Origin: an uncultured Candidatus Saccharibacteria bacterium
GTDB lineage: Bacteria; Patescibacteriota; Doudnabacteria; UBA920
Assembly: GCA_964436545.1 (NCBI GenBank)
Contig: CAYTCJ010000001.1
Span: 142,392-206,391, forward strand
Direction: 5' to 3'
Length of the DNA: 64,000 nucleotides
In this document: positions 1 to 64,000 of the stretch, in pieces
How the letters are laid out: each line of letters begins with the position of its first letter
How positions within the stretch are numbered: position 1 is the first letter of the stretch
The notes under the pieces: model-generated
Seen by the model: only the letters and a program-made list of their open reading frames with translations
Database searches by the model: none
What the model was told of the DNA's origin: nothing
Made by a program: the position numbers and the translations under genes

Positions 1-99
1 ATATGAGGGAAATGGTGGCTTTGCCGTATTATGTGGGCAAATTAATTTGGAGAGGTTTTTAGCCTATTTTCAGCCGGTTTATTAGGAAAAGGGCTTAAA

Positions 100-128
100 T
101 TGACAAAAACATTGGGTTATATTACAAT
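100..128 (+). promoter_or_regulatory. sigma70-like promoter TTGACA-17-TACAAT upstream of the rplJ leader
   Basis: TTGACA at 100-105, 17-nt spacer, TACAAT at 123-128, read directly. Confidence 0.55.
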
Positions 129-293
129 ATGTTTAATATATAAATTTCCTAAGAAAGTTGGCGTCTGTAAAATATCAGACATAATCCTAAAATTGGATCC
201 TGAACTTAGTTCAGGATGACAATATAGGTAAGCCCACCGAGGATCATTACGCAGAAATACGCAAAATTAGTGCGGATTGAGGCGGAAGTTTTC

Positions 294-321
294 ACTCGGA
301 ATAATCCGAGTATTTTTTTTT
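294..321 (+). terminator. intrinsic terminator/attenuator hairpin inside the rplJ 5' leader
   Basis: ACTCGGA-ATAA-TCCGAGT stem-loop followed by a run of 9 T, about 160 nt before the rplJ ATG. Confidence 0.5.
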
Positions 322-338
322 GGAATTTAATATTAAAC

Positions 339-390
339 CCTGTTAAATGTTGCCTTGCAACAGTTCGCTTCCGGCGAATTATTTAACAGG
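339..390 (+). other. three-way-junction RNA structure in rplJ leader (candidate L10/L12 autoregulatory site)
   Basis: CCTGTTAAAT/ATTTAACAGG outer stem encloses two hairpins (GTTGC-CTT-GCAAC and TTCGC-TTCCG-GCGAA). Confidence 0.35.
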
Positions 391-481
391 TAAAGGTCGA
401 TTCGTATAAACGAATAATAAGTAATTGATGACAAGTAACATTTATTAGTTATTAGTTATAAATTATTAGTTAGAAAAATTT

Positions 482-1030
482 ATGGCAAAATTAAAATCAC
501 AAAAAAACGAAGATTTGGCCGAATTAACTGAAAAGTTAAAACACGCTAAATCCGCCGTGCTTACCGGTTATAGCGGAACCACGGTAAAAGATATTACTAA
601 GTTTCGTTCTACTTTAAGAAAAGAAAAAGTTTTTTCTAAGGTTTATAAATTGACTTTAGTAAAAAAAGCAATGAAAGACGCTGGTTATGAAGGCGAAATT
701 GCAGATTATAAACAACCTGTAATTCTTTCGGTGTCCGAAGATGAAGATCCAACCCCAGCCAGAGTTATTAAGAGTTTATCTAAAGATATTAAGACTTTGG
801 TAATTTTAGAGGGTTTGTTTGAAAAGAAATTAGTGAGTAAAGACATGGTAATGTCTTTGGCAGACTTACCAAGCAAAGACCAGTTACGTTCCCAGTTTAT
901 GTCTGTGTTAAATGGACCAATTTCTGCTTTTGCTAGAGTGTTAAATGCCTACGCGGAAAAAATGTCCAAGGCTACAACTGCTGTGGCTTCTGAGCCATCT
1001 GCAGAATTAACAACTGCTCCGGCAGTGTAG
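482..1030 (+). CDS. rplJ: 50S ribosomal protein L10
   Basis: 182-aa ORF with L10-like N-terminus (VLTGYSGTTVKDITKFRSTLRK); sits directly upstream of L7/L12. Confidence 0.93.
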   Translation: MAKLKSQKNEDLAELTEKLKHAKSAVLTGYSGTTVKDITKFRSTLRKEKVFSKVYKLTLVKKAMKDAGYEGEIADYKQPVILSVSEDEDPTPARVIKSLSKDIKTLVILEGLFEKKLVSKDMVMSLADLPSKDQLRSQFMSVLNGPISAFARVLNAYAEKMSKATTAVASEPSAELTTAPAV

Positions 1031-1073
1031 GGTCAAGATTATTTAATAATTAACAAATTTTGAAAGGTAATAT

Positions 1074-1475
1074 ATGTCAGAAGAAAATAAGGATATTGTA
1101 GTGCCAGAAAAATATAAGGCAATTGTAGAGGCTGTAGAAAAACTTACAGCTATGGAATTGTCTGAGTTAGTAAAAATTTTAGAAGGTAAATTTGGCGTAT
1201 CAGCAGCTGCTCCTATGATGATGGCTGGTCCGGTTGCCGGCGGAGCCGCGGTTGCCGAAGAAAAAACCGAATTTAATGTTGAATTAGCTGAAGCCGGAGC
1301 TAACAAAATTAATGTCATTAAAGTGGTTAGAGAAATTACCGGTTTAGGACTTAAGGAAGCTAAAGATATAGTAGACGCAGCCCCAAAGATGGTAAAAGAA
1401 AATGTGGCCAAGGCTCAAGCTGAAGAATGGAAGAAAAAGATTGAAGAAGCCGGCGGTAAAGTGAATTTAAAATAA
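1074..1475 (+). CDS. rplL: 50S ribosomal protein L7/L12
   Basis: Ala/Gly hinge followed by canonical C-terminal domain ([24 protein letters not shown]). Confidence 0.97.
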
Positions 1476-1581
1476 TTTAGCAATATTATTTTAAATTCAT
1501 CCCGAACTTGCTTCGGGATCCATAAAATAATTTAGCAATATTATTTTAAATTCATCCCGAACGTTTTTAAGGGATTATAAA
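1472..1581 (+). repeat. 55-bp tandem duplication of the rplL stop/3' flank
   Basis: 36-bp exact direct repeat ATAATTTAGCAATATTATTTTAAATTCATCCCGAAC at 1472-1507 and 1527-1562; the rest of each unit has diverged. Confidence 0.8.
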
Positions 1582-1585
1582 AATA

Positions 1586-1626
1586 AAATCACCCCGCTTG
1601 TATACTAATAAGCGGGGTGATTTTAT
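1586..1626. terminator. bidirectional intrinsic terminator
   Basis: 12-bp stem ATCACCCCGCTT/AAGCGGGGTGAT flanked by an A-run and a T-run, between convergent rplL and ORF 1623-1940. Confidence 0.8.
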
Positions 1627-1940
1627 TTGGGTGGAGTTTGGTCTTTACGTTTTTCTAAAACTAACTGTCCATTTTTCTCTACAACATTATAGTAAGGGCC
1701 CATTCGCCAAGTAAGAATATCACCCGCATTAATGCCGGAGACATTATTCAGTAAATTAGCATCGCTTGGGTTTTGAGGTGCTTGGTGCAAAATCCAAACA
1801 CTACTCATGCCATTATTAGCCGAAAAAGTGGGTTTGGCCAAAGAAGTTATAGGTATTTTTTTAGTTTCTAAAGGTGGTGGGGTTTCCGGTGTGGGTAATT
1901 CTGGAGAACGGTTTAACAATTTATTTAAAAAGTTACGCAT
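1623..1940 (-). CDS. hypothetical protein (105 aa)
   Basis: ORF bounded by the terminator and the dus start region; no recognisable domain. Confidence 0.45.
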   Translation of the reverse strand: MRNFLNKLLNRSPELPTPETPPPLETKKIPITSLAKPTFSANNGMSSVWILHQAPQNPSDANLLNNVSGINAGDILTWRMGPYYNVVEKNGQLVLEKRKDQTPPK

Positions 1941-1974
1941 AGAAATCTTTATTGAATACAGCTATAATACTCGT

Positions 1975-3174
1975 ATGTCTAATTTTTGGCAAGATCTACC
2001 CAAACCTATATTTTGTTTAGCGCCCATGGAAGCAGTTACTGACTGCGTGTTTCGGGAGATTTTTGCTAAGTACGGGAATGGGGATGAGTCAAGAAGTATG
2101 AGTCAAGAATTAAGAAGTAGGAATCAGGAATTATGTGAAAGTCAGAAAAGCATTGAACTAAAACCTCAAACCTCAATCTTCAATTCTTTCATTATGTTTA
2201 CAGAATTTGTGAATGTAGACGGTCTTTTACATCCCGAAGGATTTAAAAAATTAAAAATTGATTTGGAGTTTACCGAAAATCAACGTCCCATAGTGGCCCA
2301 GCTTTGGGGCAGGGATCCGGAAAAGTTTTTAAAAGCCTCTCAGTTGGTGGCCAAAATGGGTTTTGATGGTATAGATATAAATATGGGTTGTCCGCAGGAA
2401 AAGGAGATTGCGCAAAAAACTTGTGCTTATTTAATTCGTGAGCCGAATTTAGCAGGGGAGATAATTCAGGCGACTATAGAAGGTGCAAGAGCAAATAACT
2501 CTCCCCAACCCTCCCTTTGGAAAAGGGAGGGAGCTACTGCATCTACTCCCTCTTGTCCAAAGCATGCCCTGAGCCTGCCGAATGGGAAGGGCAAGGGGGA
2601 GTTCTTGCCAGTTTCGGTTAAAACCCGCATTGGCTATTCCAAGGCAGAGGAAATGGAAAACTGGATTTCTCATTTGTTAACCTATCCTATCTCTGCTTTA
2701 ACTTTACATGCCCGAACCAAACAGGAAAAAAGTAAAGTTCCGGCGCATTGGGAAAAAATTAAGGAAGCGGTAAAAATTAGAGATAAGATACAAGAGAAAA
2801 GAGAAAAGGATAAAACACTAATTATTGGTAATGGCGATATTAAGTCGCGTGCCGAAGGCTTGGCACGTATAGCCGAAACCGGGTGCGACGGAGTAATGAT
2901 TGGCAGGGGAGCGTTTGGTAATCCTTGGCTGTTTAGAGCTGATAATTATATCCCCTCAACACAGGAAAAATTACAGGTGATGCTGGAGCATGCCGAACTT
3001 TACGAGAAAACCTATGCCGGATTAAAAAATTTTATTACCATGCGAAAAAACTTTAAAGCCTATGCCAGTGGCTTTGAAGGCTCTTTAACACTTAGAGCTA
3101 AACTTATGGAAACCAATAATACCGGAGAAGTAAAAAATATTATTGAGCAGTTTTTAAGGCAAGGTGAGTTTTAA
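1975..3174 (+). CDS. dus: tRNA-dihydrouridine synthase with two in-frame insertions
   Basis: Dus motifs (LAPMEAVTD, GFDGIDINMGCP, VSVKTRIGY, GCDGVMIGRGAFGNPW). Start trimmed to the ATG at 1975 because the upstream track extension overlaps the divergent ORF. Confidence 0.88.
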   Translation: MSNFWQDLPKPIFCLAPMEAVTDCVFREIFAKYGNGDESRSMSQELRSRNQELCESQKSIELKPQTSIFNSFIMFTEFVNVDGLLHPEGFKKLKIDLEFTENQRPIVAQLWGRDPEKFLKASQLVAKMGFDGIDINMGCPQEKEIAQKTCAYLIREPNLAGEIIQATIEGARANNSPQPSLWKREGATASTPSCPKHALSLPNGKGKGEFLPVSVKTRIGYSKAEEMENWISHLLTYPISALTLHARTKQEKSKVPAHWEKIKEAVKIRDKIQEKREKDKTLIIGNGDIKSRAEGLARIAETGCDGVMIGRGAFGNPWLFRADNYIPSTQEKLQVMLEHAELYEKTYAGLKNFITMRKNFKAYASGFEGSLTLRAKLMETNNTGEVKNIIEQFLRQGEF

Positions 3175-5148
3175 TAAACTGGAATCATTCAGTAAGTAAA
3201 GGGTTTTATTTTTTTCATCTACCACAAAATCTTTAAGGTTATTCCAGTTTGGATTGGTAAGGTTATAGACTAAATTACCTTGTTTATTCAATACCGTAAC
3301 CCGTTTTCTGGTTGGTTCCAGTATGTAGAGATTTTTGGTTTCCACAGAAGTAAAGATTTTTTTAGCTCCGGACAAAGGTTCGATTAAATTAGTTTTAAAC
3401 TCAGTCGGGTTGCCTGCATAGTATTTAATTATGCCATTGGGTTTTAGGAAATAAATACTGCCATCAATGGCAAAATCAACAATGGCTTTACTGTCTTCGG
3501 GGTTTAAAGTTAAGGCAATTTCGGGTTTGGCTAGGGTATTGTTTAATACCGCAAAACTCATGAGTTGGCTTTGGCCTATATTTAACATGTACAGTCTTTG
3601 TTTGGTGCTGTAATAGGCTAAATTAACGCTATCGGGCAGGCCGGGAACCGAAGAAGTGTAATTATCGGTTAGAGAGTTATTTTTGCTATCCCATAATTTT
3701 ATACCCAGGCCATCGTACACAGCAGTAAGGGTAGAGGAAAGCCTTTGCGAATAAATGGCTACTGAGTTGAGGGAAATTTCGTTATCTTTTATGGTATGGG
3801 TTTGTTTGTTGTAACTAATGAAGCGATTATTGGCATAGACTGCGAAGTGTTCGGGAAAATCATGTAAATTTTCGGCATTGGCTAAAACGCCCAAATTTTC
3901 GCTGGTAATTTCCAAAGTTTTTTCCAGTTTGCTTTTAACGGCATCTAAGGCGGTAAGCGTATCAGTTAGGAGAGTTTTTTGTGCATCGGTGCGGGGAGTT
4001 ATGTTGTTTAAGGCGTTTAAAGCTGAGTTTAAATATTGTCTGGCAGCCGGATCGTCTTTATACAACAAGGCAGATTCCGCATCACTTAAATTTTTTTGAG
4101 CCACGGTAATGGCTTGCTCGATTTTGGCGTTTGTAACTTTGCGGTCTTTAAAATACAGAGCCACAAAAACTTGGAAAATTAAAGCTACACATAACACACA
4201 AGCGGAAGCAAAGAAAAATTGTTTTTGCGGAGAGTATGACTTAAAATTTTTAAGACTTAACCAGCCTGATTTTTTTACGGACTGAAAAGTTTTAGTGAGC
4301 CAAGGTAGAAAATTAAAAGTACGCAAATTAATTTTTTTGGTTTGGGCGGCAAAATTTTGGAATTGCAGTTTTTTATTGGGATTAACAATGGCCAAAATAA
4401 AACTTTTAAGCTTAAAGCCCCAAGTGGGTTGGTTAATTCCGCTGGTTTCAATATATTCTTCCAGATTTATTTCTTCATCGGGGAGAGTGCCGGCCATGGC
4501 CTCCTCGGCAATAATGGCCCCTAAGGGCACCTTACCGCCCGAATTGGCTTTTAGAATATCTACAATGTGCGCAGTGGATTTTAAGAAGTTTTTTTGATGC
4601 AATAAGCCTTGGAGTCTATCTAGGGCTATGAGGTTAAATAATTGCGAGGTGGACAGTAAAATTAAATCGTTGAGTTGGATTTTGCCGGAAGCGAAGTTTT
4701 CAAAAGTTTTTACCGCATTGGATTTTTCCGGCGAACAAGCAAGGTCGGTTACTTGATTATCTCTAAAGAGCAGAGCGGTAATTTTTCCCACTGTGGAAAT
4801 ATGAAATAGATTGTTTTGTTTAACCGCAATTATACCATTGAATTTTAGGACCCAGTGAGCTAGGCCTAAAGTAATAAGTTTGCTTAATTCTTCGTTAACG
4901 TTGCTGAGGGAGGTTTCAAAAGTCTCCGGTGAGTTGGATTTGTCAAAGGTGCGTTTAATGGCGGAAAGTATGCTTAAACAAATCTTTTTAGAGGGCTCGA
5001 GGAGTTCCGGAGTGGTATCGGTAATTTCGGCTACAATAAAACATTCATTATTTTCGCCTTTAAGCTTTTCTGCCACGACAAAAACAAAGCCGGTATTACC
5101 GTCTTCCGGACCTAATTGAATTTTAGCGACCTGTGATTCCAACTCCAT
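3154..5148 (-). CDS. hypothetical single-pass membrane protein (about 664 aa)
   Basis: Long ORF with one TM segment (FFFASACVLCVALIFQVFVALYF) and a beta-rich C-terminal part. Start trimmed to the ATG at 5148 to avoid overlap with the divergent gene. Confidence 0.7.
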   Translation of the reverse strand: MELESQVAKIQLGPEDGNTGFVFVVAEKLKGENNECFIVAEITDTTPELLEPSKKICLSILSAIKRTFDKSNSPETFETSLSNVNEELSKLITLGLAHWVLKFNGIIAVKQNNLFHISTVGKITALLFRDNQVTDLACSPEKSNAVKTFENFASGKIQLNDLILLSTSQLFNLIALDRLQGLLHQKNFLKSTAHIVDILKANSGGKVPLGAIIAEEAMAGTLPDEEINLEEYIETSGINQPTWGFKLKSFILAIVNPNKKLQFQNFAAQTKKINLRTFNFLPWLTKTFQSVKKSGWLSLKNFKSYSPQKQFFFASACVLCVALIFQVFVALYFKDRKVTNAKIEQAITVAQKNLSDAESALLYKDDPAARQYLNSALNALNNITPRTDAQKTLLTDTLTALDAVKSKLEKTLEITSENLGVLANAENLHDFPEHFAVYANNRFISYNKQTHTIKDNEISLNSVAIYSQRLSSTLTAVYDGLGIKLWDSKNNSLTDNYTSSVPGLPDSVNLAYYSTKQRLYMLNIGQSQLMSFAVLNNTLAKPEIALTLNPEDSKAIVDFAIDGSIYFLKPNGIIKYYAGNPTEFKTNLIEPLSGAKKIFTSVETKNLYILEPTRKRVTVLNKQGNLVYNLTNPNWNNLKDFVVDEKNKTLYLLNDSSLLKLTLP

Positions 5149-5211
5149 AGTAGGTTTATTATACGATATTTTAAGGTTTTTGAAAACTTGTGTTATAATA
5201 CTACTAAACCC

Positions 5212-5772
5212 ATGTACGAAGAAATTCTTAATTCCAAACATCTTTCCCAAAGCTTGTGTGTCTTTATGCATTTGCCCCAAAGAGCTTACTCGATTAGCGA
5301 AACAGCTAAGGTCTTTCGGTTGTCTGTGCGAATGTCCGCCGGGATTTTAAATACCTTGACCGCTCATAATTTTTTAAAGTCAGTTACCAAACATAACAAG
5401 AAGTATTTTTACTACAAACCCAGTATCGATGTGCCTTCTTGGTTTAAAAGTAAGTTGCTAAAACCTAAAAAAAAGTTAGAAGATCCTTTATTTGAAGATT
5501 TAAAAAAATTGGCTTTAAAAGGAGTATTTCTAACGGGAATTTTTTGTGGACTACCCAATTTACCCGTAGATTTATTGTTAGTCGGCAGAGTGGATTTAAA
5601 AAAATTGAATAAGTTTTTAGACAAGTGGCAACAAATTATGGGATTGGAACTCAACTATAGTATTATGTCTGAAGAGGAATTTGTTGAAAGGAGAAATACG
5701 TTTGATAAATTTATAAAAGATATTTTTGACCATAGAAATTTAGTGGTGGTGGATAGGTTGGGTAAGAAGTAA
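5212..5772 (+). CDS. hypothetical protein (possible winged-helix N-terminal domain)
   Basis: ORF-track ORF 5188-5772; start moved to the second ATG; domain call is weak. Confidence 0.5.
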   Translation: MYEEILNSKHLSQSLCVFMHLPQRAYSISETAKVFRLSVRMSAGILNTLTAHNFLKSVTKHNKKYFYYKPSIDVPSWFKSKLLKPKKKLEDPLFEDLKKLALKGVFLTGIFCGLPNLPVDLLLVGRVDLKKLNKFLDKWQQIMGLELNYSIMSEEEFVERRNTFDKFIKDIFDHRNLVVVDRLGKK

Positions 5773-5868
5773 ATTAAAAGAGCGCTGAAGAAAGCACGCT
5801 GAAATAACGCAGAAGTCTTATTTTATCGACTTACCGGCGTTTCCATCAGCAATTTATGAGCAATATTT

Positions 5869-6105
5869 ATGAATGAAATCCAAAGTTTATATTTAGAATT
5901 TTTGCTAAATTTTCCGGAAAACTTAAGACCTTTGGTGTCTATTGGTTTAGCCGTGCTTTTGGTGTATGCCCTGTTTAAGGTGGTAAAAAAACAGTTTATA
6001 TATATTGTTGCTCTGGTGGTTTTACTCCCTGCATCGGTACCGATTTTAAAAAATATTTGGCAAGGGGTGGTAATGTTTATTAAGTTTTTGTTGAACACAA
6101 AGTAG
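5869..6105 (+). CDS. small membrane protein (78 aa, two predicted TM helices)
   Basis: Two hydrophobic stretches; the overlapping minus-strand ORF 5823-6098 is less protein-like. Confidence 0.45.
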   Translation: MNEIQSLYLEFLLNFPENLRPLVSIGLAVLLVYALFKVVKKQFIYIVALVVLLPASVPILKNIWQGVVMFIKFLLNTK

Positions 6106-6157
6106 AGAAGTATTTTTAAAAAGTTTATTGTCGATAATCAAATTGCTATATCTAGTA

Positions 6158-6266
6158 GCCTCGGTGAAGGAATGCCTGCACTCCGAAGCTGTGAATAGGG
6201 GGAGTGCCTGCACTCCGAAGCCTCGGCGAAGGAATGCTTGCACTCCGAAGCTTTAGCGTAGGAGTG
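6158..6266. repeat. three tandem 30-32-bp units ending in GCACTCCGAAGC, plus a terminal hairpin
   Basis: Units at 6158-6189, 6190-6221 and 6222-6251. The tail CTCCGAAGCTTTAGCGTAGGA recurs inverted at 18383-18404. Confidence 0.8.
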
Positions 6267-6313
6267 TGGATAACTTAAAGGTAAACTCTTGTTTACCTTT
6301 ATTTTATTGCAAC

Positions 6314-6342
6314 TTGACGCTAGGTAAACGAAAGTATATTAT
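6314..6342 (+). promoter_or_regulatory. candidate lexA promoter TTGACG-17-TATTAT
   Basis: TTGACG 6314-6319, 17-nt spacer, TATTAT 6337-6342. The spacer contains a GGTAAAC half-site. Confidence 0.5.
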
Positions 6343-6345
6343 TTA

Positions 6346-6422
6346 GTTAGCAGTTAGCAGTTAGCAGTTATCAGTTATCAGTTATCAGTTATCAGTTATC
6401 AGTTATCAGTTATCAGCAATCA
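6346..6422 (+). repeat. heptanucleotide tandem array (11 units: GTTAGCA x3, GTTATCA x7, GCAATCA x1)
   Basis: Counted directly; lies between the candidate lexA promoter and the lexA ATG. Confidence 0.9.
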
Positions 6423-6471
6423 GCAAAATGCTCCATTGTAATCTTAAATCATTAATTTTTAATCATATTTT

Positions 6472-7089
6472 ATGCCCAAAGAAATTACCAAAAGACAAAA
6501 AGAATTGCTCCAATTTATTATTAGAGAAATACGGGAACACAATTTACCGCCAAGTTTTTCGGAAATGATGGACTATTTTAAATATCGTTCTAAAAACGCC
6601 ATTGCCAAAATTTTAAAAGTTTTAGAACGAGAAGGTTATGTTAAAGTTTCCGGCAAGGCTCGCGGGATTGAAGTGCTCAAAACTTTAGGTGAAAGTTTAG
6701 AAAAGGGTTTGGTTAGCGTTCCACTTTTAGGCAATATCCAAGCCGGTAGCCCGCATTTGGCCGAAGAGCAAGTGGAAGAATGGATTAATTTACCCACTTC
6801 GCTTATTCGGGGCAGACGTGATGTATTTTTGTTAAAAGTGAGGGGAGATAGTATGGTAAATGCCGGAATTTATGAGCACGATTTAGTAATTGTCAGGCCG
6901 GTTAAAGAAGCTAAAAATAACGATATTGTTGTGGCACTGCTTCATGATGAAGCTACAGTAAAACGATTAATTTACGTAAAAAATCGAGCTTACCTAAAAG
7001 CTGAAAACCCTAATTATAAAAATATTTACCCTAAAGAGGAATGGATGATCCAAGGAAAAGTGGTGGGAGTGATTAGACAGCTTGAGTAG
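6472..7089 (+). CDS. lexA: LexA repressor
   Basis: Winged-helix N-terminal domain plus S24 peptidase domain with cleavage site and catalytic motifs (GNIQAGSP, RGDSMVNAGI, TVKRL). Confidence 0.93.
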   Translation: MPKEITKRQKELLQFIIREIREHNLPPSFSEMMDYFKYRSKNAIAKILKVLEREGYVKVSGKARGIEVLKTLGESLEKGLVSVPLLGNIQAGSPHLAEEQVEEWINLPTSLIRGRRDVFLLKVRGDSMVNAGIYEHDLVIVRPVKEAKNNDIVVALLHDEATVKRLIYVKNRAYLKAENPNYKNIYPKEEWMIQGKVVGVIRQLE

Positions 7090-7128
7090 AGTTATGGATT
7101 ATGAATAATGAATTATAAATAAAAAAAT

Positions 7129-7314
7129 ATGAGCGAAATTCAACAAAAAAAATTAAATATTATATCTGAGCTTAGAACACTGTGTGCTCATTGTGCGACC
7201 AGTGGCAATAGGGAACATAATTGTCCCATTAAACAAATTGCTTTAAAAGTGCAGTATTTACAAGGTGTCCCTTTAGTGGTAAATAGTGAATTTAAAGGTA
7301 TGCTTTGGGCCTAA
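7129..7314 (+). CDS. small Cys-containing hypothetical protein (61 aa)
   Basis: ORF with CAHC...HNC pattern; no family recognised. Confidence 0.35.
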   Translation: MSEIQQKKLNIISELRTLCAHCATSGNREHNCPIKQIALKVQYLQGVPLVVNSEFKGMLWA

Positions 7315-7400
7315 AAACAGATTTTAGATTTGTGATTGAGGATTTAAGAGTCATTTAATTTATAATTTAAAATTTATTTTGCTTATACATAAAACACTCG

Positions 7401-7652
7401 CTATTTGGCGAGTGTTTGTTTAATTGCTAATTGGATTTTTTCTAATTCAGCTCTTTTATTCCATAATTCTTGTTGTAAGGCCAAATTATGCTCAAATAGT
7501 GCTGTTTGATGTTCTGTGGTGAGAATTTTTATTTTATGATCTACGCAAAAGAGCGCCCAGTGGAGTTGCTCTTTGGACATTTTGTCAATCGCACCCAGTT
7601 CCGGAATTGTAATTCCCGGTTTTTCAAAAGTTGATTCGAGAGTTTTAGGCAT
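7401..7652 (-). CDS. hypothetical protein (83 aa)
   Basis: ORF only; helical C-terminal half. Confidence 0.4.
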   Translation of the reverse strand: MPKTLESTFEKPGITIPELGAIDKMSKEQLHWALFCVDHKIKILTTEHQTALFEHNLALQQELWNKRAELEKIQLAIKQTLAK

Positions 7653-7666
7653 AGGCAGTTAAAAGA

Positions 7667-8326
7667 TTATTTTTTGTAGTTTAAGTATTCTTTAGGTAAA
7701 TCAAGTTTAAATTTTTCGCACAATAATTTAACTGCTTCCACATACTTTCCCGGCCATTTATGTATCCAAGGCGACAGAAATTCAATCATATATTGAGGCG
7801 CAATACAACGGACAGTTTGGCCATCAATTACTCCAGTGCCTGTTAAAGATTCTGCTGGGTACATAATGCCATCAATAATACTACCATTGACATCACAAAC
7901 AAAAGCATGGACATCAAGCTTATTACCAATATTATCACCTAAAACAAAATTCCACTTGCTATCTTCCTTAATTTGTTTATAACCGTCTTTTTCTAAAAGC
8001 TCACGAAGCTTAGGCACAGCTTTCCAGTTTATAGCAATATCTAAATCGTTATGAGGGCGGAGTTGTTTGCCCAATAAAGCATCAACGCACCACCCGCCAT
8101 CAATCCAGATTTTAATATTATTGTTTTCAAATTGATTATATAAACTCAAAACTGTTTTAAGCTGCATTATTTTTTTTTGTAAATTAAAATAATCTTTTGT
8201 GCCTTTTAGCCACCCACCTTTTAAGAGTTGGCCGGAAAGGATTTGGCTTTTACTTGCCCAAAGGTAAGTGGTGTGAGCAGGGGAAAGGTTAATTTTCCCT
8301 TCTAAAAATTTGGCCTTGAAACCCAA
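7667..8326 (-). CDS. ANT(2'')-like nucleotidyltransferase domain protein (reading frame continues from the upstream Nudix gene)
   Basis: IWIDGGWCVDALLGKQLRPHNDLDIAI resembles the aminoglycoside-2''-adenylyltransferase family. An internal ATG at 8167 would give a stand-alone 167-aa protein. Confidence 0.7.
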   Translation of the reverse strand: MGFKAKFLEGKINLSPAHTTYLWASKSQILSGQLLKGGWLKGTKDYFNLQKKIMQLKTVLSLYNQFENNNIKIWIDGGWCVDALLGKQLRPHNDLDIAINWKAVPKLRELLEKDGYKQIKEDSKWNFVLGDNIGNKLDVHAFVCDVNGSIIDGIMYPAESLTGTGVIDGQTVRCIAPQYMIEFLSPWIHKWPGKYVEAVKLLCEKFKLDLPKEYLNYKK

Positions 8327-8616
8327 AGCAAAAATTTTGGCTTCACTAAGAGTGCCGACTTTTTCCTTCCGTTTGTGCCGGAAAAAATATCGGGTTGGTT
8401 ATTTACTTGATATTTAATTTGCTCTCCTAATTCTTCAATTATTTTTCTTTTTACAATGCTAGTGAGAGGTTTATTAAATTCATTTATTTTTATTCTCCCA
8501 CCCGATAAATCCCATTGCCCAAATTTGTCCTTTAAAACTAAAAGTTTGCCTTTAAATGTAAAGAATATTTTGACAGCCACAAAAAATAGTTCTTTGTGTT
8601 TGTTGTTTTTATCCAT
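8302..8616 (-). pseudogene. Nudix hydrolase, frameshifted at a homopolymer
   Basis: Nudix-box-like GGRIKINEFNKPLTSIVKRKIIEELG. Sensible Nudix sequence continues in the -1 frame after the A6 run at 8382-8387. Confidence 0.6.
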
Positions 8617-8622
8617 ATGAGT

Positions 8623-8697
8623 TGGTAGCGCTACCGGGAATCGAACCCGGATTTGTTGGATGAGAACCAACTATCCTAACCATTAGATGATAGCGCC
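8623..8697 (-). tRNA. tRNA-Glu (anticodon CUC) with encoded CCA
   Basis: Hand-folded cloverleaf: 7-bp acceptor, 4-bp D stem, GTTGG/CCAAC anticodon stem with loop TTCTCAT, 4-nt variable loop, CCGGG-TTCGATT-CCCGG T arm. Confidence 0.8.
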
Positions 8698-8915
8698 ATA
8701 TTGGGCAAGAATTATGAATTTTAAATTATGAATTAAGCAATGAGATTTATTTAACATTATCACTTTGCGGGTGACCACCCGAAGGGTGGGTGATAGCGCT
8801 ATAGACAGAATGATGAAAAACCAATTAACATTTACCAGCTTATCACAATGCTTTGTTTTTTTCAATATTTTATGACATAATATAAACACTGCATAGTTAA
8901 AACTTAAAAAGCTAA

Positions 8916-10130
8916 ATGACACAAAAATACAAATTTCCAGAAGGGTTTTTGTGGGGTGCGGCCTCTTCGGCGCATCAAACCGAGGGAAATAACACTAATT
9001 CCGACTGGTGGGCATGGGAAAATAGTCAAAAGCGAATAAATCAATTAAAAACTAAAGGCCTAAACCCCGAAGCTTTTAAAAGTGGAATTGCGGTTGATGC
9101 TTTTAATCGGTTTGATGAAGATTTTGCTTTGGCTAATATGCTAAAACACAATGCCACGCGGTTGTCCATTGAATGGGCCAGGATTGAACCAAAGCCCGGA
9201 GTATTTAACGAAGTAGCTTTAGAGCATTATGAGCAAGTTTTACGCTCTGCAAAATTTTATGGTTTAAAGACGTTCGTAACTTTACACCATTTTACCAATC
9301 CAATTTGGTTTGCTCAAAAAGGAGGTTTTGAGAACCGGGAAAATTTACAATATTTTATCCGCTATGCCAGTAAGATGGCAAGGCGTTTGTCGGAAAACGT
9401 AGATTTTTGGCTTACCATTAATGAACCGGAAGTTTATACTTTATTGAGTTATTGGCAAGGTGTGTTTCCGCCCCATAAAAAAAAGGTGTGGTCAGCGCTG
9501 AAGGTGGCAAAAAATTTGGTTTTGGCGCATAAGTTCGCAGTAAGAGAAATAAAATTTCATAGTCGCTCTCCGGTAAGTATGGCTTTTCACTTATCTAACG
9601 TGGTGGCAAACGGCCCAATTAGTAAGTTATTGGTAAAAATGTATAATCGTGTGTTTGGGCACTACTTTATCGATCAAACCATCAATTTTTGTGATTTTAT
9701 TGGGGTGAATTATTATTTTCAACATCAGATTGGGTGGCCAAATTTAGGAAAGTCATCCTTGAACCCAGATTTAAAAACCGATATTGGTTGGGAAATTCAT
9801 CCGGAAGGTTTAGAACCTGTGCTACTTGGTCTAAAAAAATACGAGAAACCAATATACATTACAGAGAATGGTATTGCGGATCAGCAAGATCATAAGCGTG
9901 AGCAGTTTATTAAAGAACATTTATTTTATGCTCACAAGGCCATAGCGAGCGGGGTAGATTTAAGAGGTTATTTACATTGGTCCTTAACGGATAATTTTGA
10001 ATGGGAAAAAGGTTTTGCGCCTAAGTTTGGTTTAGTTGCGGTTAATCGGGAGCAAAATTTTAAACGACAAGTGAGATTTAGTGCAATAAAATTTGCAGAA
10101 ATTTGTTGGAATAATTTTTTAGAATATTAA
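8916..10130 (+). CDS. beta-glucosidase, glycoside hydrolase family 1
   Basis: GH1 motifs FLWGAASSAHQTEG, TINEP and ITENG. Confidence 0.92.
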   Translation: MTQKYKFPEGFLWGAASSAHQTEGNNTNSDWWAWENSQKRINQLKTKGLNPEAFKSGIAVDAFNRFDEDFALANMLKHNATRLSIEWARIEPKPGVFNEVALEHYEQVLRSAKFYGLKTFVTLHHFTNPIWFAQKGGFENRENLQYFIRYASKMARRLSENVDFWLTINEPEVYTLLSYWQGVFPPHKKKVWSALKVAKNLVLAHKFAVREIKFHSRSPVSMAFHLSNVVANGPISKLLVKMYNRVFGHYFIDQTINFCDFIGVNYYFQHQIGWPNLGKSSLNPDLKTDIGWEIHPEGLEPVLLGLKKYEKPIYITENGIADQQDHKREQFIKEHLFYAHKAIASGVDLRGYLHWSLTDNFEWEKGFAPKFGLVAVNREQNFKRQVRFSAIKFAEICWNNFLEY

Positions 10131-10142
10131 AATTTCTGTATC

Positions 10143-11024
10143 ATGTTAAGTCTACTAACAATTTTACATTATTTGATTGCTGCAATTGTTGACACTTTGG
10201 ATAAATTTTTAATTTCCAAAAGAAAGATTCAGCCCGTGGCTTATACTTTTTGGAGCGTGATTACAGGTTTAGGAATTTTGGCAGTTTGGCCGTGGGTGTA
10301 CGAAAAAATTAGTTTAGGGCAAATGGGCCTAGACTTACTTTCGGGCGTGTTATTTAGTTTGGCCTTATATGTATTTTTAAAAGCCTTGTCCCAAGGTGAA
10401 GTTTCTCGAGTAATTCCGTTTATATTCGGGTTAGTACCCATATTTGATTTGCTGATTGGAAAAATTGTGGGACAAAATGCTTTATTCAGCCAAGAAATTT
10501 CGGCTATCTGTTTATTGGTACCCGGAGCCTTGATTATTTCCTACAAACCAAATTTTTGGGGAAAGCATTTGGTATTAAAGACCATGTCTGCCTTTTTGTG
10601 GAGCTGTAATTTTGCTTTGTGGCAATTTGTTGCCAAAACCGGAAATACGTTTAACCATTTTATGTTTAATCGGTTAGGGGCGGCCGGAATTTTAATTTTG
10701 TTTTTGGTTTGGCCGTACTACCGAACTTTGGTTTTTAAAAGAGAAACGGAAAGTAAACGTAAAGGCACAGTTGGTTTGTTTTTATTTAAACAAGTTTTGG
10801 GCGGGGCGAATATGATTTTTTTCAGTTGGTTGATTGTAGTGGGTAAAATTCCGTTGGTAAATGCTTTGCAGGGGTTTAGGTATGTGTTTTTATTCTTAGG
10901 AGCGTTATTCCTAAGTAAGAAAATGAAGCATTTATTAGAAGAAGATATTACTTCTAAAGTGGTAATGCAAAAAGTATGTGGGTTAGTTTTGATTATTTTA
11001 GGCACATTAGTATTATTTTTATAA
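10143..11024 (+). CDS. DMT/EamA-like multi-pass membrane transporter (tentative)
   Basis: 293 aa with about 10 hydrophobic segments; family call is by general resemblance only. Confidence 0.5.
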   Translation: MLSLLTILHYLIAAIVDTLDKFLISKRKIQPVAYTFWSVITGLGILAVWPWVYEKISLGQMGLDLLSGVLFSLALYVFLKALSQGEVSRVIPFIFGLVPIFDLLIGKIVGQNALFSQEISAICLLVPGALIISYKPNFWGKHLVLKTMSAFLWSCNFALWQFVAKTGNTFNHFMFNRLGAAGILILFLVWPYYRTLVFKRETESKRKGTVGLFLFKQVLGGANMIFFSWLIVVGKIPLVNALQGFRYVFLFLGALFLSKKMKHLLEEDITSKVVMQKVCGLVLIILGTLVLFL

Positions 11025-11025
11025 T

Positions 11026-11191
11026 CAAGGACCTACGCTCTTGCCACTTTAGACTTGGCAGAGCCAAGCCCTTAAAGTGGCTTTGGTCAATTTCTTCGTT
11101 AAAATACTGTGGTTTTTGTCGCCGTAGCTCCACTACGCCTCCAAAAATCCTCGTATTTTGCCTAGAAATTGCCTCAAAAGCGTAAGTCCTG
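11026..11191 (+). mobile_element. MITE-like structured repeat, copy A
   Basis: Terminal inverted repeats CAAGGACCTACGC/GCGTAAGTCCTG; flanked by ATAAT on both sides; starts 1 nt after the stop codon of the upstream gene. Confidence 0.75.
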
Positions 11192-11199
11192 ATAATAAA

Positions 11200-11238
11200 G
11201 AATACGGACTTCTGGGACATTCCCAGAAGTCCGTATTC
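11200..11238 (+). other. perfect 18-bp stem hairpin just upstream of the GH gene RBS
   Basis: GAATACGGACTTCTGGGA-CAT-TCCCAGAAGTCCGTATTC; ends 13 nt before the ATG at 11252. Confidence 0.7.
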
Positions 11239-11251
11239 TGGGGGAATATGA

Positions 11252-12232
11252 ATGAAAAAAAATTTGTTAAAATTATTGATTGGTTTTGTGGTAATTTTGG
11301 TTTTTTTATCTTTCTACGCCGGCAAAAAGGCTAAAACAATTGTTTACGGGATTACTTTTAGTCCTTACCAAGCAATTGAGTTAGGTTTAGATTGGCGGGC
11401 AACTTATTTGGCGCTTTTAGATGAAGTTGGCGTTAAACATTTGCGCTTGAGTGCGTATTGGAACCGAGTAGAGCCAAAGGCCGGCGAGTTTGATTGGACC
11501 GATTTGGATTTTCAAATTCAAGAAGCGCAAAAGCGAAAGGCGCAAATTGTTTTAGCCGTAGGCCGGCGTTTACCACGTTGGCCGGAGTGTCATGACCCAG
11601 AATGGCTTGCCAAAAAAGATTTTGCCCCAAGTTTAATGGCTTATGTGGAAGCGGTGGTGAATCGTTATAAAAATAATCCGGCGGTGGTTATGTGGCAGGT
11701 GGAGAACGAAGCCTTTCATTCGGTGTTTGGCATTTGTCCTAAATTAGACACCGCTTTGTTCGATAAAGAGATTGCTTTGGTAAAACAGTTAGACCCCGGC
11801 CGGCCCGTAGTCATTACCGATAGTGGCGAATTATCTTTGTGGCTGAAAGCTGGAAAAAGAGGCGATGCGTTTGGCTCTACTTTGTATCGGCACGTATTTT
11901 CCGATGTGTTTAACCGTTATTGGATAAACTATAATCCGTATTGGCTTTATCGGGCAAAAGGTGGTTTAATGAAATTATTGAATGGAAAAAAAGAATTAAT
12001 GATTATTGAGCTTCAGGCCGAACCCTGGACTACTAAGGGAATTTTAGGCACCTCCATTGAAGAGCAGTTTAAAACCATGAGTATGGAAAAGTTTAAAACC
12101 ATACTTTCCGTAGGCAAAGCGATTGGTTTTGAAAAACAGTATTTATGGGGTGGGGAATGGTGGTATTGGATGAAGCAAAACGGGCACCCGGAATTCTGGG
12201 AAACAGCAAGAATATTAATGAACAAAAATTAA
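11252..12232 (+). CDS. membrane-anchored glycoside hydrolase (clan GH-A TIM-barrel-like)
   Basis: N-terminal TM anchor. The HLRLSAYWNRVEP motif and QVENEA (catalytic NE-type motif) are typical of GH-A hydrolases; exact family unknown. Confidence 0.65.
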   Translation: MKKNLLKLLIGFVVILVFLSFYAGKKAKTIVYGITFSPYQAIELGLDWRATYLALLDEVGVKHLRLSAYWNRVEPKAGEFDWTDLDFQIQEAQKRKAQIVLAVGRRLPRWPECHDPEWLAKKDFAPSLMAYVEAVVNRYKNNPAVVMWQVENEAFHSVFGICPKLDTALFDKEIALVKQLDPGRPVVITDSGELSLWLKAGKRGDAFGSTLYRHVFSDVFNRYWINYNPYWLYRAKGGLMKLLNGKKELMIIELQAEPWTTKGILGTSIEEQFKTMSMEKFKTILSVGKAIGFEKQYLWGGEWWYWMKQNGHPEFWETARILMNKN

Positions 12233-12237
12233 AAAAT

Positions 12238-12402
12238 TAGGACTTCCGCTCTTGCCACTTAAACTTCGGCAGAGCCGAAGTTCTAAAGTGGCTTTGGTCA
12301 ATTTCTTCGTTAAAATGCTCCGTTATTTGTCGCCGTAGCAAAACTACGGCTCCAAATATACTCGCATTTTGCCTCGAACTTGACTCAAAAGCGTAAGTCC
12401 TA
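12238..12402 (+). mobile_element. MITE-like structured repeat, copy B
   Basis: TAGGACTT...AAGTCCTA termini; differs from copy C at one position by eye; begins 5 nt after the GH stop codon. Confidence 0.8.
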
Positions 12403-12483
12403 AAATGACAAAAACGACGAAAGCTTTGTCTATTAGTAGCATACTTTTTGTCAATTTTGTTCATTTGTGTAAATTTTGTCAAT

Positions 12484-13245
12484 ATGAATAACATTGTTGG
12501 TTTGGATATTGGCGGAACTAAAATCAATGGCGTGGTGGTTAGTGGAAAAACCATTTTACAAGAACTTACAGTGGCAACCCCCAAAAGTTGGCCGGAATTT
12601 AAAGTTGCCATTAAAGCCATGGTTAAGCAGTTAAATGCAGGGTATAAAATTTTCGCAGTGGGAGTAGGGATCCCTGGGGCAATAAATAACCACGGCAAAG
12701 TGCTTTATGCTCCCAACTTACCCTATTTAGTCAACCGAAATTTATTAGGTTTTTTACAAACCTTAAGCGTTAAAAAGATAAGTATTGAGAACGATGCCAA
12801 CTGTTTTGCTTTGGCGGAAGCTTATTTGGGGCAAGGACAAGGTTTAAAAAATTTTATAGGCATAACTTTGGGCACGGGGATTGGCGGAGGTTTAATTTCC
12901 AATGGGCAACTGTATGTTGGATTGCATGGGAGCGCATGCGAAGTCGGGCATATGATGGCAGACGAGCGCAATACCTATGAGGAATTATTCCAAATTTATC
13001 GGGAACAAAATAATTATTCGGCTTTGGGGAAATTATTAGGCCGACTGTGGGCGGATATTTATAACTTAATAGATGTGGAAGCGATTATTTTAGGCGGGAG
13101 TGTAACCAAATCCGCCAATCAATTTTTGGCTTATGCTTTGGCGGAATCACAACAGAGAATTTTAAATAAGCGTATCCGGCCCAAAATAATTATTTCTAAA
13201 TTAAATAATGCCGGCTCTTTAGGCGCGGCATTATTACCTTTATAG
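12484..13245 (+). CDS. ROK-family sugar kinase (glucokinase-like)
   Basis: IVGLDIGGTKI N-terminal ATP motif and a GSACEVGH ROK signature region. Start set at the ATG at 12484. Confidence 0.85.
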   Translation: MNNIVGLDIGGTKINGVVVSGKTILQELTVATPKSWPEFKVAIKAMVKQLNAGYKIFAVGVGIPGAINNHGKVLYAPNLPYLVNRNLLGFLQTLSVKKISIENDANCFALAEAYLGQGQGLKNFIGITLGTGIGGGLISNGQLYVGLHGSACEVGHMMADERNTYEELFQIYREQNNYSALGKLLGRLWADIYNLIDVEAIILGGSVTKSANQFLAYALAESQQRILNKRIRPKIIISKLNNAGSLGAALLPL

Positions 13246-13407
13246 GACTTCCGCTCTTGCCACTTAAACTTCGGCAGAGCCGAAGTTCTAAAGTGGCTTT
13301 GGTCAATTTCTTCGTTAAAATGCTCCGTTATTTGTCGCCGTAGCAAAACTACGGCTCCAAATATACTCGCATTTTGTCTCGAACTTGACTCAAAAGCGTA
13401 AGTCCTA
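13243..13407 (+). mobile_element. MITE-like structured repeat, copy C
   Basis: Nearly identical to copy B; its first three bases TAG form the stop codon of the ROK kinase gene. Confidence 0.8.
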
Positions 13408-13428
13408 CTTTGTTAAAAAAAATAGGGT

Positions 13429-14136
13429 TTATTTCTCTTCGTCATCTTCATCCTCATCATCTTCATCTTCTTCTTCGTCATCTTCATTGTCGTCGGATGT
13501 GGGCTCATGAGCAGTCTGGTCCACAAGCGGTTGGTCGGATACGGGAGGTTGAGTGGGCGGAGTATCGGAAGGATTTAAGTCCGGTAAGGGGTTTTCCGGA
13601 TTAAAGATTTGACTTTCGGGCAATTTGATTTGCGCGACTAATTTTTCGAATTCGGGTAAGTCTGCTGTGGAGTTAAGGCCCATGTGGGATAAAAATTCGG
13701 TAGTGGTTTGGTAGACAAAACTTCTGGCATCGTTTAAGCTGGGAGTTTTTTCTATTAAGCCACGCATAAGTAAATGTCGTATGCTGTATTGGGAATTTAC
13801 TCCTCTAATGGCTTCAATTTCAGCTTTGGAAATGGGTTGTCTGTAGGCAATAATGCCCAAAACTTCCACGCTGGCATCGGTAAGTTTTTCTCTAAGCTCA
13901 GCGTTTAAAAAGTTTTTAACCACAGTGGAGTTTTCCGCGTTGGTCGCCATTTGGTATTCGCCGTTATTGTCTAAAATGACTACTCCGGAATTTTGTTTGC
14001 CGGCAATTAGGGTTTGTAGGGCCGGTTGAATAACTTCTGCCGGTTGGTCCAATAATTTGGAAAAATCCTTTACACTTAAAGGTTTACTGGAAACAAACAA
14101 CAGACTTTCAATTATTGAGGGAAGATTGTTGGACAT
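13429..14136 (-). CDS. scpB: segregation and condensation protein B with poly-acidic C-terminal tail
   Basis: ScpB-like double winged-helix region (IESLLFVS, IIAYRQPISKAEIEAIRGV); sits next to scpA. Confidence 0.88.
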   Translation of the reverse strand: MSNNLPSIIESLLFVSSKPLSVKDFSKLLDQPAEVIQPALQTLIAGKQNSGVVILDNNGEYQMATNAENSTVVKNFLNAELREKLTDASVEVLGIIAYRQPISKAEIEAIRGVNSQYSIRHLLMRGLIEKTPSLNDARSFVYQTTTEFLSHMGLNSTADLPEFEKLVAQIKLPESQIFNPENPLPDLNPSDTPPTQPPVSDQPLVDQTAHEPTSDDNEDDEEEDEDDEDEDDEEK

Positions 14137-14149
14137 AAAAATAATAATA

Positions 14150-14386
14150 CTATTTTAATTTTAACATAATATATAAACCTAAAGCGATTAAACCAAAACT
14201 GTAAAGTAAAATGGTGGGTTTGGGGCCAAAAAAATTTTTTTCCACACCGGTTGGTTTTTCGGGCAGTTTTACCCAGCCATTGTTTATCAGCCAGCCCAGC
14301 GTGGCTTGGTTTACGGAATTTATGGCTAACGAACCATAAACAATTCCACTAATAATTAAGATTAATCCGATGGTGATTGAATTCAT
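14150..14386 (-). CDS. small membrane protein (78 aa)
   Basis: Two hydrophobic helices, between scpB and scpA. Confidence 0.5.
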   Translation of the reverse strand: MNSITIGLILIISGIVYGSLAINSVNQATLGWLINNGWVKLPEKPTGVEKNFFGPKPTILLYSFGLIALGLYIMLKLK

Positions 14387-14401
14387 TGGTTGGTAATCGG
14401 T

Positions 14402-15103
14402 TTACGTTTGTTTTTTTATAACTACTTCGGCAAATAAGGTTTCTTGCTCGGCGCTGAATAACCGCTGTTTAATTAATTCCAGTAAGGCTAAAAAAGTTAC
14501 AATAATTTCGTCTTTATTCTTGGCTTGGCTGATTAAATCGCTTAACTTGGTTTCAATTTGAGAGGAAAGTTGACCTTGCAAGTGGTCAATTTTTTCTTGA
14601 ATGGAAATGGCTTCTTTAATTTTAGCTTTGGGCAGATTATCCAGCTCTTTAAGTGCGGATAAGATTTTTAGAATGCTTTTGTGTAAAGTTTCGGCCGAAA
14701 CGGAAGGATCGGGAAAAAAGTTAATTTTTTCTTCAAAGGTTAGAATCCTGCCCCAGCTTTGTCTGCGTTTGTTGTCTTGATGTTTTAAAAATTTGGCAAC
14801 TTCTTTAAATTGTTTATAGAGCAATAATTTACCTTCCAAATCAACTCCCGGATCTTCTTCTTCGGTAGTAATTTCTAAAGTGGGGAGAATGGCTTTGGAT
14901 TTAATTACCAAAAGTTTGGCAGCAATAGCTAAGTAATCGGCTAAGGTGGTTGGGTCAATGTCTTTAAGTTGTTTAATGTATTGCAAAAATTGCTCGGTAA
15001 CGTCTGCCAGAGCAATGGTGGTAATGTCCAATTGTCTTTGTTCAATTAAACTTAGCAGTAAATCCAACGGGCCTTCAAAGTGTTTGGTTTTGGTGTGAAG
15101 CAT
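14402..15103 (-). CDS. scpA: segregation and condensation protein A
   Basis: FEGPLDLLLSLIEQRQLDITTIALADVTEQF is a typical ScpA N-terminus. Confidence 0.9.
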   Translation of the reverse strand: MLHTKTKHFEGPLDLLLSLIEQRQLDITTIALADVTEQFLQYIKQLKDIDPTTLADYLAIAAKLLVIKSKAILPTLEITTEEEDPGVDLEGKLLLYKQFKEVAKFLKHQDNKRRQSWGRILTFEEKINFFPDPSVSAETLHKSILKILSALKELDNLPKAKIKEAISIQEKIDHLQGQLSSQIETKLSDLISQAKNKDEIIVTFLALLELIKQRLFSAEQETLFAEVVIKKQT

Positions 15104-15111
15104 GCTTTTGT

Positions 15112-15517
15112 CTTGTCATCCCGTCCGCCAGCTGGCGGATTGATGCGGGATCCAGTTTATTTGATCAAGTTATTATATAAGTCTTGCCATTCAGGATTTT
15201 GTTTTTCAATTAAATCCAATTTCCATTTTCTTTTCCACTTTTTAAGCTGTTTTTCTCTTTCAATCGCAGATATTACTTCATTAGTTTGTTCATAATATAC
15301 TAAGGTGTGACATTTGTATCTCTTTGTAAAACCATCTGCTAAATTGTTTTTGTGTTGCCATGTTCTTTTTATTAAATCATTTGTGATCCCAATGTACAAA
15401 GTGCCGTTTCTTTTGCTTGCCATAATATATACATAGTAGTTTTTTTGATTTTTATACTTCATTGGGTGTTTTGTGTCTGGATCCCGCATCTCGGATGCAC
15501 TCGTGCGGGATGACAAG
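15112..15517 (-). mobile_element. GIY-YIG ORF enclosed by roughly 44-bp imperfect inverted-repeat arms
   Basis: Left arm CTTGTCATCCCG...GCGGGATCCAG (15112-15155) and right arm CTGGATCCCGC...CGGGATGACAAG (15477-15517) are reverse complements at both ends. Confidence 0.7.
15157..15462 (-). CDS. stand-alone GIY-YIG nuclease domain protein (101 aa)
   Basis: YYVYIMASKRNGTLYIGITNDLIKRTWQH and conserved E in AIEREKQLKKW. Start set at the internal ATG at 15462 because the track N-terminus runs through the repeat arm. Confidence 0.8.
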   Translation of the reverse strand: MKYKNQKNYYVYIMASKRNGTLYIGITNDLIKRTWQHKNNLADGFTKRYKCHTLVYYEQTNEVISAIEREKQLKKWKRKWKLDLIEKQNPEWQDLYNNLIK

Positions 15518-15541
15518 AAGGACAAGGAAGGGAGCTGGTAG

Positions 15542-16048
15542 TTATCGTTTTGTTTTTGAGAAAACACCCTTTATAGGTAAAACCAACTTCTCAAAATCTT
15601 TCATTGATAACTCAAAGCTGTCAGTATAAGAGCCGGCAGATGAAATAAGTTTTTTGCTCTTGGACATTCCTTTATCTAACAAGGTTTTAACATTATATTG
15701 ACTCCCAAACGGGTGTAAAAGGCCAATTTTAGTTTTTAGTTTTGCTTTAATTTCCTTTTCTGTGGCGAGGCTGACCTTTTTTGCCTTTAGAGCGGTTTTA
15801 ATTCCTTTTAAATCTAAATATTTACCTGCTGGCAGAACAATTAAAACAAAGTCTTTATCTGCACGCACTAAAACCACCTTAGCAATGTCGCTAAGTTTTC
15901 GTTTAGTGGTTTGGGCTAAATCGTGCGCCGTATACACGACTTTGTGTTTAAGTAAATTATACTTAACTTTGGTTTTATCTAAGAATTTGGTTAAATCGTT
16001 AGACAGTTTGGTGATTTTTGGATTTTTTTTCTTCATATTTTTTTTCAA
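15542..16048 (-). CDS. YbaK/aminoacyl-tRNA editing domain protein
   Basis: YbaK-like pattern (KVVLVRADKDFVLIVLPAGKYLDLKGIK ... HPFG). Confidence 0.7.
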   Translation of the reverse strand: MKKNMKKKNPKITKLSNDLTKFLDKTKVKYNLLKHKVVYTAHDLAQTTKRKLSDIAKVVLVRADKDFVLIVLPAGKYLDLKGIKTALKAKKVSLATEKEIKAKLKTKIGLLHPFGSQYNVKTLLDKGMSKSKKLISSAGSYTDSFELSMKDFEKLVLPIKGVFSKTKR

Positions 16049-16301
16049 TTTTTTTACCTATTAAATATAGTAAGGTCATATTTATTAACATAGGAATTAT
16101 AGTTACTAAAACTATTCCAACCTGATAAGGGATATTTGGGAATATAGAATAGAGTGGGCCTGAAATAAAAGACATAAAAAAACTCCATGGTAAAGTTAGT
16201 GTGCCAACAAAAAGCAATATCCCCATCGGCAGAGCAAAGACAAAGTAAATGGTCAAAATAAAATAAATAAGTGGCAGGATAATTTTCCAATGAAGTTTCA
16301 T
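15999..16301 (-). CDS. small membrane protein (100 aa)
   Basis: Three hydrophobic segments; overlaps the next gene's start by about 50 nt. Confidence 0.45.
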   Translation of the reverse strand: MKLHWKIILPLIYFILTIYFVFALPMGILLFVGTLTLPWSFFMSFISGPLYSIFPNIPYQVGIVLVTIIPMLINMTLLYLIGKKIEKKYEEKKSKNHQTV

Positions 16302-16373
16302 ATTTGTTGTTTTTGGTATATCTTTGAATATCTATGTATATTAGGACATATAGGACTAATTAGACGAATAAGA

Positions 16374-18212
16374 CTATTTATCTTTTAATTTCGGTAGATC
16401 CAACTTTATATGCAATTCTTTAAGTTGTTTTTCTTCCACAGTTCCGGGGGCGGACATCATTACATCTTCGGCACTGCCATTTTTAGGAAAAGCAATAACT
16501 TCTCTAATGTTATTTTCGTTCTCTAAGAGCATTAACAGTCTGTCTATCCCTGGCGCAAAACCGCCGTGTGGGGGTGCGCCGTATTCAAACGCACGAATCA
16601 TCCCGCCAAATTTTTCATCTACAGTTTTTTTGTCATAACCGACCAGTTCAAAGGCTTTATACATAATTTCCGGTTTGTAGTTGCGAATGGCGCCACTGGA
16701 AAGCTCGAGGCCATTGGCAATAATGTCGTATTGGTAAGCTTTAATAGTTAACGGATCGTGGTTGGTTAAAGCTTCCAGTCCGCCTTGAGGCATAGAAAAT
16801 GGATTGTGCATAAAATCCAATTTGCCTTCTTTATTCAGTTCATACATAGGAAAATCGGTAATCCACGCCCAAGCAATTAGGTTGGGATCTTTTAGATTAA
16901 ACAGATCACCCAAATGATGGCGAAGTTTGCCTAAAACTTTGTTAACCACTTCGCGACTGTCAGCCCCAAAGAAAATTATGTCGCCGGTTTGGGCTTGGGT
17001 TTTGGAAATTATTACTTGAGTTTCGTCTGGAGAGAGAAACTTAAGAATGGGGGAACGTAATTTTATTCCATCAACTATCACCCCTCCCTGACCCTCCCCA
17101 TCAGATGGGAGGGAATTATTTTCGCATACAATATACGCCAGACCGCCGGCGCCTTCTTTTTTAACAAATTCGGTAAGGTCATCAATTTGCGAGCGGGTGA
17201 GTTTGGCTCCACCTTTACAGCAAATCGCTTTTACCGCTCCACCACTTTTTAAGGCATTACCAAATACGCTAAAGCCGGTGGTTTTAAGCTCAGCCGATAA
17301 ATCTATAAGTTTCATTTCAAATCTTAAGTCCGGTCTGTCACTCCCGTATTCTTCCATAGCTGTAAGGTAGGGTAGGCGAGGAAAAGGTTTTTGCAAACAT
17401 TTTTTTTGCGCAAATTCTTCGGTGAGTTTAATAAACAAAGGTTCCATTTCGTTAAAGACCACCTCGTCTTTGTCCGCAAACGCAATTTCTAAATCTAATT
17501 GATAAAATTCACCCGGACTGCGGTCGGCTCTGGGGTCTTCGTCTCTAAAACAGGGTGCAATTTGAAAATATTTTGGCACTCCGCTTACCATTAACAATTG
17601 CTTAAATTGTTGAGGGGCTTGCGGGAGAGCGTAAAATTTTCCCGGGTGCAGGCGGGAAGGCACTAAATAGTCGCGGGCGCCTTCCGGACTGCTGGAGGTT
17701 AAAATGGGCGTGGTAATTTCTATAAAGCCTTGGGCATCCATCCAGTCGCGAATGAATTTAATCATTTTATGCCTTTTAAAGAGCATGGTTTGCATTTTTT
17801 CTCTTCGCAAATCCAAAAAGCGATATTTGAGACGAATGTCCTCGTTGGCTAATTGGTTTTGTTCGCCATGTCCGTGGGCGACCTGAAAGGGGAGGGGCTT
17901 TGAGGAATTTAAAAGTTGTAAGTTGTAAGTTGTAAGTTCTATGTTCCCAGTGGGAAGATTTGGATTTTTGGTTGCATCACTACGTTCTACCACTTGACCA
18001 TCTACTCTAATAACAAATTCATCTCTACATTTATCAGCCACAGAAAAAGCCTCAGCTTGGTCCGGATGAATGGCTAATTGGACCAAACCAGTATGATCTC
18101 TAAGATCAATAAAAATAACGCCTCCGTGGTCTCTTCGGGAGTTTACCCAACCGGATAAACTAACGGTTTGACCAACAAGCTTTGGCGTTTCTATGCAAAG
18201 TGTTCTTTTCAT
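16374..18212 (-). CDS. aspS: aspartyl-tRNA synthetase (bacterial type with GAD insertion domain)
   Basis: Class II motifs (FRDEDPRADRSPEF-like FRDEDPRADRSPGEFYQLD, GGFAPGIDRLLMLL) and an OB-fold N-terminus. Confidence 0.95.
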   Translation of the reverse strand: MKRTLCIETPKLVGQTVSLSGWVNSRRDHGGVIFIDLRDHTGLVQLAIHPDQAEAFSVADKCRDEFVIRVDGQVVERSDATKNPNLPTGNIELTTYNLQLLNSSKPLPFQVAHGHGEQNQLANEDIRLKYRFLDLRREKMQTMLFKRHKMIKFIRDWMDAQGFIEITTPILTSSSPEGARDYLVPSRLHPGKFYALPQAPQQFKQLLMVSGVPKYFQIAPCFRDEDPRADRSPGEFYQLDLEIAFADKDEVVFNEMEPLFIKLTEEFAQKKCLQKPFPRLPYLTAMEEYGSDRPDLRFEMKLIDLSAELKTTGFSVFGNALKSGGAVKAICCKGGAKLTRSQIDDLTEFVKKEGAGGLAYIVCENNSLPSDGEGQGGVIVDGIKLRSPILKFLSPDETQVIISKTQAQTGDIIFFGADSREVVNKVLGKLRHHLGDLFNLKDPNLIAWAWITDFPMYELNKEGKLDFMHNPFSMPQGGLEALTNHDPLTIKAYQYDIIANGLELSSGAIRNYKPEIMYKAFELVGYDKKTVDEKFGGMIRAFEYGAPPHGGFAPGIDRLLMLLENENNIREVIAFPKNGSAEDVMMSAPGTVEEKQLKELHIKLDLPKLKDK

Positions 18213-18453
18213 ATGATTTATTGTAACCGATAGACAGTCGGCACAAAGTTAATAATTAAAATTATTATAACAAAAACGTTAATTTTTGCCAAATTGTTTT
18301 GATTGAAATATAATATTCAAGTTAATTAAAAAATAAAGATTAAATGCTAAAAAAAATCGTCTTAGATTTAGAAACGCATCCGTCCTACGCTGAAAGCTTC
18401 GGAGGATTGCTTACCACTGTAAATAAAAGATTATTTTGTGAAGGTAGGTGTCT

Positions 18454-19032
18454 ATGCTAAAAAAAATCGTTTTAGACTTAGAAACGCAAAAGTCGTTTGA
18501 GGAAGTGGGAGGAAGAGGGAAAAATCATTTGTTAAAAATTTCTGTTTGCGGGATCTACGATTATGCCATAAATAAATACAGCGTGTTTCGCGAGCACGAA
18601 ATTCCAAAATTAGAAAATATTTTACAAACCGCAGATTTGGTGATTGGTTATAACATAAAAGATTTTGACTTTGAAGTCTTAAAACCTTATTTGAATTTTG
18701 ATGTTCATACTTTACCTTACTTGGATTTGTTGGAGGAGATTGGAAAAAAGTTAGGCCATCGACTTAAATTGCAAGATGTGGCAGAAGCCACTTTAGGTTC
18801 GGGTAAATCGGGTTCGGGTAAGGAAGCTTTACTCCTGTATAAACAAGGGCGGTTTGGGGATTTGGAAAAATATTGTTTGGATGATGTGAAGATCACCAAA
18901 CAACTGTATGATTACGTGACAAAAAACCAGAAGTTGTTGTATAAAGATTTTTTTAAAGTCAAAGAACTCGCGTTAAAAATCCCGGAGGCAAAACAAAGAG
19001 TCGGGGTAATGCATCAAGTAGCGCTTTTTTGA
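18454..19032 (+). CDS. RNase H-like 3'-5' exonuclease family protein
   Basis: LDLET...GYNIKDFDFEVL...CLDDV pattern of DEDD-type exonucleases. Start set at the ATG at 18454. Confidence 0.65.
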   Translation: MLKKIVLDLETQKSFEEVGGRGKNHLLKISVCGIYDYAINKYSVFREHEIPKLENILQTADLVIGYNIKDFDFEVLKPYLNFDVHTLPYLDLLEEIGKKLGHRLKLQDVAEATLGSGKSGSGKEALLLYKQGRFGDLEKYCLDDVKITKQLYDYVTKNQKLLYKDFFKVKELALKIPEAKQRVGVMHQVALF

Positions 19033-19139
19033 CAAGTCAAAAAAGAATTTTTAATTTCCAATTTTAAATTTTTAAAGAGTAAATTTAAACCTAAAATTCC
19101 AAATTGGGTATTAGTAATTAATTTTGAGTAAATTAGGAA

Positions 19140-20039
19140 TTGTCAAAGTTAAAAATCCCCAGCATAATTATTTTTGTAACCGTCTTAATTTATTTTTTAA
19201 GTTTGGTTTTTTCCGGTCGCTGGGTTTTACCTCAAATTATATCTTTCGGAGCGCTATCGATTCACTATTACGGAATAGTTATGGCTGTGGCAGTGGGTTT
19301 TGGTTATAAATTGGCCATGCACCGAACGCAACTTTATGAAATAGCTTTACCTTGGGCGGAAAAATTATTTTTTTGGGTAATTATTGGCGGATTGGTTGGA
19401 GCTAGAATTTATCATGTTTTTTCATCGGTTAGTTATTATTCTTTGCACCCGATGGAGATTTTAAAAGTTTGGCATGGCGGTTTGTCTATTTACGGCGCTT
19501 TGATTGGTGGATTTCTGGCTTTGCTTCTGTGGAAAAAACTTACAACTTACCTGCCTTGTCGGCAGACAGGCAACTTACCTGCCTTGTCGGCAGACAGGCA
19601 ACTTACAACACTTCTAAATTGGCTAACTCCCTCGCTCATTCTCGGTCAAATTATTGGTCGGTTTGGAAATTTATTTAATTACGAAGTTTATGGTTACCCG
19701 ACTAATTTACCTTGGAAGTTATTTGTGCCCAATGAATTTAGAGTTTTGGGTTATGAAGCTTTTGCTTTCTATCACCCGTGGTTTTTATATGAACAAATCG
19801 GCTTAATTTTAATTTTCATCCTCTTTAAGGTGTATTTTAATTTAAAATCCGAGCGCTTGTTTGTTTACTACGTTTTATTGTATAATTTAATGAGATTTGG
19901 TCTGGAATTTTTAAGAATTGATAGCCATTTCATTGGGCCTTTTAGGCAAAATGCTGTGGTGAGTTTATGCTTTGCGGTGGGGGCTTTGGGTTTGATAATT
20001 TATTGGAGAGTTTTAAAATCAGCTAACAATGCGTCTTGA
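19140..20039 (+). CDS. lgt: prolipoprotein diacylglyceryl transferase with an in-frame repeat insertion
   Basis: Lgt motifs (HYYGIVMAVAV, GARIYHV, WHGGLSIYGALIGG, GRFGNLFNYEVYG). Confidence 0.9.
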   Translation: MSKLKIPSIIIFVTVLIYFLSLVFSGRWVLPQIISFGALSIHYYGIVMAVAVGFGYKLAMHRTQLYEIALPWAEKLFFWVIIGGLVGARIYHVFSSVSYYSLHPMEILKVWHGGLSIYGALIGGFLALLLWKKLTTYLPCRQTGNLPALSADRQLTTLLNWLTPSLILGQIIGRFGNLFNYEVYGYPTNLPWKLFVPNEFRVLGYEAFAFYHPWFLYEQIGLILIFILFKVYFNLKSERLFVYYVLLYNLMRFGLEFLRIDSHFIGPFRQNAVVSLCFAVGALGLIIYWRVLKSANNAS

Positions 20040-20781
20040 TTTAACCAAATATCATAAATTTAGCGCCGGGGCCTTAAGCGCCTTGTATGTTTGGGTGCTG
20101 TATAATTGGACTACCCCGGTACCTATTTTTAGGTTTCTTTTGCCCGCATTTTTATGCATCTTGGGACTAACAGCGTATTATAATTTAAAATATTTAACCA
20201 CAGGGCAAGCTAAAAATGTTTGGCCCATTTTGCGAGTGGCGCTTTTACAGTCAGCCGGGTTTTTATTATTTTTTGTTATGCCTAGCGCGCCGGCCCGAAT
20301 AATGTTTTTGATGATCTCTTTCATTTTTTTGTTTATTTCGGAATATTTAATTTTAGATTTTTCGGAAAATATTTTATTTAACGAAGTGATTTTAATTTCC
20401 TTTGGGTTTTTTTACGGGTTTAACGGACTCTTGTGGAATTTTCCGACTTTTAATTATATCGGTCTCTTGGCCTTATTCGTAGTGTTAAGTTTATTAACTC
20501 GGTGTTTTTATGAATTTGCACCTTTAACCGCTAAGGCGAAATGGATAAACGCTTTGGTTTTGGCTTTTTTATCGGCACAAATTTTTTGGGCTTGTTTGTA
20601 TTTACCTTTTCATTTTTCGGCATTAGCGGTGATTGGGTTTAACTTGTATTATTTATTAGTCGGCTTAAATTATTTTTATATTTTTAATACTTTAACGGAA
20701 AAGAAATTTAAATTTTATGTCGGTTTGTCCGGAGTGTGCATTTTACTGGTAATGCTCACCACGCCTTGGAAAATTTTATAA
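20029..20781 (+). CDS. hypothetical multi-pass membrane protein (250 aa)
   Basis: ATG overlaps the lgt stop; 7-8 hydrophobic segments. Confidence 0.6.
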   Translation: MRLDLTKYHKFSAGALSALYVWVLYNWTTPVPIFRFLLPAFLCILGLTAYYNLKYLTTGQAKNVWPILRVALLQSAGFLLFFVMPSAPARIMFLMISFIFLFISEYLILDFSENILFNEVILISFGFFYGFNGLLWNFPTFNYIGLLALFVVLSLLTRCFYEFAPLTAKAKWINALVLAFLSAQIFWACLYLPFHFSALAVIGFNLYYLLVGLNYFYIFNTLTEKKFKFYVGLSGVCILLVMLTTPWKIL

Positions 20782-20782
20782 T

Positions 20783-21012
20783 CAGGGCTTACGCTCTTGC
20801 CACTTTAGACTTGGCAGAGCCAAGCCCTTAAAGTGGCTTTGGTCAATTTCTTCGTTAAAATACTGTGGTTTTTGTCGCCGTAGTTCCACTACGGCTCCAA
20901 AAATCCTCGTATTTTGCCTGGATCGTGATGATTTGGCTTGAGTTCGGGCTCAGCCCGAACTTTAAAGCCAAATCAAGCTCTTGTCGAAATTGCCTCAAAA
21001 GCGTAAGTCCTG
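20783..21012 (+). mobile_element. MITE-like structured repeat, copy D, carrying a nested 66-bp palindromic insertion
   Basis: Same subfamily as copy A; flanked by ATAAT on both sides; extra segment 20920-20985 is absent from copy A. Confidence 0.75.
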
Positions 21013-21086
21013 ATAATCTTTTCTGCCTGAGCGTATCGGCAGAATAGGGCTATCGCTTTACATTAATTATCATTTAACCCTTACCA

Positions 21087-22052
21087 ATGACAGAAATTAA
21101 GCAGAAAATTTTAATAACCGGTGGAGCCGGGTTTATTGGTTCTAATTTTGTGCATTATTGGCTGAAGCAACATCCGGCGGATAAAATAGTGGTTTTAGAT
21201 AAGCTCACTTATGCCGGACGCAAAGAAAATTTAAACGGAGTATGGGAAAAAATTCAATTTATTCAAGGAGATATTTGCGACCCATCACAAGTTGATAAAA
21301 CCATGAAGGGTGTAGATATTGTGGTGCATTTTGCGGCGGAAAGTCATGTGGACAGGTCTATTACCGGGCCCGATGAATTTATTACAACCAATGTTTTAGG
21401 CACGCATAATTTGTTAAAGCACGCTTTAAAACACGGAGTTAAAAGGTTTCATCATGTTTCTACCGACGAGGTGTTTGGTTCTTTGCCTCTGGGGAGTAAA
21501 GAAAAATGGACCGAAAATTCTCCCTATAATCCTCGCAGTCCGTATTCAGCCAGTAAAGCGGGATCGGATAATTTAGTAAGGGCTTATTATTATACTTACA
21601 AGCTACCCATTACAATTTCTAATTGTTCCAATAATCTTGGGCCGAGGTGTTTTCCAGAAAAATTAATTCCTTTGGCCATTACCAATTTATTGCAAAATAA
21701 AAAAGTTCCGCTTTACAAACCCGGGAATCAAATTCGGGAATGGTTGTATGTAGAAGATCATTGCAGTGCCATCGAAGCCATTTTAACAAAAGGCCAAGTC
21801 GGAGAAACTTATTTTATTGGGCCGGATAATCCGGAGTTAACCAATTTGGCAGTTATAAAAAAATTACTTGAGCTAATGGGTTTAAAGGAAGACATGATTG
21901 AATTCGTGGCAGATAGGCCTGGGCATGACCAGCGCTATGCTATGGATCATGGTAAAATTACCAGAGAGCTGGGCTGGCAACCTAAGTTTGGGCTGGAAGA
22001 AGCTCTAAAACTCACGGTGGAGTGGTATGCGGGGCAAGCACATAAGCCATAA
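21087..22052 (+). CDS. rfbB: dTDP-glucose 4,6-dehydratase
   Basis: TGGAGFIGSNF Rossmann motif, YSASKAGSD catalytic motif, RmlB-like length. Confidence 0.92.
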   Translation: MTEIKQKILITGGAGFIGSNFVHYWLKQHPADKIVVLDKLTYAGRKENLNGVWEKIQFIQGDICDPSQVDKTMKGVDIVVHFAAESHVDRSITGPDEFITTNVLGTHNLLKHALKHGVKRFHHVSTDEVFGSLPLGSKEKWTENSPYNPRSPYSASKAGSDNLVRAYYYTYKLPITISNCSNNLGPRCFPEKLIPLAITNLLQNKKVPLYKPGNQIREWLYVEDHCSAIEAILTKGQVGETYFIGPDNPELTNLAVIKKLLELMGLKEDMIEFVADRPGHDQRYAMDHGKITRELGWQPKFGLEEALKLTVEWYAGQAHKP

Positions 22053-22141
22053 GCAAATCAGCGGATTAGATTGGAAATAAGATGAAAGTAGCGAAGATTT
22101 TTATTACAAAAAGCTAACACCTATAACCTAATACCTAAAAT

Positions 22142-22882
22142 ATGAAAGGCATAATTCTTTCCGGTGGGGCAGGCACTCGGCTTTACCCCTTAACCAAAAT
22201 TACTAGTAAACAACTCTTACCGGTTTATAACAAACCGATGATTTACTATCCTTTGGAAACTTTGCTCAAGGCCGGCATAAAGGATATTTTAATTATTGTT
22301 TCGCCGGAACACAGCGACGATTATTTAAAACTTTTGGGTAGTGGCGGTGAGTTTGGCGCCCGCTTCACTTACGAAATTCAAGACAAACCCGAAGGTTTGG
22401 CCCAAGCCTTTATTATTGGGGAAAATTTTATTGGTCAAGATAATGTTTGTATGATTTTAGGGGATAACATTTTTTTTACCGAAGATGAAAATGTCTTATC
22501 GAATCATATTAAGAATTTTAAGTTAGGCGGACAAATTTTTGCCAAAGAAGTGAGTGATCCGGAAAGATTTGGCGTAGTGAAGTTTGACAGTCAGGGTAAA
22601 GCCATACAGATAGAAGAAAAACCCCAAACTTACTTATCTAACTATGCCATTACCGGACTCTATCTTTACGATAATCGGGTAGTGGAAGTGGCTAAACAAG
22701 TGAGGCCCTCAGGGCGCGGGGAGTTGGAAATTACCGATATTCACAATTGGTATTTAAAGCGAGGGGAACTACAGGTAGATATTGTTAAAGGAGAATGGCT
22801 GGATGCCGGCACATTTGAAAGTCTATTTCGTGCCGGAGAGCTAGCAAGAAGCAGAGCTTATAATGCGGATATACAGATTTAA
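22142..22882 (+). CDS. rfbA: glucose-1-phosphate thymidylyltransferase (short form)
   Basis: GGAGTRLYPLT, PEGLAQAF and LGDNIF motifs. Confidence 0.9.
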   Translation: MKGIILSGGAGTRLYPLTKITSKQLLPVYNKPMIYYPLETLLKAGIKDILIIVSPEHSDDYLKLLGSGGEFGARFTYEIQDKPEGLAQAFIIGENFIGQDNVCMILGDNIFFTEDENVLSNHIKNFKLGGQIFAKEVSDPERFGVVKFDSQGKAIQIEEKPQTYLSNYAITGLYLYDNRVVEVAKQVRPSGRGELEITDIHNWYLKRGELQVDIVKGEWLDAGTFESLFRAGELARSRAYNADIQI

Positions 22883-22956
22883 ATACTGATAATCCGAACA
22901 ATTCGGATTATGGCTAATATGTTCAGCGTGAGCTTCATATCATTTGTATCATTAGC

Positions 22957-23937
22957 ATGTATTCGTATATTGGTATCGCAGTTATGACTATACGCCACCA
23001 AAAAATTATTTCCGCCATCTTAATTGCCATTGTAGCTTTTGGCGGTTTTGAGATTTTAGCGAAGATAATCAATCTTAACCAAACGGAATGGTTTTTGAAG
23101 GCCGGTTTTGCCATTTGGTTGTATTTGGCACTCAAGATTGGAATTTTATACGATCTCCATTTTAAACAACCGGGAGCTCTAAAACGAGCCATAAAAAAGC
23201 ACGAAAGCATAGAACATTGGTTTGTCCGAAGCCTAAAAATAGTTTTGAGTGCTTTATTTGACCGTTTTAGTCATTTAGCCACCAAAGACCATTGGCTGAA
23301 ATTTCAAAATTATTTAATTCTGCCCGGTATTTTATTTTGGTCAACGGTAATTTTAATTTATAAAAATGCTTCACCCCTTACCGACAGGCCCTTACAGCAA
23401 TTTTTTATTTTTCTTTCGGGTACAGCTTTGGTAGTAGCCTTTTGGTATTTAAAAGAAATTTTTATTCGCCACACGGAAAAGGTGGAATCCGATGTAATTG
23501 CCGGGCTTGCAATAGTAAAAATTTATTCCGCTATTATTGCGTATGGTGCCACCCTCTCTATTTTTAGAAGGTTTTGTTTGGAGCCCAAGTTGTTTGTAAT
23601 GGCGGTGTTTGCAATTAGTTTTTTGTTAATCTACCAAGCCTTGTTCCAACATAAGTTAGTTAAACTTACCAATCTCTTTTGGACATTGGTGATTTCCGGT
23701 CTTATGGGGAGTTTGGGTTATGTGATCTATCGTTTTTGGGCTATTAACCCTTATACGGCCATGCTGGTAATGGGCGCGGTGTTTAATGCCTTATGGGGAA
23801 TTTTCCATTACAAATTAGACGGGGCTTTAACTAAAAGAGCCTTTTTGGAGACTTTATTAATTTGTCTGTTGTTAATTATTATGCTGGCCTCGGTAACCAA
23901 TTTTAAAGAAAGAATTTTAAATGCCTGCGTGTATTAA
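22957..23937 (+). CDS. hypothetical multi-pass membrane protein (326 aa)
   Basis: Long hydrophobic ORF; no family recognised. Confidence 0.55.
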   Translation: MYSYIGIAVMTIRHQKIISAILIAIVAFGGFEILAKIINLNQTEWFLKAGFAIWLYLALKIGILYDLHFKQPGALKRAIKKHESIEHWFVRSLKIVLSALFDRFSHLATKDHWLKFQNYLILPGILFWSTVILIYKNASPLTDRPLQQFFIFLSGTALVVAFWYLKEIFIRHTEKVESDVIAGLAIVKIYSAIIAYGATLSIFRRFCLEPKLFVMAVFAISFLLIYQALFQHKLVKLTNLFWTLVISGLMGSLGYVIYRFWAINPYTAMLVMGAVFNALWGIFHYKLDGALTKRAFLETLLICLLLIIMLASVTNFKERILNACVY

Positions 23938-24983
23938 AACCAATACAAAAAACAGATGACTAACAAGCATAAAATCAATAACACGGTGTTGTTGATTTTT
24001 TTATCCAAATGGGCAAGTTTATTTTGAACTGCCTTATTTAGGTCAATGAGTAAGAAAAATAATATTAAACCCCCCAAAATTAAAATGGGGTTGTTTGCCA
24101 AATCTTTTACGGGATTTGTCTTACTTACTAAACTTTTAATTGGCGCGGAAGTAGTTTTGGCAGGAAGGTTGGTTGGTAAGCTTGGCTTTACCTGGATTTT
24201 CTCGTTTGTTGCTTCATTGCTTAACGGAGTTTGGGGTAGAGTAAAATTTTGAGCAAATTTATCTCCCCTTAGTGCTTCTGGTGGGGGATTAGGCATTAGA
24301 GTCTGAGTTTCAGGGGTCTTTATGTCTACAACCTCCGAGTTAGGCGTTAAAACAGTCTCTGGGGTTTGTGCGCTTAAAGGCGGAGGAGGGGTTTTCTTTT
24401 TTACCACGGTTTTTCGGCTGGAAGTTTTTGGCTTGGGAGCCGGTTTTTTTACCAGAGGAGTGGTTTCGGCAATAGGAGCTGATTTTTTTATTGGTAGTAA
24501 GCTCCCAAAAGTATTGGCAATGGCAGAGCCGTAGGAATTTGCGCCTTGTCCAAAGTTCAGTCCCATTCCTTGGTCTTTAAAACCCTCGGTTAAAATATTC
24601 GCTCTATGGGTGGGGCTGTTCATCCAAGCGCTCATTAAACTTTCCGTGGAAAAAAATTCAATGGCTAAGTTTTCACCCAGCTGTAAGTAGGGAGTATAGC
24701 CTTCGCTTACAATTTTGTTCCAAATATAATTACCCTCCGGATCGGTATGGCTAAAATAGTGACGACTTTGCATATCGTCGGCTTTATATTGAGCAGCTTT
24801 GCCAAGCCGAATGTCCGAGTTTAAGGCCGGCAGGTTATTGGCCAGTCTTTCCTGATTGACAGCATTGAGAATATTTTCAGGAGTTAAATCTGAGGCATTG
24901 ACCCGGGAAGTCTTTATAGGTATATTTCTAAAGGCCAAAATTACTAAGCCCAGTCCCAATAAAATTAAAAGCTTTTTATGCAT
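23934..24983 (-). CDS. CAP/SCP-domain secreted protein with Pro/Thr-rich linker and C-terminal TM anchor
   Basis: Signal peptide; CAP-like core (YFSHTDPEG ... WMNSPTHRANIL); C-terminal hydrophobic helix. Confidence 0.8.
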   Translation of the reverse strand: MHKKLLILLGLGLVILAFRNIPIKTSRVNASDLTPENILNAVNQERLANNLPALNSDIRLGKAAQYKADDMQSRHYFSHTDPEGNYIWNKIVSEGYTPYLQLGENLAIEFFSTESLMSAWMNSPTHRANILTEGFKDQGMGLNFGQGANSYGSAIANTFGSLLPIKKSAPIAETTPLVKKPAPKPKTSSRKTVVKKKTPPPPLSAQTPETVLTPNSEVVDIKTPETQTLMPNPPPEALRGDKFAQNFTLPQTPLSNEATNEKIQVKPSLPTNLPAKTTSAPIKSLVSKTNPVKDLANNPILILGGLILFFLLIDLNKAVQNKLAHLDKKINNTVLLILCLLVICFLYWF

Positions 24984-25081
24984 AGTAGGTTTTGTAAGTG
25001 CATTTTAACAGATGTAACTTATAACTACAAATTTTTATATGGCTTAAATAAGAGGAAAAATTTCTTGATTATAATATAATA

Positions 25082-25110
25082 TTGACAAATATTAAAATTT
25101 ATGATATTAT
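25082..25110 (+). promoter_or_regulatory. promoter TTGACA-17-TATTAT for the sortase gene
   Basis: TTGACA 25082-25087, 17-nt spacer, TATTAT 25105-25110. Confidence 0.55.
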
Positions 25111-25144
25111 ATATGGTTAAATATTATAAATTGATTAAATAAAT

Positions 25145-26524
25145 ATGAGTAGCACTGTAGGTAAAAATTATTCCACTACCGAGGAAGTTGCAAAATTACT
25201 TCATTTTTTTGACGAGCCAAAGACCGCTCATCACTCAGAAAATCACACTCATTCCGTAAGTCACGAACCTGAGCAGAATCATCAGCAATCTGATGTAGAG
25301 GTTCATCATTCAGAATCGTCCCATATTCACGGCGAGTCCTTAGAGGAAGATACTCAGACACATTCGAGTGCTTGGCAAAGCCGAATTAGCAAAGTTTTAG
25401 TGGCCATTATTCCTTACGGGGTGGTATTTATTGTGGGAGCAGTGGGGTATTTTTTCTTCTTGTCCAATTCCAATTTTGATGTAAATGTGATCAAACAAGT
25501 TGCTCCTAAGTCTTCGGGTTTACCGGTGGCAATTAAAGATTCGGAAATTTTGGCTTTGCAAAAAAATAACGAAGTGTTAAATCAGTATTATGCTTGGATT
25601 AACAAGTATTATTTTGATGTTTCCGATGCCGGGATTTTAGACCCGAATACCGACAACTCCGGCAATGGGTTAAGTAATTTTCATAAGTATTTGCTGGGCT
25701 TAAGTCCGAAAGCTTATGATTCGTTAGGTTTAGGCATGCCGGATAGCCAAGCTATTGCCCATGGCATTAACCCGTTAAGCGGGGGTAAATTAACCGCCCA
25801 GCAACAAGAGATTGTAGATAAATATTTTGATTTGGAAATTATTAACAATCGCTTGACTTTAGAACAATTAAGCAAGCAAGGTTATGTGGCGGGCAAGAGC
25901 ATTACCAATAATAATTCGTTGGATACTTATAATTCATTTAACTCAAGTAACGATTCTTCACAATTAGAAACAGCCAGGAATGGAATTAAGTTAGTTCAAA
26001 GACCCAATGGGCCAATTACTCAAACTTTAGCTCAAGATAATCCGGTTTTATCGGAAATTGATTCTGCCAATATTAATGTAGATGTTGCCGGCAGGTTGGA
26101 AATTCCTTCGTTGGGGATTAATGTGCCGGTAATTTGGACTAAAAATCCCAAAAATTTTGAAAAAGATTTGCAAAGCGGTGTGGTGCATTATCCTGGCACA
26201 GCTTTACCCGGACAAATCGGGACTGCCTATATTTCCGGTCACTCCAGTAACTATGCTTGGGCCAAAGGCGAGTATAATAAAGTTTTTAGCAAACTCGGAG
26301 ACTTACCCAATAACAGTTCGTTTATTGTGACAGTAGTGCAAAAAAATGGTAAAGATGCCAGATTGCATTATGTAGTAACTAAGCGACAGGAATTTTCACC
26401 GACTGACCAAGAACAGTTTAAAAATACCGGAGATTCTTTGGTAGCGCTATCGACTTGTTGGCCAGTGGGGAGTACAAAATCGAGACTTGTAGTCTTTGGT
26501 AAATTAACTCAAGTGGAAAAGTAG
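25145..26524 (+). CDS. sortase-family transpeptidase with His-rich N-terminal region and TM anchor
   Basis: C-terminal sortase fold motifs (YISGHSS, LVALSTCWP catalytic Cys, conserved R in SRLVVFG). N-terminus is rich in H/S/E. Confidence 0.85.
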   Translation: MSSTVGKNYSTTEEVAKLLHFFDEPKTAHHSENHTHSVSHEPEQNHQQSDVEVHHSESSHIHGESLEEDTQTHSSAWQSRISKVLVAIIPYGVVFIVGAVGYFFFLSNSNFDVNVIKQVAPKSSGLPVAIKDSEILALQKNNEVLNQYYAWINKYYFDVSDAGILDPNTDNSGNGLSNFHKYLLGLSPKAYDSLGLGMPDSQAIAHGINPLSGGKLTAQQQEIVDKYFDLEIINNRLTLEQLSKQGYVAGKSITNNNSLDTYNSFNSSNDSSQLETARNGIKLVQRPNGPITQTLAQDNPVLSEIDSANINVDVAGRLEIPSLGINVPVIWTKNPKNFEKDLQSGVVHYPGTALPGQIGTAYISGHSSNYAWAKGEYNKVFSKLGDLPNNSSFIVTVVQKNGKDARLHYVVTKRQEFSPTDQEQFKNTGDSLVALSTCWPVGSTKSRLVVFGKLTQVEK

Positions 26525-26525
26525 A

Positions 26526-26623
26526 GTTCACAGATCACTGATAAACACTGATAACACAGATGATGTAAGGTGAGGTATCTGTATTGGGTTCACAGATCAC
26601 TGATAAACACTGATAACACAGAT
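26526..26623 (+). repeat. two exact 36-bp direct repeats separated by 26 bp
   Basis: GTTCACAGATCACTGATAAACACTGATAACACAGAT at 26526-26561 and 26588-26623. Confidence 0.9.
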
Positions 26624-26744
26624 TAAGATAAATCCAATGTTTTTAAGCCTTCCAGCTGTTTTAAACCTTGAATTTCTTGATTCAAAAGAGTAATAAAATA
26701 TGAATAAAAGCTTATATAAGAGGAAAAATCTCAAAGCTCCAGAC

Positions 26745-26773
26745 TTGACTTTTTGTCCAAAATAATTTATAAT
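26745..26773 (+). promoter_or_regulatory. promoter TTGACT-17-TATAAT for the giant surface protein gene
   Basis: TTGACT 26745-26750, 17-nt spacer, TATAAT 26768-26773. Confidence 0.6.
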
Positions 26774-26861
26774 ATGTGGTTATTACTTAAAACATTAAGG
26801 TAAGTAACATCAATTAATTTTTTAGTTTATTACCAAATGAGCTAAAAAAGGATAAATCACT

Positions 26862-29800
26862 ATGCAAAGATTTAAATCACTTATAACTTTAAAGGTCTCA
26901 GTTTTAACCTTTGTGGGCCTGTTCCTCTTAGTTGGAACGGTTTTGGCTTTGGCGCCCAGACAAATTACCACTACCAAAGCTGAAAATTGTTACAATGCCC
27001 CGGAAGTTGCCACTTTAAACCCATTTCCAGTGTCTTGGAATGGGGTTACTGGCAGTGATTGTACTGATGCACCGGTGATTGCGATTAGAAATGCCAATGG
27101 GGGCAGTTATGCGCAAAGTGCCAGCGCCCAAGTGGGTGAAGAGTTAAGAGTCAGAATTTATATTCACAATGGTGCTCAGCAAGGTTTAGATACCAACTTA
27201 ACTACCTCTTTAGGGGTAAACGGGGGTATGTATATTAATGGAAATAACATTTCCATGACAGCGACAGCCAGCCGAGGTGATGGTAATGGCGGATATATCC
27301 CGACTAATTCTGTGAATGGTTCTGTGAATGTCGATTTGCCCAGCGGGGCTACTTTGGAAATGATTCCGGGAAGCGAGGAATTTTATGACTATCAGGCTAA
27401 CCGAATCTATTCCGGTTCCGCCGGTTTTTACGGACAGAGCGGAGTTTTTGACATGCAAAATATGGAAGCTTGTTTTGAGTTTTCTAAATTCTTTGTTTTT
27501 AGAGTTAAAGTGATTGGTGAAACCGGCGGGGGTATAAACCCTCCTGCAAATCCCGGCTCTGGTTGGTTAACTGCCAGTTTAGCCGGCACGGTGCCCAACC
27601 AATGCTTGTATAAAGCTAGAGTGCAATGGGATACGGAAAATATGTCCCAAGTGTTGGTGACTGTTTCCAATCCGGAGCAAAATTCCGACAATTATTATGG
27701 TAACGACGTAGTCTTTTCCTATTCGCCAAACAGTGACGAAACTGTTAATTGGATAAATCCTAATGATGGTTATAGGTTTACCCTGTGGGAAGTAAATCCT
27801 GCCAGCGGTGGTCAAAACATGAATGTGGCGGGACAAAATTTATTGGTTAAACACATTGCCGAGCAATGGGTAAGTGGTGGTGATGATAATTTTTGCCACA
27901 CTCCGGTAGCTGATTTAGTATGTTCTCCGGGCAGTCAAAATGCCATGGGGAATGACATTGTTTTATTTAATGCCCAAGGCGGGGATGAAACTTCCGAGTA
28001 TGTTTGGTCAGCCCCGGGTGGTTTTAACCAGCAAAGTAATGGGAAAAATTTTCATGTCACTTATCCGGCTCAGGCCAGTGGAAGTTTTACGGTCACAGTT
28101 TCCAATGCCGGACAGACGGCTGAATGTGTTGTGCATGTAAGTCCCAGAGAACAACAAAATACTAATTATGAATTACACGTTTATAATCAAAACGGTCAAT
28201 TAAAGGACAACGGAGAGTTTTGTGTGGGCGATACCCCACAATATAAAATTACCGGTAATGCTACCATTGCTGGGAGTAAAATTTTGTGGAGTTCTAGAAA
28301 AAATAACGTGCAAACCGGTGAATTTGATGCAGACTATGGTTTTACGTTAAATGCTCAAGGTAATTGGAGCGAATGGGGTTCCACTTGGAATAGTAGTCAT
28401 ATTGGTGATTGGGAAAAACAATCTAATGTTAACTATGTTTTAAAAACTGTAAGTTTTAGAGTGAAGGATTGTTCTAATACTCCTCCGCCTCCAGTGGCAG
28501 TTTGTCCAAGTCAAAATCTTTCTGGATACCCCACAACCATTAAAATTGGGGAATATGCAACTGTTTTAGCTCCAGCTGGTTGGAATGGCGGTACTTTAGT
28601 ATCTTCTAACCCAAATGTGGCTCCAGTTTTTGGTGGAAATAGTGTGGTTGGTAGAGCTCAAGGTAGTACTAATGTTTCTGGTACTGGCTTTACCGCACCA
28701 AACGGCGCCACCAATTGTGCTTTAGGTGCAGTAAATATTACTGTTACCCAAACTCAAACTCCTCCACCTTCAGCCGTGTGTCCAACTGGACAAAGTGTTT
28801 CTGTTTCTCCTGCCTCAATTAAAGTAGATGAGTATGCTACAGCTTATGCGCCTAGTGGCTGGTATGGTGGATCTTTTAGTTCATCTAATTCCAATGTTGC
28901 CTCAATTTCCGGTAGTAGCATAAGAGGTAATGCTCAAGGTACTGTATCAATCTCCGGTTCCGGGTTTACTGCTTCTAACGGCGCCACCAATTGTGCTTTA
29001 GGTGCGGTGAATGTTTCCGTGACCCAAACGCAAACTCCGCCTCCGGCAGTGTGTCCGAGCGGGTATAGTTTAAGCGTTTCCCCAACTTCCTTTAAAGTAG
29101 GCGAATACGGTTATATTACCGTGCCCAGCGGATGGTATGGTGGAAATTTTACTTCTTCAAATACTTCAGTAGCTAATATATCCGGTATGTCGGTTTATGG
29201 TTACGGTGCCGGTACAGCCTCTATTTCCGGCTCAGGCTGGACTGCTTCTAACGGCGCTACCAATTGTGCTTTAGGTGCGGTGAATGTTTCCGTGACCCAA
29301 ACTCCGCCTCCGGCTGTTTGTCCAACCGGCGCTTATGTCTCTGTTTCTCCCGCTTCCGTAAAAGTAGGTGAATATGCTACAGCTTATGCGCCTAGTGGCT
29401 GGAGTAATGGGAGTTTTAGTTCTTCAAATTCTTCTGTGGCTTCTGTTTCCGGCAATAGCATAAGAGGTAATGCTCAAGGTGCTGTATCAATTTCCGGTTC
29501 CGGGTTTACTGCTCCTAACGGCGCTGTTAACTGTGCCTTAATCGGAGCGAGTTTAAATGTGACCATTCAGCCTCCTCCTCCGGCAGAATGTCCAAGTAAT
29601 GCCAGCGTGAGAGTGACTCCGGCTAATATTTATGTAAATGATTTTGCCACTGTTTCCGCTCCGGCTGGTTTTAGTAACGGAAGTTTTGTTTCTTCCAATC
29701 CTTCAGTAGCCAGTTTGGTAGATGGTGCCAGAGGTAATTCAATCAAAGGTTTATCGGCCGGTACGGCTTATGTGTCCGGAACTAACTGGACTGCGCCTAA

Positions 29801-32411
29801 CGGGGCTGTTAATTGCAGTTTAAGCAGTGATTCAATTACAGTAAGTAATCGACCAATTCAGCCTCCGGCAGAAGTTACCGCCAGTGCCACCGCTACCGCC
29901 AGTGCCACCGCTTATGCCAGCTGTCCAGATGGCACCAGAGCCAGCGCCAGCGCTTCGGCCAGTGCCACTGCCACCGCGACCGCGAGCACCAGAGGTGAAG
30001 CGGAAAAGTTAGCTTACGAAAGGGCCTATGCTCAAGCTGAAGCTATGGCCTATGCCCAAGCTGAAGCCAAGGTAGTTTGTAAAGAATTACCCCCACCGCC
30101 TCCAGCTCAATTAACCTGTTCCCCAATTCAACAAACCGCGGATGTTAACCAGACTGTGAATTTTTCCGCTAATGGCGGAAATGGGACTTACACTTGGACC
30201 GCCAACGGCGCCGTAATTACCAGCGGTAACGGCAGTCAATTTAGCACTCGTTATACTCAAGGCGGCAGTAAAGTGGTAAGTGTAAGTAGCGGAAATCAAA
30301 CGCAAAATTGTTATGTGCAAGTTAATCAAGTTCAAACAGAAGCGTTAACTTGTACCACTTTAACTCCGGAAGTGGAAATTAACCAAACTGCCAATTTTAG
30401 GGCTACCGGCGGGGCGACCTCGGCTTACGCTTGGCAAGCTTTGGGAGCTAATCCGGCCAGTGGCAACGGACGTGATTTTAGCACTAAATTCAGTTCCGCG
30501 GGTTATAAAACCGTCTTTGTGCAAAATGGTTCTGCTACCGAAAGCTGTTCGGTGAGAGTTAAAGAACCTGTCCAGTCCAATGCGGAAATGGAATTGGTAA
30601 AGACCGTTCGAAATCTTACCGACAATACCGACTTTAGTCATAACGTAAGCGCTAAACAAAACGATAAAGTAGAATACAAAATTTTTGTGAGAGCTTTAAC
30701 CGCTACTGCTTTGCGCAATGTTAGAGTTACCGACGAAATGCCTTTCGGTTTAATTTACGAAGCCGGTAGTTTAAAAGTGGACGGTCAAAGCTCCAATCCG
30801 GGCTTGACGAGTGGTGGTTTAGTGTTTGATACGGTTAATCAAAATGGGATTACCATTACTTACCGAGCGACGGTAAATGTGAATAGTGGCACCCTTACCA
30901 ATTTGGCCCGAGCTACGGCCGATAATGCCCAAAGTAAATTAGATCGAGCCAATATTACTGTAGTGCCGGTTGTTCAAGGTCAACCAACTTTAAGCATAAC
31001 TAAAGAAGTTAGAAACTTAGGACCTTCTCAGACTACTAACTTTACTTCTTCGGTAAATGCCAAAAAGTCCGATACCGTTCAATATCGCATTACGGTTAGA
31101 AATGTGGGCAATGCCACAGCTAACAATGTGGTCTTAAGCGACTCCAGCATTATTATCAATTCCATTACCGGTTTGTCTGTTTCCAAAACTTATTCCGGCA
31201 CCTTGTCAAACGGTTTGAATTTAGGCAGTTTGGCTCAAGGTGAAAATGTCATTATCACTTACAATGCCAATGTGTCCATTGAGCAGGGTGAAATTAGAAA
31301 TACCGCTACGGTCTCGGCTTCTAATGCTTCTACCGAAAGAGCCATTGCTTTAGTTAATGTGATCAAAGACAATGAACCACCGGTCAATCCGCCGGGCGGA
31401 GGGAGTACTAATATTATCAACACTTGTGTAAACAATTCCTGCAACAACACGAATATTGTTTACATCAACCAAACCGGAGGCACTGTGCCGGCAAATGACT
31501 TTAGACAACTTTCTATTTCAAAGTTAGTCAGAAGTATTAATGGTGGAGCGTTCCAAGACAGTGTAAGCGTTAACAATAACGATACCGTGGAATTCGAAGT
31601 CATTGTAAGAAATACAGGGAATCAGGTAGTTAATAATGTCATCTTAAACGATACCTTTAGCTCTAATTTGTATTTGGTTTCCGGTACGGTGAGAGTAGAT
31701 GGTAATTATTGGGGTGATAATATTAACTCAATTAATTTAGGTAGTATTTTAAGCGGTCAGCAAAAACGGGTGGTGTTCCAAGCTAGAGTTAATGGTGCTT
31801 CCGGTCAAACCGTACAAAATATTGCCAGAGTTTACGGCGATAATGCCAATCAAGTGCAGGATGACGCTTGGGTGTTTGTGCAAGGTGGTCAAGTGCAAGG
31901 GGGTAATGTAAATTTGGTTTATAGCAAAAAAGCAGTAAACGAAACCAAGAATACCGAGGCTACCGCTGTTGTAGCCAGTAAAGAAGATTATATTACCTAT
32001 ACCTTAACCGTAACCAACTCCGGTAATGTACCGGCTAACAGTTTTGTGATCACCGATGACTTAAGCCAAGTTTTACCTTATGCCGATATGGTAGATAACG
32101 GCGGTGGATCTTTATCCGGAAATATTTTGTCTTACCCCGGCATTACCATCCCAGCGGGGGGCAGTGTAAGTAAGAGCTTTAAAGTCAGAGTCAAATTTGC
32201 TTTAGCAGCTAACTTGTCTTACACCATGACTAACACTTATGGCAATACCGTAAGTATCCGCATTAATACCCCGCAAGTTTTAGGTGCTTTTGTGGCTCCG
32301 AAAACCGGTGGGCCTTCCGCTCAAATGGCTTCTATCTTTGGTACCTTAATGGTTGCCGGTATGGTAGTAGTGAGAAATAGAAAAAAAGTTTTGGAACTTA
32401 TCTGGAGTTAA
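26862..32411 (+). CDS. 1849-aa sortase-substrate surface protein (signal peptide, Ig-like/PKD-like repeats, DUF11-type repeats, C-terminal APKTG sorting signal)
   Basis: N-terminal signal/TM. Repeated modules. C-terminus is VAPKTGG, then a hydrophobic helix, then RNRKK, the classic sorting-signal architecture. Confidence 0.88.
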   Translation: MQRFKSLITLKVSVLTFVGLFLLVGTVLALAPRQITTTKAENCYNAPEVATLNPFPVSWNGVTGSDCTDAPVIAIRNANGGSYAQSASAQVGEELRVRIYIHNGAQQGLDTNLTTSLGVNGGMYINGNNISMTATASRGDGNGGYIPTNSVNGSVNVDLPSGATLEMIPGSEEFYDYQANRIYSGSAGFYGQSGVFDMQNMEACFEFSKFFVFRVKVIGETGGGINPPANPGSGWLTASLAGTVPNQCLYKARVQWDTENMSQVLVTVSNPEQNSDNYYGNDVVFSYSPNSDETVNWINPNDGYRFTLWEVNPASGGQNMNVAGQNLLVKHIAEQWVSGGDDNFCHTPVADLVCSPGSQNAMGNDIVLFNAQGGDETSEYVWSAPGGFNQQSNGKNFHVTYPAQASGSFTVTVSNAGQTAECVVHVSPREQQNTNYELHVYNQNGQLKDNGEFCVGDTPQYKITGNATIAGSKILWSSRKNNVQTGEFDADYGFTLNAQGNWSEWGSTWNSSHIGDWEKQSNVNYVLKTVSFRVKDCSNTPPPPVAVCPSQNLSGYPTTIKIGEYATVLAPAGWNGGTLVSSNPNVAPVFGGNSVVGRAQGSTNVSGTGFTAPNGATNCALGAVNITVTQTQTPPPSAVCPTGQSVSVSPASIKVDEYATAYAPSGWYGGSFSSSNSNVASISGSSIRGNAQGTVSISGSGFTASNGATNCALGAVNVSVTQTQTPPPAVCPSGYSLSVSPTSFKVGEYGYITVPSGWYGGNFTSSNTSVANISGMSVYGYGAGTASISGSGWTASNGATNCALGAVNVSVTQTPPPAVCPTGAYVSVSPASVKVGEYATAYAPSGWSNGSFSSSNSSVASVSGNSIRGNAQGAVSISGSGFTAPNGAVNCALIGASLNVTIQPPPPAECPSNASVRVTPANIYVNDFATVSAPAGFSNGSFVSSNPSVASLVDGARGNSIKGLSAGTAYVSGTNWTAPNGAVNCSLSSDSITVSNRPIQPPAEVTASATATASATAYASCPDGTRASASASASATATATASTRGEAEKLAYERAYAQAEAMAYAQAEAKVVCKELPPPPPAQLTCSPIQQTADVNQTVNFSANGGNGTYTWTANGAVITSGNGSQFSTRYTQGGSKVVSVSSGNQTQNCYVQVNQVQTEALTCTTLTPEVEINQTANFRATGGATSAYAWQALGANPASGNGRDFSTKFSSAGYKTVFVQNGSATESCSVRVKEPVQSNAEMELVKTVRNLTDNTDFSHNVSAKQNDKVEYKIFVRALTATALRNVRVTDEMPFGLIYEAGSLKVDGQSSNPGLTSGGLVFDTVNQNGITITYRATVNVNSGTLTNLARATADNAQSKLDRANITVVPVVQGQPTLSITKEVRNLGPSQTTNFTSSVNAKKSDTVQYRITVRNVGNATANNVVLSDSSIIINSITGLSVSKTYSGTLSNGLNLGSLAQGENVIITYNANVSIEQGEIRNTATVSASNASTERAIALVNVIKDNEPPVNPPGGGSTNIINTCVNNSCNNTNIVYINQTGGTVPANDFRQLSISKLVRSINGGAFQDSVSVNNNDTVEFEVIVRNTGNQVVNNVILNDTFSSNLYLVSGTVRVDGNYWGDNINSINLGSILSGQQKRVVFQARVNGASGQTVQNIARVYGDNANQVQDDAWVFVQGGQVQGGNVNLVYSKKAVNETKNTEATAVVASKEDYITYTLTVTNSGNVPANSFVITDDLSQVLPYADMVDNGGGSLSGNILSYPGITIPAGGSVSKSFKVRVKFALAANLSYTMTNTYGNTVSIRINTPQVLGAFVAPKTGGPSAQMASIFGTLMVAGMVVVRNRKKVLELIWS
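28483..29865 (+). repeat. five tandem roughly 270-bp (about 90-aa) Ig-like repeats inside the giant gene
   Basis: Each unit runs PPP-(A)VCP...NGA(T/V)NCAL...V(T/S)VTQT. Long stretches of DNA identity occur between units, e.g. AACGGCGCCACCAATTGTGCTTTAGGTGC. Confidence 0.85.
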
Positions 32412-32481
32412 ATATACGGATATTAATCTACTGATACTACAGATGCCTACAGATAAAGACTGTAGATAAAATAAAAATAAC

Positions 32482-32505
32482 AGCGGGGGCTTTACAGCCC
32501 CCGCT
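32482..32505. terminator. bidirectional terminator between convergent genes
   Basis: AGCGGGGGC-TTTACA-GCCCCCGCT flanked by A/T runs. Confidence 0.7.
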
Positions 32506-32549
32506 TTAAAAATTAAAAGTTAAGGATAATATCTTTTTAAGATAAATAT

Positions 32550-32990
32550 TTATAATATTTTATTTGTGCCCCCGCTTTGATTAGTTTTTTGTGAGTTTAA
32601 GGCTTCGGCAAGTGGTCTTTCCAGAATAATTTCTTTATTTTTTAACTTAAATCCGACAAGAATACCAGGGATGAGAAAAGTAAGTAGAGTTATTGCTTTG
32701 ATTGGATTTTTTGAAATTATATTCAAGAAATCATGTAAATAAAAATTTTTAAAAGAAGTATTACCGATAAGCATAAGTCCAAAAAATGAAATCAGAAATG
32801 TTGAGCCGATAGAAGTTAGTCTTGCTCTTATTCCTCTAAGGTAATATGGATTAACGTGTTCACTCTTTATAATATTAAAATTTTTTTGGTTATGATATCG
32901 ACCTAATATTGACATTTCACCAGTTATTAACCCATGACTAAAGTAGCCAATCGCAACTCCAAATATTAAACACAATAAATATCCCAACAT
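32550..32990 (-). CDS. hypothetical membrane protein (146 aa)
   Basis: Four hydrophobic segments; no family recognised. Confidence 0.5.
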   Translation of the reverse strand: MLGYLLCLIFGVAIGYFSHGLITGEMSILGRYHNQKNFNIIKSEHVNPYYLRGIRARLTSIGSTFLISFFGLMLIGNTSFKNFYLHDFLNIISKNPIKAITLLTFLIPGILVGFKLKNKEIILERPLAEALNSQKTNQSGGTNKIL

Positions 32991-33269
32991 GTTTGTATTA
33001 ATTTAATGTTTATTAAATACATTATACCAAGATTTTTTAATTATTAGTAGCTCTAAAAAAGGGTGAGTTAAACTACCATTATTCCTCTTGCCTAAGTTTT
33101 ATTTTTGGATTATTATAATTACAAACGAATACACATACCAAAACACAGCCAAAAATTGTTAGAGAAATGAGGCTGTTTTATTTTATCACCGATCACAGAT
33201 AGCACAGATACAGGATTTTAAAACAAAAATTAGTGAATTAGTGTTATCGGTGATCTGTGGACAATATTT

Positions 33270-34490
33270 ATGGATCAAACTTATTTAAAAGAATTAATTG
33301 AAGAAGTCAATAAACGCCAAGGCGGGGTGATTTTGAATTTGGATAATTCGCCTTCGGCCGTGGTTTTGTCCATTGAAAAATATAATCAGTTAATCAGCAA
33401 TCAGCAATCAGCGAATCAGCAATCAGCAATCAGCGAATCAGCAATCAGTAGTTCCTCCTTCGCTTCCAACTTCGCTGATGCTTCGTTGGACAAGAAAGCT
33501 ATGGAGGATAAACAGCAGTCAGCGAATCAAACCATTTTGGTTACCGGCGGGGCAGGGTATATTGGCGCGCATTTGGTTAAACAACTTTTGCATGCCGGGT
33601 ATAAGGTTGTGGTGGTGGATAATTTATCTACCGGTAAAAGAGAAAACGTTCCCAGCCAAGCAATTTTCTTAGAAGGCGATTTAGCCGATGTAAATTTTTT
33701 GCGTGATGTGTTTTCCGCGCATAACATTTCCACAGTTGTGCATTTGTCCGCATCGATTGAAGTGGAAGAATCGGTAAAAGAACCGGTAAAATATTTTGAA
33801 AACAATGTTTTAAATTCCGCTAAACTGCTTTTGGTTATGGATGAGTTTAATGTGCGAAAGTTAATTTTTTCTTCCACCGCAGCCGTGTATGGAGAACAAA
33901 AACAACAACCCATTTCCGAAACTGCCCTCCCAAAGCCCAATAATCCTTATGGACACAGTAAACTGTTAGCCGAGCAAGTGATTGAATATTACTGCACTCA
34001 TAAGCAATTTACCGCAGTGGTGTTTAGATATTTTAATGCTTGTGGGGCGGATTTTGAAGGCAATATAAAAGCTACGCACGAATCGCATTTGCTCGCCAAA
34101 GTTATGCAAGTGGCGCACGGCCATGTTGCGCAAATTGTGGTGAATGGGGCCGATTACCACACCCCGGACGGCACTTGTGTCCGGGATTATGTGCACGTGT
34201 TGGATATTGTCGGTGCCCATATTTTAGCGTTAAATAAATTCGGAGAGTTAAAAGGTTTTGAGGTTTTTAATATTGGCACTGGCCAAGGAGTAAGCGTTTT
34301 GGAAATTATTAATGCCACAGCGGAATATTTAAATAAAATGATTCCTATGCAAATGGGGGAAAGGCGAGCGGGCGATGCGGAAGAAACCGTGGCTGATGCG
34401 GAAAAAATTAAACAGTATTTGGGTTTTAAACCCATGTTTAGCGATTTGGAAACCATAGTCAAAACAGCTTATAAACAATCGGCGAATTAA
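33270..34490 (+). CDS. galE: UDP-glucose 4-epimerase with an in-frame N-terminal Phd/YefM-like extension
   Basis: GalE core begins near VTGGAGYIGAH with YGHSKLLAE catalytic motif. An internal ATG at 33501 would give a normal-length GalE of about 330 aa. Confidence 0.85.
   Translation: MDQTYLKELIEEVNKRQGGVILNLDNSPSAVVLSIEKYNQLISNQQSANQQSAISESAISSSSFASNFADASLDKKAMEDKQQSANQTILVTGGAGYIGAHLVKQLLHAGYKVVVVDNLSTGKRENVPSQAIFLEGDLADVNFLRDVFSAHNISTVVHLSASIEVEESVKEPVKYFENNVLNSAKLLLVMDEFNVRKLIFSSTAAVYGEQKQQPISETALPKPNNPYGHSKLLAEQVIEYYCTHKQFTAVVFRYFNACGADFEGNIKATHESHLLAKVMQVAHGHVAQIVVNGADYHTPDGTCVRDYVHVLDIVGAHILALNKFGELKGFEVFNIGTGQGVSVLEIINATAEYLNKMIPMQMGERRAGDAEETVADAEKIKQYLGFKPMFSDLETIVKTAYKQSAN
33384..33449 (+). 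repeat. AATCAGC-type heptanucleotide array (7+7+8-nt pattern) inside the galE ORF
   Basis: Counted directly; encodes ISNQQSANQQSAISESAIS between the Phd-like part and the GalE part. Confidence 0.9.
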
Positions 34491-34530
34491 TTTTAGCTAA
34501 AATTTTAAAAATCAAAAAATTATTTTTTTT

Positions 34531-34556
34531 GCTTCATTGACGGCCGTCAATGAAGC
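34531..34556. repeat. 26-bp perfect palindrome
   Basis: GCTTCATTGACGG|CCGTCAATGAAGC with no loop, at the left edge of the GC-rich island. Confidence 0.9.
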
Positions 34557-34663
34557 AAAGAACTATTTTAAGAAAAAAATTAATATAAAAATGTTAAAGC
34601 CCGAACGAGTCCTCCTAGGTTCGTTCGGGCTTTTGGGTTTGTGGGAGGTATTTCAACCCCCCG

Positions 34664-35281
34664 TTATAATACAACCACCTCGAACGAGAATCGTTCGGGG
34701 GGCAAATCGTGGTGCGGGGGCGGGGACATCGTCTCCCACGACCGAAAGGCCGTGGCAGACAGTGTCTGCCCCATAAAAAACAAAAAGTTGTCGGAGACGC
34801 AATTTAGTGGAAGGGGTTGCCGGAATGCCAGCCGGAGGCCTACGGCCTCCAAAAGTTCAGCCTCGGGCCGAACTCCTTTGTCCGCCAAGAGGCGAACAAA
34901 GCTAGATCTGCCCGCGTGGGGCCATATATCCGGCGCGAGGCAGGGCTTAAGCACCGGCGTGCGTGCAAATACCTCCTCGCAGTTTACCATCCACGTTTGG
35001 ATGGCGTTGCCCCAATGCCACGCTCGCACAACCGCGAGGTGGCGCTCCACTACATTGAGCGCGAAGTCAAACTTCCGACGCTCAATTGCGCCTTCTCCTG
35101 CCACCAAGTCCAGTGGGGTGGTTGGGACGAGGTCGTCCTTTTCCACTACTTGCTGGGCGAGCGACAGGAGGTGGTCCTTGCGCGGGGGGTTTCCGCCGTT
35201 ATGGACCAATAACGGCGGAAGCTCAAACTTTTTTTCTCCGGGAAGTTCAAGAAAAACCCGGTCGCCGATTTGAGTCGGCAT
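34664..35281 (-). CDS. orphan GC-rich hypothetical protein (205 aa), likely horizontally acquired
   Basis: ATG at 35281 is preceded by AGGAGG (35292-35297) and a TTGCCA-18-TATAAT promoter. Hand tally shows GC enrichment at third codon positions of this frame. No family recognised. Confidence 0.45.
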   Translation of the reverse strand: MPTQIGDRVFLELPGEKKFELPPLLVHNGGNPPRKDHLLSLAQQVVEKDDLVPTTPLDLVAGEGAIERRKFDFALNVVERHLAVVRAWHWGNAIQTWMVNCEEVFARTPVLKPCLAPDIWPHAGRSSFVRLLADKGVRPEAELLEAVGLRLAFRQPLPLNCVSDNFLFFMGQTLSATAFRSWETMSPPPHHDLPPERFSFEVVVL

Positions 35282-35323
35282 TTTTTTTATACCTCCTATT
35301 TGATTTAGTACTGCAAGGTTTTG

Positions 35324-35353
35324 ATTATATAATTTATTCCTAATACTTGGCAA
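35324..35353 (-). promoter_or_regulatory. promoter TTGCCA-18-TATAAT for the GC-rich ORF
   Basis: Complement of 35348-35353 is TTGCCA; complement of 35324-35329 is TATAAT. Confidence 0.5.
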
Positions 35354-35428
35354 ATTTTTGGTTTTGAGGAATTTATGTTATAATTTTAAAACCTTTTTAA
35401 GATTTTTGCGTATCAATTAAGTGGATAG

Positions 35429-35607
35429 CACCTTCACCCCCACCTAGTGTTATGCTTTGAATTACAGAACTAAACTCTTTTGTCATTCCGGCCCCGAGCC
35501 GGAATCTATGGCTTGATAAATAAGAGAATGTTAGATCCTGAAACAAGTTCAGAATGACAGTAAAAGGACGTCTGTAATTCAAAGTCTTATGGATGGAGGG
35601 AGAGGGG
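35429..35607. repeat. roughly 180-bp nested long-hairpin element, an ORF-less relative of the GIY-YIG element arms
   Basis: Nested inverted repeats: CTTTGAATTACAGA/TCTGTAATTCAAAG (35455-35468 with 35571-35584) and TGTCATTC/GAATGACA (35481-35488 with 35552-35559), plus GC-rich outer arms. Confidence 0.7.
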
Positions 35608-35617
35608 AAAACTAAAA

Positions 35618-36340
35618 ATGAAAAAATTATCTGTAATTATTCCGGCCTATAACGAAGCGCAGAGAATAGAAAAAACTTTGCTTTCTGTGAGTGAGTTTTT
35701 AAAACAACAGACCTATGAAAGCGAGATTTTAGTCGTGAGTGATGGGAGTAAAGATGAAACAGAAGTTGTAGTTCGTCGTTTAGAGAATCAGATACCAAAT
35801 TTATCTATCATCCCCAATAAAGCCAATCACGGGAAAGGCTGGGTGGTAAAGCAAGGGATGCTAAAAGCCAGTGGGGATGTAAGAGTATTTATGGATGCGG
35901 ATAATTCCACTAAAATTGAGGAAATTAGCCAATTTATTCCGTTGTTGGAGCAAGGGTTTAGTGTGGTAATTGGTTCTCGCCGAACAGAAGGTGCCAAAAT
36001 TGCCAAACACCAAGGCTTAATTAGGGATTTTTTAGGCGGAGTTTTTCGGCTCATTGTCCATACTTTAGTGCCTTTGGGCGTAACCGATTCTCAGTGTGGT
36101 TTTAAGGCCTTTACCGCCACTTCGGCAGAAATGATTTTTCCGAAACAAAAAATTTTTCGCTGGGCCTTTGATGTGGAAATTTTAGCCATTGCCAAACAAT
36201 TAAAGTTTAAAATCAAAGAGTTGCCCATTACTTGGGTAAACGATGGTGAAAGTCATGTAAAGCTGGGCGGAATGGTGAATATGCTGTGGGAAATTGTGCA
36301 AATTAGAATTAATTTATGGCTGGGAAAATATGAAAAATAA
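35618..36340 (+). CDS. family 2 glycosyltransferase (polyprenol-phosphate sugar synthase-like)
   Basis: SVIIPAYNE, VSDGSKD and DADNS motifs. Confidence 0.88.
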   Translation: MKKLSVIIPAYNEAQRIEKTLLSVSEFLKQQTYESEILVVSDGSKDETEVVVRRLENQIPNLSIIPNKANHGKGWVVKQGMLKASGDVRVFMDADNSTKIEEISQFIPLLEQGFSVVIGSRRTEGAKIAKHQGLIRDFLGGVFRLIVHTLVPLGVTDSQCGFKAFTATSAEMIFPKQKIFRWAFDVEILAIAKQLKFKIKELPITWVNDGESHVKLGGMVNMLWEIVQIRINLWLGKYEK

Positions 36341-37976
36341 TTTTCAATTTTCAATTTTCAATTTTCCAATTAAGGTTTTTTTAGCCTTATGTGCTTTTTT
36401 TGTGTTGTCACAAAATGTTTTTGCTTACCAAGTGGGGATAAACCAAATTGTGTTAAACGATCCGGGTTATACCCAAAATGCTAACGATGTAGACAAGTCT
36501 TGGGGGTTGGTAAAAACCGCAGTCTTGCCGGTGTGGGAAAAAAATATCGGTTCTAAAGAAGTGGTAGTGGCAATTATAGATACCGGTGTAGACGCGACGC
36601 ACGAAGATTTGCAAAGTATCAATTGGGTAGAGGGCTTTGATGTATTAAACAGAAAATTAATTACCGGAAAAATCAATTCCGATGATAACGGCCACGGCAC
36701 ATTGATTGCCGGAGTAATTGGCGCCACGCCCAATAATTTAGTAGGGATTGCCGGTGTGGCTTGGCAAGTTTCCCTTATGCCCATTAAGGCTTTAGATGCC
36801 AAAGGTAAAGGGGATACGGCTAAAGTGGCAGAAGCGATTATTTGGGCAGTGGACCACGGCGCGCAAATAATTAATTTGTCAGTCGGGGGGATTGGTTTTG
36901 GGCGGGATAAGATTTTATCGGAAGCCATTACTTACGCGTATAGAAAGAATGTGGTGATTGTGGCAGCCGTGGGGAATGATTCCACCACCACTGCGGTAAA
37001 TTTGGACGAACAACCCGTGTATCCGGCTTGCGAAGATAACGGAGAAAATATGGTAATTGGCGTAAGCGCCATTGACCAGAACGATTTAAAACCCGAATTT
37101 GCCAACTTTGGAAAAAATTGTGTAGATGTGGTGGCGCCCGGCAAACGCATTTTATCTACAATTAACCACGACCCGGTTACACATAATTATTCGCCCAATG
37201 CCTATGCTTATGCTTCGGGTTCGTCTTTGGCTACGCCATTTGTAACCGGACAAGCAGTGCTTATTAAATCCGCTTTTCCTTATGCCACCAATGCGCAAAT
37301 TAGAGAGAGAATTTTAATGACTGCGGATAAAGTTGATATGCTGAATTTGTCCCAGTGTTTGGGCAGGTTATGCGCCGGGCTTTTAGGGCAGGGAAGAATT
37401 AACGTTAAAAATAGTTTGGATACGCAAATTTTACAAACCGCTTTTTTGGAAGGGGATTTGTTAAGATCCACTCAAACCGGCAATGTGTATTTTTACACTG
37501 CGGGGAAAAGAATGTTAGTGTCCAGTTTTGTGTATAACCAAAGGTTTTTAGGTTTATTTGTTAAAAATTTGCCCGAAGAACAACTTACCCCGATTCCCGA
37601 AGGCCCTTACGCTTTGCCGGCGGAAAACACTTTGGTTAAAGCAGAAAAAGATAAAACCGTTTACCTCATTAAAAATAACCAAAAATTACCCGTTTCAGCC
37701 AAAGTGTTTGCTCAAAGAGGGTTTAAGTTTTCCCAAATTCAAGTGGTGAGTTTTGCCGAATTAAACTCTTGGGTGCCGGGAAATTTTTTGGCGCCAATAG
37801 ATGGCACCATAGTTAAAAGTCTAAATGGCAAGCAAACGTTTTGGACTTTAAACGAAACCTTAAGGCCCATTAATCAACAATTTATTAAAGCTCGGGGTTT
37901 GGGCGGTTTTCCCAAATTGGTTTTTAGCGACAAAGAGCTTACCGGCTTTGCCAAAGGTGAGTCACTAATTAAGTAA
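36330..37976 (+). CDS. secreted subtilisin-like serine protease (S8) with C-terminal repeat modules
   Basis: Catalytic triad motifs IIDTGVD, NGHGTLIAG and SGSSLATPFV. Signal peptide. Start set at the ATG at 36330, which overlaps the previous stop. Confidence 0.9.
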   Translation: MKNNFQFSIFNFPIKVFLALCAFFVLSQNVFAYQVGINQIVLNDPGYTQNANDVDKSWGLVKTAVLPVWEKNIGSKEVVVAIIDTGVDATHEDLQSINWVEGFDVLNRKLITGKINSDDNGHGTLIAGVIGATPNNLVGIAGVAWQVSLMPIKALDAKGKGDTAKVAEAIIWAVDHGAQIINLSVGGIGFGRDKILSEAITYAYRKNVVIVAAVGNDSTTTAVNLDEQPVYPACEDNGENMVIGVSAIDQNDLKPEFANFGKNCVDVVAPGKRILSTINHDPVTHNYSPNAYAYASGSSLATPFVTGQAVLIKSAFPYATNAQIRERILMTADKVDMLNLSQCLGRLCAGLLGQGRINVKNSLDTQILQTAFLEGDLLRSTQTGNVYFYTAGKRMLVSSFVYNQRFLGLFVKNLPEEQLTPIPEGPYALPAENTLVKAEKDKTVYLIKNNQKLPVSAKVFAQRGFKFSQIQVVSFAELNSWVPGNFLAPIDGTIVKSLNGKQTFWTLNETLRPINQQFIKARGLGGFPKLVFSDKELTGFAKGESLIK

Positions 37977-38033
37977 TTTCCAATTTTTAATTTCTAATTT
38001 TTAATAAGGGATTAGTACTAAAAAAATAAACAC

Positions 38034-39881
38034 ATGTTAAGTAAAAAAATATTTAACTTCATATTAATTTTAGTAATTTGCATTTTACCTGTAGTTAGTT
38101 TTGCGCAAATTGACACGGGTTTTAACCCGAATAAGTTAATTGATGATGCCATTTTTGCCGATACACAAACTTTTGGCGGACCGGAAGGCATACAAAAATT
38201 TTTGGAAATTAAAAATTCCATTTTAGCCAACACCAACCCGGCTTTTTTAGCGATGTTAAAAGAACCCGATTCCGTTGAGCTTAAGACCGCGTTAGAAGAT
38301 CCGAACCCAAACTTAGGCCGGTTAAGGACAGCAGCCGAGTTAATTTGGGATGCCAGTCGGCATAGCGGGCTAAATCCGCAAGTGATTTTGGTAACTTTGC
38401 AAAAAGAACAGGGTTTAATTACCAATCATCAAAATTCGCCTACCGATAAACTCCAAAAAGTTTTAGATAAGGCTATGGGTTTTAATTGCCCCGATGGTGG
38501 CGGGTGTGGTAATTTATTCCCAGGTTTTTATTACCAGTTATTCGGCAATTTCGATTCCGCCAATAACCGTTATTTGGGCGCTACCAAGTCCTTAATTAAG
38601 TCTTTTTCCTATCCGGAAGGTCGGGGGCCTTTGGTAAATGGCAGTGTGTCTAAGGTTGGGCAAAATATTAGTTTAGAAAATATTACTTCTAATCCTGACG
38701 CGCCCAAAGAGCAAGTGGTGAATTTGGGCAACCGCGCCACTGCCGCACTGTACCGTTATACGCCTCATGTATTTAACGGTAACTATAATTTTTGGCGATT
38801 TTTTCAAGAATGGTTTAGGTACCCGAATGGCACTTTGTTAACTTTAAACGGCGACAATCGTTTATACATTATTCAAAACGGCACCAAACAAATTGTGCCG
38901 GAGTTTGTGGTTAAAGCCAGAAATTTAGATGTGACTAAAAAAATTATCGCTTCGCCCAACGAGCTATCTACTTATCCGGAAGATAAAATTTTTGGTCCGG
39001 CCGACAACACAGTGGTTAAAGCCGAAGGTGATAATAAACTCTATGTGTTTATCAAAAACATTAAACACCCGGTTTCGGAATTTGTGTTAAGCCAAAGAAA
39101 TTTAAGCACCGGCACAGTCTTGGGTATTACGGCGGGCGAAAGTCAGTTGTTTGAACAAGGTCCGGTACTGCCACCTTCTAACGGGACCATTTTAAGAGGT
39201 GAAGTAAATAAAAGTGTGTATGTAGTGGAAAATAGCACTTTAAAATTATTTTCCGATTTTACCTTTAAACAAAGAAAAGTGGCCGGCAAAAATGTAATTG
39301 TGGTGCCGGATGCGGAAATTGATACTTACCAAAAAATGGGTTTTGTGGCCCCCTTAGACGGCAGTTTGGTAAAAGCCAATGGGAGCCAAACCGTGTATTT
39401 AATTGAACAAGGTTTAAAGCATCCTATTTCAGCCGAGTTATTTAAAAATCGGGGTTTTAAAGCAAAAGAGATTGCTGTAATTTCTAAAGACGAAGTGGAC
39501 TCTTTAAGTATTGGCGCTTATGCACACCCGAAAAATATGACTTGGCTTAAAAATAGCCAAACCGGAGAATTGTATTTATTTAAGGAAGGAGCTTTGCACG
39601 CCATTTCCAAGTTTGTGGCCAAACAAAGGGGTATTACTCCGGATTTTGCTTTTAGCTCGGGAGAAATACAGGAATGGCCCATGGGTATAAGCGTGGCACC
39701 CAAAGACGGGACTTTAATTAGCGGGAGCGAATCTAAAACCGTTTACTTAGTTAGTAAATCACAGTTAAGACCGCTTACTGCCACGGCTTTTAAGAAACGC
39801 AAACTCAATTTTAAAAATGTAGTTAAACTGCCTCAAGATGAAGTTGACGCTTATGCTAAAGGCGAGGTATTGAATAAATAA
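38034..39881 (+). CDS. secreted protein with about six 60-65-aa repeat modules shared with the S8 protease C-terminus
   Basis: Signal peptide. Repeated pattern DG(T/S)L(V/I)K...(T/S)VY(L/V)(I/V)...K(H/R)P(I/V)...F...G(F)... Confidence 0.75.
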   Translation: MLSKKIFNFILILVICILPVVSFAQIDTGFNPNKLIDDAIFADTQTFGGPEGIQKFLEIKNSILANTNPAFLAMLKEPDSVELKTALEDPNPNLGRLRTAAELIWDASRHSGLNPQVILVTLQKEQGLITNHQNSPTDKLQKVLDKAMGFNCPDGGGCGNLFPGFYYQLFGNFDSANNRYLGATKSLIKSFSYPEGRGPLVNGSVSKVGQNISLENITSNPDAPKEQVVNLGNRATAALYRYTPHVFNGNYNFWRFFQEWFRYPNGTLLTLNGDNRLYIIQNGTKQIVPEFVVKARNLDVTKKIIASPNELSTYPEDKIFGPADNTVVKAEGDNKLYVFIKNIKHPVSEFVLSQRNLSTGTVLGITAGESQLFEQGPVLPPSNGTILRGEVNKSVYVVENSTLKLFSDFTFKQRKVAGKNVIVVPDAEIDTYQKMGFVAPLDGSLVKANGSQTVYLIEQGLKHPISAELFKNRGFKAKEIAVISKDEVDSLSIGAYAHPKNMTWLKNSQTGELYLFKEGALHAISKFVAKQRGITPDFAFSSGEIQEWPMGISVAPKDGTLISGSESKTVYLVSKSQLRPLTATAFKKRKLNFKNVVKLPQDEVDAYAKGEVLNK

Positions 39882-39884
39882 ACT

Positions 39885-41336
39885 ATGGGTTTAGTTTTTC
39901 AAAATATTTTTTGGCTTACAGCTTCAAGGGCAATTGCCCTTGTTTTGCTGTTTTTAGCTTATACTCAATTATTTAGATATTTAGGACCTTTTGGCAACGG
40001 ACAATACCAATTTGTGTTGTCTTATGTTTTAATTTTTTCCACGGTGGTGGATTTTGGCGTTCAGCAATTCATTACCAAAAAAATTACCGAAGAGCCGGAG
40101 AAAACCACGGAATATTTTAAGAGTTTTTTTAAATTTGAAATTTTGGCTTCCGGATTTTTATTTGTCCTGTTAATGAGTATTGCTTACTTAAAGGCTTTTG
40201 AAGCCCCATTAATTTCCGCTATTTGGGTTACGGGTTTGGGAATGGTAGTTAATGGTTTATGCTATCCGTATTTGGCAGTGTTAACCGCCAAGCAAGATTT
40301 AAAAAAAGTGGCAATCATCAATTTTTTAAATTCCTTGGTTAATGTAAGTGTGATTTTTCTGGCGATTTGGCTAAAAAAATACATAGTTTTTTTAGCCAGC
40401 ATCCAACTGATTTTTGGCTTAATGGATTGGGTGTTGTATAGGATGTTTGTAAAAAAATATTTATCAACCCCCCCTACCCCCCCTTTAGACAAAGGGGGGG
40501 AGGAAGATCGTGCTTTAGACAAAGTTGATAAGTTAGGGGGGGCTGTTGTAATTTTAAATATTCTTAAATCTGCGTGGCCTTTTGCTTTACTGGTCGGTTT
40601 TAGCGCAATTTACAACCGCATTGACGTAGTGATAATTACCGGCATGCTCGGGTTTGCGCAAACCGGAATTTACACTTCGGCCTATAAGTTTTTTGATTTG
40701 CTCAATTTTTTCCCCGCTTCGGTGTCGCACGCGCTTTTTCCCGCGTTGTCCGGCTTTATGGCCACAGGTAAAATTGCCGAGGTAAAAATCACTTTGGAAA
40801 AATATTTAAGACTTATGATAGCTATTGCTGTGCCTATGGCTGTGGGTGGAGCTATTTTATCAGGACAATTAATTTTACTCGTGGCCGGAGAACGGTTTTT
40901 GGAAGCGGGTAAAATTTTAGCGATTCTCATTTGGGCCATAGCAATACTATTTATTTATATTCCTGTAAATTCTTTAGTAATTTCTCAGTTAACCAAAAAA
41001 GCAGTTGTGATTACCGGAGTAAATGTTATACTGAATATTGTGGGGAATATAGTCTTGTTGCCCATTTATGGGATTAAGGGTTCGGCAATAATGACAGTGG
41101 TTAGCGAGTTAGTCCAAGGTGGTTTTTATTTTTATTTGGTTAAAAAAAATATTACGGATTTCGCTTTTTTCTCTCTGCTGTGGAAACCCGCTTTGGCCAG
41201 TGCGATTATGGGTGTAATGGTTTGGCAAGTTAGAGAAGTAAATTTATTAACGGGTGTTTTTCTTGGGGTGGTAAGTTACACAGTAAGTTTGTATTTACTT
41301 AAGTTTTTTAAGGAAATTAATATAAAATTTTTTTAA
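39885..41336 (+). CDS. polysaccharide flippase (MOP/Wzx-type)
   Basis: 483 aa with about 12-14 TM segments; Wzx-like N-terminus; sits in the glycan cluster. Confidence 0.75.
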   Translation: MGLVFQNIFWLTASRAIALVLLFLAYTQLFRYLGPFGNGQYQFVLSYVLIFSTVVDFGVQQFITKKITEEPEKTTEYFKSFFKFEILASGFLFVLLMSIAYLKAFEAPLISAIWVTGLGMVVNGLCYPYLAVLTAKQDLKKVAIINFLNSLVNVSVIFLAIWLKKYIVFLASIQLIFGLMDWVLYRMFVKKYLSTPPTPPLDKGGEEDRALDKVDKLGGAVVILNILKSAWPFALLVGFSAIYNRIDVVIITGMLGFAQTGIYTSAYKFFDLLNFFPASVSHALFPALSGFMATGKIAEVKITLEKYLRLMIAIAVPMAVGGAILSGQLILLVAGERFLEAGKILAILIWAIAILFIYIPVNSLVISQLTKKAVVITGVNVILNIVGNIVLLPIYGIKGSAIMTVVSELVQGGFYFYLVKKNITDFAFFSLLWKPALASAIMGVMVWQVREVNLLTGVFLGVVSYTVSLYLLKFFKEINIKFF

Positions 41337-41351
41337 TAGGAATATATTTTT

Positions 41352-43106
41352 ATGCCTGACGGAAACAAAAAACCACAAATAGAACGATTAGGACTTGAAT
41401 CAGCCATTGGGGCTTCGTTATTGTCTGAAAGAGCCGAAGCACAGTCATTTGATGTAGAGAAGATGAAGAGAACATTGCAAAACGATCCATTTTATTTTGA
41501 AGGACATGAAGAAGAAATTAATTTTGAAACGGATGATAAAATTACCCCAGAAATACAAAATTTTGTAAAACAGTTAATTAGTTTACAAAATAGAATTTTT
41601 GATGTTGCTATCACCAACAAACCATCAATAAACAGCCTTGATAAAAAAGGTAGCTTTAACATTAATATGACGGCTTTAGAAAGCTTATGCAAAGAAATTT
41701 TTACACTTATTACTAGACAAATGCAAATAAATTTGTCTTTTTCTCGTGACAATTATAATTACTTATTTCTGTATGAATTACCTAAATATTTGTCGAAATT
41801 TGGCATCGTAATTTACGATACAATCTTTAGAATTGATGATGGTACGGCGAATGGTCTTGGGTCAGCATATCCTTTTGCATTATTTTTTGGAGTGGAGGGC
41901 AAAAGGATTGAGTCAGCAGATGGGTGGAATAGAACAATCGAGACCCCAGTTTTAAATGTTCGGCCAGTTCCTGAATTTGGGGAGCAAAAAAGCTCGCAAT
42001 TTGTTGGAGTAAACAATCAATTTGCGAATGGAAATGTTATGCTACTTAATCGTTCTGACGAAATAACAGCTTCTCAAAGGGAAAAAAACAAAGCTCTCTT
42101 TGAGAACCTATTAAAGAGTGATGAATCAAGTTATTTAGATCTTGTCCGACAAAGTAATGATCCAATAACTCAAGCAACTTTACTGGCCTCAGCACAAATT
42201 TTAAAACGAAACGGTGGCGTTGATTTTATATTTTCAGATGCCACAGATAGAATAAAATTACATGAAATCGGTCATATGATATTTAACCGTGATTCAAAAG
42301 ATCTATCGAAGCATAAAGCACCAACTACCAAAGGCGAATTTTTAATAAACCCACTTAATCTAAATGTCCAAATTCACAGAGAAATTGGTGCCATTTTATA
42401 TGAAATGAAGAAAGTTAAAAATAAGGATAAAGTGTTCTTATTATTTCTTAAATTTATTCGAAGTGGGGTTTTAAAGGGTAGAGTTTTTCAAGATTTTGAG
42501 CATGATGAAGCTGTAAATTGGGTTTTTGATAGAATGGTTAATTTAATTAAACGGGATCCTTTTAAGTATGGTATGGAAATTGATTTTGAAAGTCCGGTGT
42601 CTCATGAAAATCAAATAATTATGCAGTTGGCAAAAATTTCAGCCAATCCAAAATGGGTGGAAGAATTAGTTGATGAAATTCACGAAATACATTTACAAAA
42701 TTTACAGCAAGGATTTTTGGCTAAATATTATCGAAGTCAAGATTTGCCTATGCCGGCAGGGGTGGTGGATAAGCCCATTGTAGAAACTGTTTATGAAGTA
42801 AAAAAGCCATTTCCAGTTGTAGAGATTGGTGTTGGAGCTCTTGCAGTAGGTGGAATGGTTGCCGGCGGAATTGCTTTAAATAAATGGGGAGTTAGAAAAG
42901 AATTAGTCCGTTTAGAAGAGAGATTACCAGACTTAATCAGAAAAAGAGTACATAAAAAGTATAATGTAAATGAGCTTGTAAATAACTTACAGTTTGGTGC
43001 TTCCAAAGAAAATTTAGATTTACAAAGAAGGCAAGGCGCAATTGCTGAACTTAGAAGAATTAAAGTTGATGAAAAGATTATTGCTTATTTAGAAAAACAT
43101 TTATAG
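41352..43106 (+). CDS. orphan 584-aa protein with HExxH motif and a C-terminal TM segment
   Basis: LHEIGHMIF motif; hydrophobic VVEIGVGALAVGGMVAGGIAL; no family recognised; visibly more AT-rich than its neighbours. Confidence 0.6.
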   Translation: MPDGNKKPQIERLGLESAIGASLLSERAEAQSFDVEKMKRTLQNDPFYFEGHEEEINFETDDKITPEIQNFVKQLISLQNRIFDVAITNKPSINSLDKKGSFNINMTALESLCKEIFTLITRQMQINLSFSRDNYNYLFLYELPKYLSKFGIVIYDTIFRIDDGTANGLGSAYPFALFFGVEGKRIESADGWNRTIETPVLNVRPVPEFGEQKSSQFVGVNNQFANGNVMLLNRSDEITASQREKNKALFENLLKSDESSYLDLVRQSNDPITQATLLASAQILKRNGGVDFIFSDATDRIKLHEIGHMIFNRDSKDLSKHKAPTTKGEFLINPLNLNVQIHREIGAILYEMKKVKNKDKVFLLFLKFIRSGVLKGRVFQDFEHDEAVNWVFDRMVNLIKRDPFKYGMEIDFESPVSHENQIIMQLAKISANPKWVEELVDEIHEIHLQNLQQGFLAKYYRSQDLPMPAGVVDKPIVETVYEVKKPFPVVEIGVGALAVGGMVAGGIALNKWGVRKELVRLEERLPDLIRKRVHKKYNVNELVNNLQFGASKENLDLQRRQGAIAELRRIKVDEKIIAYLEKHL

Positions 43107-43124
43107 ATTTTAGATTTCTAACCC

Positions 43125-43559
43125 ATGCTACATAATTCTAAAACCCGCATTATGGTTTTTGGCACTTTTGACATTTTGCATAAAGGCCACTTGAATTTTT
43201 TTAAACAAGCAAGGGGCTTATCTAACAATCCATTTTTAATTGTAAGCGTGGCGAGGGATAGAAATGTAAAAAAAATTAAAGGCCACAAACCCGCAAACAG
43301 CGAGCAAACCAGATTAAAATTTGTGGCATTGTCGGATTTGGTTAATAAAGCTGTTTTGGGCGGGGTTAAAAACCATTTACCGCATATTTTAAAAGCAAAG
43401 CCAAGCATTATTGCTTTAGGTTATGACCAAACGGTATATGTAAAAAATTTAAAACAAGATTTAACAAAAGCGGGTTTAAATGTTAAAGTGAAACGGTTAA
43501 AAGCTTTTAAACCGCATTTGTACAAATCATCTAAACTAAATTTCCGGAATACTAAATGA
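43125..43559 (+). CDS. cytidylyltransferase-like nucleotidyltransferase (HxGH family)
   Basis: FGTFDILHKGH motif typical of the glycerol-3-phosphate cytidylyltransferase / RibL-like family. Confidence 0.75.
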   Translation: MLHNSKTRIMVFGTFDILHKGHLNFFKQARGLSNNPFLIVSVARDRNVKKIKGHKPANSEQTRLKFVALSDLVNKAVLGGVKNHLPHILKAKPSIIALGYDQTVYVKNLKQDLTKAGLNVKVKRLKAFKPHLYKSSKLNFRNTK

Positions 43560-44653
43560 TAATAGGTATTGAAGCCGAACGAGCCAACACTTCGCAAAAA
43601 ACCGGAGTGGAGCATTATGCAAAACAATTAATTCTTCATTTGGCCAAACTTGACACTATAAATACATATATCTTGTATTTAAGGACTGAGCCGGAAGAAT
43701 GGTTTTTAGCTTTGCCGAAAAATTTTAAAGTTAAGGTTATGCCTTTTCCCGTATTTTGGACCCAAATTCGGTTATCGTGGGAAATGTTTTTCCGCCCTCC
43801 GGATGTGCTATTTGTGCCGGCTTCCGCTTTGCCTTTGGTGCACCCTAAAAATTCCGTAATTACTATTCACGATGTGGCTTGGCGTTATTTTCCGGAAAGT
43901 TTTACCGCGTTTATGAAATGGTTTTTAGAGTGGTCCACTCAATTGGCAGTTAAGCGGGCCGGTAAAATTATTGCGGTTTCCGAAAGTACTAAAAAAGATA
44001 TTTTAAAATTTTATAGAGTTAATGATAGAAATATTCAAGTAATTTATCACGGTTACGAGACATCCTCCCCCCTAGAGGGAGAGGGGAGGGTGAGGGGGCT
44101 ACCCGAAAAATACGTTTTATTTTTATCCACGCTTCAACCGAGAAAAAATTTAGCCGGTTTAATTGATGCTTTTAAATTACTAAAAATTGAGCACCCGGAT
44201 TTGCCTCATAAGTTAGTGGTGGTGGGTAAAGCGGGCTGGAAGTATGAGAGTATCATACAAAAAATTAAAGCCAACTCAGACACTGTTATATACTTAAGTT
44301 ATGTGAGCGATGCAGACCGGTTAGCCGTATTGTCGCAAGCGGATTTGTTAGTTTTACCTTCTTTGTACGAAGGTTTTGGCATGCAAATTCTAGAAGCTTT
44401 TGCCTTGCAAGTGCCGGTAGTTTTATCTAACACTTCCAGTTTGCCCGAGGTGGCCGGCGAAGCTGGGCTGTATTTTGATCCAAAAAAACCTCAGGATATT
44501 AAGCAGGCAATTGCCAGTGTGTTATTTGATAAGTCGTTGGCGGAAAATTTAACCGCCAAAGGGAAGGCACGATTAAAATTATTTAGTTGGGAAAAGTGCG
44601 CCCAAGAAACTTTAAATATTTTTTTGTCATTCCGTCCGCCAGCTGGGGATTGA
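43556..44653 (+). CDS. family 4 (GT-B) glycosyltransferase
   Basis: C-terminal EGFGMQILEA motif (E-x7-E region). The stop codon lies inside a hairpin-element fragment. Confidence 0.88.
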   Translation: MIIGIEAERANTSQKTGVEHYAKQLILHLAKLDTINTYILYLRTEPEEWFLALPKNFKVKVMPFPVFWTQIRLSWEMFFRPPDVLFVPASALPLVHPKNSVITIHDVAWRYFPESFTAFMKWFLEWSTQLAVKRAGKIIAVSESTKKDILKFYRVNDRNIQVIYHGYETSSPLEGEGRVRGLPEKYVLFLSTLQPRKNLAGLIDAFKLLKIEHPDLPHKLVVVGKAGWKYESIIQKIKANSDTVIYLSYVSDADRLAVLSQADLLVLPSLYEGFGMQILEAFALQVPVVLSNTSSLPEVAGEAGLYFDPKKPQDIKQAIASVLFDKSLAENLTAKGKARLKLFSWEKCAQETLNIFLSFRPPAGD

Positions 44654-44671
44654 TCCGGAATCTATTCGCCT

Positions 44672-46234
44672 ATGCTAAAAGATTTACATCAGAAAATTAA
44701 AAATTTACCCAGACTCAGGTTGCTAATTATTCTATTTGCCATTTGGCAGTATGTTTGCATTGTTTGGCTGGCGCTTTTTCATTTACCCAAAGAATTTATT
44801 TGGTTGAATTTGGGTTTATTGTCCGGTTTTGTGGTGTTGGCGCCAATTTTTGAATCGTTATTACTGTTAACTCTTTCGTTGCCGTTTTTTGTAGTTTTAC
44901 CGCAAAATAATTTTGACACTTTGGCAATGTGGCGACCGTTGTTTGCTTTGGTTTTTTTAACTTGGTTAATTCGTGATTTGAAATTCAATTATAAAGCAAT
45001 TACTTTTTTACCTTGGGATAAATTTTTAGGTTGGTTTGTATTTGTGGGCTTAAGTGTAACTTTATTATTTGCGGAATTTCCCGGCCAAGGGTTTAAACAA
45101 ATAGTTTTTTGGTTAAACATTTATTGTTTTTATGTGGTGTTAATAAATGTCTTGCATACCAAACAACAGATTTTTGAATTTATTCGTTACTTAATTTGGT
45201 CTTTAACCATAATTGTGACTTTGGGCTTTACTCAGCTCATTGGCACCTTTTTAACCTCTTTGGATACATTTTGGGTATATTGGGCCAGTAATGTTACGAG
45301 TTTGTACTATGGTAAAAATTTTGCCGAGGTGGCGTTATACTCCAATTCTTGGTTTTCTTACGCTGGCGGAAGAGAGCTTAGAATGTTTTCCATAATGCCT
45401 GACTCGCAAAGTTTTGCTTATGTTTGTTTGTTTGGTCTGTGTATTGCGACGGCGTTAACTAACCATGTGTTCATTTACGTTAGAAAATGGCTATGGTCCG
45501 GAATTCGTTTTGCCGGGCTGGGTTTGATTTTATCCGGTACCCGCGCGGTTTGGGTAGGTATGCTCGTGCCTTTTTTGGTGGTGTTGTGGGGATACGCTAA
45601 AAATTTTCAAAAGCATTTGGCTAAAAAATTTATTTTACCTTTTGTCATTATTTTAGTATTATTTGCCATTTCGCCAATTATCAATCGGGGTTTGGGTTTA
45701 TTGAGGGTGGGTTATAAGGAAAATTTTATTACTCGGGTAAAAAGTATTTACGATTTAGAAGAGCCTTCCAATGCCGGCAGAATTCAAATTTGGAAGGAAA
45801 CTTTGGCGTTTGGCATCAAACATCCTTTGGGAGTGGGTTTTGGCAATTTTATTACCACGTTTGGATTGGCTACCCATGAGGAGTATGAGCAATTAGCCGG
45901 AGAAATTAACGAAAGATATAATTTGCCCAAGCGTTTTGTGAGCGCGCATAATTTATATTTACAAATTTTTATTGAAGCGGGAATTTTTGGGTTGGGTGTG
46001 TTTATGTGGTATGTTTATGGTATCTTTAATGCTTTTTGGCAGTTCGTGAAGTCATATAAAAAGCAGGAAGATTTTTTGGTTTATTTTGTAGCCGGTGCTT
46101 TAATTATGCTTCTGTGGGTTTTGGCTTCCGCGATTTTTGATGTCACTCTGCTTAATGACAAAGTTTTAATTTATTTTTTCACTTATATCGGCCTAGCCGG
46201 TATAATCGTTAAAAAATATCACGAATATGAATAA
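44672..46234 (+). CDS. O-antigen ligase/polymerase-like membrane protein
   Basis: 520 aa, multi-pass; Wzy_C-like loop (LSGTRAVWVG); glycan-cluster context. Confidence 0.7.
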   Translation: MLKDLHQKIKNLPRLRLLIILFAIWQYVCIVWLALFHLPKEFIWLNLGLLSGFVVLAPIFESLLLLTLSLPFFVVLPQNNFDTLAMWRPLFALVFLTWLIRDLKFNYKAITFLPWDKFLGWFVFVGLSVTLLFAEFPGQGFKQIVFWLNIYCFYVVLINVLHTKQQIFEFIRYLIWSLTIIVTLGFTQLIGTFLTSLDTFWVYWASNVTSLYYGKNFAEVALYSNSWFSYAGGRELRMFSIMPDSQSFAYVCLFGLCIATALTNHVFIYVRKWLWSGIRFAGLGLILSGTRAVWVGMLVPFLVVLWGYAKNFQKHLAKKFILPFVIILVLFAISPIINRGLGLLRVGYKENFITRVKSIYDLEEPSNAGRIQIWKETLAFGIKHPLGVGFGNFITTFGLATHEEYEQLAGEINERYNLPKRFVSAHNLYLQIFIEAGIFGLGVFMWYVYGIFNAFWQFVKSYKKQEDFLVYFVAGALIMLLWVLASAIFDVTLLNDKVLIYFFTYIGLAGIIVKKYHEYE

Positions 46235-46268
46235 GTAAGAATTTCTAAATTTCACCAACCATATTATT

Positions 46269-46712
46269 ATGCCTCAAAATCAATTTGAAAATCACAACCA
46301 CCAAATAACACTAATAAGGGAAAAAGCCAAATCAGATGTTTCTTTGGTTCTGTTAAGATTGGGTAACGACTATAATAGTTTACAAGCAAATAATGATATA
46401 AGTGCCCATCAAAAAACTATTATGCTTCAAACGATTACGTTGAGAAGCGTTGGGGAATTGTATAAAATTTACGAAACTAGAAATCGTGCTTTAAAAGCTT
46501 TGGGGATAGTAGATTTTGAAGATTTTCCAAATTTTATTAAATTAGAAGATTTACCTACCGGTATTTATGTAAGCGACTTTGAATTGGGAGGAATGTTAAA
46601 TGCATTTGACGAGGAAATAAGAAATAGGGGTGAAAATTTGGATCATAATCCGGGACTTGAAAAAGAATTTGATAAAGCTTTTGAAAAATGGCAAGAGAGC
46701 AAAAAAAATTAA
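46269..46712 (+). CDS. hypothetical protein (147 aa)
   Basis: ORF only; no family recognised. Confidence 0.5.
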   Translation: MPQNQFENHNHQITLIREKAKSDVSLVLLRLGNDYNSLQANNDISAHQKTIMLQTITLRSVGELYKIYETRNRALKALGIVDFEDFPNFIKLEDLPTGIYVSDFELGGMLNAFDEEIRNRGENLDHNPGLEKEFDKAFEKWQESKKN

Positions 46713-46715
46713 TCT

Positions 46716-47825
46716 ATGCCCAAAGTAATAATTATTCAAGTCATATATAATAACCGAAAATGGATTGAGCCGGTGTTTAGCGCGATTTTCAAGCAAACTT
46801 TTTCGGATTTTAAAGTGGTGGTAGTTATTGCAGGGAATGAAGATGGGAGTAAAGAATTGTTGTTAGAAAAATTTCCACAGGCCAAGTCCCGTACCGTGGA
46901 CGAATTTTTACAAAATTCGGACTCTGGTACTGGGATGGAAATAATTGACCCAGGCTATAACATTGGTTTTGCCAAGGGGCATAATTTGGTGTTTGAGAAA
47001 TACTGCAACCCCTCCCTTACCCTCCCCATAAAGGGGAGGGAAGAAGAAGGGGTGGAGTTTTTTCAACTAGTTAATCCAGATATGATTATGGAGCCTAATT
47101 ATATTGAGGAGATGTTAAAGGCTTTTAAAGATGAAACAGTGGGGGGAGCGACGGGCAAGCTTTTTAAAATAGCGAGTAGTGAAGAGAGAATAGAGAATAG
47201 AACAGAAAAGATTTTGGATACGACAGGTGTAATAATACAAAAATCCGGTAGGGCCTATGACAGAGGACAGCACGAAGTAGATAAGGGTCAGTATGATTCT
47301 GCTGTGCTGGTGGATGCAGTCTCTGGTGCTGGGGCAATGTATAGGAAAACAGCTTTAGAAGCTGTTAAATATCAAATTCTAAAAAATAAAAACCAAACAA
47401 ATTCCAAATCAATATTATCTACTACCCAACACGAATTTTTTGACGAAGATTTTCATTCTTATTGGGAAGATGTGGACTTAAGCTGGCGGATGAAAAACTT
47501 AGGCTGGAAAAATGTTTTTGTGCCAACTGCGGTGGGTTATCACGGCCGGACTGCCGGGTCATCGCAAGGTGGCTATTGGCGTTTAGTTGATTTTATTCGC
47601 CATCATCGCGCTTTGCCCTTACGCATTCGGCAGTTGAATTACCAAAACCATCTTTTAATGTATATAAAAAATTCACCTTATTTTTACCCGCAGTTTTTTA
47701 TTAGAGAAGTTTTTATGTTGTGTTATGTGTTAATTTTTGAAACCTCGGTTTTAAAAATTATACCCCAACTAATAAAATTACTTCCTCAAGTGTGGAAGAA
47801 AAGAAAATATTTTTATGAGAGATAA
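46716..47825 (+). CDS. family 2 glycosyltransferase with in-frame insertions
   Basis: GT2 pattern (VIIIQVIYNN, GFAKGHN, LVNPD, WEDVDLSWR). Confidence 0.82.
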   Translation: MPKVIIIQVIYNNRKWIEPVFSAIFKQTFSDFKVVVVIAGNEDGSKELLLEKFPQAKSRTVDEFLQNSDSGTGMEIIDPGYNIGFAKGHNLVFEKYCNPSLTLPIKGREEEGVEFFQLVNPDMIMEPNYIEEMLKAFKDETVGGATGKLFKIASSEERIENRTEKILDTTGVIIQKSGRAYDRGQHEVDKGQYDSAVLVDAVSGAGAMYRKTALEAVKYQILKNKNQTNSKSILSTTQHEFFDEDFHSYWEDVDLSWRMKNLGWKNVFVPTAVGYHGRTAGSSQGGYWRLVDFIRHHRALPLRIRQLNYQNHLLMYIKNSPYFYPQFFIREVFMLCYVLIFETSVLKIIPQLIKLLPQVWKKRKYFYER

Positions 47826-48549
47826 TTATTTTAAGGAATTGTATTCAAATACAAACACTTTTCATTCTTATCAAGATGTTAAAGAAGCAAAAAGTTATTC
47901 AGATATAGTACTGTCCGAAGTCCGCCTACCGAGTGACCCATTAATTTTAGATTGCGCATCAGGTGTAGGGTTTGAAGCAGAAGACTTAAGGGCTAAGTTT
48001 AGAGGTAAAGTAATTGAATTAGATATATCAACGAATGGTAGATCTGGAAAAGATAATCAAAAGTTTGTTCAAGCAGATATTAATGCCCTGCCTTTTCCCA
48101 ACAATCAGTTTGATTTTGTGCATATAAAAGATGCTTTAATTCATTGTGAGCCTGATAATTTTTTTTCTGAAGCGTCTAGAGTTTTAAAACCAGGAGGGCA
48201 GTTATTGGTTGTAGTTAATTGTGTCCCAGAAAATGGACCAAATAGAAAATATTTTACAGTAATTTCCGATGGAAAAATATTAAGTGAAGCGGGCTTTTCT
48301 GATTTAAATGATTTTATCAAAAGATCCTCAATAGCAAAAAATGTTTATAAACAAACAGGTTATAATTCTGTTGAGATTTCACCACCCTATTTTGCATATA
48401 GAGCAAGTGTATATAAAGAAAAAGCAAAACAATTTGGATTGGAGACAATACCCTTCTCAACGATTATTTGGCACCCAAGTTCAGGTGAAAGTAATTGGGG
48501 AAATTTTAAGAGAAATATTTTTCTTTTTAAAAAAAGTGTTGTGCAATAA
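47815..48549 (+). CDS. class I SAM-dependent methyltransferase
   Basis: Motif I LDCASGVG and a Methyltransf_11-like core (FDFVHIKDALIH ... LKPGGQLLVV). Confidence 0.8.
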   Translation: MRDNYFKELYSNTNTFHSYQDVKEAKSYSDIVLSEVRLPSDPLILDCASGVGFEAEDLRAKFRGKVIELDISTNGRSGKDNQKFVQADINALPFPNNQFDFVHIKDALIHCEPDNFFSEASRVLKPGGQLLVVVNCVPENGPNRKYFTVISDGKILSEAGFSDLNDFIKRSSIAKNVYKQTGYNSVEISPPYFAYRASVYKEKAKQFGLETIPFSTIIWHPSSGESNWGNFKRNIFLFKKSVVQ

Positions 48550-48556
48550 AATTACT

Positions 48557-49435
48557 ATGCATTTATCAATCATAATTTTATCGTATAATTCCCAAACCGA
48601 TTTGGAGCAATTATTGCCCAGTGTTTTTAGCAGTGAAGGGGTGGGGTTTAACCCTCACAGTAATAAGAGTTATCAAGCTGAGGTGATTGTGGTGGATAAT
48701 GGCTCAAAAGACGTTACGGTGGAGTATTTACAGACTGTTAATTTTCCATTAAAGACGATACTAAATACCAATACCGGTTTTGCTCATGGAAATAATTTAG
48801 GCATAAGGCAGGCAAAGGGGGATTATATTTTACTTTTAAACCCCGATACTAAATTAGAACCAAATACTTTACGAGTTATGCTGGAGTTTATGGAAAAAAA
48901 TCATGATGTGGGAATTGCGGGTTGTAAACTCATTAAGGCAGATGGGAGTTTGGATTTAGCTTGTCGGCGAAGATTTCCCAATCTTAAAAATGCATTTTAT
49001 AAATTATTTTTGGGGAATAACCGTGATTACAATTATACGGAAATTAACGAAGATCAGAGTATGGAAGTAGATAGTGTGGTGGGCGCATTTTTGTTAATTA
49101 GAAAATCAGTTATTGAAAAAATTGGCCTGTTAGACGAAACTTTTTTTATGTATGGGGAAGATTTAGACTGGTGTTGGCGCTGTAAGGCCTCGGGTAAAAA
49201 AGTTTGGTATTATCCTAAGGCGGTTTGCTACCACTACAAAGGCTCGTCTTCGGCCAAGGTTTCGTTTAAAGCTTTGGGCTGGTTTTACGAGGCTATGTGG
49301 ATTTTTTATAAAAAACACTATTTAGCTCAAAGTAATTGGGTAACGGGAGGATTAGTGTGGATAGCAATAAAAATTAGATATTTGACGGCCATAAGTATCA
49401 ATTGGTTTAGAAAAGAAAAATTTGTGAGCAAATAA
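48557..49435 (+). CDS. family 2 glycosyltransferase (rhamnosyltransferase-like)
   Basis: SIIILSYNS, VVDNGSKD, LLLNPD and GEDLDWCWR motifs. Start set at the ATG at 48557. Confidence 0.88.
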   Translation: MHLSIIILSYNSQTDLEQLLPSVFSSEGVGFNPHSNKSYQAEVIVVDNGSKDVTVEYLQTVNFPLKTILNTNTGFAHGNNLGIRQAKGDYILLLNPDTKLEPNTLRVMLEFMEKNHDVGIAGCKLIKADGSLDLACRRRFPNLKNAFYKLFLGNNRDYNYTEINEDQSMEVDSVVGAFLLIRKSVIEKIGLLDETFFMYGEDLDWCWRCKASGKKVWYYPKAVCYHYKGSSSAKVSFKALGWFYEAMWIFYKKHYLAQSNWVTGGLVWIAIKIRYLTAISINWFRKEKFVSK

Positions 49436-49477
49436 TAAATTATGGTATAGTAATTTAAGAATCATTAACAAAATATT

Positions 49478-50731
49478 ATGGAGAATGAACCAACAGATTT
49501 AACTCAAAATTTAGAAACTAAACAAAAGATTGCCAAACGCCGACAAGTGGTTTTGTGCATAATTCTGTTGATTTTAGCTTATCGCGTGGGCTACACTTCG
49601 GGCCAAAAGGGTTATGAATTTAATCCTAAAGCTTTTAAAATTGTCAATAAAAACGATACCACTCAAGTGGTGGATTACAATTTGCTTTGGGACACCTTAA
49701 AGGTGGTGGATAATAAATTTATAGAAAAGCACCCTAACCAAGAAGCTATTTTGTATGGCGCCATAAAAGGCGCGGTGGCCAGTTATGGCGACCCTTATAC
49801 CGCATTTTTTGAACCTAAAGAACTTACATCTTTTAAAACCGACTTAGCCGGAAGTTTCGATGGGATTGGCGCGGAAATTGGTAAAAAAGATGGCAATATT
49901 GTAATTGTGGCGCCGTTAGATGATATGCCGGCGCAAAAAGCGGGAATTTTGGCCAAAGATATTTTGTTAGAAGTTAATGGCGAATCGGTGGTTAACTGGT
50001 CGGTGGAAGAAGTGGTGAGTAAAATTAGAGGTCCCAAAGGCACGAAAGTAAAAATAAAAATTTTCCGCGAGGGGAAAACCGCACCTTTGGATTTTGAAAT
50101 TACCAGACAAAAAATTGAAATTAAGAGCGTTAAGCTGGAATTTAAAGAGCTGAACAATAAAAAATTAGCTGTGGTAAAAATTAATCGTTTTGGCGATGAT
50201 ACTTTAGGCTTAATGCAAAAAGCCGTAAATGATATTTTAGCCGGTGGGTCTGCCGGAATAATTTTGGATTTAAGAAATAATCCGGGCGGATATTTAACTA
50301 CCGCAGTAGATATTGCTTCGTTTTGGGTGGAGAATGGCTTAACCGTGGTGAGTGAAGAAAAAGCGAATGCCGAAGCGCAAAAACATTTAGCCGGTGGCAA
50401 CAACCGGTTAGCTAAAATTCCCACTGTGGTGTTAATTAATGGCGGGAGTGCTTCGGCTTCGGAAATTTTAGCCGGTGCCTTGCAAGATTATAATTTGGCC
50501 AAATTAGTGGGTGAAAAATCTTTTGGCAAAGGCAGTGTGCAAGAACTTATCGATTTACAAAAAGGCACTGCGGTTAAGGTTACGGTAGCTAAGTGGATTA
50601 CGCCTAACGGTAAAAATTTAAATAAGGAAGGTTTACACCCTAACGTAGAAGTAAAATTGACCGATGAAGACATAAAGGCCGATAAAGATCCGCAAATGGA
50701 CGAAGCTACCAAACTAATTACAAATAACTAA
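49478..50731 (+). CDS. ctpA: carboxy-terminal processing protease (S41) with PDZ domain
   Basis: GIGAEIG, PDZ segment, LDLRNNPGGYL and INGGSASASEILAGALQD motifs. Confidence 0.92.
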   Translation: MENEPTDLTQNLETKQKIAKRRQVVLCIILLILAYRVGYTSGQKGYEFNPKAFKIVNKNDTTQVVDYNLLWDTLKVVDNKFIEKHPNQEAILYGAIKGAVASYGDPYTAFFEPKELTSFKTDLAGSFDGIGAEIGKKDGNIVIVAPLDDMPAQKAGILAKDILLEVNGESVVNWSVEEVVSKIRGPKGTKVKIKIFREGKTAPLDFEITRQKIEIKSVKLEFKELNNKKLAVVKINRFGDDTLGLMQKAVNDILAGGSAGIILDLRNNPGGYLTTAVDIASFWVENGLTVVSEEKANAEAQKHLAGGNNRLAKIPTVVLINGGSASASEILAGALQDYNLAKLVGEKSFGKGSVQELIDLQKGTAVKVTVAKWITPNGKNLNKEGLHPNVEVKLTDEDIKADKDPQMDEATKLITNN

Positions 50732-50747
50732 TATCTATAAATAATAT

Positions 50748-51068
50748 ATGAATTACTGGAAAAAGCCGGAAAAGCCTCAGTTGCCAGAAATGTATGGCTT
50801 TAGGGCGACAGAAAGAGTGTATATAAAAGGCAATCCTAAAGAGGTGTATCAGGTATGTAATTTTGTTAATGGTTTAGTGGTATTATTGCGGATATCGCCA
50901 GAAACTGTAGATAACCCATTGCATCAAAGACAATTTTCAAAAGAAACATTCAGAGCTCGACCAGAAGATATGATTAGTTATGATAAAGATACAAAGCGAG
51001 ATGAATTAGTTGATAAAATATTAGATGCAAAAGACAAATTAGATGCAACAAAAAGAAAAAAACTTTAA
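50748..51068 (+). CDS. hypothetical protein (106 aa)
   Basis: ORF only. Confidence 0.45.
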   Translation: MNYWKKPEKPQLPEMYGFRATERVYIKGNPKEVYQVCNFVNGLVVLLRISPETVDNPLHQRQFSKETFRARPEDMISYDKDTKRDELVDKILDAKDKLDATKRKKL

Positions 51069-51101
51069 AGGTTATAAAAAAGGTTGCTGATTAAATTTCT
51101 T

Positions 51102-52898
51102 ATGAAAATTACCGCACAGGAATTAAGAACTAAATATCTGGAATTCTTTCAAACTAAAGGGCATACCATTATTCCTTCGGCGTCTTTAGTGCCGGCCAAT
51201 GATTCTTCGGTGTTATTTACCACAGCCGGTATGCATCCGTTGGTGCCATATTTATTGGGCGAACCTCACCCGGGCGGAAAGCGAGTGGCCAATGTGCAAA
51301 AATGTGTTCGAACGGGCGACATAGACGAAGTGGGTGACGAAACTCACAATACTTTTTTTGAAATGCTGGGTAATTGGAGTTTTGGAGATTATTTTAAACA
51401 AGAAGCCATAGCGTGGAGCTTTGAATTTTTAACTGACCCGAAATGGCTTGGACTCCCGTTAAATCGACTAGCTTTTACCTGTTTTGCAGGCGATGAAGAT
51501 GCGCCCAAAGATACTCAATCAGCCGAAATTTGGAAAAGCTTGGGTGTGCCGGAAACACGTATTTCATTTTTACCTAAAGAAAAAAATTGGTGGATTGCGG
51601 GCGAAACCGGACCTTGTGGGCCTGATACCGAAATGCATTATTGGATAGACGATGGCACACCGGCGCCGGATAGTTATGATCCCAACGAACCGCGTTGGGT
51701 GGAAATTTGGAATGATGTGTTTATGCAGTTTGAAAAAATGGCAGATGGCACATTAGTCCCATTAAAAAAACCGAATGTAGATACGGGTTTGGGTTTAGAT
51801 AGAGTATTGGCGGTATTAAACGGCCAAAAGAGCGTGTATGATACCGATTTGTTTAAGCCCATGTGGGAAGTGATTGGACTTCAAAATGAAATCTTAAGTC
51901 ATGGTGAAATTAAAAAAGCGCGCATTATTTTAGACCATATTCGCGCCAGTGTGTTTATTGTGAGCGATGGCGTTGAGCCTTCTAACAAAGACCGCGGTTA
52001 TGTTTTAAGACGACTATTAAGAAGAAGTTTGGTCATGGGTAAATTATTAAATATAAAAGGTGAATGGCTAAAAGCTTTAGTCGGACAGGTAATTTTTACC
52101 TATGCTTCACCTTATACCGAACTTAGAGATAACAGCGAAAGAATCTTTAACATTATTGAGGCGGAAAAAAACAAATTTGAAGTCACCTTGGAAAAAGGGC
52201 TGAAGCAATTAGAATTAGGAATTAAGAATTATGAATTAGGAATTACGGGAAAAATTGCTTTTGACTTGTATCAGACATATGGTTTTCCCAAAGAACTTAC
52301 CAAAGAATTGGCAGTACAATCCGGTCAAATTTTTGATGAAGCAAAAGAATTGGAATATAATCAAGAATTTAAAAAGCACCAAGAGCTCTCCAGAACCGCC
52401 AGTGCGGGACAGTTTAAAGGGGGACTAGCCAGTCATAGTGATAAAATTGTGCGCTTGCATACCGCTACTCATTTGTTAAATGCCGGTTTAAGGCAAGTTT
52501 TAGGCGATAAGGTGTGGCAAAAGGGGAGTAATATTACGGAAGAACGCACTCGATTTGATTTTACTCACGATAAAAAATTAACCCCCGAAGAAATTTTGGC
52601 TGTGGAAAGTTTAGTGAATGATTGGATAGCCAGAGATTTAAAAGTTAAAAGAGAAGTTATGCCTTTAGAAAAAGCTAGGGAACTGGGTGCCATTGGTGTA
52701 TTTGGCGAAAAGTATGCGAGTGAAGTGTCTATTTATACAGTTTACGATGCCAATTCAGGCGAAATTGTCAGTCGGGAATTTTGTGGGGGTCCGCATGTGG
52801 AGCACACAGGCAGTATTGGGCATTTTAAAATCCAAAAAGAAGAAGCTTCCTCGGCTGGGGTAAGGCGAATTAAAGGTGTAATACAGGATAAAGGCTAA
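51102..52898 (+). CDS. alaS: alanyl-tRNA synthetase, short form lacking the C-terminal C-Ala domain
   Basis: FTTAGMHP, FFEMLGNWSFGDYFK, and editing-domain HTATHLL...CGGPHV. About 599 aa from the ATG at 51102. Confidence 0.92.
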   Translation: MKITAQELRTKYLEFFQTKGHTIIPSASLVPANDSSVLFTTAGMHPLVPYLLGEPHPGGKRVANVQKCVRTGDIDEVGDETHNTFFEMLGNWSFGDYFKQEAIAWSFEFLTDPKWLGLPLNRLAFTCFAGDEDAPKDTQSAEIWKSLGVPETRISFLPKEKNWWIAGETGPCGPDTEMHYWIDDGTPAPDSYDPNEPRWVEIWNDVFMQFEKMADGTLVPLKKPNVDTGLGLDRVLAVLNGQKSVYDTDLFKPMWEVIGLQNEILSHGEIKKARIILDHIRASVFIVSDGVEPSNKDRGYVLRRLLRRSLVMGKLLNIKGEWLKALVGQVIFTYASPYTELRDNSERIFNIIEAEKNKFEVTLEKGLKQLELGIKNYELGITGKIAFDLYQTYGFPKELTKELAVQSGQIFDEAKELEYNQEFKKHQELSRTASAGQFKGGLASHSDKIVRLHTATHLLNAGLRQVLGDKVWQKGSNITEERTRFDFTHDKKLTPEEILAVESLVNDWIARDLKVKREVMPLEKARELGAIGVFGEKYASEVSIYTVYDANSGEIVSREFCGGPHVEHTGSIGHFKIQKEEASSAGVRRIKGVIQDKG

Positions 52899-53009
52899 GT
52901 ATTTAGGGTTAAGGTTTAAGAAAAAATGATTGTCTTATTCCTCCCAAAAAAATAAATAAGGATACAATGTAATTTTTATTGAGCGGTTTTTGGTAGAAAT
53001 TTTAAATCT

Positions 53010-53366
53010 ATGGCTGAATATCCAATAAATCCCGAAGTTTGGGCAGAAAATTTTTTTACCGCAGAGGTAGTTGATGCTGATGATCCGAAGTCACTAATAA
53101 AAAGAACCAGGTTTATAATAACCGAAACAGGTAAAATACTTATTGGTTATCAACATAGTGACATTATAAAATTTGGCGGTGCCACTGTATTCTCTAATTT
53201 AGATGGAGTTTACAAGTATCATCTTATAGATGAAAAAAATAAAATTATGTTTTATAAAGATGATGCTGGAATAAAGCAATTATTTAATTTTCAATTAAGT
53301 GATGCTGACATAGAGATAGTTAAAAAAGTGATTGCAAGAAAAATTAAAGCTGTGCTTGGATACTAA
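53010..53366 (+). CDS. hypothetical protein (118 aa)
   Basis: ORF only. Confidence 0.45.
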   Translation: MAEYPINPEVWAENFFTAEVVDADDPKSLIKRTRFIITETGKILIGYQHSDIIKFGGATVFSNLDGVYKYHLIDEKNKIMFYKDDAGIKQLFNFQLSDADIEIVKKVIARKIKAVLGY

Positions 53367-53367
53367 T

Positions 53368-54537
53368 ATGAATTTAAAATTTTACAATTGCCCGGAGCCG
53401 GCTGAGTTAGATACAGGCCTTTTACCCAAAGAGGTAAATTTTTTAAGTTACCTGCCGGATTTTAAGTTATTGGAAGCTTTTAAATTAGCTTATGCCGACT
53501 ACAAAAATATTTTAATTATCGGACACGGGGGCAGTATTACCAGCTCGGATGCATTTTATAACAGCCTTAAATATTCTTTGGAATTAAAAAGAGTGGAATT
53601 TTTAAATACCACAGATCCCGATTATATTAATTTTTTAAAGCACAGTTTAAACCCCAAAGAAACTTTGATTTTGGCAATTTCCAAAGCGGGTGAAACTATA
53701 ACTCAGTGGGAAATGCTCACGCAATTTTTAGATTTTTCCATTGTGGTGGTAACGCAAAAGAGTAGTCCGCTGAGAGCTTTAGCGGAAAAACTCAATTTAA
53801 AAATTGTTACTCATCCGCCCATTGGCGGACGGTATACCGGTTTAACGGAAGTGGGTTTATTGCCTGCGGAATTATGTGGAATATCCGGCAAAGCCATTTT
53901 AGCCGGAGCCAAGGCGGTGTATGCCAATTTTTACAAAGCCAATCCCGCATGGAATTTGGCCTCGGTTTTGTTTCAACTGGAAGCGCAAGGCAAGGTAGAT
54001 GTGTTCATGCCTTTTTATAGTCAGGCGTTGTTTGCTTTTAATAAAATTATTATTCAGTTATGTCACGAAAGTTTTGGCAAAGCCGGTAAAGGACAAACTT
54101 TTTTTGCCCACGAATCTCCGGAGAGTCAGCACCATACTAATCAAAGATTTTTTGGTGGACAAAAAAATATTTGCGGTTTGTTTATCAGCCAGCAACGTTT
54201 CAAACACAATCTGCTAAGTGTGTATCCGGCTCAAACTCACAGTGTGCAAATTAAGGGCCATAGTTTGTTTGATATTAACAAAATTCCGTTAGCGGAATCT
54301 ATGCACAGTGAACTTCTGGGAACTTTGCAAAATGCGCAAGTGGCGGGGATTCCCAGTATGCATTTGGAAATTTCGGAAATTACTTTGGAAAAAATGGGTG
54401 AATTTATGGCTTTTTGGCAGATCTTTGCAGTCTATGCTTCGGTATTAAGACAGGTGGATCCTTTTAACCAGCCCGAGGTGGAAAACAGCAAAAATATTTC
54501 CTTCACTAATCGATTAAAGTTTAAGGGGTTGTTGTAG
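53368..54537 (+). CDS. pgi: glucose-6-phosphate isomerase family (short SIS-type)
   Basis: IIGHGGSITSS, ISKAGETIT and GGRYTGLTEVGLLPA motifs. Start set at the ATG at 53368. Confidence 0.75.
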   Translation: MNLKFYNCPEPAELDTGLLPKEVNFLSYLPDFKLLEAFKLAYADYKNILIIGHGGSITSSDAFYNSLKYSLELKRVEFLNTTDPDYINFLKHSLNPKETLILAISKAGETITQWEMLTQFLDFSIVVVTQKSSPLRALAEKLNLKIVTHPPIGGRYTGLTEVGLLPAELCGISGKAILAGAKAVYANFYKANPAWNLASVLFQLEAQGKVDVFMPFYSQALFAFNKIIIQLCHESFGKAGKGQTFFAHESPESQHHTNQRFFGGQKNICGLFISQQRFKHNLLSVYPAQTHSVQIKGHSLFDINKIPLAESMHSELLGTLQNAQVAGIPSMHLEISEITLEKMGEFMAFWQIFAVYASVLRQVDPFNQPEVENSKNISFTNRLKFKGLL

Positions 54538-54609
54538 CTTGCTAATGGTTGGGTAAATTCAGTATAATGTTAAAAGATGCCTATAAATACCTAATCTCTT
54601 TACCTATTT

Positions 54610-56289
54610 ATGATAGCTACGGTTTACATAAATTTAGAAGATGATGTTGCCAAAATTGTTGCCAGAATAAAAAAAGTTCGAGGTGGGGAAATCGTCTTGG
54701 TATGTCCGAAGCGATGTTTTTTATTTTCCGACAAAGTAAATTTGGGATTGCTAAAAAAGCAAACTGATTTTTTAGGAAAAAAGATCAGTATTTTAACAAT
54801 GGATGACAAAGGTCAAAACTTTGCCAAAGACGCAGGTTTTGAAATTAAGCCTTTTCCCAAAAGTGGTTTTAGACCTTTGGCTGTATCCGATATACAAATT
54901 AATAAATTACAGAAAAAAGATTCCGAGCCAATGGCGGGTGCGCCCAATCAAATTTCCAAAGCAGTCAAGGAAGTTAGTAATTTCGTTAGCGGATTAGTGG
55001 CAAAAAAACCTGAGTCAACGGAAAATTTACTCGGTCAAAGATCCTCGTTAAAATTAAAACCGGCGACCAAAATCTCAAATCCTATCACCCTTACAAATGG
55101 GGCTTTGGCCACCAAACCCACGAAAGCCAAATCCAGTCACTTAAAGATTATTTCCTTTGTGGCTTTATTATCTGTAATTTTATGTTTAGGTTTATTTTTT
55201 ATAGTTTTGCCGGAGGCTCAAGTGGTTATTTATCCCAAATCGGAAACGTTAATTAGAGATTTTGATATTTCTCTAGATAGCTCCGTAGCCACAGTGGATG
55301 TGGCCGGTTTAATCCTGCCAGCCACAAAAATTTCCGAAAATTTTACTCAGACCGGCAAGTTTCAGAGTCAAGGTAAAAAAGATGTGGGCAATAAGGCTAG
55401 CGGGTATGTGAGAATCTATAACTTTACCGGACAAACTTTAAATTTAAAAGCCGAAACCACCACTTTAAATGCTTCCGGTAAGGTTTATAAGTTGGCCAAT
55501 GATGCTTTACAAATTAAACCCGTAAAATACAAAAATCCCAAAACCAAAGAAATCGATGAATCCAGTTTATCGGAAGCCTTGGCAATCATTGCGACAGCAG
55601 GCGGTGAAAGCTATAATTTGCCTGCCGGTTTAAGGCTGGAAATTAGTAATACCGTGTTCGGCAGTCGTCCTCAGTTATTGTATGCCAAAACCGACGACCC
55701 GATTACCGGGGGCTATACTCGGTATCTTTCCGTGGTGTCCCAAGAAGATGTAAATTTTGCCCGAGAAGAATTGGGTAAAGAAATTTTAAACACTCTCAAG
55801 CAAAAAATTTCCGAATCCGGTTTGGAATTACCGGATGGCGGTTACCGGATGGAAGTTTTGGATTATTCCACCGATAAGTCCATTAATACCGAATCTCCCA
55901 GTTTTAATGCGAAGCTCGCGGTTAAAATTGTTGGGGTGGCATTTTCCAAAAATAATTTTATAGCTCTGGTTAAAGGCAGACTATTGCAAGGACTGTCGGA
56001 AAATAAAGATTTGGATTTGGAAAATCAAACCACAATGGTTAAGCAATTTAAAAATATTGATTTGAATTCGTTTAACGCCAACCTCTCGGTGCATTTGGAG
56101 ACTAAAATATTTTCCAAATTGGTTCTAAGCGAATATTATGAAAAGTTAAAAGGAAAAAATATAAAGAGTGCGAATGAGTTTTTGCTTGCCGATGAAAATC
56201 TTGAGAAGGTAGAGGTAACTTTACTTCCCGCGTGGCAAAAAACTTTTCCACTAATTAAAAGTAGGATAAAAATTATCATTAATAAATAA
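54610..56289 (+). CDS. hypothetical membrane-anchored protein (559 aa)
   Basis: One TM segment (IISFVALLSVILCLGLFFIVL); no family recognised. Confidence 0.6.
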   Translation: MIATVYINLEDDVAKIVARIKKVRGGEIVLVCPKRCFLFSDKVNLGLLKKQTDFLGKKISILTMDDKGQNFAKDAGFEIKPFPKSGFRPLAVSDIQINKLQKKDSEPMAGAPNQISKAVKEVSNFVSGLVAKKPESTENLLGQRSSLKLKPATKISNPITLTNGALATKPTKAKSSHLKIISFVALLSVILCLGLFFIVLPEAQVVIYPKSETLIRDFDISLDSSVATVDVAGLILPATKISENFTQTGKFQSQGKKDVGNKASGYVRIYNFTGQTLNLKAETTTLNASGKVYKLANDALQIKPVKYKNPKTKEIDESSLSEALAIIATAGGESYNLPAGLRLEISNTVFGSRPQLLYAKTDDPITGGYTRYLSVVSQEDVNFAREELGKEILNTLKQKISESGLELPDGGYRMEVLDYSTDKSINTESPSFNAKLAVKIVGVAFSKNNFIALVKGRLLQGLSENKDLDLENQTTMVKQFKNIDLNSFNANLSVHLETKIFSKLVLSEYYEKLKGKNIKSANEFLLADENLEKVEVTLLPAWQKTFPLIKSRIKIIINK

Positions 56290-56330
56290 TGGCTTAAATA
56301 AGCGATAAAAAATATTTTTTGCCTTACCCT

Positions 56331-56359
56331 TTGACAAAATTTATATTTTATAATAAAAT
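56331..56359 (+). promoter_or_regulatory. candidate promoter TTGACA-17-TAAAAT upstream of infA
   Basis: TTGACA 56331-56336; TAAAAT 56354-59. Confidence 0.4.
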
Positions 56360-56391
56360 TATCAAGATTATTAATTATCTGGTAAATCCAT

Positions 56392-56640
56392 TTGTCTAGC
56401 ACTCAAGAATTTAGCCAGCAAGGATCAAAAAAAGATTCCTTTGAATTAGAGGGCAAAGTAATTGAAAATTTGCCCAACGCTCTTTTTCGCGTTCAATTAA
56501 ATTCCGGTCAAACTGTCTTAGGTCACTTGTCCGGAAAAATGCGTGTAAACATGATAAAGGTATTACCTGGTGATAAAGTTATCATTGAGCTTACCGCTTA
56601 CGATTTAACCAAAGGTAGAATTACCAAAAGATTAAGATAG
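56392..56640 (+). CDS. infA: translation initiation factor IF-1
   Basis: S1-like core [32 protein letters not shown]. There is no upstream in-frame ATG, so a TTG start at 56392 is assumed. Confidence 0.9.
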
Positions 56641-56676
56641 CATTTGCTAAATCTTAACCGCTAAACGCTAATAAAT

Positions 56677-56790
56677 ATGAAAGTTAGAGCTTCCGTAAAA
56701 CCGATTTGTAAAAAGTGTAAAATCGTTAAACGATTTGGCAGGATTTTTGTTATTTGTGAAAATCCTAAACATAAACAAAGACAAGGTTAA
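56677..56790 (+). CDS. rpmJ: 50S ribosomal protein L36
   Basis: Hand translation gives [37 protein letters not shown]. It falls below the ORF-track length cutoff. Confidence 0.93.
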
Positions 56791-56859
56791 TTAATCTACC
56801 TATTAACCGATTATTTTAATTGGTTATAAATTTATCATTATAAATTATTTAAACTATCT

Positions 56860-57249
56860 ATGGCTCGTATTGCAGGTATAAACATTCCCAACGAAAAAAC
56901 CATTGTGGCATCCTTACCTTATATTTACGGGGTGGGTTGGCCTTTGGCGCGAAAAATTTTAAATGAGGTAAAAGTTAGTCCTCATAAAAGAACTAAAGAT
57001 TTAACCGAAGTGGAATTAAACAAGATTCGCGATTATATTGAAAAGAGTTTTAAAGTTGAAGGGGAGTTAAAGCAACAAGTCTTGTTAAACATTAAAAGAC
57101 TTAAAGAAATTTCCGCTTATCGTGGTATTAGGCATATGCGGGGTTTACCGGTTAGAGGTCAACGAACTAAAACCAATTCCCGCACCCGCCGAGGTAATGT
57201 AAGAAAAACCGCAGGCTCTGGCAGAAAATCCGCTTCGGAAAAGACCTAA
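56860..57249 (+). CDS. rpsM: 30S ribosomal protein S13
   Basis: [11 protein letters not shown]-terminus and an Arg-rich C-terminus. Confidence 0.96.
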
Positions 57250-57250
57250 T

Positions 57251-57299
57251 TAGGATTTACGCTCTTGCCACTTAAACTTCCGCAGAGCCGAAGTTCTAA
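57251..57299 (+). mobile_element. 5' fragment of the MITE-like repeat (copy E)
   Basis: TAGGATTTACGCTCTTGCCACTTAAACTTCCGCAGAGCCGAAGTTCTAA matches the first roughly 49 nt of copies B/C; starts 1 nt after the rpsM stop. Confidence 0.7.
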
Positions 57300-57389
57300 T
57301 TAGCTTGTGCCAATCTGTAGAACATTCCGGAATTTCTTCTGAAAAATATTATTTAAAACGGATTCTAATTAGCTAATATTTAAAACTTT

Positions 57390-57848
57390 ATGGAAACTAC
57401 TTCGCAATCAAAAGAAGAAACTACAATTGCAACGCCTACGGCTGAGGTGGTTGTTGAAAATGCTCCTAAAATTAAATCCAAGAAGAAAAAGACTAAAAAT
57501 AAAGTTACTAAAGGTAAAATTTATATCAATTCAACTTATAACAACACGATTGTATCGGCAACCGACATTTCCGGTAATGTTTTGGTTTGGTGTAGCGCCG
57601 GAAAAATTGGCTTTAAGGGTTCCAAAAAATCCACTCCTTATGCCGGACAAAGAACCATGGAAGATGTTTTGTCTAAGTTAAAAGAACGAGGCTTAAATGA
57701 AGTGGATATTTTAATTAAAGGCATCGGCTCCGGTAGAGAATCGGCCATTCGGGCTTTGCAAGGCAGTGGTTTGAACATTTTAACCATTAAAGACCAAACT
57801 CCCACTCCGCACGGGGGCGTAAGACCGAAAAAACCCAGAAGAGTATAG
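57390..57848 (+). CDS. rpsK: 30S ribosomal protein S11 with Lys-rich N-terminal extension
   Basis: Core GKIYINSTYNNTIVSATDISGNVL...TPHGGVRPKKPRRV. Confidence 0.95.
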   Translation: METTSQSKEETTIATPTAEVVVENAPKIKSKKKKTKNKVTKGKIYINSTYNNTIVSATDISGNVLVWCSAGKIGFKGSKKSTPYAGQRTMEDVLSKLKERGLNEVDILIKGIGSGRESAIRALQGSGLNILTIKDQTPTPHGGVRPKKPRRV

Positions 57849-57934
57849 TTTAAAAAAATTGGGTATGGGTAATTCCGGATGCAAAACAATTTTAATTACT
57901 TACAAAATTTTACTTAATTTTCTTTAATAATATT

Positions 57935-58543
57935 ATGAGATATACAGGACCAAAAGTTAAAAAAGCAAGACGTTTAGGCATGGCCTTTACCGTTAAGGAT
58001 GCCAAAATTTTGCAAAAACGTCCCACCCCTCCCGGCCAACACGGACAAAACCGAGCGAGAATTTCTGAATACGGCACCCAGCTGAGAGAGAAGCAAAAAA
58101 TGAAGATAAATTACGGGGTTATGGAAAAGCAGTTTAGAAATTATTTTAAAAAAGCTTTGAGCCAAACCGGAGTAACGGGTGATAATTTGCTAAAACTGTT
58201 GGAGACCAGATTGGATAACGTGGTTTTCAGAGCCGGGTTTGCCGAAACCAGGCAACAGGCCAGACAGTTGGTAAGCCACGGTTTTTTGGTGGTTAATGGA
58301 AAAAAAGTTAACATTCCTTCGTTCCGAGTAAAAGTTGGCAATACCTTTAAATTCGCACCGACAAAATTAAAGAGCAAGTATGTAGAGCAGTTAAAGGAAA
58401 AACTTAAAAATTTCTCTTCCCCTGAATGGATAGAAGTTAACAAAGCCGAGTTGACCGGCAAGTTACTATCGGAACCTAATTCCGATTTAGTACAAAACAC
58501 CATTAACACTCAGTTAATCGTAGAACATTACAGCCGAATCTAG
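57935..58543 (+). CDS. rpsD: 30S ribosomal protein S4
   Basis: MRYTGPKVKKARRLG N-terminus and S4 domain (LETRLDNVVFRAGFA). Confidence 0.96.
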   Translation: MRYTGPKVKKARRLGMAFTVKDAKILQKRPTPPGQHGQNRARISEYGTQLREKQKMKINYGVMEKQFRNYFKKALSQTGVTGDNLLKLLETRLDNVVFRAGFAETRQQARQLVSHGFLVVNGKKVNIPSFRVKVGNTFKFAPTKLKSKYVEQLKEKLKNFSSPEWIEVNKAELTGKLLSEPNSDLVQNTINTQLIVEHYSRI

Positions 58544-58557
58544 TTAATAGATTTAAC

Positions 58558-58600
58558 CTTTACGGTAATACCTCGTCAGCTTTACCGTAAAGCCTTTTAT
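58558..58600 (+). terminator. hairpin/attenuator between rpsD and rpoA
   Basis: 11-bp stem CTTTACGGTAA/TTACCGTAAAG with 13-nt loop, followed by CCTTTTAT. Confidence 0.45.
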
Positions 58601-58652
58601 ATCTCAATAATCAAGCAAAGATTTATATCTTTGCAATCGGAGGCTAATAAAT

Positions 58653-59588
58653 ATGGAAGCAATTCCACTACCCAATCGGGCAAAAATTGAAACGTTAGGT
58701 AACAATCGGTATAAAATGGTTTTAGAACCACTATACCCGGGTTTTGGAGTTACCGTCGGGAATGCCTTAAGACGCGTATTATTGTCATCGATGCCGGGCG
58801 CTGCGGCTACCGCGGTGAAAATTAAATATGTTGACCATGAGTTTTCCACTGTTCCGAATGTGAAAGAAGATGTCATTCAAATTATTTTGCAATTAAAACA
58901 ATTACGTTTTGTAAGTCACAGTAGCGAACCGGTTAGATTGCAATTAAAAGTCAAAGGCGAAAAGGTAATTACCGCCGAAGATATTCAAGAAACCGACCAA
59001 GTTAAAGTTATCAATAAAGATTTGCACATTGCCACCTTGGAAGGCAAAACTTCAGATTTTGAAATGGAATTAATTGTTGAACAAGGCAGAGGCTACGCAC
59101 CGGTGGAATCTCGCGAGCACCAAAAAGCGGAAATTGGTATGATTGCTTTGGATGCCGTTTTTACTCCGGTTAAATCGGTTTATTTTGATATTTCCAATGT
59201 ACGTGTGGGACAATTTACCAACTACGATAAATTGGAAGTCACCATGGAAACCGATGGCACCATTAGTGGCGCGGACGCTATCAATATTTCCGCTCATATT
59301 TTAGTCGATCATTTTTCCATGCTGTTTGCTCAAAACGATGGCATTGTGGAAGCCAATAGTGAATCGGTAGTTACTCCGGAAATGACAGAACATTTACCTG
59401 AAGAAACCGAAATGCCGGAAAACGAAATTACCATGTCCACACTTTCCACTCGCGCCAAAAATGCCTTGGTTAAAAACAACATTACCACGCTGGAAGCTTT
59501 AAAACAATTATCCACCGAACAAATTGAAAATATTGAAGGTTTGGGTAAAAAGACCATAACTGAAATTTTAGAATTTATTAGCCGATAA
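58653..59588 (+). CDS. rpoA: DNA-directed RNA polymerase alpha subunit
   Basis: N-terminal domain motifs (EPLYPGFGVTVGNALRRVLLSS) and C-terminal domain (LSTRAKNAL). Confidence 0.96.
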   Translation: MEAIPLPNRAKIETLGNNRYKMVLEPLYPGFGVTVGNALRRVLLSSMPGAAATAVKIKYVDHEFSTVPNVKEDVIQIILQLKQLRFVSHSSEPVRLQLKVKGEKVITAEDIQETDQVKVINKDLHIATLEGKTSDFEMELIVEQGRGYAPVESREHQKAEIGMIALDAVFTPVKSVYFDISNVRVGQFTNYDKLEVTMETDGTISGADAINISAHILVDHFSMLFAQNDGIVEANSESVVTPEMTEHLPEETEMPENEITMSTLSTRAKNALVKNNITTLEALKQLSTEQIENIEGLGKKTITEILEFISR

Positions 59589-59594
59589 TTTTTT

Positions 59595-59939
59595 ATGAGA
59601 CATAGAAAAAAGTTAAAAATTGGTAAAGGCACCGACCAAAAGAGAAAGTTGTTAAAAACTTTAGCTTCCTCTTTAATTTTGTACGAAAAAATTAAAACTG
59701 GTTTGCGTAACGCCAAAGTTTTAAAATCCCATGTGGAAAAATTAATTACCAGAGCTAAAGAGAACACCTTGGCCAATCGCAGAATTTTGTTAACCAAACT
59801 CAGCCCCATGGCAACCAAAAAAGCTTTGGAAGTGTTTGGGCCCAAGTATAAAGATCGCAAGGGTGGTTATACAAGAATAGTTAAACTCGAGCACCATACT
59901 TCCGGGTTGTCTAAGGTGCTTATAGAATTTGTTGAATAA
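59595..59939 (+). CDS. rplQ: 50S ribosomal protein L17
   Basis: MRHRKK...HVEKLITRAK and GGYTRIVKL motifs. Confidence 0.95.
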   Translation: MRHRKKLKIGKGTDQKRKLLKTLASSLILYEKIKTGLRNAKVLKSHVEKLITRAKENTLANRRILLTKLSPMATKKALEVFGPKYKDRKGGYTRIVKLEHHTSGLSKVLIEFVE

Positions 59940-59964
59940 TTTTAGATTATTAGAAGATTTAATT

Positions 59965-60372
59965 ATGAAATCATCAAAAGCTACATTGGCAAAAAATATT
60001 GTAAGAAAGTGGCACAAAATCGACGCTTCTAAACAGAGCATGGGTAGAGTTGCGGCGCAAATTGCTATTTTACTTCGAGGAAAGCATAAACGAGATTTTA
60101 CCCCCAATATGGATATGGGTGATTTTGTAGTGGCGATTAATACGAACCATTTGAAATTTTCCGGCAGAAAAGTTAACCAAAAAGTGTATTACAGACATTC
60201 CGGTTATTTGGGTGGTATTAAGTCGGAAAAGTTAAGTGTGGTTTTGCAAAAAAATCCCAGCGAAGCTTTAAGACGAGCAGTCTTTAGTATGCTGGATGAT
60301 GTAAAATTTAGAAAAGCGATGATGGCTCGTTTAAAACTTGTGGGCACATCTGAGCATAATTATAAAGTTTAA
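59965..60372 (+). CDS. rplM: 50S ribosomal protein L13
   Basis: WHKIDASKQSMGRVAAQIAILLRGKHK...YYRHSGYLGG. Start set at the ATG at 59965. Confidence 0.95.
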   Translation: MKSSKATLAKNIVRKWHKIDASKQSMGRVAAQIAILLRGKHKRDFTPNMDMGDFVVAINTNHLKFSGRKVNQKVYYRHSGYLGGIKSEKLSVVLQKNPSEALRRAVFSMLDDVKFRKAMMARLKLVGTSEHNYKV

Positions 60373-60397
60373 TTTTATTTTTTAAAGAATATTTTTT

Positions 60398-60910
60398 ATG
60401 GTGACTAAAACTCCAAGTAAACCTGCGGTTAAAAAACCTCGAGCCCCTAAAAAGGAAACTATAATTGAGTCGGCTGTGGAAACCCCCGTGGTGGCTAAAA
60501 AAGTTGCTGTGCCCAAAGACAGCGGTAAATATATTTTTGCCACCGGAAGAAGAAAAACCTCCATTGCCAACGTGAGATTGTTTCCGGGTTCGGGTAAACA
60601 TGTAGTTAACAAAAAACCTTTGGAAACTTATTTTAGTTTTGCCTTTTATAAAGAGAAAGTTTTAGAACCCTTCAATTTAACCGGCTTGGCCAAGGAATAT
60701 TTTTTCACCGCCCATATTAATGGAGGTGGAATTCATTCCCAGGCCGAGGCCTTAAGGCATGGTTTGGCCAGAGCCTTGTCTAGCACTTCCGAAGAAGTAA
60801 AAAATCTATTAAAAAAGAATGGGCTTTTGACTAGAGATGACCGCAAGAAAGAAAGAAAGAAACCGGGACTCAAAAGAGCCAGAAGAAGCCCACAGTGGGC
60901 CAAACGTTAA
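60398..60910 (+). CDS. rpsI: 30S ribosomal protein S9 with N-terminal extension
   Basis: ATGRRKTSIANVRL...GGGIHSQAEALRHGLARAL...RSPQWAKR. Confidence 0.95.
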   Translation: MVTKTPSKPAVKKPRAPKKETIIESAVETPVVAKKVAVPKDSGKYIFATGRRKTSIANVRLFPGSGKHVVNKKPLETYFSFAFYKEKVLEPFNLTGLAKEYFFTAHINGGGIHSQAEALRHGLARALSSTSEEVKNLLKKNGLLTRDDRKKERKKPGLKRARRSPQWAKR

Positions 60911-60914
60911 AATT

Positions 60915-60947
60915 ATCCCCTCCGCTATATTGGAGGGGATTTTTTTA
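60915..60947 (+). terminator. intrinsic terminator after rpsI
   Basis: ATCCCCTCC-8 nt-GGAGGGGAT followed by T7. Confidence 0.85.
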
Positions 60948-61011
60948 TCCACATATTAATAAATTAAATATCAGTTATACTTATTAAGTATAAATTAACC
61001 AGAATTAATCT

Positions 61012-61776
61012 ATGTACAATTTTCCCAAATGGTTAGTAAATTTAGGGGTTGGTCTGTTAATTGTCTTCTTAGCGCTTTTGGTTTTAGATAAAGGTATTGG
61101 CTTGGGCAATAAGCTCACCGGCAAAAAACCCGATAATACTTTATCGGTTTCTGCTGAGGGTAAGGTGAAAGCCACACCCGATTTAGCCACCATTAATTTG
61201 GGTGTCATTACCCAAGGCGCAGAAGCTTCAAAAGTTCAAGACGATAACAGCAAAAAAATTAACAAGATTTTGGAATTTGTTAAAAAGCAGGGGATTACCA
61301 AAGACGATATTTCCACTTCTCAGTTTAACATTTACCCACAGTATAATTATACTAATGGTAAAAATGAGATTATTGGTTATCAGTTGGACCAAACCATTAC
61401 AGTAAAAGTAAAAGGGGTGGATAAATCCACGGAAATTTTAGGTAAAATTTTAAGCGGTGCGGTTTCGGAAGGTGCTAACCAAATTTATGGAGTTGCGTTG
61501 GGTTTTGATGATCCGGATAATTTAAGACAACAAGCCAGAGAATTAGCCATTGAAAAAGCCAAGGAAAAGGCCAAAGAATTGGCTAAAGTAGCGGGGATTA
61601 AATTAGGTAAAGTGATTAGCGTTTCCGAAGCGGGTAGTGGCAATTATCCTATGCCTTATTATGGAGCCGGTTATGGTGGCGGAGGTATGGCAATGGAAAA
61701 AGCAGTGTCTCCCAATATTGAACCGGGTTCGCAAGATGTAGTGGAAAATATGTCCGTAACGTTTGAAGTTAAGTAA
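61012..61776 (+). CDS. SIMPL/DUF541-family secreted protein
   Basis: TM/signal, then LSVSAEGKVKATPDLATINLGV...; a typical SIMPL-domain pattern. Confidence 0.8.
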   Translation: MYNFPKWLVNLGVGLLIVFLALLVLDKGIGLGNKLTGKKPDNTLSVSAEGKVKATPDLATINLGVITQGAEASKVQDDNSKKINKILEFVKKQGITKDDISTSQFNIYPQYNYTNGKNEIIGYQLDQTITVKVKGVDKSTEILGKILSGAVSEGANQIYGVALGFDDPDNLRQQARELAIEKAKEKAKELAKVAGIKLGKVISVSEAGSGNYPMPYYGAGYGGGGMAMEKAVSPNIEPGSQDVVENMSVTFEVK

Positions 61777-61789
61777 ACTAGTTTTACAT

Positions 61790-61819
61790 TTTTAAACCCC
61801 GCTAAACAGCGGGGTTTAA
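61790..61819. terminator. hairpin between the convergent SIMPL gene and rnpB
   Basis: TTTAAACCCCGC-TAAACA-GCGGGGTTTAAA 12-bp stem; there is no clean T-run on either side. Confidence 0.5.
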
Positions 61820-61824
61820 AAATG

Positions 61825-62560
61825 TTTAAAGCAAACTCATAAGCCGAATTCTGTTCACCCCGTTAGAAGTCCGGTGTCTAAAGACATCGGCAGACGCCTT
61901 TTGGCGTCTTACTTCTAACGGGGTTAACAATCATCTCTCTGGTCCCGATGTTACCACCGGGATCTTGCGACCTACCAAATTTGGTCTTGCACTCAAGTAA
62001 GAATTTAGCCGTTTCACCCGAGCGTTAGCGAGAATGTCCTACGAAGCCTTAGCATAAGTAGGCTACTCGTTTATTACTCGGCTCGCCCTGCCCTTTGCTT
62101 GCAAAGAGCGGGGCGTCCCGACTCTTTCGTATCGGGACGTCTCTGTTCGCATCTCGCACCTTACGGTGGACGGGGATTACCCGCTACTATTTTTGATAAC
62201 TCTTAAGCGGTCATCAAATAAGTGTTCGGACTTTCCTCCCCCCACTTTCTATCCTTTATTACAATTCAAAAGCTTGCAAGCTATTTTGAATACGTTTTTT
62301 TAGTTGCCCATAACTGCCTTTGAATTGTTTGAGATTTTTTTCTCTGGCTCTCGCATCTTTCTCTGATGCAAAAGCTTCGTAGTAAATCAATCCAACAGGG
62401 AGCCTATGTTTGGTATATCCTGATTGCAAAGACATATGTTCCTTAATTCTTCGCTTTAGGTCACTTGTGTAACCTATATAGATTTGACCACCTTTGGATA
62501 TTTTCAAAGCATAGACATAAAACATAGAAAGTGGGGGGCGATTGTTCGGTTTGCTTTAAA
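61825..62560 (-). ncRNA. rnpB: RNase P RNA (bacterial type A) interrupted in P3 by a 275-nt ORF-bearing insert
   Basis: GAGGAAAGUCCG, GGGUGAAACGGC, GCAAGACCAAAU, GGUAGGUCGCAAGAU, AGAGAUGAUUGUU and ACAGAAUUCGGCUUAUG motifs appear in the canonical order. P1, P2 and P3 pairings were verified by hand. Confidence 0.85.
62259..62525 (-). CDS. stand-alone GIY-YIG nuclease domain protein (88 aa) inside the rnpB P3 loop
   Basis: MFYVYALKISKGGQIYIGYTSDLKRRIKEH ... EKDARAREKNLK is a GIY-YIG signature; same strand as rnpB. Confidence 0.8.
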   Translation of the reverse strand: MFYVYALKISKGGQIYIGYTSDLKRRIKEHMSLQSGYTKHRLPVGLIYYEAFASEKDARAREKNLKQFKGSYGQLKKRIQNSLQAFEL

Positions 62561-62567
62561 CCGATTA

Positions 62568-62596
62568 ATAATATCATATTTTCAAAGCTTTGTCAA
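62568..62596 (-). promoter_or_regulatory. rnpB promoter TTGACA-17-TATTAT
   Basis: Complement of 62591-62596 is TTGACA; complement of 62568-62573 is TATTAT. The -10 element ends 7 nt before the first P1 nucleotide. Confidence 0.7.
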
Positions 62597-62683
62597 ATTT
62601 TATTTCTTTTGCACAAAAAATTTTCTTTGGAATGTTAGCATAATTATTGTATAATATTAAAGAAATTAAGTAATATTTTTGGA

Positions 62684-64000
62684 ATGAAAAAATCCGAATT
62701 AGTTTTTAATATTGTTTTAATCCCGATTGATTATATCATGCTCCTTATTGCCGGAGTGTTATCATTTTACATTAGGCAATACAGTCAACCCATTATCGGG
62801 CCGGTGATTTTTAAAATTACCGCTCAAGATTTATTAAAAGCGAGTTGGTATATAATTCCACCCTTAATTATTATTTTTGCTTTACTTGGGCTTTATAATT
62901 TAAAAGGTACCCGAAGTTTTTTATTTCAAGCCGGCAAAGTATTTATTGGGGTATCTTTGGGTTTATTATTGGTGATTTTGTTGTTCTTCTTTGATCAGAC
63001 AATTTTTCCTTCTCGGTTCATTATTTTAAGCACGTGGGTATTGGGAATAGTTTTCGTTTTGCTGGGGCGGATTAGTTTAAAATTGTTGCAAACCTATTTA
63101 TTCCAAAAAAATATCGGTCTGCATAAATTGGTATTAATTTGCAGTGATAGCCATCCGGCCATCAGTGAATATTTAAAAAATAAAGCAAATGGATATTTGG
63201 TCACTGCTGAGGAAAAATTTAATGCAGATATAATGGTTAAATTACAGACTCTGTATAAACAAGGGTTACTCGATGAAATTTTGCAGACCGATCAATCTTT
63301 AAGTTACGAAGCTAACTGGCAACTGGTGCAATTTGCCAGAAACCATGGAATTGCTTTTAGCTATTTGCCTAATTTATTTGAAGTACAAAATAATTCCTTG
63401 GAAACCTTAAATATCGATGGTTCCTTAATTATTTTTTTAAAAAATTCCCCTTTGGATGGGTGGGGGAAAGTGGTGAAGCGAATTTTAGATATTATTTTTT
63501 CCATAATTTGCTTAACACTTACCGCCCCGTTATTTTTAATCATTGCCTTAACGGTAAAATTTACCAGTCCGGGTAAAGTGTTTTATGTGGCTAAACGAGG
63601 TGGTAAGGGCAAAGACTTTGATTTTTATAAATTTCGAACCATGCACACACATTTGTCCGTAGGTAATAGTTATGGTGGTCAAGAAGCGGAAAAAGTCAGA
63701 CAAATGTTATGGGAAAAAAATGACCGTGGCGGAATTGCAAGCCCATTTTTAAAAATCAAACATGACCCCAGAGTAACTCGGGTAGGCAGATTTTTAAGAA
63801 AAACCAAACTGGATGAAATTCCTCAATTTTGGAATGTGCTTAAAGGTGATATGAGTTTGGTGGGCCCTAGGGCGCATGTGTTAGACGAAGTGGAAAAGTA
63901 TAGAAATAAATATAGACGCATGTTTAGTATAAAACCGGGGATATTCGGTTTGTCGCAAATTGCTCAAATGCACAGACCTGATTTGCCCTTTAACGATGAA
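62684..64000 (+). CDS. polyprenyl-phosphate sugar phosphotransferase (WbaP/bacterial sugar transferase family), 3'-truncated by the window end
   Basis: Hand translation in frame from the ATG at 62684: N-terminal TM helices, then SPGKVFYVAKRGGKGKDFDFYKFRTM...DEIPQFWNVLKGDMSLVGPR. Absent from the ORF track because no stop lies in the window. Confidence 0.88.
   Translation, partial: MKKSELVFNIVLIPIDYIMLLIAGVLSFYIRQYSQPIIGPVIFKITAQDLLKASWYIIPPLIIIFALLGLYNLKGTRSFLFQAGKVFIGVSLGLLLVILLFFFDQTIFPSRFIILSTWVLGIVFVLLGRISLKLLQTYLFQKNIGLHKLVLICSDSHPAISEYLKNKANGYLVTAEEKFNADIMVKLQTLYKQGLLDEILQTDQSLSYEANWQLVQFARNHGIAFSYLPNLFEVQNNSLETLNIDGSLIIFLKNSPLDGWGKVVKRILDIIFSIICLTLTAPLFLIIALTVKFTSPGKVFYVAKRGGKGKDFDFYKFRTMHTHLSVGNSYGGQEAEKVRQMLWEKNDRGGIASPFLKIKHDPRVTRVGRFLRKTKLDEIPQFWNVLKGDMSLVGPRAHVLDEVEKYRNKYRRMFSIKPGIFGLSQIAQMHRPDLPFNDE

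What the first reader, a model, noticed from the sequence alone, without database searches (positions are those of the whole stretch)
7667..8616. Nudix hydrolase and ANT(2'')-like nucleotidyltransferase joined in one reading frame, separated only by a homopolymer frameshift
The Nudix ORF (from the ATG at 8616) loses sensible sequence after QPDIF at a T6 run (plus-strand A6 at 8382-8387). In the -1 frame the sequence continues as a credible Nudix C-terminus (FRHKRKEKVGTLSEAKIFALGFKAKFLEGKINLSPAHTTYLW). It then runs without a stop into the nucleotidyltransferase domain (IWIDGGWCVDALLG...DLDIAI). One extra T would give a fusion protein of about 317 aa. The options are a sequencing indel, a recent pseudogenisation, or slippage-controlled expression. 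A Nudix-NTase fusion next to a tRNA gene is an unusual accessory combination, with possible roles in nucleotide-signal or antibiotic modification.
Basis: partly seen in the sequence, partly recalled or inferred. Interest (0 to 1): 0.5.

Follow-up and report, generated by a model that had tools for sequence, protein, structure and literature searches.

The report
Frameshifted Nudix gene beside separate nucleotidyltransferase
A small Nudix hydrolase gene in an uncultured Patescibacteria genome was recently broken by the loss of one base, and it only appears fused to the intact antibiotic-type nucleotidyltransferase gene next to it, because relatives keep the two as separate genes.

Summary
On the minus strand, the ORF from ATG 8616 loses its frame after ..QPDIF at a T6 run (plus-strand A6, 8382-8387). 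The -1 frame then stays open to the nucleotidyltransferase (NTase) stop at 7667. The fusion reading is not supported.

- **Nudix part.** It is a divergent Nudix/MutT-family protein. Its three intact close relatives (146-147 aa) and the 120 best family members (140-171 aa) are all stand-alone and end just after DYF.
- **The lesion.** Relatives read TTTTT-ATT-CG where the window reads TTTTT-TCCG. One A of an Ile codon was lost, so the T6 run is a product of the deletion.
- **Sequence reliability.** An independent Logan assembly of SRR11567520 is 100% identical across both homopolymer runs. In the window, 150 runs of 6 or more bases lie inside intact long ORFs.
- **Age.** dN/dS is about 0.10 before and after the break, so the break is very recent.
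- **NTase.** It is a PF10706, Lnu/ANT(2'')-family gene. Its start (ATG 8167, MQLKT) matches its orthologue's start (MQLTT). Its homologues are mostly 173-187 aa single-domain proteins.
- **Gene order.** One relative has a Bro-N gene between the two genes. The closest relatives have no NTase.
- **Missing stop.** It lies at a remodelled junction with an A9 run. A8 would give ..NLQKK* with a TAATG stop/start overlap.

Verdict: a young pseudogene next to an ordinary accessory gene. Low interest.

The parts
8623..8697 (-). tRNA-Glu (anticodon CTC). It is the conserved anchor of the variable islet, and its 3' CCA ends 6 nt before the Nudix ATG.
   Evidence: ARAGORN. The same tRNA sits next to the GH1 gene in 9 related loci.
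8171..8616 (-). Full extent of the Nudix/MutT-family gene as it would read after repair (about 148 codons). It is disrupted by a 1-nt deletion and has no in-frame stop before the NTase ATG.
   Evidence: 88% and 69% identical to the intact 147-aa P0121 and 146-aa P0122. The family profile hits PF00293-bearing proteins. The best PDB hits are MutT/Nudix.
8302..8616 (-). The ORF actually open in the sequence: 104 aa, made of 78 native Nudix residues and 26 out-of-frame residues, ending at TAG 8302-8304.
   Evidence: The identical protein P0123 is called on the 220,518-bp NCBI contig and in Logan SRR11567520.
8382..8387 (-). Frameshift site. T6 on the coding strand was created by loss of the A of an ancestral ATT/ATC Ile codon (TTTTT-A-TC became TTTTTTC).
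   Evidence: DNA alignment A4. L001, L009 and L002 all read TTTTTATTCG. The window and the independent Logan contig both read TTTTT-TCCG.
8165..8185 (-). Remodelled junction AATTTAC-A9-TAATG. The A9 run is at 8170-8178 and the NTase ATG at 8165-8167. The relatives' stop codons are absent. An A8 run would give ..DYFNLQKK* with a TAATG stop/start overlap.
   Evidence: Homology with L001 ends at window 8185 and with L002 at 8173.
7667..8167 (-). Intact stand-alone NTase gene of the Lnu/ANT(2'') family: 166 aa, MQLKT...LNYKK*.
   Evidence: PF10706, E 4e-24. Lnu(P/D/C) models give about 80 bits, far below their cut-offs of 300-325. PDB ANT(2'')-Ia and LnuA, E 1e-10. The orthologue in L002 starts MQLTT after an intergenic spacer. 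Gene callers start it here. dN/dS against L002 is 0.11.
7401..7652 (-). Conserved 83-aa ORF of unknown function, the last gene of the islet.
   Evidence: Homologues of 86 aa (L001, L009) and 90 aa (L002) sit at the same relative position. No Pfam hit.

Best explanation
This is a small variable gene islet immediately 3' of tRNA-Glu(CTC) in a Patescibacteria genome, probably Doudnabacteria-like. Its genes run Nudix, NTase, 83-aa ORF, all on the minus strand.

The Nudix gene belongs to a family of stand-alone MutT-like proteins of about 146 aa. In this genome it has just been inactivated by loss of a single A. Ribosomes now make a 104-aa truncated product that keeps the Nudix box but lacks the C-terminal half of the fold.

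The NTase is a separate, intact gene translated from its own ATG at 8167. By family, it is expected to transfer a nucleotidyl group from an NTP to a hydroxyl of a small molecule (inferred). A lincosamide- or aminoglycoside-like antibiotic is the obvious candidate substrate.

The apparent fusion is incidental. The two genes were brought within 18 nt of each other by an indel that removed what is a Bro-N gene plus spacers in a sister lineage. They happen to be in the same frame. The Nudix stop codon is missing at a junction that carries a mutable A9 run.

Shown: the frameshift, its reproducibility in a second assembly, the separate-gene architecture in relatives, and the family assignments. Inferred: the substrate, the order of events, and that no fusion protein is made.
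For: - **Frame break and open frame:**
- **Intact stand-alone relatives:** P0121 (147 aa) and P0122 (146 aa), plus P0283-P0285.
- **Gene order in relatives:** L001 and L009 have Nudix followed 8 nt later by the 86-aa ORF, with no NTase. L002-L006 have Nudix, Bro-N, NTase and a 90-aa ORF.
- **Nature of the lesion:** a 1-nt deletion relative to three intact sequences.
- **Sequence reliability:** the Logan contig L007 is 100% identical over window 7878-10540. In the window, 150 homopolymer runs of 6 or more bases lie inside 24 intact ORFs of 300 aa or more.
- **Age of the break:** dN/dS is 0.10 before and 0.10 after the frameshift. The window branch has 12 synonymous and 3 nonsynonymous changes.
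- **Nudix family:** 747 homologues were found. The best 120 are 140-171 aa, nearly all carry PF00293, and none carries PF10706.
- **NTase family:** most of the 120 best hits are single-domain proteins of 173-187 aa that start about 12-20 residues before IWIDGGW.
- **Location:** an islet at a conserved tRNA-Glu between LexA and GH1. No hit to either gene in the stretches (up to 6 kb per side) fetched around LexA from 78 species-representative genomes, about 70 of them close Patescibacteria relatives.
Against: - With the single base restored there is no stop before the NTase. If the break is younger than the junction, the lineage may have made a fusion protein for some time.
- The low dN/dS after the break is also what one would see if that segment were still translated, or if the indel were a read-level artefact.
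- Read pile-ups were not available. The Logan assembly may come from the same reads as the deposited genome.
- No Shine-Dalgarno sequence is evident before the NTase ATG.
- The window copy has P38S in the otherwise near-invariant LPGG of the Nudix box. This hints that constraint may have relaxed slightly earlier.
Confidence: 0.8

Rival explanations
1. The frameshift is a sequencing or assembly error. The organism really encodes an uninterrupted 316-317-aa Nudix-NTase fusion protein.
For: - Repairing one base gives a continuous ORF.
- dN/dS after the break is as low as before it.
- The NTase family does occur fused to many other domains, including methyltransferase, NYN, GNAT, CN-hydrolase and MsrAB.
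Against: - Two assemblies, the NCBI contig and Logan SRR11567520, agree base for base.
- The missing base is an A that interrupts a T run, which is not a typical homopolymer miscount.
- 150 other runs of 6 or more bases are intact in long ORFs.
- No fused homologue appears in any listed search result.
- No intact allele exists in the 15-billion-protein collection.
- The closest relatives keep a stop after DYF.
Confidence: 0.07
2. Expression is controlled by slippage. Ribosomal -1 frameshifting at U6, or polymerase slippage at the T6 and A9 runs, produces a mixture of truncated Nudix, full-length Nudix and Nudix-NTase fusion.
For: - Two homopolymer runs lie exactly at the two decisive positions: T6 at the break, and A9 just before TAATG.
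- From general knowledge, runs of about 9 A are known to cause transcriptional slippage.
- The segment after the break still looks constrained.
Against: - The T6 run is absent from all intact relatives, so it is not a conserved recoding site.
- In the zero frame the motif is ATT TTT TCC, not an X XXY YYZ heptamer (sequence).
- The downstream RNA fold is not exceptional, with z = -1.46 and 13 of 200 shuffles folding as well.
- A run of six T is short for efficient transcriptional slippage (general knowledge).
- The A9 junction is not shared with relatives.
Confidence: 0.04
3. The lineage first made a working Nudix-NTase fusion, because the junction formed before the break. The fusion was then uncoupled by the frameshift, so what remains is a decayed fusion gene.
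For: - The break is very young.
- The junction differs from both relatives by many changes, which suggests an older recombination event.
- No stop lies between the two parts.
Against: - The junction cannot be dated from the data.
- A single A8-to-A9 slip after pseudogenisation would also remove the stop (sequence).
- No fused relatives are known.
- The linker is only 6 residues long.
Confidence: 0.09

Closest known systems
Nudix (MutT-like) hydrolase superfamily, Pfam PF00293: a subfamily of stand-alone proteins of about 145 aa, several labelled Saccharibacteria or Saccharimonadales by their sources
   Same: - The best PDB matches are MutT/Nudix structures: 3grn, 2pqv, 3id9 and NudI.
- G39, G40, R41, E61, E62 and G64 of the Nudix box are invariant.
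   Different: - The Nudix box has a 3-residue insertion (G x5 E x10 R[K/E]xxEE[LIV]G rather than G x5 E x7 REUxEExGU). The window clade has RK instead of RE.
- Pfam NUDIX does not reach threshold on the window copy or on P0121/P0122.
- The window copy is frameshifted and carries P38S.
- The substrate is unknown.
Lincosamide nucleotidyltransferases Lnu(C), Lnu(D) and Lnu(P), and aminoglycoside 2''-nucleotidyltransferase ANT(2'')-Ia (Pfam PF10706)
   Same: - Same domain and length: 166 aa, PF10706, E 4e-24.
- The GG..DxD motif (IDGGW..DLDIA) and the following Asp (LDVHAF) align with ANT(2'')-Ia.
- Single-domain architecture, like most homologues.
   Different: - Scores of about 80 bits against the Lnu models are far below their 300-325 cut-offs. 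ANT(2'')-Ia scores 40 against a cut-off of 350. It is therefore not an equivalog of any characterised resistance enzyme.
- It is chromosomal, in an uncultured Patescibacteria genome.
- No resistance phenotype or substrate has been tested.
Antibiotic-resistance-like genes reported across Candidate Phyla Radiation genomes (Maatouk et al., mSystems 2021, PMC8651080)
   Same: That survey reports aminoglycoside adenylyltransferase-like and MLS (macrolide-lincosamide-streptogramin) resistance-like genes in all CPR superphyla. The NTase here fits that picture.
   Different: The paper does not mention lnu genes or any Nudix link. It gives no functional proof for this family.

Membership tests
Nudix hydrolase superfamily (PF00293) | Significant sequence match to the NUDIX domain model | tested here: inconclusive
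   The window copy, repaired or not, has no PF00293 hit at E <= 0.1. P0121 scores 20.1 bits against a cut-off of 21.1, and P0122 scores 17.3. However, family members that match the P0121/P0122 profile at E 1e-30 to 1e-19 pass with 29-48 bits. Almost all of the 120 best profile hits carry PF00293. Membership therefore rests on transitive homology.
Nudix hydrolase superfamily (PF00293) | Nudix box G x5 E x7 R E U x E E x G U | tested here: inconclusive
   A variant box is present: G40 RIKIN E46 FNKPLTSIVK R57 K I I E61 E62 L G64. It has a 3-residue longer loop and RK in place of RE. The EE pair and the glycines are invariant across 14 family members.
Nudix hydrolase superfamily (PF00293) | Alpha/beta/alpha Nudix fold | tested here: inconclusive
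   The AlphaFold model of P0121 has a mean pLDDT of only 61. All of the top 50 Foldseek PDB hits belong to the Nudix fold superfamily (Nudix hydrolases, IPP isomerase, TIRR), but with TM about 0.4 and E >= 3e-3.
Nudix hydrolase superfamily (PF00293) | Intact ORF that encodes the whole domain | tested here: not met
   A 1-nt deletion at 8382-8387 truncates the native sequence after residue 78.
Nudix hydrolase superfamily (PF00293) | Pyrophosphohydrolase activity on a nucleoside diphosphate-X substrate | not testable with these tools
   This needs an enzyme assay of an intact homologue such as P0121.
Lnu/ANT(2'') nucleotidyltransferases (PF10706) | Match to PF10706 above the gathering score | tested here: met
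   85.8 bits against a cut-off of 21, E 4.3e-24, covering profile positions 2-132 of 149.
Lnu/ANT(2'') nucleotidyltransferases (PF10706) | Pol-beta-type catalytic motif: G[GS] followed by DxD, plus a third acidic residue | tested here: met
   IDGGWCVDALLG...HNDLDIAI and LDVHAF align with the ANT(2'')-Ia motifs GGGWAIDA...HDDIDLTF and LDCEPAW.
Lnu/ANT(2'') nucleotidyltransferases (PF10706) | Equivalog-level similarity to a characterised resistance enzyme: Lnu(A/C/D/P) or ANT(2'')-Ia | tested here: not met
   The best NCBIfam scores are 83.6, 80.6 and 80.5 bits against cut-offs of 300-325. ANT(2'')-Ia scores 40.1 against 350.
Lnu/ANT(2'') nucleotidyltransferases (PF10706) | Nucleotidylylation of a lincosamide or aminoglycoside, conferring resistance | not testable with these tools
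   This needs heterologous expression with MIC or enzyme assays.
   The frame is broken in the window and in the independent Logan assembly.
   No fusion appears among the listed hits of three large searches. P0078 covers 100% of the query, but it is an NYN-NTase fusion with no similarity to the Nudix part. Relatives have separate genes.
Programmed -1 ribosomal frameshift site | Conserved slippery heptamer X XXY YYZ in the zero frame, plus a downstream stimulatory structure | tested here: not met
   The zero-frame codons are ATT TTT TCC. The site is absent from relatives. The downstream fold has z = -1.46.

The most novel reading that the evidence does not exclude
This lineage carries a real bifunctional Nudix-NTase gene whose output is switched by length changes in two homopolymer tracts. 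T6 at 8382-8387 would set whether the Nudix reading frame is intact, and A9 at 8170-8178 would set whether the two parts are fused or separate. This would be a phase-variable link between a nucleotide pyrophosphatase and a nucleotidyl-transferring enzyme in a reduced-genome episymbiont.
Probability: 0.04. Interest if true: 0.5.

Novelty: new member of a known kind. Interest (0 to 1): 0.12.

Why it matters
It matters little beyond annotation. The locus should be annotated as a frameshifted Nudix pseudogene plus a separate PF10706 NTase gene, not as a new fusion architecture.

Three modest points of value remain:
- It documents a small variable islet at tRNA-Glu(CTC) in Doudnabacteria-like Patescibacteria, in which an Lnu/ANT(2'')-like gene is present or absent between close relatives.
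- It defines a Nudix subfamily with a lengthened Nudix box that Pfam barely detects.
- It shows how gene adjacency plus a lost stop can mimic a domain fusion.

Tried and rejected
- **Pfam and NCBIfam on the repaired fusion.** There was no NUDIX hit, only a weak NudI hit at E 0.0023. The Nudix call had to be established through homologues.
- Structure prediction and the search of protein representatives turned it away. I used P0121 and P0122 instead.
- **Structure model.** The model was poor, with pLDDT 61. Foldseek hits are consistent with Nudix but weak.
- **Nudix profile against genome contigs.** Nothing was found. The metagenome-contig scan returned only the already known SXGR01446003 contig.
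- **P0078.** It appeared to cover 100% of the fusion query, but it is an NYN-NTase fusion unrelated to the Nudix part.
- **Exact look-up of four hypothetical intact alleles.** These were fused or stand-alone, with I or F at the repair site. None exists in the collection.
- **att-like repeat of the tRNA 3' end.** None flanks the islet.
- **Programmed frameshifting.** No signal was found.
- **Other frameshifted genes in the window.** The candidate ORF trio at 15157-16301 turned out to be separate GIY-YIG and YbaK-type genes. ORF 53010-53366 is not a PGI N-terminus.
- **Promoter and terminator scan.** Promoter-like sites were no more frequent than in shuffles, and no useful terminator-like site turned up.
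- **Literature.** The search found only the general CPR resistome survey.

Full report
**1. The observation**

On the minus strand, an ATG at 8616 opens a 104-aa ORF, MDKNN...QPDIF-SGTNGRKK...RPNF*, which stops at TAG 8302-8304. The coding-strand T6 run is plus-strand A6 at 8382-8387. The -1 frame reads ..FFRHKRKEKVGTLSEAKIFALGFKAKFLEGKINLSPAHTTYLWASKSQILSGQLLKGGWLKGTKDYFNLQKKIMQLKTVLSLYNQFENNNIKIWIDGGWCVDALLG... It runs without a stop to TAA at 7667-7669. One added base gives a 316-aa product. tRNA-Glu(CTC) lies at 8623-8697 on the same strand.

**2. What the two parts are**

*The C-terminal part.* It matches Pfam PF10706 (aminoglycoside-2''-adenylyltransferase) at E 4e-24.
- Its best NCBIfam matches are Lnu(P), Lnu(D) and Lnu(C), at about 80 bits against cut-offs of 300-325. 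ANT(2'')-Ia scores 40 bits against 350.
- The best solved structures are ANT(2'')-Ia (4wqk, 4xje) and LnuA (4fo1), at E 1e-10. The GG...DxD motif and the following Asp are conserved.
- It therefore belongs to the Lnu/ANT(2'') NTase family but is not an equivalog of any characterised resistance enzyme.

*The N-terminal part.* The window copy is not recognised by Pfam NUDIX.
- A profile of its two intact homologues finds 496 cluster representatives. Most are 140-157 aa.
- Seven of the eight more distant representatives tested pass the PF00293 threshold, with 29-48 bits.
- A 14-sequence profile finds 747 proteins. The best 120 are 140-171 aa, nearly all carry PF00293, and several are labelled MutT/NUDIX by their sources.
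- The top PDB sequence hits are all MutT/Nudix proteins, led by 3grn at E 1e-3.
- A low-confidence model (pLDDT 61) finds only Nudix-superfamily folds.
- The family has a lengthened Nudix box, G x5 E x10 R[K/E]xxEE[LIV]G, with G39, G40, R41, E61, E62 and G64 invariant.

The 'Nudix' label is therefore right, as a divergent subfamily.

**3. The frameshift is a 1-nt deletion and it is in the data**

Only three close homologues exist in 5.8 billion clusters. P0121 (147 aa, 88% identity) and P0122 (146 aa, 68%) are intact. P0123 is the window's own 104-aa product.

At the break, L001, L009 and L002 all read ATT TTT ATT CG(N) CA(Y), which translates as I-F-I-R-H. The window reads ATT TTT -TC CGG CAC. 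The A of an Ile codon was lost. The T6 run is a consequence of that loss, not an ancestral slippery tract.

The Logan assembly of run SRR11567520 was built independently of the deposited 220,518-bp NCBI contig. It is 100% identical to window 7878-10540, which includes both the T6 and the A9 runs. Within the window, 150 homopolymer runs of 6 or more bases sit inside 24 intact ORFs of 300 aa or more. I found no second frameshifted gene. The assembly is therefore not indel-prone. I could not see read pile-ups.

**4. The break is young**

Against L001, dN/dS is 0.105 for codons 1-78 and 0.096 for codons 79-144. Changes polarised to the window branch are 12 synonymous and 3 nonsynonymous. The segment after the break has therefore spent almost all of its history under purifying selection. 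One of the three replacements is P38S. It lies in the LPGG of the Nudix box, where every other sequence in the 14-member alignment has Pro.

**5. Relatives keep two separate genes**

- In L001 and L009 (JGI samples), the Nudix gene ends ..DYFINY-TAA. It is followed 8 nt later by an 86-aa ORF, the homologue of window 7401-7652. There is no NTase at all.
- In L002-L006, the Nudix gene ends ..DYFKI-TAG. Next comes a 279-aa Bro-N gene, and then a 170-aa NTase that starts MQLTT after a 40-nt spacer. A 90-aa ORF overlaps the NTase stop.
- The window's NTase starts MQLKT at ATG 8167. This is where the orthologue starts and where gene callers place it.
- The NTase is 72.6% identical and the Nudix gene 69% identical between the window and L002. 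This suggests both genes descend from the common ancestor. The NTase dN/dS is 0.11.
- Most of the best 120 NTase homologues are single-domain proteins of 173-187 aa. They begin about 12-20 residues before IWIDGGW. The fusions that do exist involve other partners, such as methyltransferase, NYN, GNAT, CN-hydrolase, MsrAB and a/b-hydrolase. None involves Nudix.

**6. Why there is no stop**

Homology with L001 ends at window 8185 and with L002 at 8173. This is right after GATTATTTTA, which encodes DYF. The window's junction is AATTTAC-A9-TAATG.
- In the present sequence the TAA of TAATG is in the frame of the Nudix N-terminus, not the frame of its C-terminal part.
- With A8 instead of A9, the repaired gene would end ..DYFNLQKK-TAA and overlap the NTase ATG as TAATG.
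- The missing stop is therefore one slip away, in a 9-base homopolymer.
- The chance that two genes 18 nt apart are in frame with no stop between them is about 0.2 (my estimate).
- An imperfect 19-nt direct repeat brackets the NTase gene at 7666-7684 and 8169-8187. In such AT-rich DNA this may be a chance match.

**7. Context**

LexA, a 61-aa Cys-rich ORF, tRNA-Glu(CTC) and a GH1 glycosidase form a backbone that recurs in the related loci checked. The 78 loci retrieved through LexA are mostly labelled Candidatus Doudnabacteria, Patescibacteria group or Saccharibacteria. Neither the Nudix-like gene nor the NTase was found in the stretches held for any of them. The LexA-GH1 interval varies from 1.1 to about 5 kb.

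The Nudix, (Bro-N), NTase and 83-aa ORF set is therefore a clade-specific islet directly 3' of the tRNA. I found no repeat of the tRNA 3' end. No integrase is apparent among the islet's ORFs.

**8. Mechanism and verdict**

The best-supported reading has three parts, with confidence about 0.8:
- a freshly pseudogenised stand-alone Nudix gene;
- an independent, intact Lnu/ANT(2'')-family NTase translated from its own ATG;
- an incidental in-frame adjacency.

Programmed frameshifting has no support. There is no in-frame X XXY YYZ heptamer, the site is not conserved, and the downstream fold is unremarkable at z = -1.46. The rivals cannot be fully excluded without reads. They are a sequencing error that hides a real fusion, a former fusion that has since decayed, and slippage-controlled expression. 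Together I give them about 0.2.

Resistance-like transferases are already reported as common in CPR genomes (PMC8651080). The finding is ordinary and of low interest.

Noticed in passing
window 8616-8623 (also L001 1469-1476): The Nudix ATG lies only 6 nt after the encoded 3' CCA of tRNA-Glu(CTC). This leaves no room for a promoter or a Shine-Dalgarno sequence. It implies co-transcription with the tRNA and a nearly leaderless mRNA after tRNA 3' processing. L002 instead has an 81-aa ORF between the tRNA and the Nudix gene.
   Followed up: partly
window 7089-8916; L028, L031, L032 and others: The backbone LexA, small Cys-rich ORF, tRNA-Glu(CTC), GH1 recurs in the related Doudnabacteria/Patescibacteria MAGs checked. 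The LexA-GH1 interval varies from about 1.1 to 5 kb, so it is a hotspot of gene-content variation. L001, L010 and L032 carry a 23S rRNA IVP (PF05635) gene after LexA that the window lacks.
   Followed up: partly
L002 3555-4394 (and L003-L006): A 279-aa Bro-N domain gene (PF02498) sits between the Nudix and NTase genes in the sister lineage. From general knowledge, Bro-N domains are typical of phage and mobile-element proteins. It is absent from the window and from L001.
   Followed up: no
window 7666-7684 and 8169-8187: An imperfect 19-nt direct repeat (84% identity) brackets the NTase gene exactly. On the coding strand the copies read TTAAACTACAAAAAATAAT and TTAATTTACAAAAAAAAAT. It may mark the breakpoints of NTase gain or loss, or it may be a chance match in AT-rich DNA.
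   Followed up: no
window 7401-7652 (minus): An 83-aa ORF with no Pfam hit is conserved as the last gene of the islet in all three arrangements (86 aa in L001, 90 aa in L002). In L002 its start overlaps the NTase stop as ATGA, which suggests translational coupling.
   Followed up: partly
window 7129-7314 (plus): A 61-aa ORF with a CxxC...C motif (..LCAHCATSGNREHNCPIKQ..) is 97.5% identical in DNA to L001. The flanking genes are only 80-92% identical. A 67-aa homologue is present in L032. It is unusually conserved for a small unannotated ORF.
   Followed up: no
window 26862-32411 (plus): A 1849-aa ORF carries repeated DUF11, DUF7507 and PKD-like domains. It is probably a large surface or adhesin-type protein.
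   Followed up: no
L010 (JGI Ga0490007_000125), contig end at 7642: A 35.5-kb contig of a close relative ends shortly past the 61-aa ORF that follows LexA, just before the islet position. This is consistent with strain heterogeneity breaking assemblies at this variable spot.
   Followed up: no

Follow-up and report, generated by a model that had tools for sequence, protein, structure and literature searches.

The questions raised by this locus are what kind of sequence recurs directly behind the stop codons of several genes of a Doudnabacteria genome, and why it always lies there in the same orientation. In the stretch of DNA analysed here, 64,000 nucleotides in length and referred to below as the window, a 165-nt repeat occurs as four full copies (A, B, C and D) and as a single 5' fragment (E). 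These five lie on the plus strand, and a search of both strands found no further ones. Five additional copies (L001a, L001b, L002, L003 and L004) come from a single MAG, JBBRWU01 (Candidatus Doudnabacteria), so that our census comprises ten copies, fragment E included. We could confirm that the repeat of about 165 bp is a genuine MITE-like mobile family, non-coding, and that as a kind of element it is an ordinary one. The initial annotation, made from the letters of the window, had described a MITE-like family placed at stop codons in one orientation; this description was supported by every test run, and its coordinates for the four full copies held on re-check. The features are as follows.

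11021..11025, plus strand: left duplication ATAAT of copy A, including the stop codon; right copy at 11192-11196
11026..11191, plus strand: copy A, subfamily w1, 166 nt, CAAGGACC...GTCCTG
12233..12237, plus strand: left duplication AAAAT of copy B; right copy at 12402-12406
12238..12402, plus strand: copy B, subfamily w2, 164-165 nt, TAGGACTTCC...GTCCT(A)
13243..13407, plus strand: copy C, subfamily w2, 165 nt, between the convergent ROK and ScpB genes
20778-20782 and 21013-21017, plus strand: duplication ATAAT of copy D; stop codon TAA (20779-20781) inside its left copy
20783..21012, plus strand: copy D, subfamily w1, 230 nt
20920..20985, plus strand: hairpin nested in copy D, 66 nt, near-perfect, substituting one base of the long arm
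57251..57317, plus strand: fragment E, left flank CTAAT, starting 1 nt past the stop codon of the S13 gene

Copy A lies between the stop codon TAA of an EamA-family gene (11022-11024) and a hairpin at 11199-11239, copy B between the stop codon of a glycoside-hydrolase gene (12230-12232) and the ROK gene, and copy D consists of a 165-nt copy plus the nested 66-nt hairpin, which stands outside the family consensus and of which no second instance turned up in either the window or the loci examined. The single difference reported between B and C proved to be exactly one, at position 135 of 165, and A and D are 97.6% identical, in agreement with the recent activity that had been proposed; identity between the three subfamilies is about 82%. 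Fragment E shares 89% identity with B and C over its first 49 nt and decays beyond; its start at 57251 stood, but the end first placed at 57299 did not, since nhmmer extends the match to about 57317. The sequence GGATTCTAATTAG, considered as a decayed inverted repeat at the right end of E, was rejected because its counterpart in the alignment is the native spacer of relatives, and the GGACTT/AAGTCC common to the hairpin behind A and to the inverted repeat was judged to be chance. No reading frame is open in all copies, the 165 nt hold no conserved ORF, and translations of the open frames of the element found no match among 5.8 billion proteins.

The copies are bounded by terminal inverted repeats of 12-17 bp, TAGGACTTACGC...GCGTAAGTCCTA, with 12/12 to 16/17 positions matching in every copy, just as the earlier consensus gave. 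These repeats extend to 17 bp with one C/T difference, the ends diverge after position 17, and the termini begin TAGG or CAGG. Direct repeats of 5 bp flank the element, namely ATAAT at A, D and L001a, ATTAC at L003, CAAAT at L004 and AAAAT at B, with imperfect flanks at three sites (4/5 at C, 4/5 at L001b and 3/5 at L002). The duplication is therefore of fixed length and varies in sequence from site to site, as expected of a MITE. Previous inspection had placed ATAAT on both sides of A and of D, with the TAA stop inside the left duplication, and this was borne out. At B a direct repeat is indeed present, although the real duplication is the 5-mer AAAAT and not AAAT, and the CTTT given for C is refined to CTTTA versus CTTTG, matching at 4/5 positions. 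Hence, the duplication length of 4-5 bp is corrected to 5 bp at all clear sites. Such a duplication is reproduced at the MAG copies L001a, L003 and L004.

Mobility of the family is shown directly by element-free syntenic loci in relatives. The element is absent at sites A, B, C and E from such loci, among them EamA-GH-ROK-ScpB loci with 90% (L014), 82% (L010), 71% (L015/L016) and 64% (L022) protein identity. In the case of B the reconstruction is exact: taking the element and one AAAAT out of the window sequence yields the empty site AATTAAAAATGAC of L014. The L010 orthologue of A carries a single TTTTTATAAT at that gene end, and the S13-S11 spacer measures 140 nt in the window versus 54-56 nt in relatives of 92-93% identity. 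An alignable empty site for D was not found in relatives. Presence/absence polymorphism, another mark of MITEs, is thus exact at B and visible as empty sites at A, C and E.

Taken together, the data make it very probable that the copies are 165-bp non-coding, non-autonomous DNA transposons of the cut-and-paste or copy-paste type. We infer a DDE-type transposase acting in trans, which would bind to the terminal inverted repeats of 12-17 bp (TAGGACTTACGCT(C/T)TTG) and introduce 5-bp staggered cuts in an A/T-rich pentamer of consensus ATAAT, often NTAAT, whose repair would leave the 5-bp target duplication. As the pentamer contains TAA and the duplication regenerates TAA, insertion into a TAAT stop codon would spare the upstream gene. 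In very compact genomes, an insertion that precedes both the native terminator and the promoter of the following gene probably does the least damage, and this would account for the near-exclusive occurrence of copies that are stop-adjacent and co-oriented. As to the orientation, an asymmetry of the target might dictate it, as might selection acting on the co-transcribed RNA, which has been reported for ERIC; the two could also act together.

A cognate transposase carrying the same terminal inverted repeats, envisaged at the outset, did not emerge: no autonomous element or other partner with these repeats was found in the 64-kb window, in about 230 kb of related loci (36 loci), in plasmids, in phages or in IMG/VR. 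As to the element itself, blastn against plasmids and phages gave no match, IMG/VR scans with three patterns returned nothing, and an exact-pattern scan of JGI metagenomes returned four matches, all chance, in unrelated GC-rich DNA; such exact-pattern scans, applied to genome as well as metagenome collections, would overlook relatives that have diverged. The sole gathering-level Rfam match in the window was a tRNA, with nothing relevant at E-values up to 10, and the 3.7 kb beyond the window on a Logan contig, reached via identical proteins, contained no copy.

The most distinctive property of the family is its placement. In nine of the ten copies the same end lies 0-13 nt past the stop codon of the gene reading into the element, and in all ten the element has the orientation of the upstream gene, which is far from the random position and orientation that would have spoken against the initial annotation (9/10 stop-adjacent, 10/10 co-oriented, n=10). 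The distances first described also held: for A, D and E the start is 1 nt past the stop codon and for B 5 nt past it, while copy C sits a few codons ahead of the stop codon, its initial three bases TAG now ending the ROK kinase ORF. The exception is L001b, 83 nt from the closest upstream stop codon. An A/T-rich target motif alone cannot explain this bias (P<1e-5), only 9-21% of the possible non-coding insertion states being both stop-adjacent and co-oriented, versus 9/10 observed. An extended motif, consisting of an A-tract and the pentamer, is present at 8/10 sites versus 28% of gene ends; it was likewise rejected as the cause, since even with the upstream A-tract only 21% would be expected. 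The target motif thus fails to account for the bias, and selection or special targeting may form part of the explanation. With respect to orientation, the window copies all lie on leading-strand sequence, and since most window genes are on the leading strand, the window alone leaves the orientation of genes and that of replication confounded. Some slight help comes from the MAG copies, most clearly from L003, which has neighbours on both strands and a negative GC skew at its locus.

The predicted fold of the element is a Y shape, a three-way junction made of a closing stem and two hairpins, with z-scores of -8.5 to -10.9 against dinucleotide shuffles (-64.2 kcal/mol and z -8.5 for copy A). Between the three subfamilies, 10 base pairs (22 cells) are altered on both sides, values of two-sided pair change reached by <=3/500 shuffles. 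Standard pairs occupy 91-98% of the cells, and only 28-49% when the partners are slid by 1-3 columns. These 10 two-sided changes with the stems kept corroborate the conserved structure with compensatory change noted earlier, and it follows from the conservation of the Y-shaped fold that the structure matters, either for mobility or for the host.

A host function of the fold is the substance of the strongest rival, in which an element of mobile origin would have been exapted and retained for the action of its sense RNA in 3' UTRs or intercistronic regions. Its putative roles include a barrier to 3' exonucleases, a weak terminator or an ERIC-like translation-coupled switch, and in the latter version the left inverted repeat would be masked by the ribosome during termination, so that the closing stem could not form. 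In line with this proposal, the helices are conserved through the 10 pairs changed on both sides, 9/10 copies begin inside the ribosome footprint of a stop codon and all in sense orientation, A, D, L002 and L003 lie between a stop codon and a downstream hairpin, and a UUUGG...UUUCUU stretch follows hairpin 1. Moreover, orientation-dependent mRNA effects have been described for ERIC (PMC2229807), and bcr1-3 are transcribed within UTRs (PMC3446304). Conversely, the U-tract is missing after the closing stem, close relatives do without the element at 4/4 checked sites, and the reverse strand folds at least as well as the sense strand in 8/8 copies, with alifold energies of -77 (reverse) versus -56 (sense) kcal/mol. 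Mismatches that are C.A on the sense strand appear as G.U on the antisense strand in the most-Watson-Crick structure, an asymmetry that reverses with the sense-derived structure. Likewise, the paired cells that seemed to favour the antisense strand as the selected one (97.8% versus 91.3%) show the opposite bias with the sense-derived fold. In shared helices the strand test gave 4 against 1; we did not rely on it, because the outcome depends on which strand's fold defines the structure. An exapted RNA module appears to us a possible but clearly less probable reading. Beyond it, the placement within the ribosome footprint might indicate a transposition machinery directed to gene 3' ends, or a domesticated RNA switch coupled to translation termination, which transposition would have distributed among the operons of an ultra-small CPR genome, a suggestion that we hold to be rather unlikely. 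Any RNA-level role is a putative one.

The fixed orientation would also be explained if the element supplied an outward promoter to the downstream gene, formed by a -35-like TTG(A/C/T)CT at its right end, 17 nt from the terminus, and by the duplicated target ATAAT as a -10-like element. The TTGNCT motif does occupy an identical position in all copies, a consensus scan flags TTGCCT-16-GATAAT at A and D, and in L001b a TTGACT-17-TATAAT precedes the next gene by about 35 nt. We consider such a portable promoter improbable, given that 11/12 matches are reached at one junction only and most junctions score 7-9/12 (the promoter rules of these bacteria may differ), that the left end reading outward scores about equally (6.7-9), and that promoter-like matches in the region are not above shuffles.

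Extensive hairpins, a strict single orientation and the location of all window copies on leading-strand sequence could recall the remnant of a hairpin-dependent single-strand transposon (an IS200/IS605-type palindrome-associated element), or else a REP-like element mobilised by an HUH enzyme. Such systems have neither terminal inverted repeats nor target duplication, and IS200/IS605-derived palindromes use a fixed short target, whereas this family shows inverted repeats, duplications varying by site and an exactly reconstructed empty site; no tetra- or pentanucleotide is fixed 5' of all copies, and Rfam gave no match to omega or right-end RNAs. The target duplications also argue against a single-stranded hairpin intermediate of this type, and the origin as a whole is contradicted and very unlikely. 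Least credible of all is a role as a gene-cassette boundary or as a recombination site resembling the attC of integrons. Sites of the attC kind are structured repeats that directly follow ORFs and share their orientation, and the present repeat is similar in having imperfect dyad symmetry, in lying directly 3' of ORFs in constant orientation and in three copies flanking consecutive genes from 11 to 13.4 kb. However, the repeat lacks RYYYAAC/GTTRRRY core sites at its ends and is contradicted by the empty sites, at which it alone was inserted, with a 5-bp duplication, among syntenic housekeeping genes (S13/S11, ROK, ScpB, EamA) kept in the same order in repeat-free relatives.

Among known elements, bcr1 is similar to this family in its architecture and its duplication of 5 bp, whereas the bias towards stop codons and one orientation is reminiscent of ERIC. 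The bcr1 element, one of the group A Bacillus cereus repeats bcr1-bcr3, is about 155 bp long versus 165 bp here and has 5-bp A/T-rich direct repeats (TTTAT, here ATAAT); both families are patchy between close relatives and lie in UTRs or intercistronic regions, and for neither has a transposase been identified (PMC3184786, PMC6542083, PMC3446304). Two independent stem-loops closed by the ends, with compensatory changes, as described for bcr1 (PMC3184786), are likewise found here. A blastn search of a plasmid collection including B. cereus-group plasmids found no sequence similarity. Near-absolute stop-codon adjacency is a feature of this family and is not confirmed for bcr1, and the hosts, the B. 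cereus group and Doudnabacteria, belong to different phyla. As the host is not a Bacillus, we file the family as an analogue of bcr1 and not as a member.

According to De Gregorio et al. 2005 (J Bacteriol), ERIC copies adjoining or overlapping stop codons reportedly share one orientation. ERIC/IRU elements of Yersinia and other enterobacteria are structured MITEs like the present ones, co-transcribed with their neighbours, and their orientation is decisive for the mRNA effect (PMC2229807). They differ in their TA dinucleotide duplication, which is excluded here by the empty site at B, and in their one long 127-bp hairpin, versus 5 bp and a three-way junction in this family, and there is no sequence similarity between them. 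Inverted repeats of the Tn3 family are about 38 bp long and start with GGGG, in contrast to the 12-17 bp starting TAGG or CAGG observed here, and no Tn3-like transposase was seen. What Tn3-derived TIME do share with this family is 5-bp, often A/T-rich direct repeats (e.g. ATTCT, TAATA; PMC13367494), in their case sometimes of 6 bp. SPRITE, RUP and BOX of Streptococcus pneumoniae are likewise structured repeats of small size that occur preferentially behind coding sequences, and SPRITE lies near 3' termini (PMC3049150). However, SPRITE imitates a terminator, has AAAA/TTTT ends and shows no demonstrated duplication, and the orientation bias of the pneumococcal repeats amounts to only ~61-63% on the leading strand.

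Bacteria of the candidate phyla radiation, with their reduced genomes, are believed to hold few mobile elements, and a full-text search of the literature on MITEs and 'Candidate Phyla Radiation' found nothing on the topic. The present family has been active recently, with sister copies 1 nt apart and relatives at 90% protein identity devoid of the element at the checked sites. It can rewrite gene ends, copy C now supplying the ROK stop codon, and breaks up operon spacers such as the S13-S11 spacer of a ribosomal-protein operon, while its strict stop-codon placement provides a clean natural system in which to set targeting against selection. In practical terms, the element may fragment short-read assemblies of these genomes, and it can give rise to false gene calls and wrongly placed stop codons. 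As a separate observation, a second, putatively mobile palindrome of 22 nt (CCTGCCTTGYCGGCAGRCAGGC) appears to invade these elements as well as the coding gene lgt, where it lies in frame.

Copies A-D and fragment E of the initial annotation, four full copies and a 5' fragment, were recovered both by a repeat finder, which placed a four-member family at 11027, 12238, 13243 and 20783 and a fifth, 56-nt member at 57244, all on the plus strand, and by a profile search. Neither the profile search nor a scan of both strands with the two most conserved 13-/15-mers (up to 3 mismatches) turned up additional members there. The lengths of A, B and C are 165-166 nt. D reaches 230 nt through a near-perfect 66-nt hairpin (GATTTGGCTTGAGTTCGGGCT / AGCCCGAACTTTAAAGCCAAATC, 20920-20985) nested in its long arm; minus this hairpin, D is 165 nt long and 97.6% identical to A. 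Neither the window nor any of the fetched loci holds a second copy of the nested hairpin. As had been read by eye, a single base separates B from C, and the proposed terminal inverted repeats are present at the copy ends (TAGGACTTACGC...GCGTAAGTCCTA, with CAGG...CCTG in A and D). They can be extended to 17 bp if one C/T difference, itself invariant, is allowed. Fragment E is 89% identical to B and C across 49 nt and traceable to about 57317.

An exact-pattern scan covering one genome per prokaryotic species detected the element in one MAG only, Candidatus Doudnabacteria JBBRWU01, on four contigs. A profile search added a fifth MAG copy missed by that scan, L001b, about 520 nt downstream of another copy and in the same orientation. 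A scan of JGI metagenomes gave nothing but chance matches, searches of IMG/VR, plasmids and phages gave no match, and Rfam holds no family matching the element. The family of ten divides into three subfamilies, A/D and B/C/E in the window and the MAG copies, with identities of approximately 82% between and 93-99% within subfamilies. Among the MAG copies, L001b and L003 have in common a 21-nt extra hairpin; L002, a 129-nt variant, has a short new hairpin in place of the long arm's tip.

Copies of the element and their flanking direct repeats
A, 11026-11191, plus strand: full copy, ATAAT
B, 12238-12402, plus strand: full copy, AAAAT
C, 13243-13407, plus strand: full copy, CTTTA / CTTTG (imperfect repeat)
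D, 20783-21012, plus strand: full copy with nested hairpin, ATAAT
E, from 57251, plus strand: 5' fragment
L001a: MAG copy, ATAAT
L001b, L001 3363-3547, minus strand: MAG copy, the tenth, from the profile search, TAAAA / TATAA (imperfect repeat)
L002: MAG copy, TTAAT / CTAAC (imperfect repeat)
L003: MAG copy, ATTAC
L004: MAG copy, CAAAT

The clear copies thus have 5-bp target duplications whose sequence varies with the site. Those previously proposed stand at A and D; that at B had been given as AAAT and is one base longer, and that at C is imperfect. Relatives carrying the EamA-GH-ROK-ScpB block without the element, with tight spacers, provide empty sites (L014, GH 90% identical; L010, 82%; L015/L016, 71%; L022, 64%). 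Site B is empty in L014, which reads AATTAAAAATGACAAAAACG, and the window sequence, AATTA-AAAAT-[element]-AAAAT-GACAAAAACG, reconstructs it to the base. This result is incompatible with a TA duplication or a site-specific core. L010 carries TTTTTATAAT just once at site A, and at site E the S13-S11 spacer measures 140 nt in the window versus 54-56 nt in relatives whose S11 is 92-93% identical. Related loci from beyond the MAG, approximately 230 kb in all, contained no copy. The empty orthologous sites, and the fact that B and C are one base apart, show that transposition has been recent and lineage-restricted.

The genes flanking the window copies are ordinary, encoding an EamA-family transporter, a glycoside hydrolase, a ROK kinase, ScpB, Lgt, a sugar epimerase, S13 and S11, and named close homologues belong to Candidatus Doudnabacteria, Patescibacteria (candidate phyla radiation). 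Window G+C is 35-44%. GC skew is positive across the whole window, so the plus strand is the leading strand, and about two-thirds of the ORFs picked as genes lie on it. On this strand the skew is -0.09 to -0.20 in the elements (all copies) and +0.05 to +0.21 in the host sequence.

The placement at stop codons in a single orientation, already pointed out for the window, extends to the whole family. Nine of the ten copies have their GCTCTTGCCACTT-side end 0-13 nt past the stop codon of a gene that reads into the element. The exception, L001b, follows a truncated AbiEii-like ORF at a distance of 83 nt. All ten share the orientation of the upstream gene, among them L003, with neighbouring genes on both strands and negative local skew. 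The TAA stop codon lies within the duplicated pentamer (NTAAT) at A and D, as first noted, and also at E and L002. Copy C sits a few codons ahead of the ancestral ROK stop, and the reading that the element's own TAG now ends this ORF was confirmed. Stop-adjacent, co-oriented insertions would be expected in 8.7% of cases under uniform non-coding insertion, 11% at N[TA]AAT sites and 21% under a post-hoc extended motif (A-tract 2-6 nt upstream plus pentamer). The A-tract is indeed enriched (8/10 insertion sites versus 28% of all gene ends), and target preference contributes to the bias, but it cannot be the whole story, since even the extended motif leaves nine of ten at P ~7e-6. The remainder must come from survival bias, compact operons being least disturbed by insertions that fall after a stop codon and ahead of the native terminator or promoter; from an RNA effect that depends on orientation; or from some 3'-end-directed targeting.

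In each copy the paired inverted repeats form a closing stem around two hairpins, the first (GCCACTT...AAGTGGC) enclosing an inner stem with a GGC-AGA-GCC cap and the second long, with a GCCGTAG...CTACGGC tip. Fold energies range from -53 to -106 kcal/mol (z about -8.5 to -10.9 versus dinucleotide shuffles). Across 62 pairs in an eight-sequence alignment, standard pairs are formed in 91.3% (plus strand) to 97.8% (minus strand) of cells, and pairing falls to 28-49% when partners are slid by 1-3 columns. Most variation falls in hairpin 1's inner stem and the distal part (half) of hairpin 2, and hardly any in the inverted repeats, the GGCAGAGCC cap or hairpin 2's basal half. Ten pairs changed on both sides (22 cells), a level reached by at most 3 of 500 column shuffles; the earlier suggestion that compensatory change preserves the hairpins is thus supported, though not conclusively, because only three deep lineages are represented.

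Regarding the strand, fold energy is lower on the reverse strand in 8/8 copies, part of this gap arising because the element is C-rich on the plus strand, opposite to the host strand; z-scores are equal for both. In the structure with most Watson-Crick pairs, C.A mismatches on the plus strand correspond to G.U on the minus strand. This asymmetry turns round in the plus-derived consensus fold, and the 40 shared pairs give 4 versus 1. Comparing both strands' folds yielded no positive evidence for a sense 3'-UTR RNA as the selected molecule.

At the right end of the element, TTG(A/C/T)CT stands 17 nt from the terminus. Combined with a -10-like duplicated target it gives promoter-like junctions, TTGCCT-16-GATAAT at A and D and TTGACT-17-TATAAT at L001b, where a 457-residue gene with no Pfam match follows closely. 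A predicted outward promoter formed by the element end and duplicated target is speculative, since A/T-rich flanks give the left end a similar score by chance.

Small size, lack of any conserved ORF, inverted repeats, a duplication of fixed length and variable sequence, empty sites and several subfamilies mark this as a true MITE family with recent activity. It is new in sequence and ordinary in kind, its notable feature being the strictness of stop-codon placement and orientation, and it comes from a lineage for which there are few descriptions of such elements. The target duplications and synteny contradict models of the IS200/IS605 type, integron attC models and site-specific insertion. Duplications of 5 bp, A/T-rich, typify a few IS groups. 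They are also typical of Tn3-derived elements (PMC13367494), whose family repeats are unlike the 12-17-bp TAGG/CAGG ends seen here. The closest described analogue is bcr1 of the Bacillus cereus group, about 155 bp long, with 5-bp direct repeats (TTTAT) and a cruciform-like fold of two independent stem-loops held by compensatory changes, transcribed in UTRs and without a known transposase (PMC3184786, PMC6542083, PMC3446304). ERIC offers a precedent for an orientation effect in co-transcribed elements (PMC2229807), and pneumococcal repeats, enriched downstream of coding sequences, for the placement (PMC3049150).

Other repeats were also observed. A 22-nt palindrome, CCTGCCTTGTCGGCAGACAGGC, occurs as a tandem pair within the lgt coding sequence (19550-19571 and 19578-19599), each unit followed by AACTTA with the frame open, where the window Lgt has a 12-residue loop insertion relative to an orthologue. 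A near-identical unit constitutes the extra 21-nt hairpin of two MAG copies (L003 5796-5816; L001 about 3405-3426). This palindrome has the appearance of another mobile element, far smaller than the first and tolerant of coding sequence much as Rickettsia palindromic elements are. Directly 3' of copy A, a hairpin (11199-11239; 19-bp stem, no T-run on the plus strand) includes GGACTT...AAGTCC in its stem, hexamers that recur in the inverted repeats, probably by chance.

The 1849-residue ORF at 26862-32411 contains three diverged ~270-nt tandem repeats (28677-29540, 66-80% identical) with the window's highest G+C (43-44%), and the spacer upstream of it holds a perfect 36-nt direct repeat (GTTCACAGATCACTGATAAACACTGATAACACAGAT, 26526-26561 and 26588-26623, 62 nt apart). 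An AGTTAGC/AGTTATC heptamer array and, beside it, 30-62-nt GC-rich direct repeats (GGAATGCCTGCACTCCGAAGC...) are found at 6345-6421 and 6157-6260, largely in spacer, the GC-rich repeats overlapping a 65-aa minus-strand ORF (6046-6243). A 55-nt tandem pair (1468-1577, 84% identical) lies 3' of the L7/L12 gene, and a Logan contig of the same organism stops about there. Finally, a 35-nt repeat starting with ATG (ATGCTAAAAAAAATCGTCTTAGATTTAGAAACGCA, 18344-18378 and 18454-18488, 94% identical, 110 nt apart) falls on or close to the beginning of the ORF at 18448-19032.

Follow-up and report, generated by a model that had tools for sequence, protein, structure and literature searches.

The small GIY-YIG gene that lies between a ybaK-like gene and scpA in the 64-kb window (the whole stretch of DNA analysed here), described in an earlier note as an ORF in the loop of a long inverted repeat, is an ssnA–SRM module, and the Ssn family to which it belongs was published in 2025. 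Judged from its sequence and from the NTS flanks of its homologs, which link it indirectly to the SsnA of Neisseria, the locus is very probably an ssnA gene accompanied by its cognate SRM sites.

A recent study described the Ssn family (cd10448) as small GIY-YIG nucleases that bind NTS/SRM only as ssDNA and cut one strand a few nucleotides upstream (PMC11893778). The SsnA of Neisseria, a single-domain protein of 94 aa, is inactive on dsDNA and RNA (PMC11893778; Chenal et al. 2025, Nat Commun 16:2388), and each of the substitutions Y6A, Y17A and E64A abolishes its cutting (PMC11893778). NTS is a Neisseria repeat, CGTCATTCCCGCGMAVGCGGGAATCYRG, with a dRS3 core. NTS and related SRM hairpins flank ssnA in many phyla; in the published survey, 71% of the ssnA homologs had at least one SRM nearby and 42% had SRMs on both sides (PMC11893778). 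The same study tested four Ssn homologs in vitro and showed for them this ssDNA-only binding and one-strand cutting, used E<1e-10 as its criterion of homology to the N. meningitidis SsnA, reported that this protein lowers transformation by NTS-bearing DNA, and raised the IS-like look of the NTS–ssnA–NTS arrangement merely as a hypothesis (PMC11893778).

Layout of the locus

The gene occupies positions 15157-15462 on the minus strand and specifies 101 aa, its stop codon, TAA (15157-15159), being included in that range; the product, of the Ssn type, has a GIY-YIG domain and no other. Its upstream neighbour is a ybaK-like gene for an aminoacyl-tRNA editing domain (15542-16048, minus strand; PF04073, E=5e-23), whose stop codon lies 23 nt from the 5' SRM. 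Downstream is scpA (14402-15103, minus strand; PF02616, E=7e-28), with scpB (13429-14136, minus strand) next in gene order. In the public annotation the ssnA product (P0001) has 136 aa and starts at a GTG at 15567, reading through the 5' hairpin, whereas the homologs support the ATG at 15462 as the start codon.

As the earlier note had observed, the gene stands alone between inverted repeats. The outer repeat (15111-15123/15506-15518; TCTTGTCATCCCG/CGGGATGACAAGA) spans 13 nt and the inner repeat (15142-15155/15477-15490; GATGCGGGATCCAG/CTGGATCCCGCATC) 14 nt; both are 100% complementary, and the arms prove to be 1-3 nt longer than first stated. A long-range inverted repeat of at least 11 nt arose in 3 of 1000 mononucleotide shuffles of 15091-15540; the real locus has two that are collinear. 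The small palindromes noted within the arms are both present, TCCGCCAGCTGGCGGA at 15124-15139 and GCATC-TCG-GATGC at 15486-15498. The GC content is 55-61% in the arms and 27.5% in the ssnA ORF, as against 38% in the window. The element had been placed 9 nt from the scpA start codon (15101-15103); the measured gap is 7 nt (15104-15110) from the full repeat, or 8 nt from the arm as it was first drawn. It is true that no Shine-Dalgarno sequence is visible before ssnA, but this is uninformative: such a motif was found at only 7 of the 46 long ORFs of the window, so that its lack at ssnA is the norm of this genome.

Two oriented hairpins flank the gene

Each arm is itself an oriented hairpin of the form TTGTCATCCCG…CGGGATCCAG. 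The two copies are mutually inverted, and hence the GTCAT strand is the coding strand in the 5' SRM and the opposite strand in the 3' SRM. The 5' SRM (15477-15518, minus strand) reads TCTTGTCATCCCGCA-cgagtgcatccgaga-TGCGGGATCCAG on the coding strand and has an 8-bp stem (ATCCCGCA/TGCGGGAT), a 15-nt loop and a predicted ssDNA fold of -9.9 kcal/mol. Its GTCAT head, its palindrome and the C that follows match the published NTS/SRM anatomy, the length of the loop excepted. The 3' SRM (15111-15155, plus strand, antisense to ssnA) reads TCTTGTCATCCCG-tccgccagctggcggattgatg-CGGGATCCAG and has a 6-bp stem (ATCCCG/CGGGAT) and a 22-nt loop, in which the perfect palindrome already mentioned forms a nested 6-bp hairpin; its predicted ssDNA fold, nested hairpin included, is -10.9 kcal/mol.

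The loop of the 5' SRM contains a 12-nt module, GAGTGCATCCGA (15491-15502, minus strand), that occurs once in the window as against 0.03 occurrences expected. The same 12-mer is found in SRM loops beside ssnA at L002 and L095-97, which have a Saccharibacteria-type context, and at L098-L101, which belong to Doudnabacteria and have a different context. The loop insert of the 3' SRM recurs at 44626-44662, where the outer stem is different and compensated, and an insert similar to its nested palindrome, TCCGCCGGTGGCGGA, is present in one SRM of L078.

The published SRM pattern, HGTCWYN(0-2)YYVSBRHN(0-5)WNVSBRGN(0-2)RNCYNB, has 0 matches in the 64-kb window. Both half-sites of the 5' SRM fit the pattern, which fails there on loop length alone, the 15-nt loop between the stems placing 13 nt in the N(0-5) slot; in the 3' SRM, stem positions deviate as well. 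The pattern is thus blind to the SRMs of the window because their loops, at 15 and 22 nt, exceed the 5 nt or fewer that it allows. Since it is a search heuristic and not a definition, and since it matches 36 and misses 44 of 80 bona fide ssnA loci, including many canonical CTG-stem hairpins, we did not take the 0 matches as exclusion from Ssn.

The protein and its family

PF01541 covers residues 8-82 of the 101-aa protein (E=1.1e-15), and no other domain exceeds its curated cut-off (APD1-4_M, whose cut-off is 25 bits, scores 19.5). Homologs number 7359; they share 55-80% identity with it, are 94-105 aa long and occur in Patescibacteria, Planctomycetota, Nitrospirota, Ignavibacteria, Proteobacteria (including Shewanella and Undibacterium) and others. 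Across 19 aligned sequences Y12, Y23, R33, H37 and E70 are invariant. The spacings of Y12, Y23 and E70, 11 and 47 residues, are those of Y6, Y17 and E64 in the meningococcal SsnA, and in a 94-aa homolog from Rhodocyclales (P0119, 70% identical) the catalytic residues are numbered exactly Y6, Y17 and E64. A C-terminal motif, KKWxRxWKxxLIExxNPxWxDLY, is conserved in the family and present in the window protein. The window protein also shares 55-73% identity with homologs from proteobacteria, planctomycetes and other groups in which the Neisseria NTS consensus flanks the gene.

Searches against the PDB revealed no close solved relative, the top matches being spurious WD40 hits and UPF0213 (1ywl) appearing at E=0.007. 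PADLOC and PHROGs assigned no defence or phage family to ssnA, and a literature search on GIY-YIG in combination with COG2827, REP or Patescibacteria found nothing relevant.

Hairpins beside homologous genes and elsewhere in the window

The association between gene and hairpin was counted in 83 gene copies from 80 genomes of many phyla, a GTCAT-headed hairpin being scored when it lay within 150 nt. At least one such hairpin accompanied 73 of the 83 ssnA copies. A sense hairpin was found upstream in 54 (65%), an antisense hairpin downstream in 61 (73%), and an inverted pair in 44 (53%); the background, taken from more distal windows at these loci, was 1.4-1.6% per window and strand. The median distance was 13 nt from hairpin to start codon and 9 nt from stop codon to hairpin. 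The inner Neisseria NTS consensus occurred in 17 loci and the full 28-nt consensus in 2. Several ssnA copies were present per locus in L078, L056 and L023.

Further SRM-like hairpins are scattered through the window. Under a relaxed model we found 6 hairpins in the 64 kb, against 1.36 in shuffled sequence, in which the maximum was likewise 6; one of them, at 57047-57100, looks spurious. A solo hairpin, TGTCATCCTGAAC-taa-GTTCAGGATCCAA, is intergenic (196-220, minus strand; ssDNA fold -8.7 kcal/mol, z -5.3). Another, which has a stem of ATTCCG/CGGAAT, is the copy at 44626-44662 (plus strand) that shares the loop insert of the 3' SRM; it lies at the junction of two ORFs and folds weakly (-5.8 kcal/mol, z -1.1). 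An intergenic, gene-less inverted pair spans 35482-35560, its members about 27 nt apart: the first, TGTCATTCCGGC…GCCGGAATCTAT (35482-35506, plus strand), folds at -8.7 kcal/mol (z -5.3), and the second (35534-35560, minus strand) is weaker, its -2.7 kcal/mol not being significant. This weaker member was counted in addition to the six, as was a solo hairpin with a TTCAT head, TTCATCCCGAA-cttgc-TTCGGGATCCAT (1496-1523, plus strand), which follows an rplL-like ORF inside a 55-nt tandem duplication.

Proposed mode of action

The mechanism that we propose is modelled on the characterised homologs of Neisseria and Wolbachia. An SRM that becomes single-stranded during uptake, replication or recombination would extrude as a local hairpin; Ssn would bind this hairpin together with the 5' GTCAT head and the C that follows the palindrome, and would hydrolyse the GTCAT strand only, a few nucleotides 5' of the motif, while dsDNA and RNA would be spared. 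By extrapolation, Ssn would cut the minus strand near 15518/15519 and the plus strand near 15110/15111, that is, at the outer edges of the cassette, and the approximately five further SRM-like hairpins of the window may serve as additional targets. By this analogy, the probable role of the module is to decide what becomes of ssDNA that carries SRMs, much as the Neisseria system limits transformation. The suggestion made earlier, that genes of this kind reside in or target hairpin-forming DNA, agrees well with the published action of Ssn on flanking ssDNA hairpins (PMC11893778).

Weighing other readings of the locus

The earlier note saw the ORF as sitting in the loop of one long stem, so that a stem between the arms, formed as RNA or as a DNA cruciform, would be the structure selected or targeted. 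The two perfect repeats of 13 and 14 nt favour such a stem, and the RNA minimum-free-energy fold of 15095-15545 does pair both arms (-94.8 kcal/mol, z -3.15). However, a palindromic motif present in two inverted copies will pair over long range automatically, and the two SRM loops, of 15 and 22 nt, show no mutual complementarity. Of 31 other loci, 19 have a 5' stem unlike the 3' stem, and yet a perfect local 8-bp stem is kept on each side; the local hairpin is therefore the selected unit. Covariation likewise backs the local stems. Among 92 distinct 28-nt sites, picked only by the anchors GTCAT…ATC, the stem cells were paired in 97.8% of cases and double-sided changes occurred in all 6 unanchored pairs, a result reached in 0 of 500 shuffles. 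An RNA stem is further opposed by the report that Ssn does not bind RNA (PMC11893778). The data show selection to act on each local hairpin and not on a long-range stem, and we consider the long stem, as a selected or targeted structure, highly improbable. The likeness to the rnpB locus that the earlier note had drawn is superficial too. The second GIY-YIG ORF (62259-62525) is 37% identical to the ssnA product and lacks the Ssn C-terminal motif; it belongs to another GIY-YIG family. Its place is the P3 hairpin of RNase P RNA, and what flanks it, CCCCCCACTTTCTAT/ATAGAAAGTGGGGGG, is a true long-range repeat that forms the P3 helix, not a pair of SRM hairpins. The same arrangement in P3 is repeated in L090, L092 and L094, where the identity of the protein falls as low as 61%.

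The hairpins might instead be host regulatory elements of the ybaK–scpAB operon, such as terminators, attenuators or determinants of RNA stability, that have nothing to do with the ORF. They occupy short gaps between genes that all run in one direction, and the 3' hairpin ends 7 nt ahead of the scpA start codon. On the other hand, a terminator and promoter scan made no call at either hairpin, no T-tract follows them on the sense strand, ssnA has such hairpins beside it in unrelated operons and in other phyla as well, and relatives in which the site is empty lack these hairpins. The association across phyla contradicts this reading, which we consider highly improbable. Very unlikely in its turn is a free-standing GIY-YIG homing endonuclease that would cut the dsDNA of the empty ybaK–scpA site and be copied in by double-strand-break repair. 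Empty as well as filled sites do exist, and weak profile matches to GIY-YIG homing endonucleases were obtained (TIGR01453, E=0.002; phrog_5123, E=6e-4), but the TIGR01453 match amounts to 18 bits against a cut-off of 56. The protein consists only of a catalytic domain of about 100 aa, without the DNA-binding domains of I-TevI-type enzymes, and members of the Ssn family have no dsDNA activity (PMC11893778). Moreover, near-identical genes occupy unrelated contexts across phyla, and what is conserved beside them is the hairpins, not a target gene. An ssnA gene with its own SRMs is the preferred reading.

Residence and turnover at the ybaK–scpA site

The order aspS–ybaK–ssnA–scpA–scpB recurs in L001, L002 and L095-97. 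In these syntenic relatives the identity of SsnA (76-80%) is about that of ScpA (75-81%), and a comparison of ssnA with the syntenic orthologs gave pN of 0.09-0.13 against pS of 0.78-0.84, pointing to purifying selection. These comparisons indicate that, in the lineage of the window, the cassette stays in place, is inherited vertically and is under selection.

The earlier note had proposed looking for polymorphic sites in relatives, and they were found: the ybaK–scpA site holds ssnA, another cassette, or nothing. It is empty in L083/84, L085 and L087. In L081 (ScpA 86% identical) it holds a DUF559 ORF between 20-nt inverted hairpins, in L082 (ScpA 80%) a PDDEXK_3 ORF between 20-nt inverted repeats, and in L089 (ScpA 64%) a 23S_rRNA_IVP ORF between 52-nt repeats; the closest relatives by ScpA are those with other cassettes at the site. 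By type, Ssn is a GIY-YIG protein, DUF559 is Vsr-like, PDDEXK_3 is of the GxxExxY type and 23S_rRNA_IVP is a four-helix bundle. A right-end remnant of the PDDEXK_3 type lies between the 3' SRM and scpA in L001 and L002, and a half-hairpin of the DUF559 type, TCCCTCCCTTA, precedes the 5' SRM in L001 and L095. In Doudnabacteria a member of the same SsnA subclade (76-77% identity), again with the loop module shared with the 5' SRM, lies between transketolase and pfkB. SRM-type hairpins occur in frame within the ybaK genes of relatives, though not in that of the window, and in L001 one hairpin is nested in the loop of another. A tblastn match of the C-terminus of DUF559 at 37146-37196 was dropped, as it lies inside an ordinary coding region.

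The cassette is built like an element that at one time moved as a whole, and the comparison with relatives agrees. In view of the alternative and empty sites, the remnants and the Doudnabacteria context, it appears that the gene-plus-hairpin unit has moved between contexts at some time. An active IS- or MITE-like element, in which the SRMs would be terminal inverted repeats, Ssn an ssDNA-cutting "transposase" comparable to TnpA of IS200/IS605 or to RAYT with REP, and the solo SRMs non-autonomous derivatives, is compatible with the preferred reading as an account of origin; the dispute is whether the cassette is mobile now. In its favour are the polymorphism of the site (with ssnA in the window, L001, L002 and L095-97), the second context of the subclade and its module in Doudnabacteria, the in-frame hairpins in relatives' ybaK, the nested hairpin of L001, the gene-less inverted pair at 35482-35560 and the multiple ssnA copies per locus; the same hypothesis was raised in PMC11893778. 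Against it are the conserved synteny, a divergence of SsnA equal to that of its neighbours, and the strong purifying selection. No target-site duplications or conserved outer termini were found: identity beyond GTCAT extends over 1-2 nt in 39 of 45 pairs. The 4-nt outward identity at the window locus, TCTT, had been considered as a conserved terminus at the extrapolated cut site and was rejected, being idiosyncratic among these pairs. Transposition has been shown for no Ssn. GIY-YIG enzymes are hydrolytic nucleases for which strand-transfer chemistry is not known, which also counts against a present-day IS. We therefore regard current IS-like mobility as possible but doubtful, and retain a resident ssnA gene with cognate SRMs as the description of the locus.

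A broader interpretation may be put forward with comparable reserve. In these Saccharibacteria the ybaK–scpA gap may act as a hot spot at which four unrelated small genes (Ssn, DUF559, PDDEXK_3 and 23S_rRNA_IVP) replace one another, each in a cassette of about 400-460 nt with inverted repeats specific to its family, and at which half-repeat remnants of earlier occupants are kept. SRM–ssnA–SRM would then exemplify a wider class, as yet undescribed, of mobile cassettes that carry one gene between hairpins. Such cassettes would insert into the hairpins of one another or recombine there, and would enter the hairpin loops of structural RNAs (rnpB P3, rRNA) as well. We think this somewhat unlikely as a whole.

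Discussion

The locus resembles the published Ssn/NTS-SRM system (PMC11893778) in its GIY-YIG protein, which has one domain, about 94-101 aa and an identical Tyr/Tyr/Glu spacing, in the oriented hairpin made up of a GTCAT head, an ATyCCnG/CnGGrAT palindrome and then a C, and in the placement of one inverted copy on each side of the gene. Putative extra copies, the SRM-like hairpins of intergenic DNA, may be a further likeness. It differs in its host, a Saccharibacteria-like CPR bacterium (the main text of PMC11893778 makes no mention of CPR, Patescibacteria or Saccharibacteria), in its loops of 15 and 22 nt with nested mini-hairpins, and in the small number of copies, about 7 in 64 kb. The dRS3/NIME repeats of Neisseria have a core palindrome of the same type (ATTCCC-N8-GGGAAT, compared with ATCCCG…CGGGAT here) and are intergenic and often arrayed. 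However, dRS3 is defined without the oriented GTCAT head, and Neisseria has hundreds of copies clustered around surface-protein genes, whereas the hairpins here are sparse.

REP/BIME repeats with their RAYT (an IS200/IS605-like Y1 protein) offer another likeness, namely a small nuclease gene flanked by inverted hairpins that are recognised as ssDNA, with repeats dispersed in the genome; both REP/RAYT and Ssn suggest a scenario of a domesticated transposase. The resemblance is architectural only. The ssnA product is a GIY-YIG protein and not an HUH/Y1 transposase of the IS200/IS605-RAYT kind; fold and chemistry are unrelated, HUH/Y1 enzymes acting through a covalent intermediate and GIY-YIG enzymes by hydrolysis, and transposition or the spreading of repeats by Ssn has never been shown. 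The GIY-YIG catalytic core is common to Ssn, homing endonucleases of the I-TevI type and UPF0213/YhbQ. Unlike the I-TevI type, Ssn has no DNA-binding domain and does not cut dsDNA (PMC11893778), and the matches to intron-endonuclease profiles lie below their cut-offs. ORFs of 23S rRNA intervening sequences and non-intron GIY-YIG insertions in the rRNA genes of CPR bacteria (PMC11270868) are likewise small ORFs with an inverted repeat around them; at the site where the window has ssnA, L089 has a 23S_rRNA_IVP cassette, and the other GIY-YIG ORF of the window lies in rnpB P3. Insertions of this kind lie inside structural RNA helices, and the repeat at their flanks is the RNA stem itself, whereas the ssnA cassette lies between genes and has repeats that fold on their own as DNA hairpins.

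What is added to the published account (PMC11893778) is that Ssn and its hairpins reach the CPR/Saccharibacteria, in a form with long loops, nested hairpins and a shared loop module that the published pattern misses, and that selection falls on the local hairpins and not on a long-range stem. The filled, empty and alternatively filled sites, together with the Doudnabacteria context, bear on the IS-like hypothesis of that study, and it is the hot-spot pattern that merits further work. If the Ssn enzymes of CPR bacteria recognise larger hairpins, they would provide new specificities for a family that is under development as ssDNA tools.

Start codon of ssnA

The only public copy of the ssnA protein of the window, P0001 (136 aa), is annotated as starting at GTG 15567 (region 15157-15567, minus strand), a reading in which the 5' hairpin is translated and the frame overlaps ybaK. 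Homologs indicate that ssnA is instead a 101-aa ORF, with the ATG at 15462 as its start codon.

Insertions at or near the ssnA site in related genomes

In relatives, the intergenic site equivalent to window 15104-15541 can carry other small ORFs. A DUF559 ORF cassette (L081:2066-2490) and a PDDEXK_3 ORF cassette (L082:84-513) lie between ybaK and scpA, and a 23S_rRNA_IVP ORF cassette (L089:2037-2494) lies between aspS and scpA in a locus that has no ybaK. Each of these three ORFs is enclosed by inverted repeats of its own, 20-52 nt in length. In L083/84, L085 and L087 the site is empty.

The ybaK-like genes of four relatives (L001:2239-2829, L002:2259-2864, L081:1425-2057 and L083:1890-2447) are interrupted at a single common position by 16-40 additional in-frame codons, for example …VIASPEGLRGARQSN…LAMT…. 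These insertions are translated palindromic repeats, and that of L002 contains GAGTGCATCCGA, the loop module of the SRM (the GTCAT-headed hairpin that flanks ssnA). The ybaK of the window (15542-16048) is without the insertion found in these four genes.

At L001:2865-2937, the loop of the 5' SRM is interrupted by a second GTCAT-headed hairpin, forming a hairpin within a hairpin; an additional SRM lies between this nested SRM and ssnA.

A GIY-YIG ORF within rnpB

A second, non-Ssn GIY-YIG ORF of the window (62259-62525) is located within the P3 hairpin of RNase P RNA (rnpB region 61824-62541, minus strand; Rfam score 58.6 bits, under the gathering score), with the borders CGCCCCCCACTTTCTATG…(T)AGAAAGTGGGGGGAGGAAAGTCCG. 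This arrangement recurs at three further Patescibacteria loci (L090, L092 and L094), with protein identities from 95% down to 61%. At L093, a 68% homolog lies outside rnpB and is bordered by another inverted repeat.

Other SRM-like hairpins of the window

An unusual loop insert, TCCGCCAGCTGG(C)GGATTGAT, is common to the hairpins at 44626-44662 and 15115-15152, whose outer stems differ in a compensated manner (ATTCCG/CGGAAT in the former versus ATCCCG/CGGGAT in the latter). A similar insert, TCCGCCGGTGGCGGA, is present in one SRM at L078, a locus from Melioribacteraceae.

Following an rplL-like ORF, 55 nt are tandemly duplicated (1471-1564); copy 1 contains a TTCAT-headed SRM-like hairpin that is perfect (1496-1523), and copy 2 only the 5' half of one.

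The intergenic gap at 35482-35560 contains two SRM-like hairpins in inverted orientation, the second weakly folded. The roughly 27 nt that separate them hold no gene, and the pair may derive from an ssnA cassette that lost its gene.
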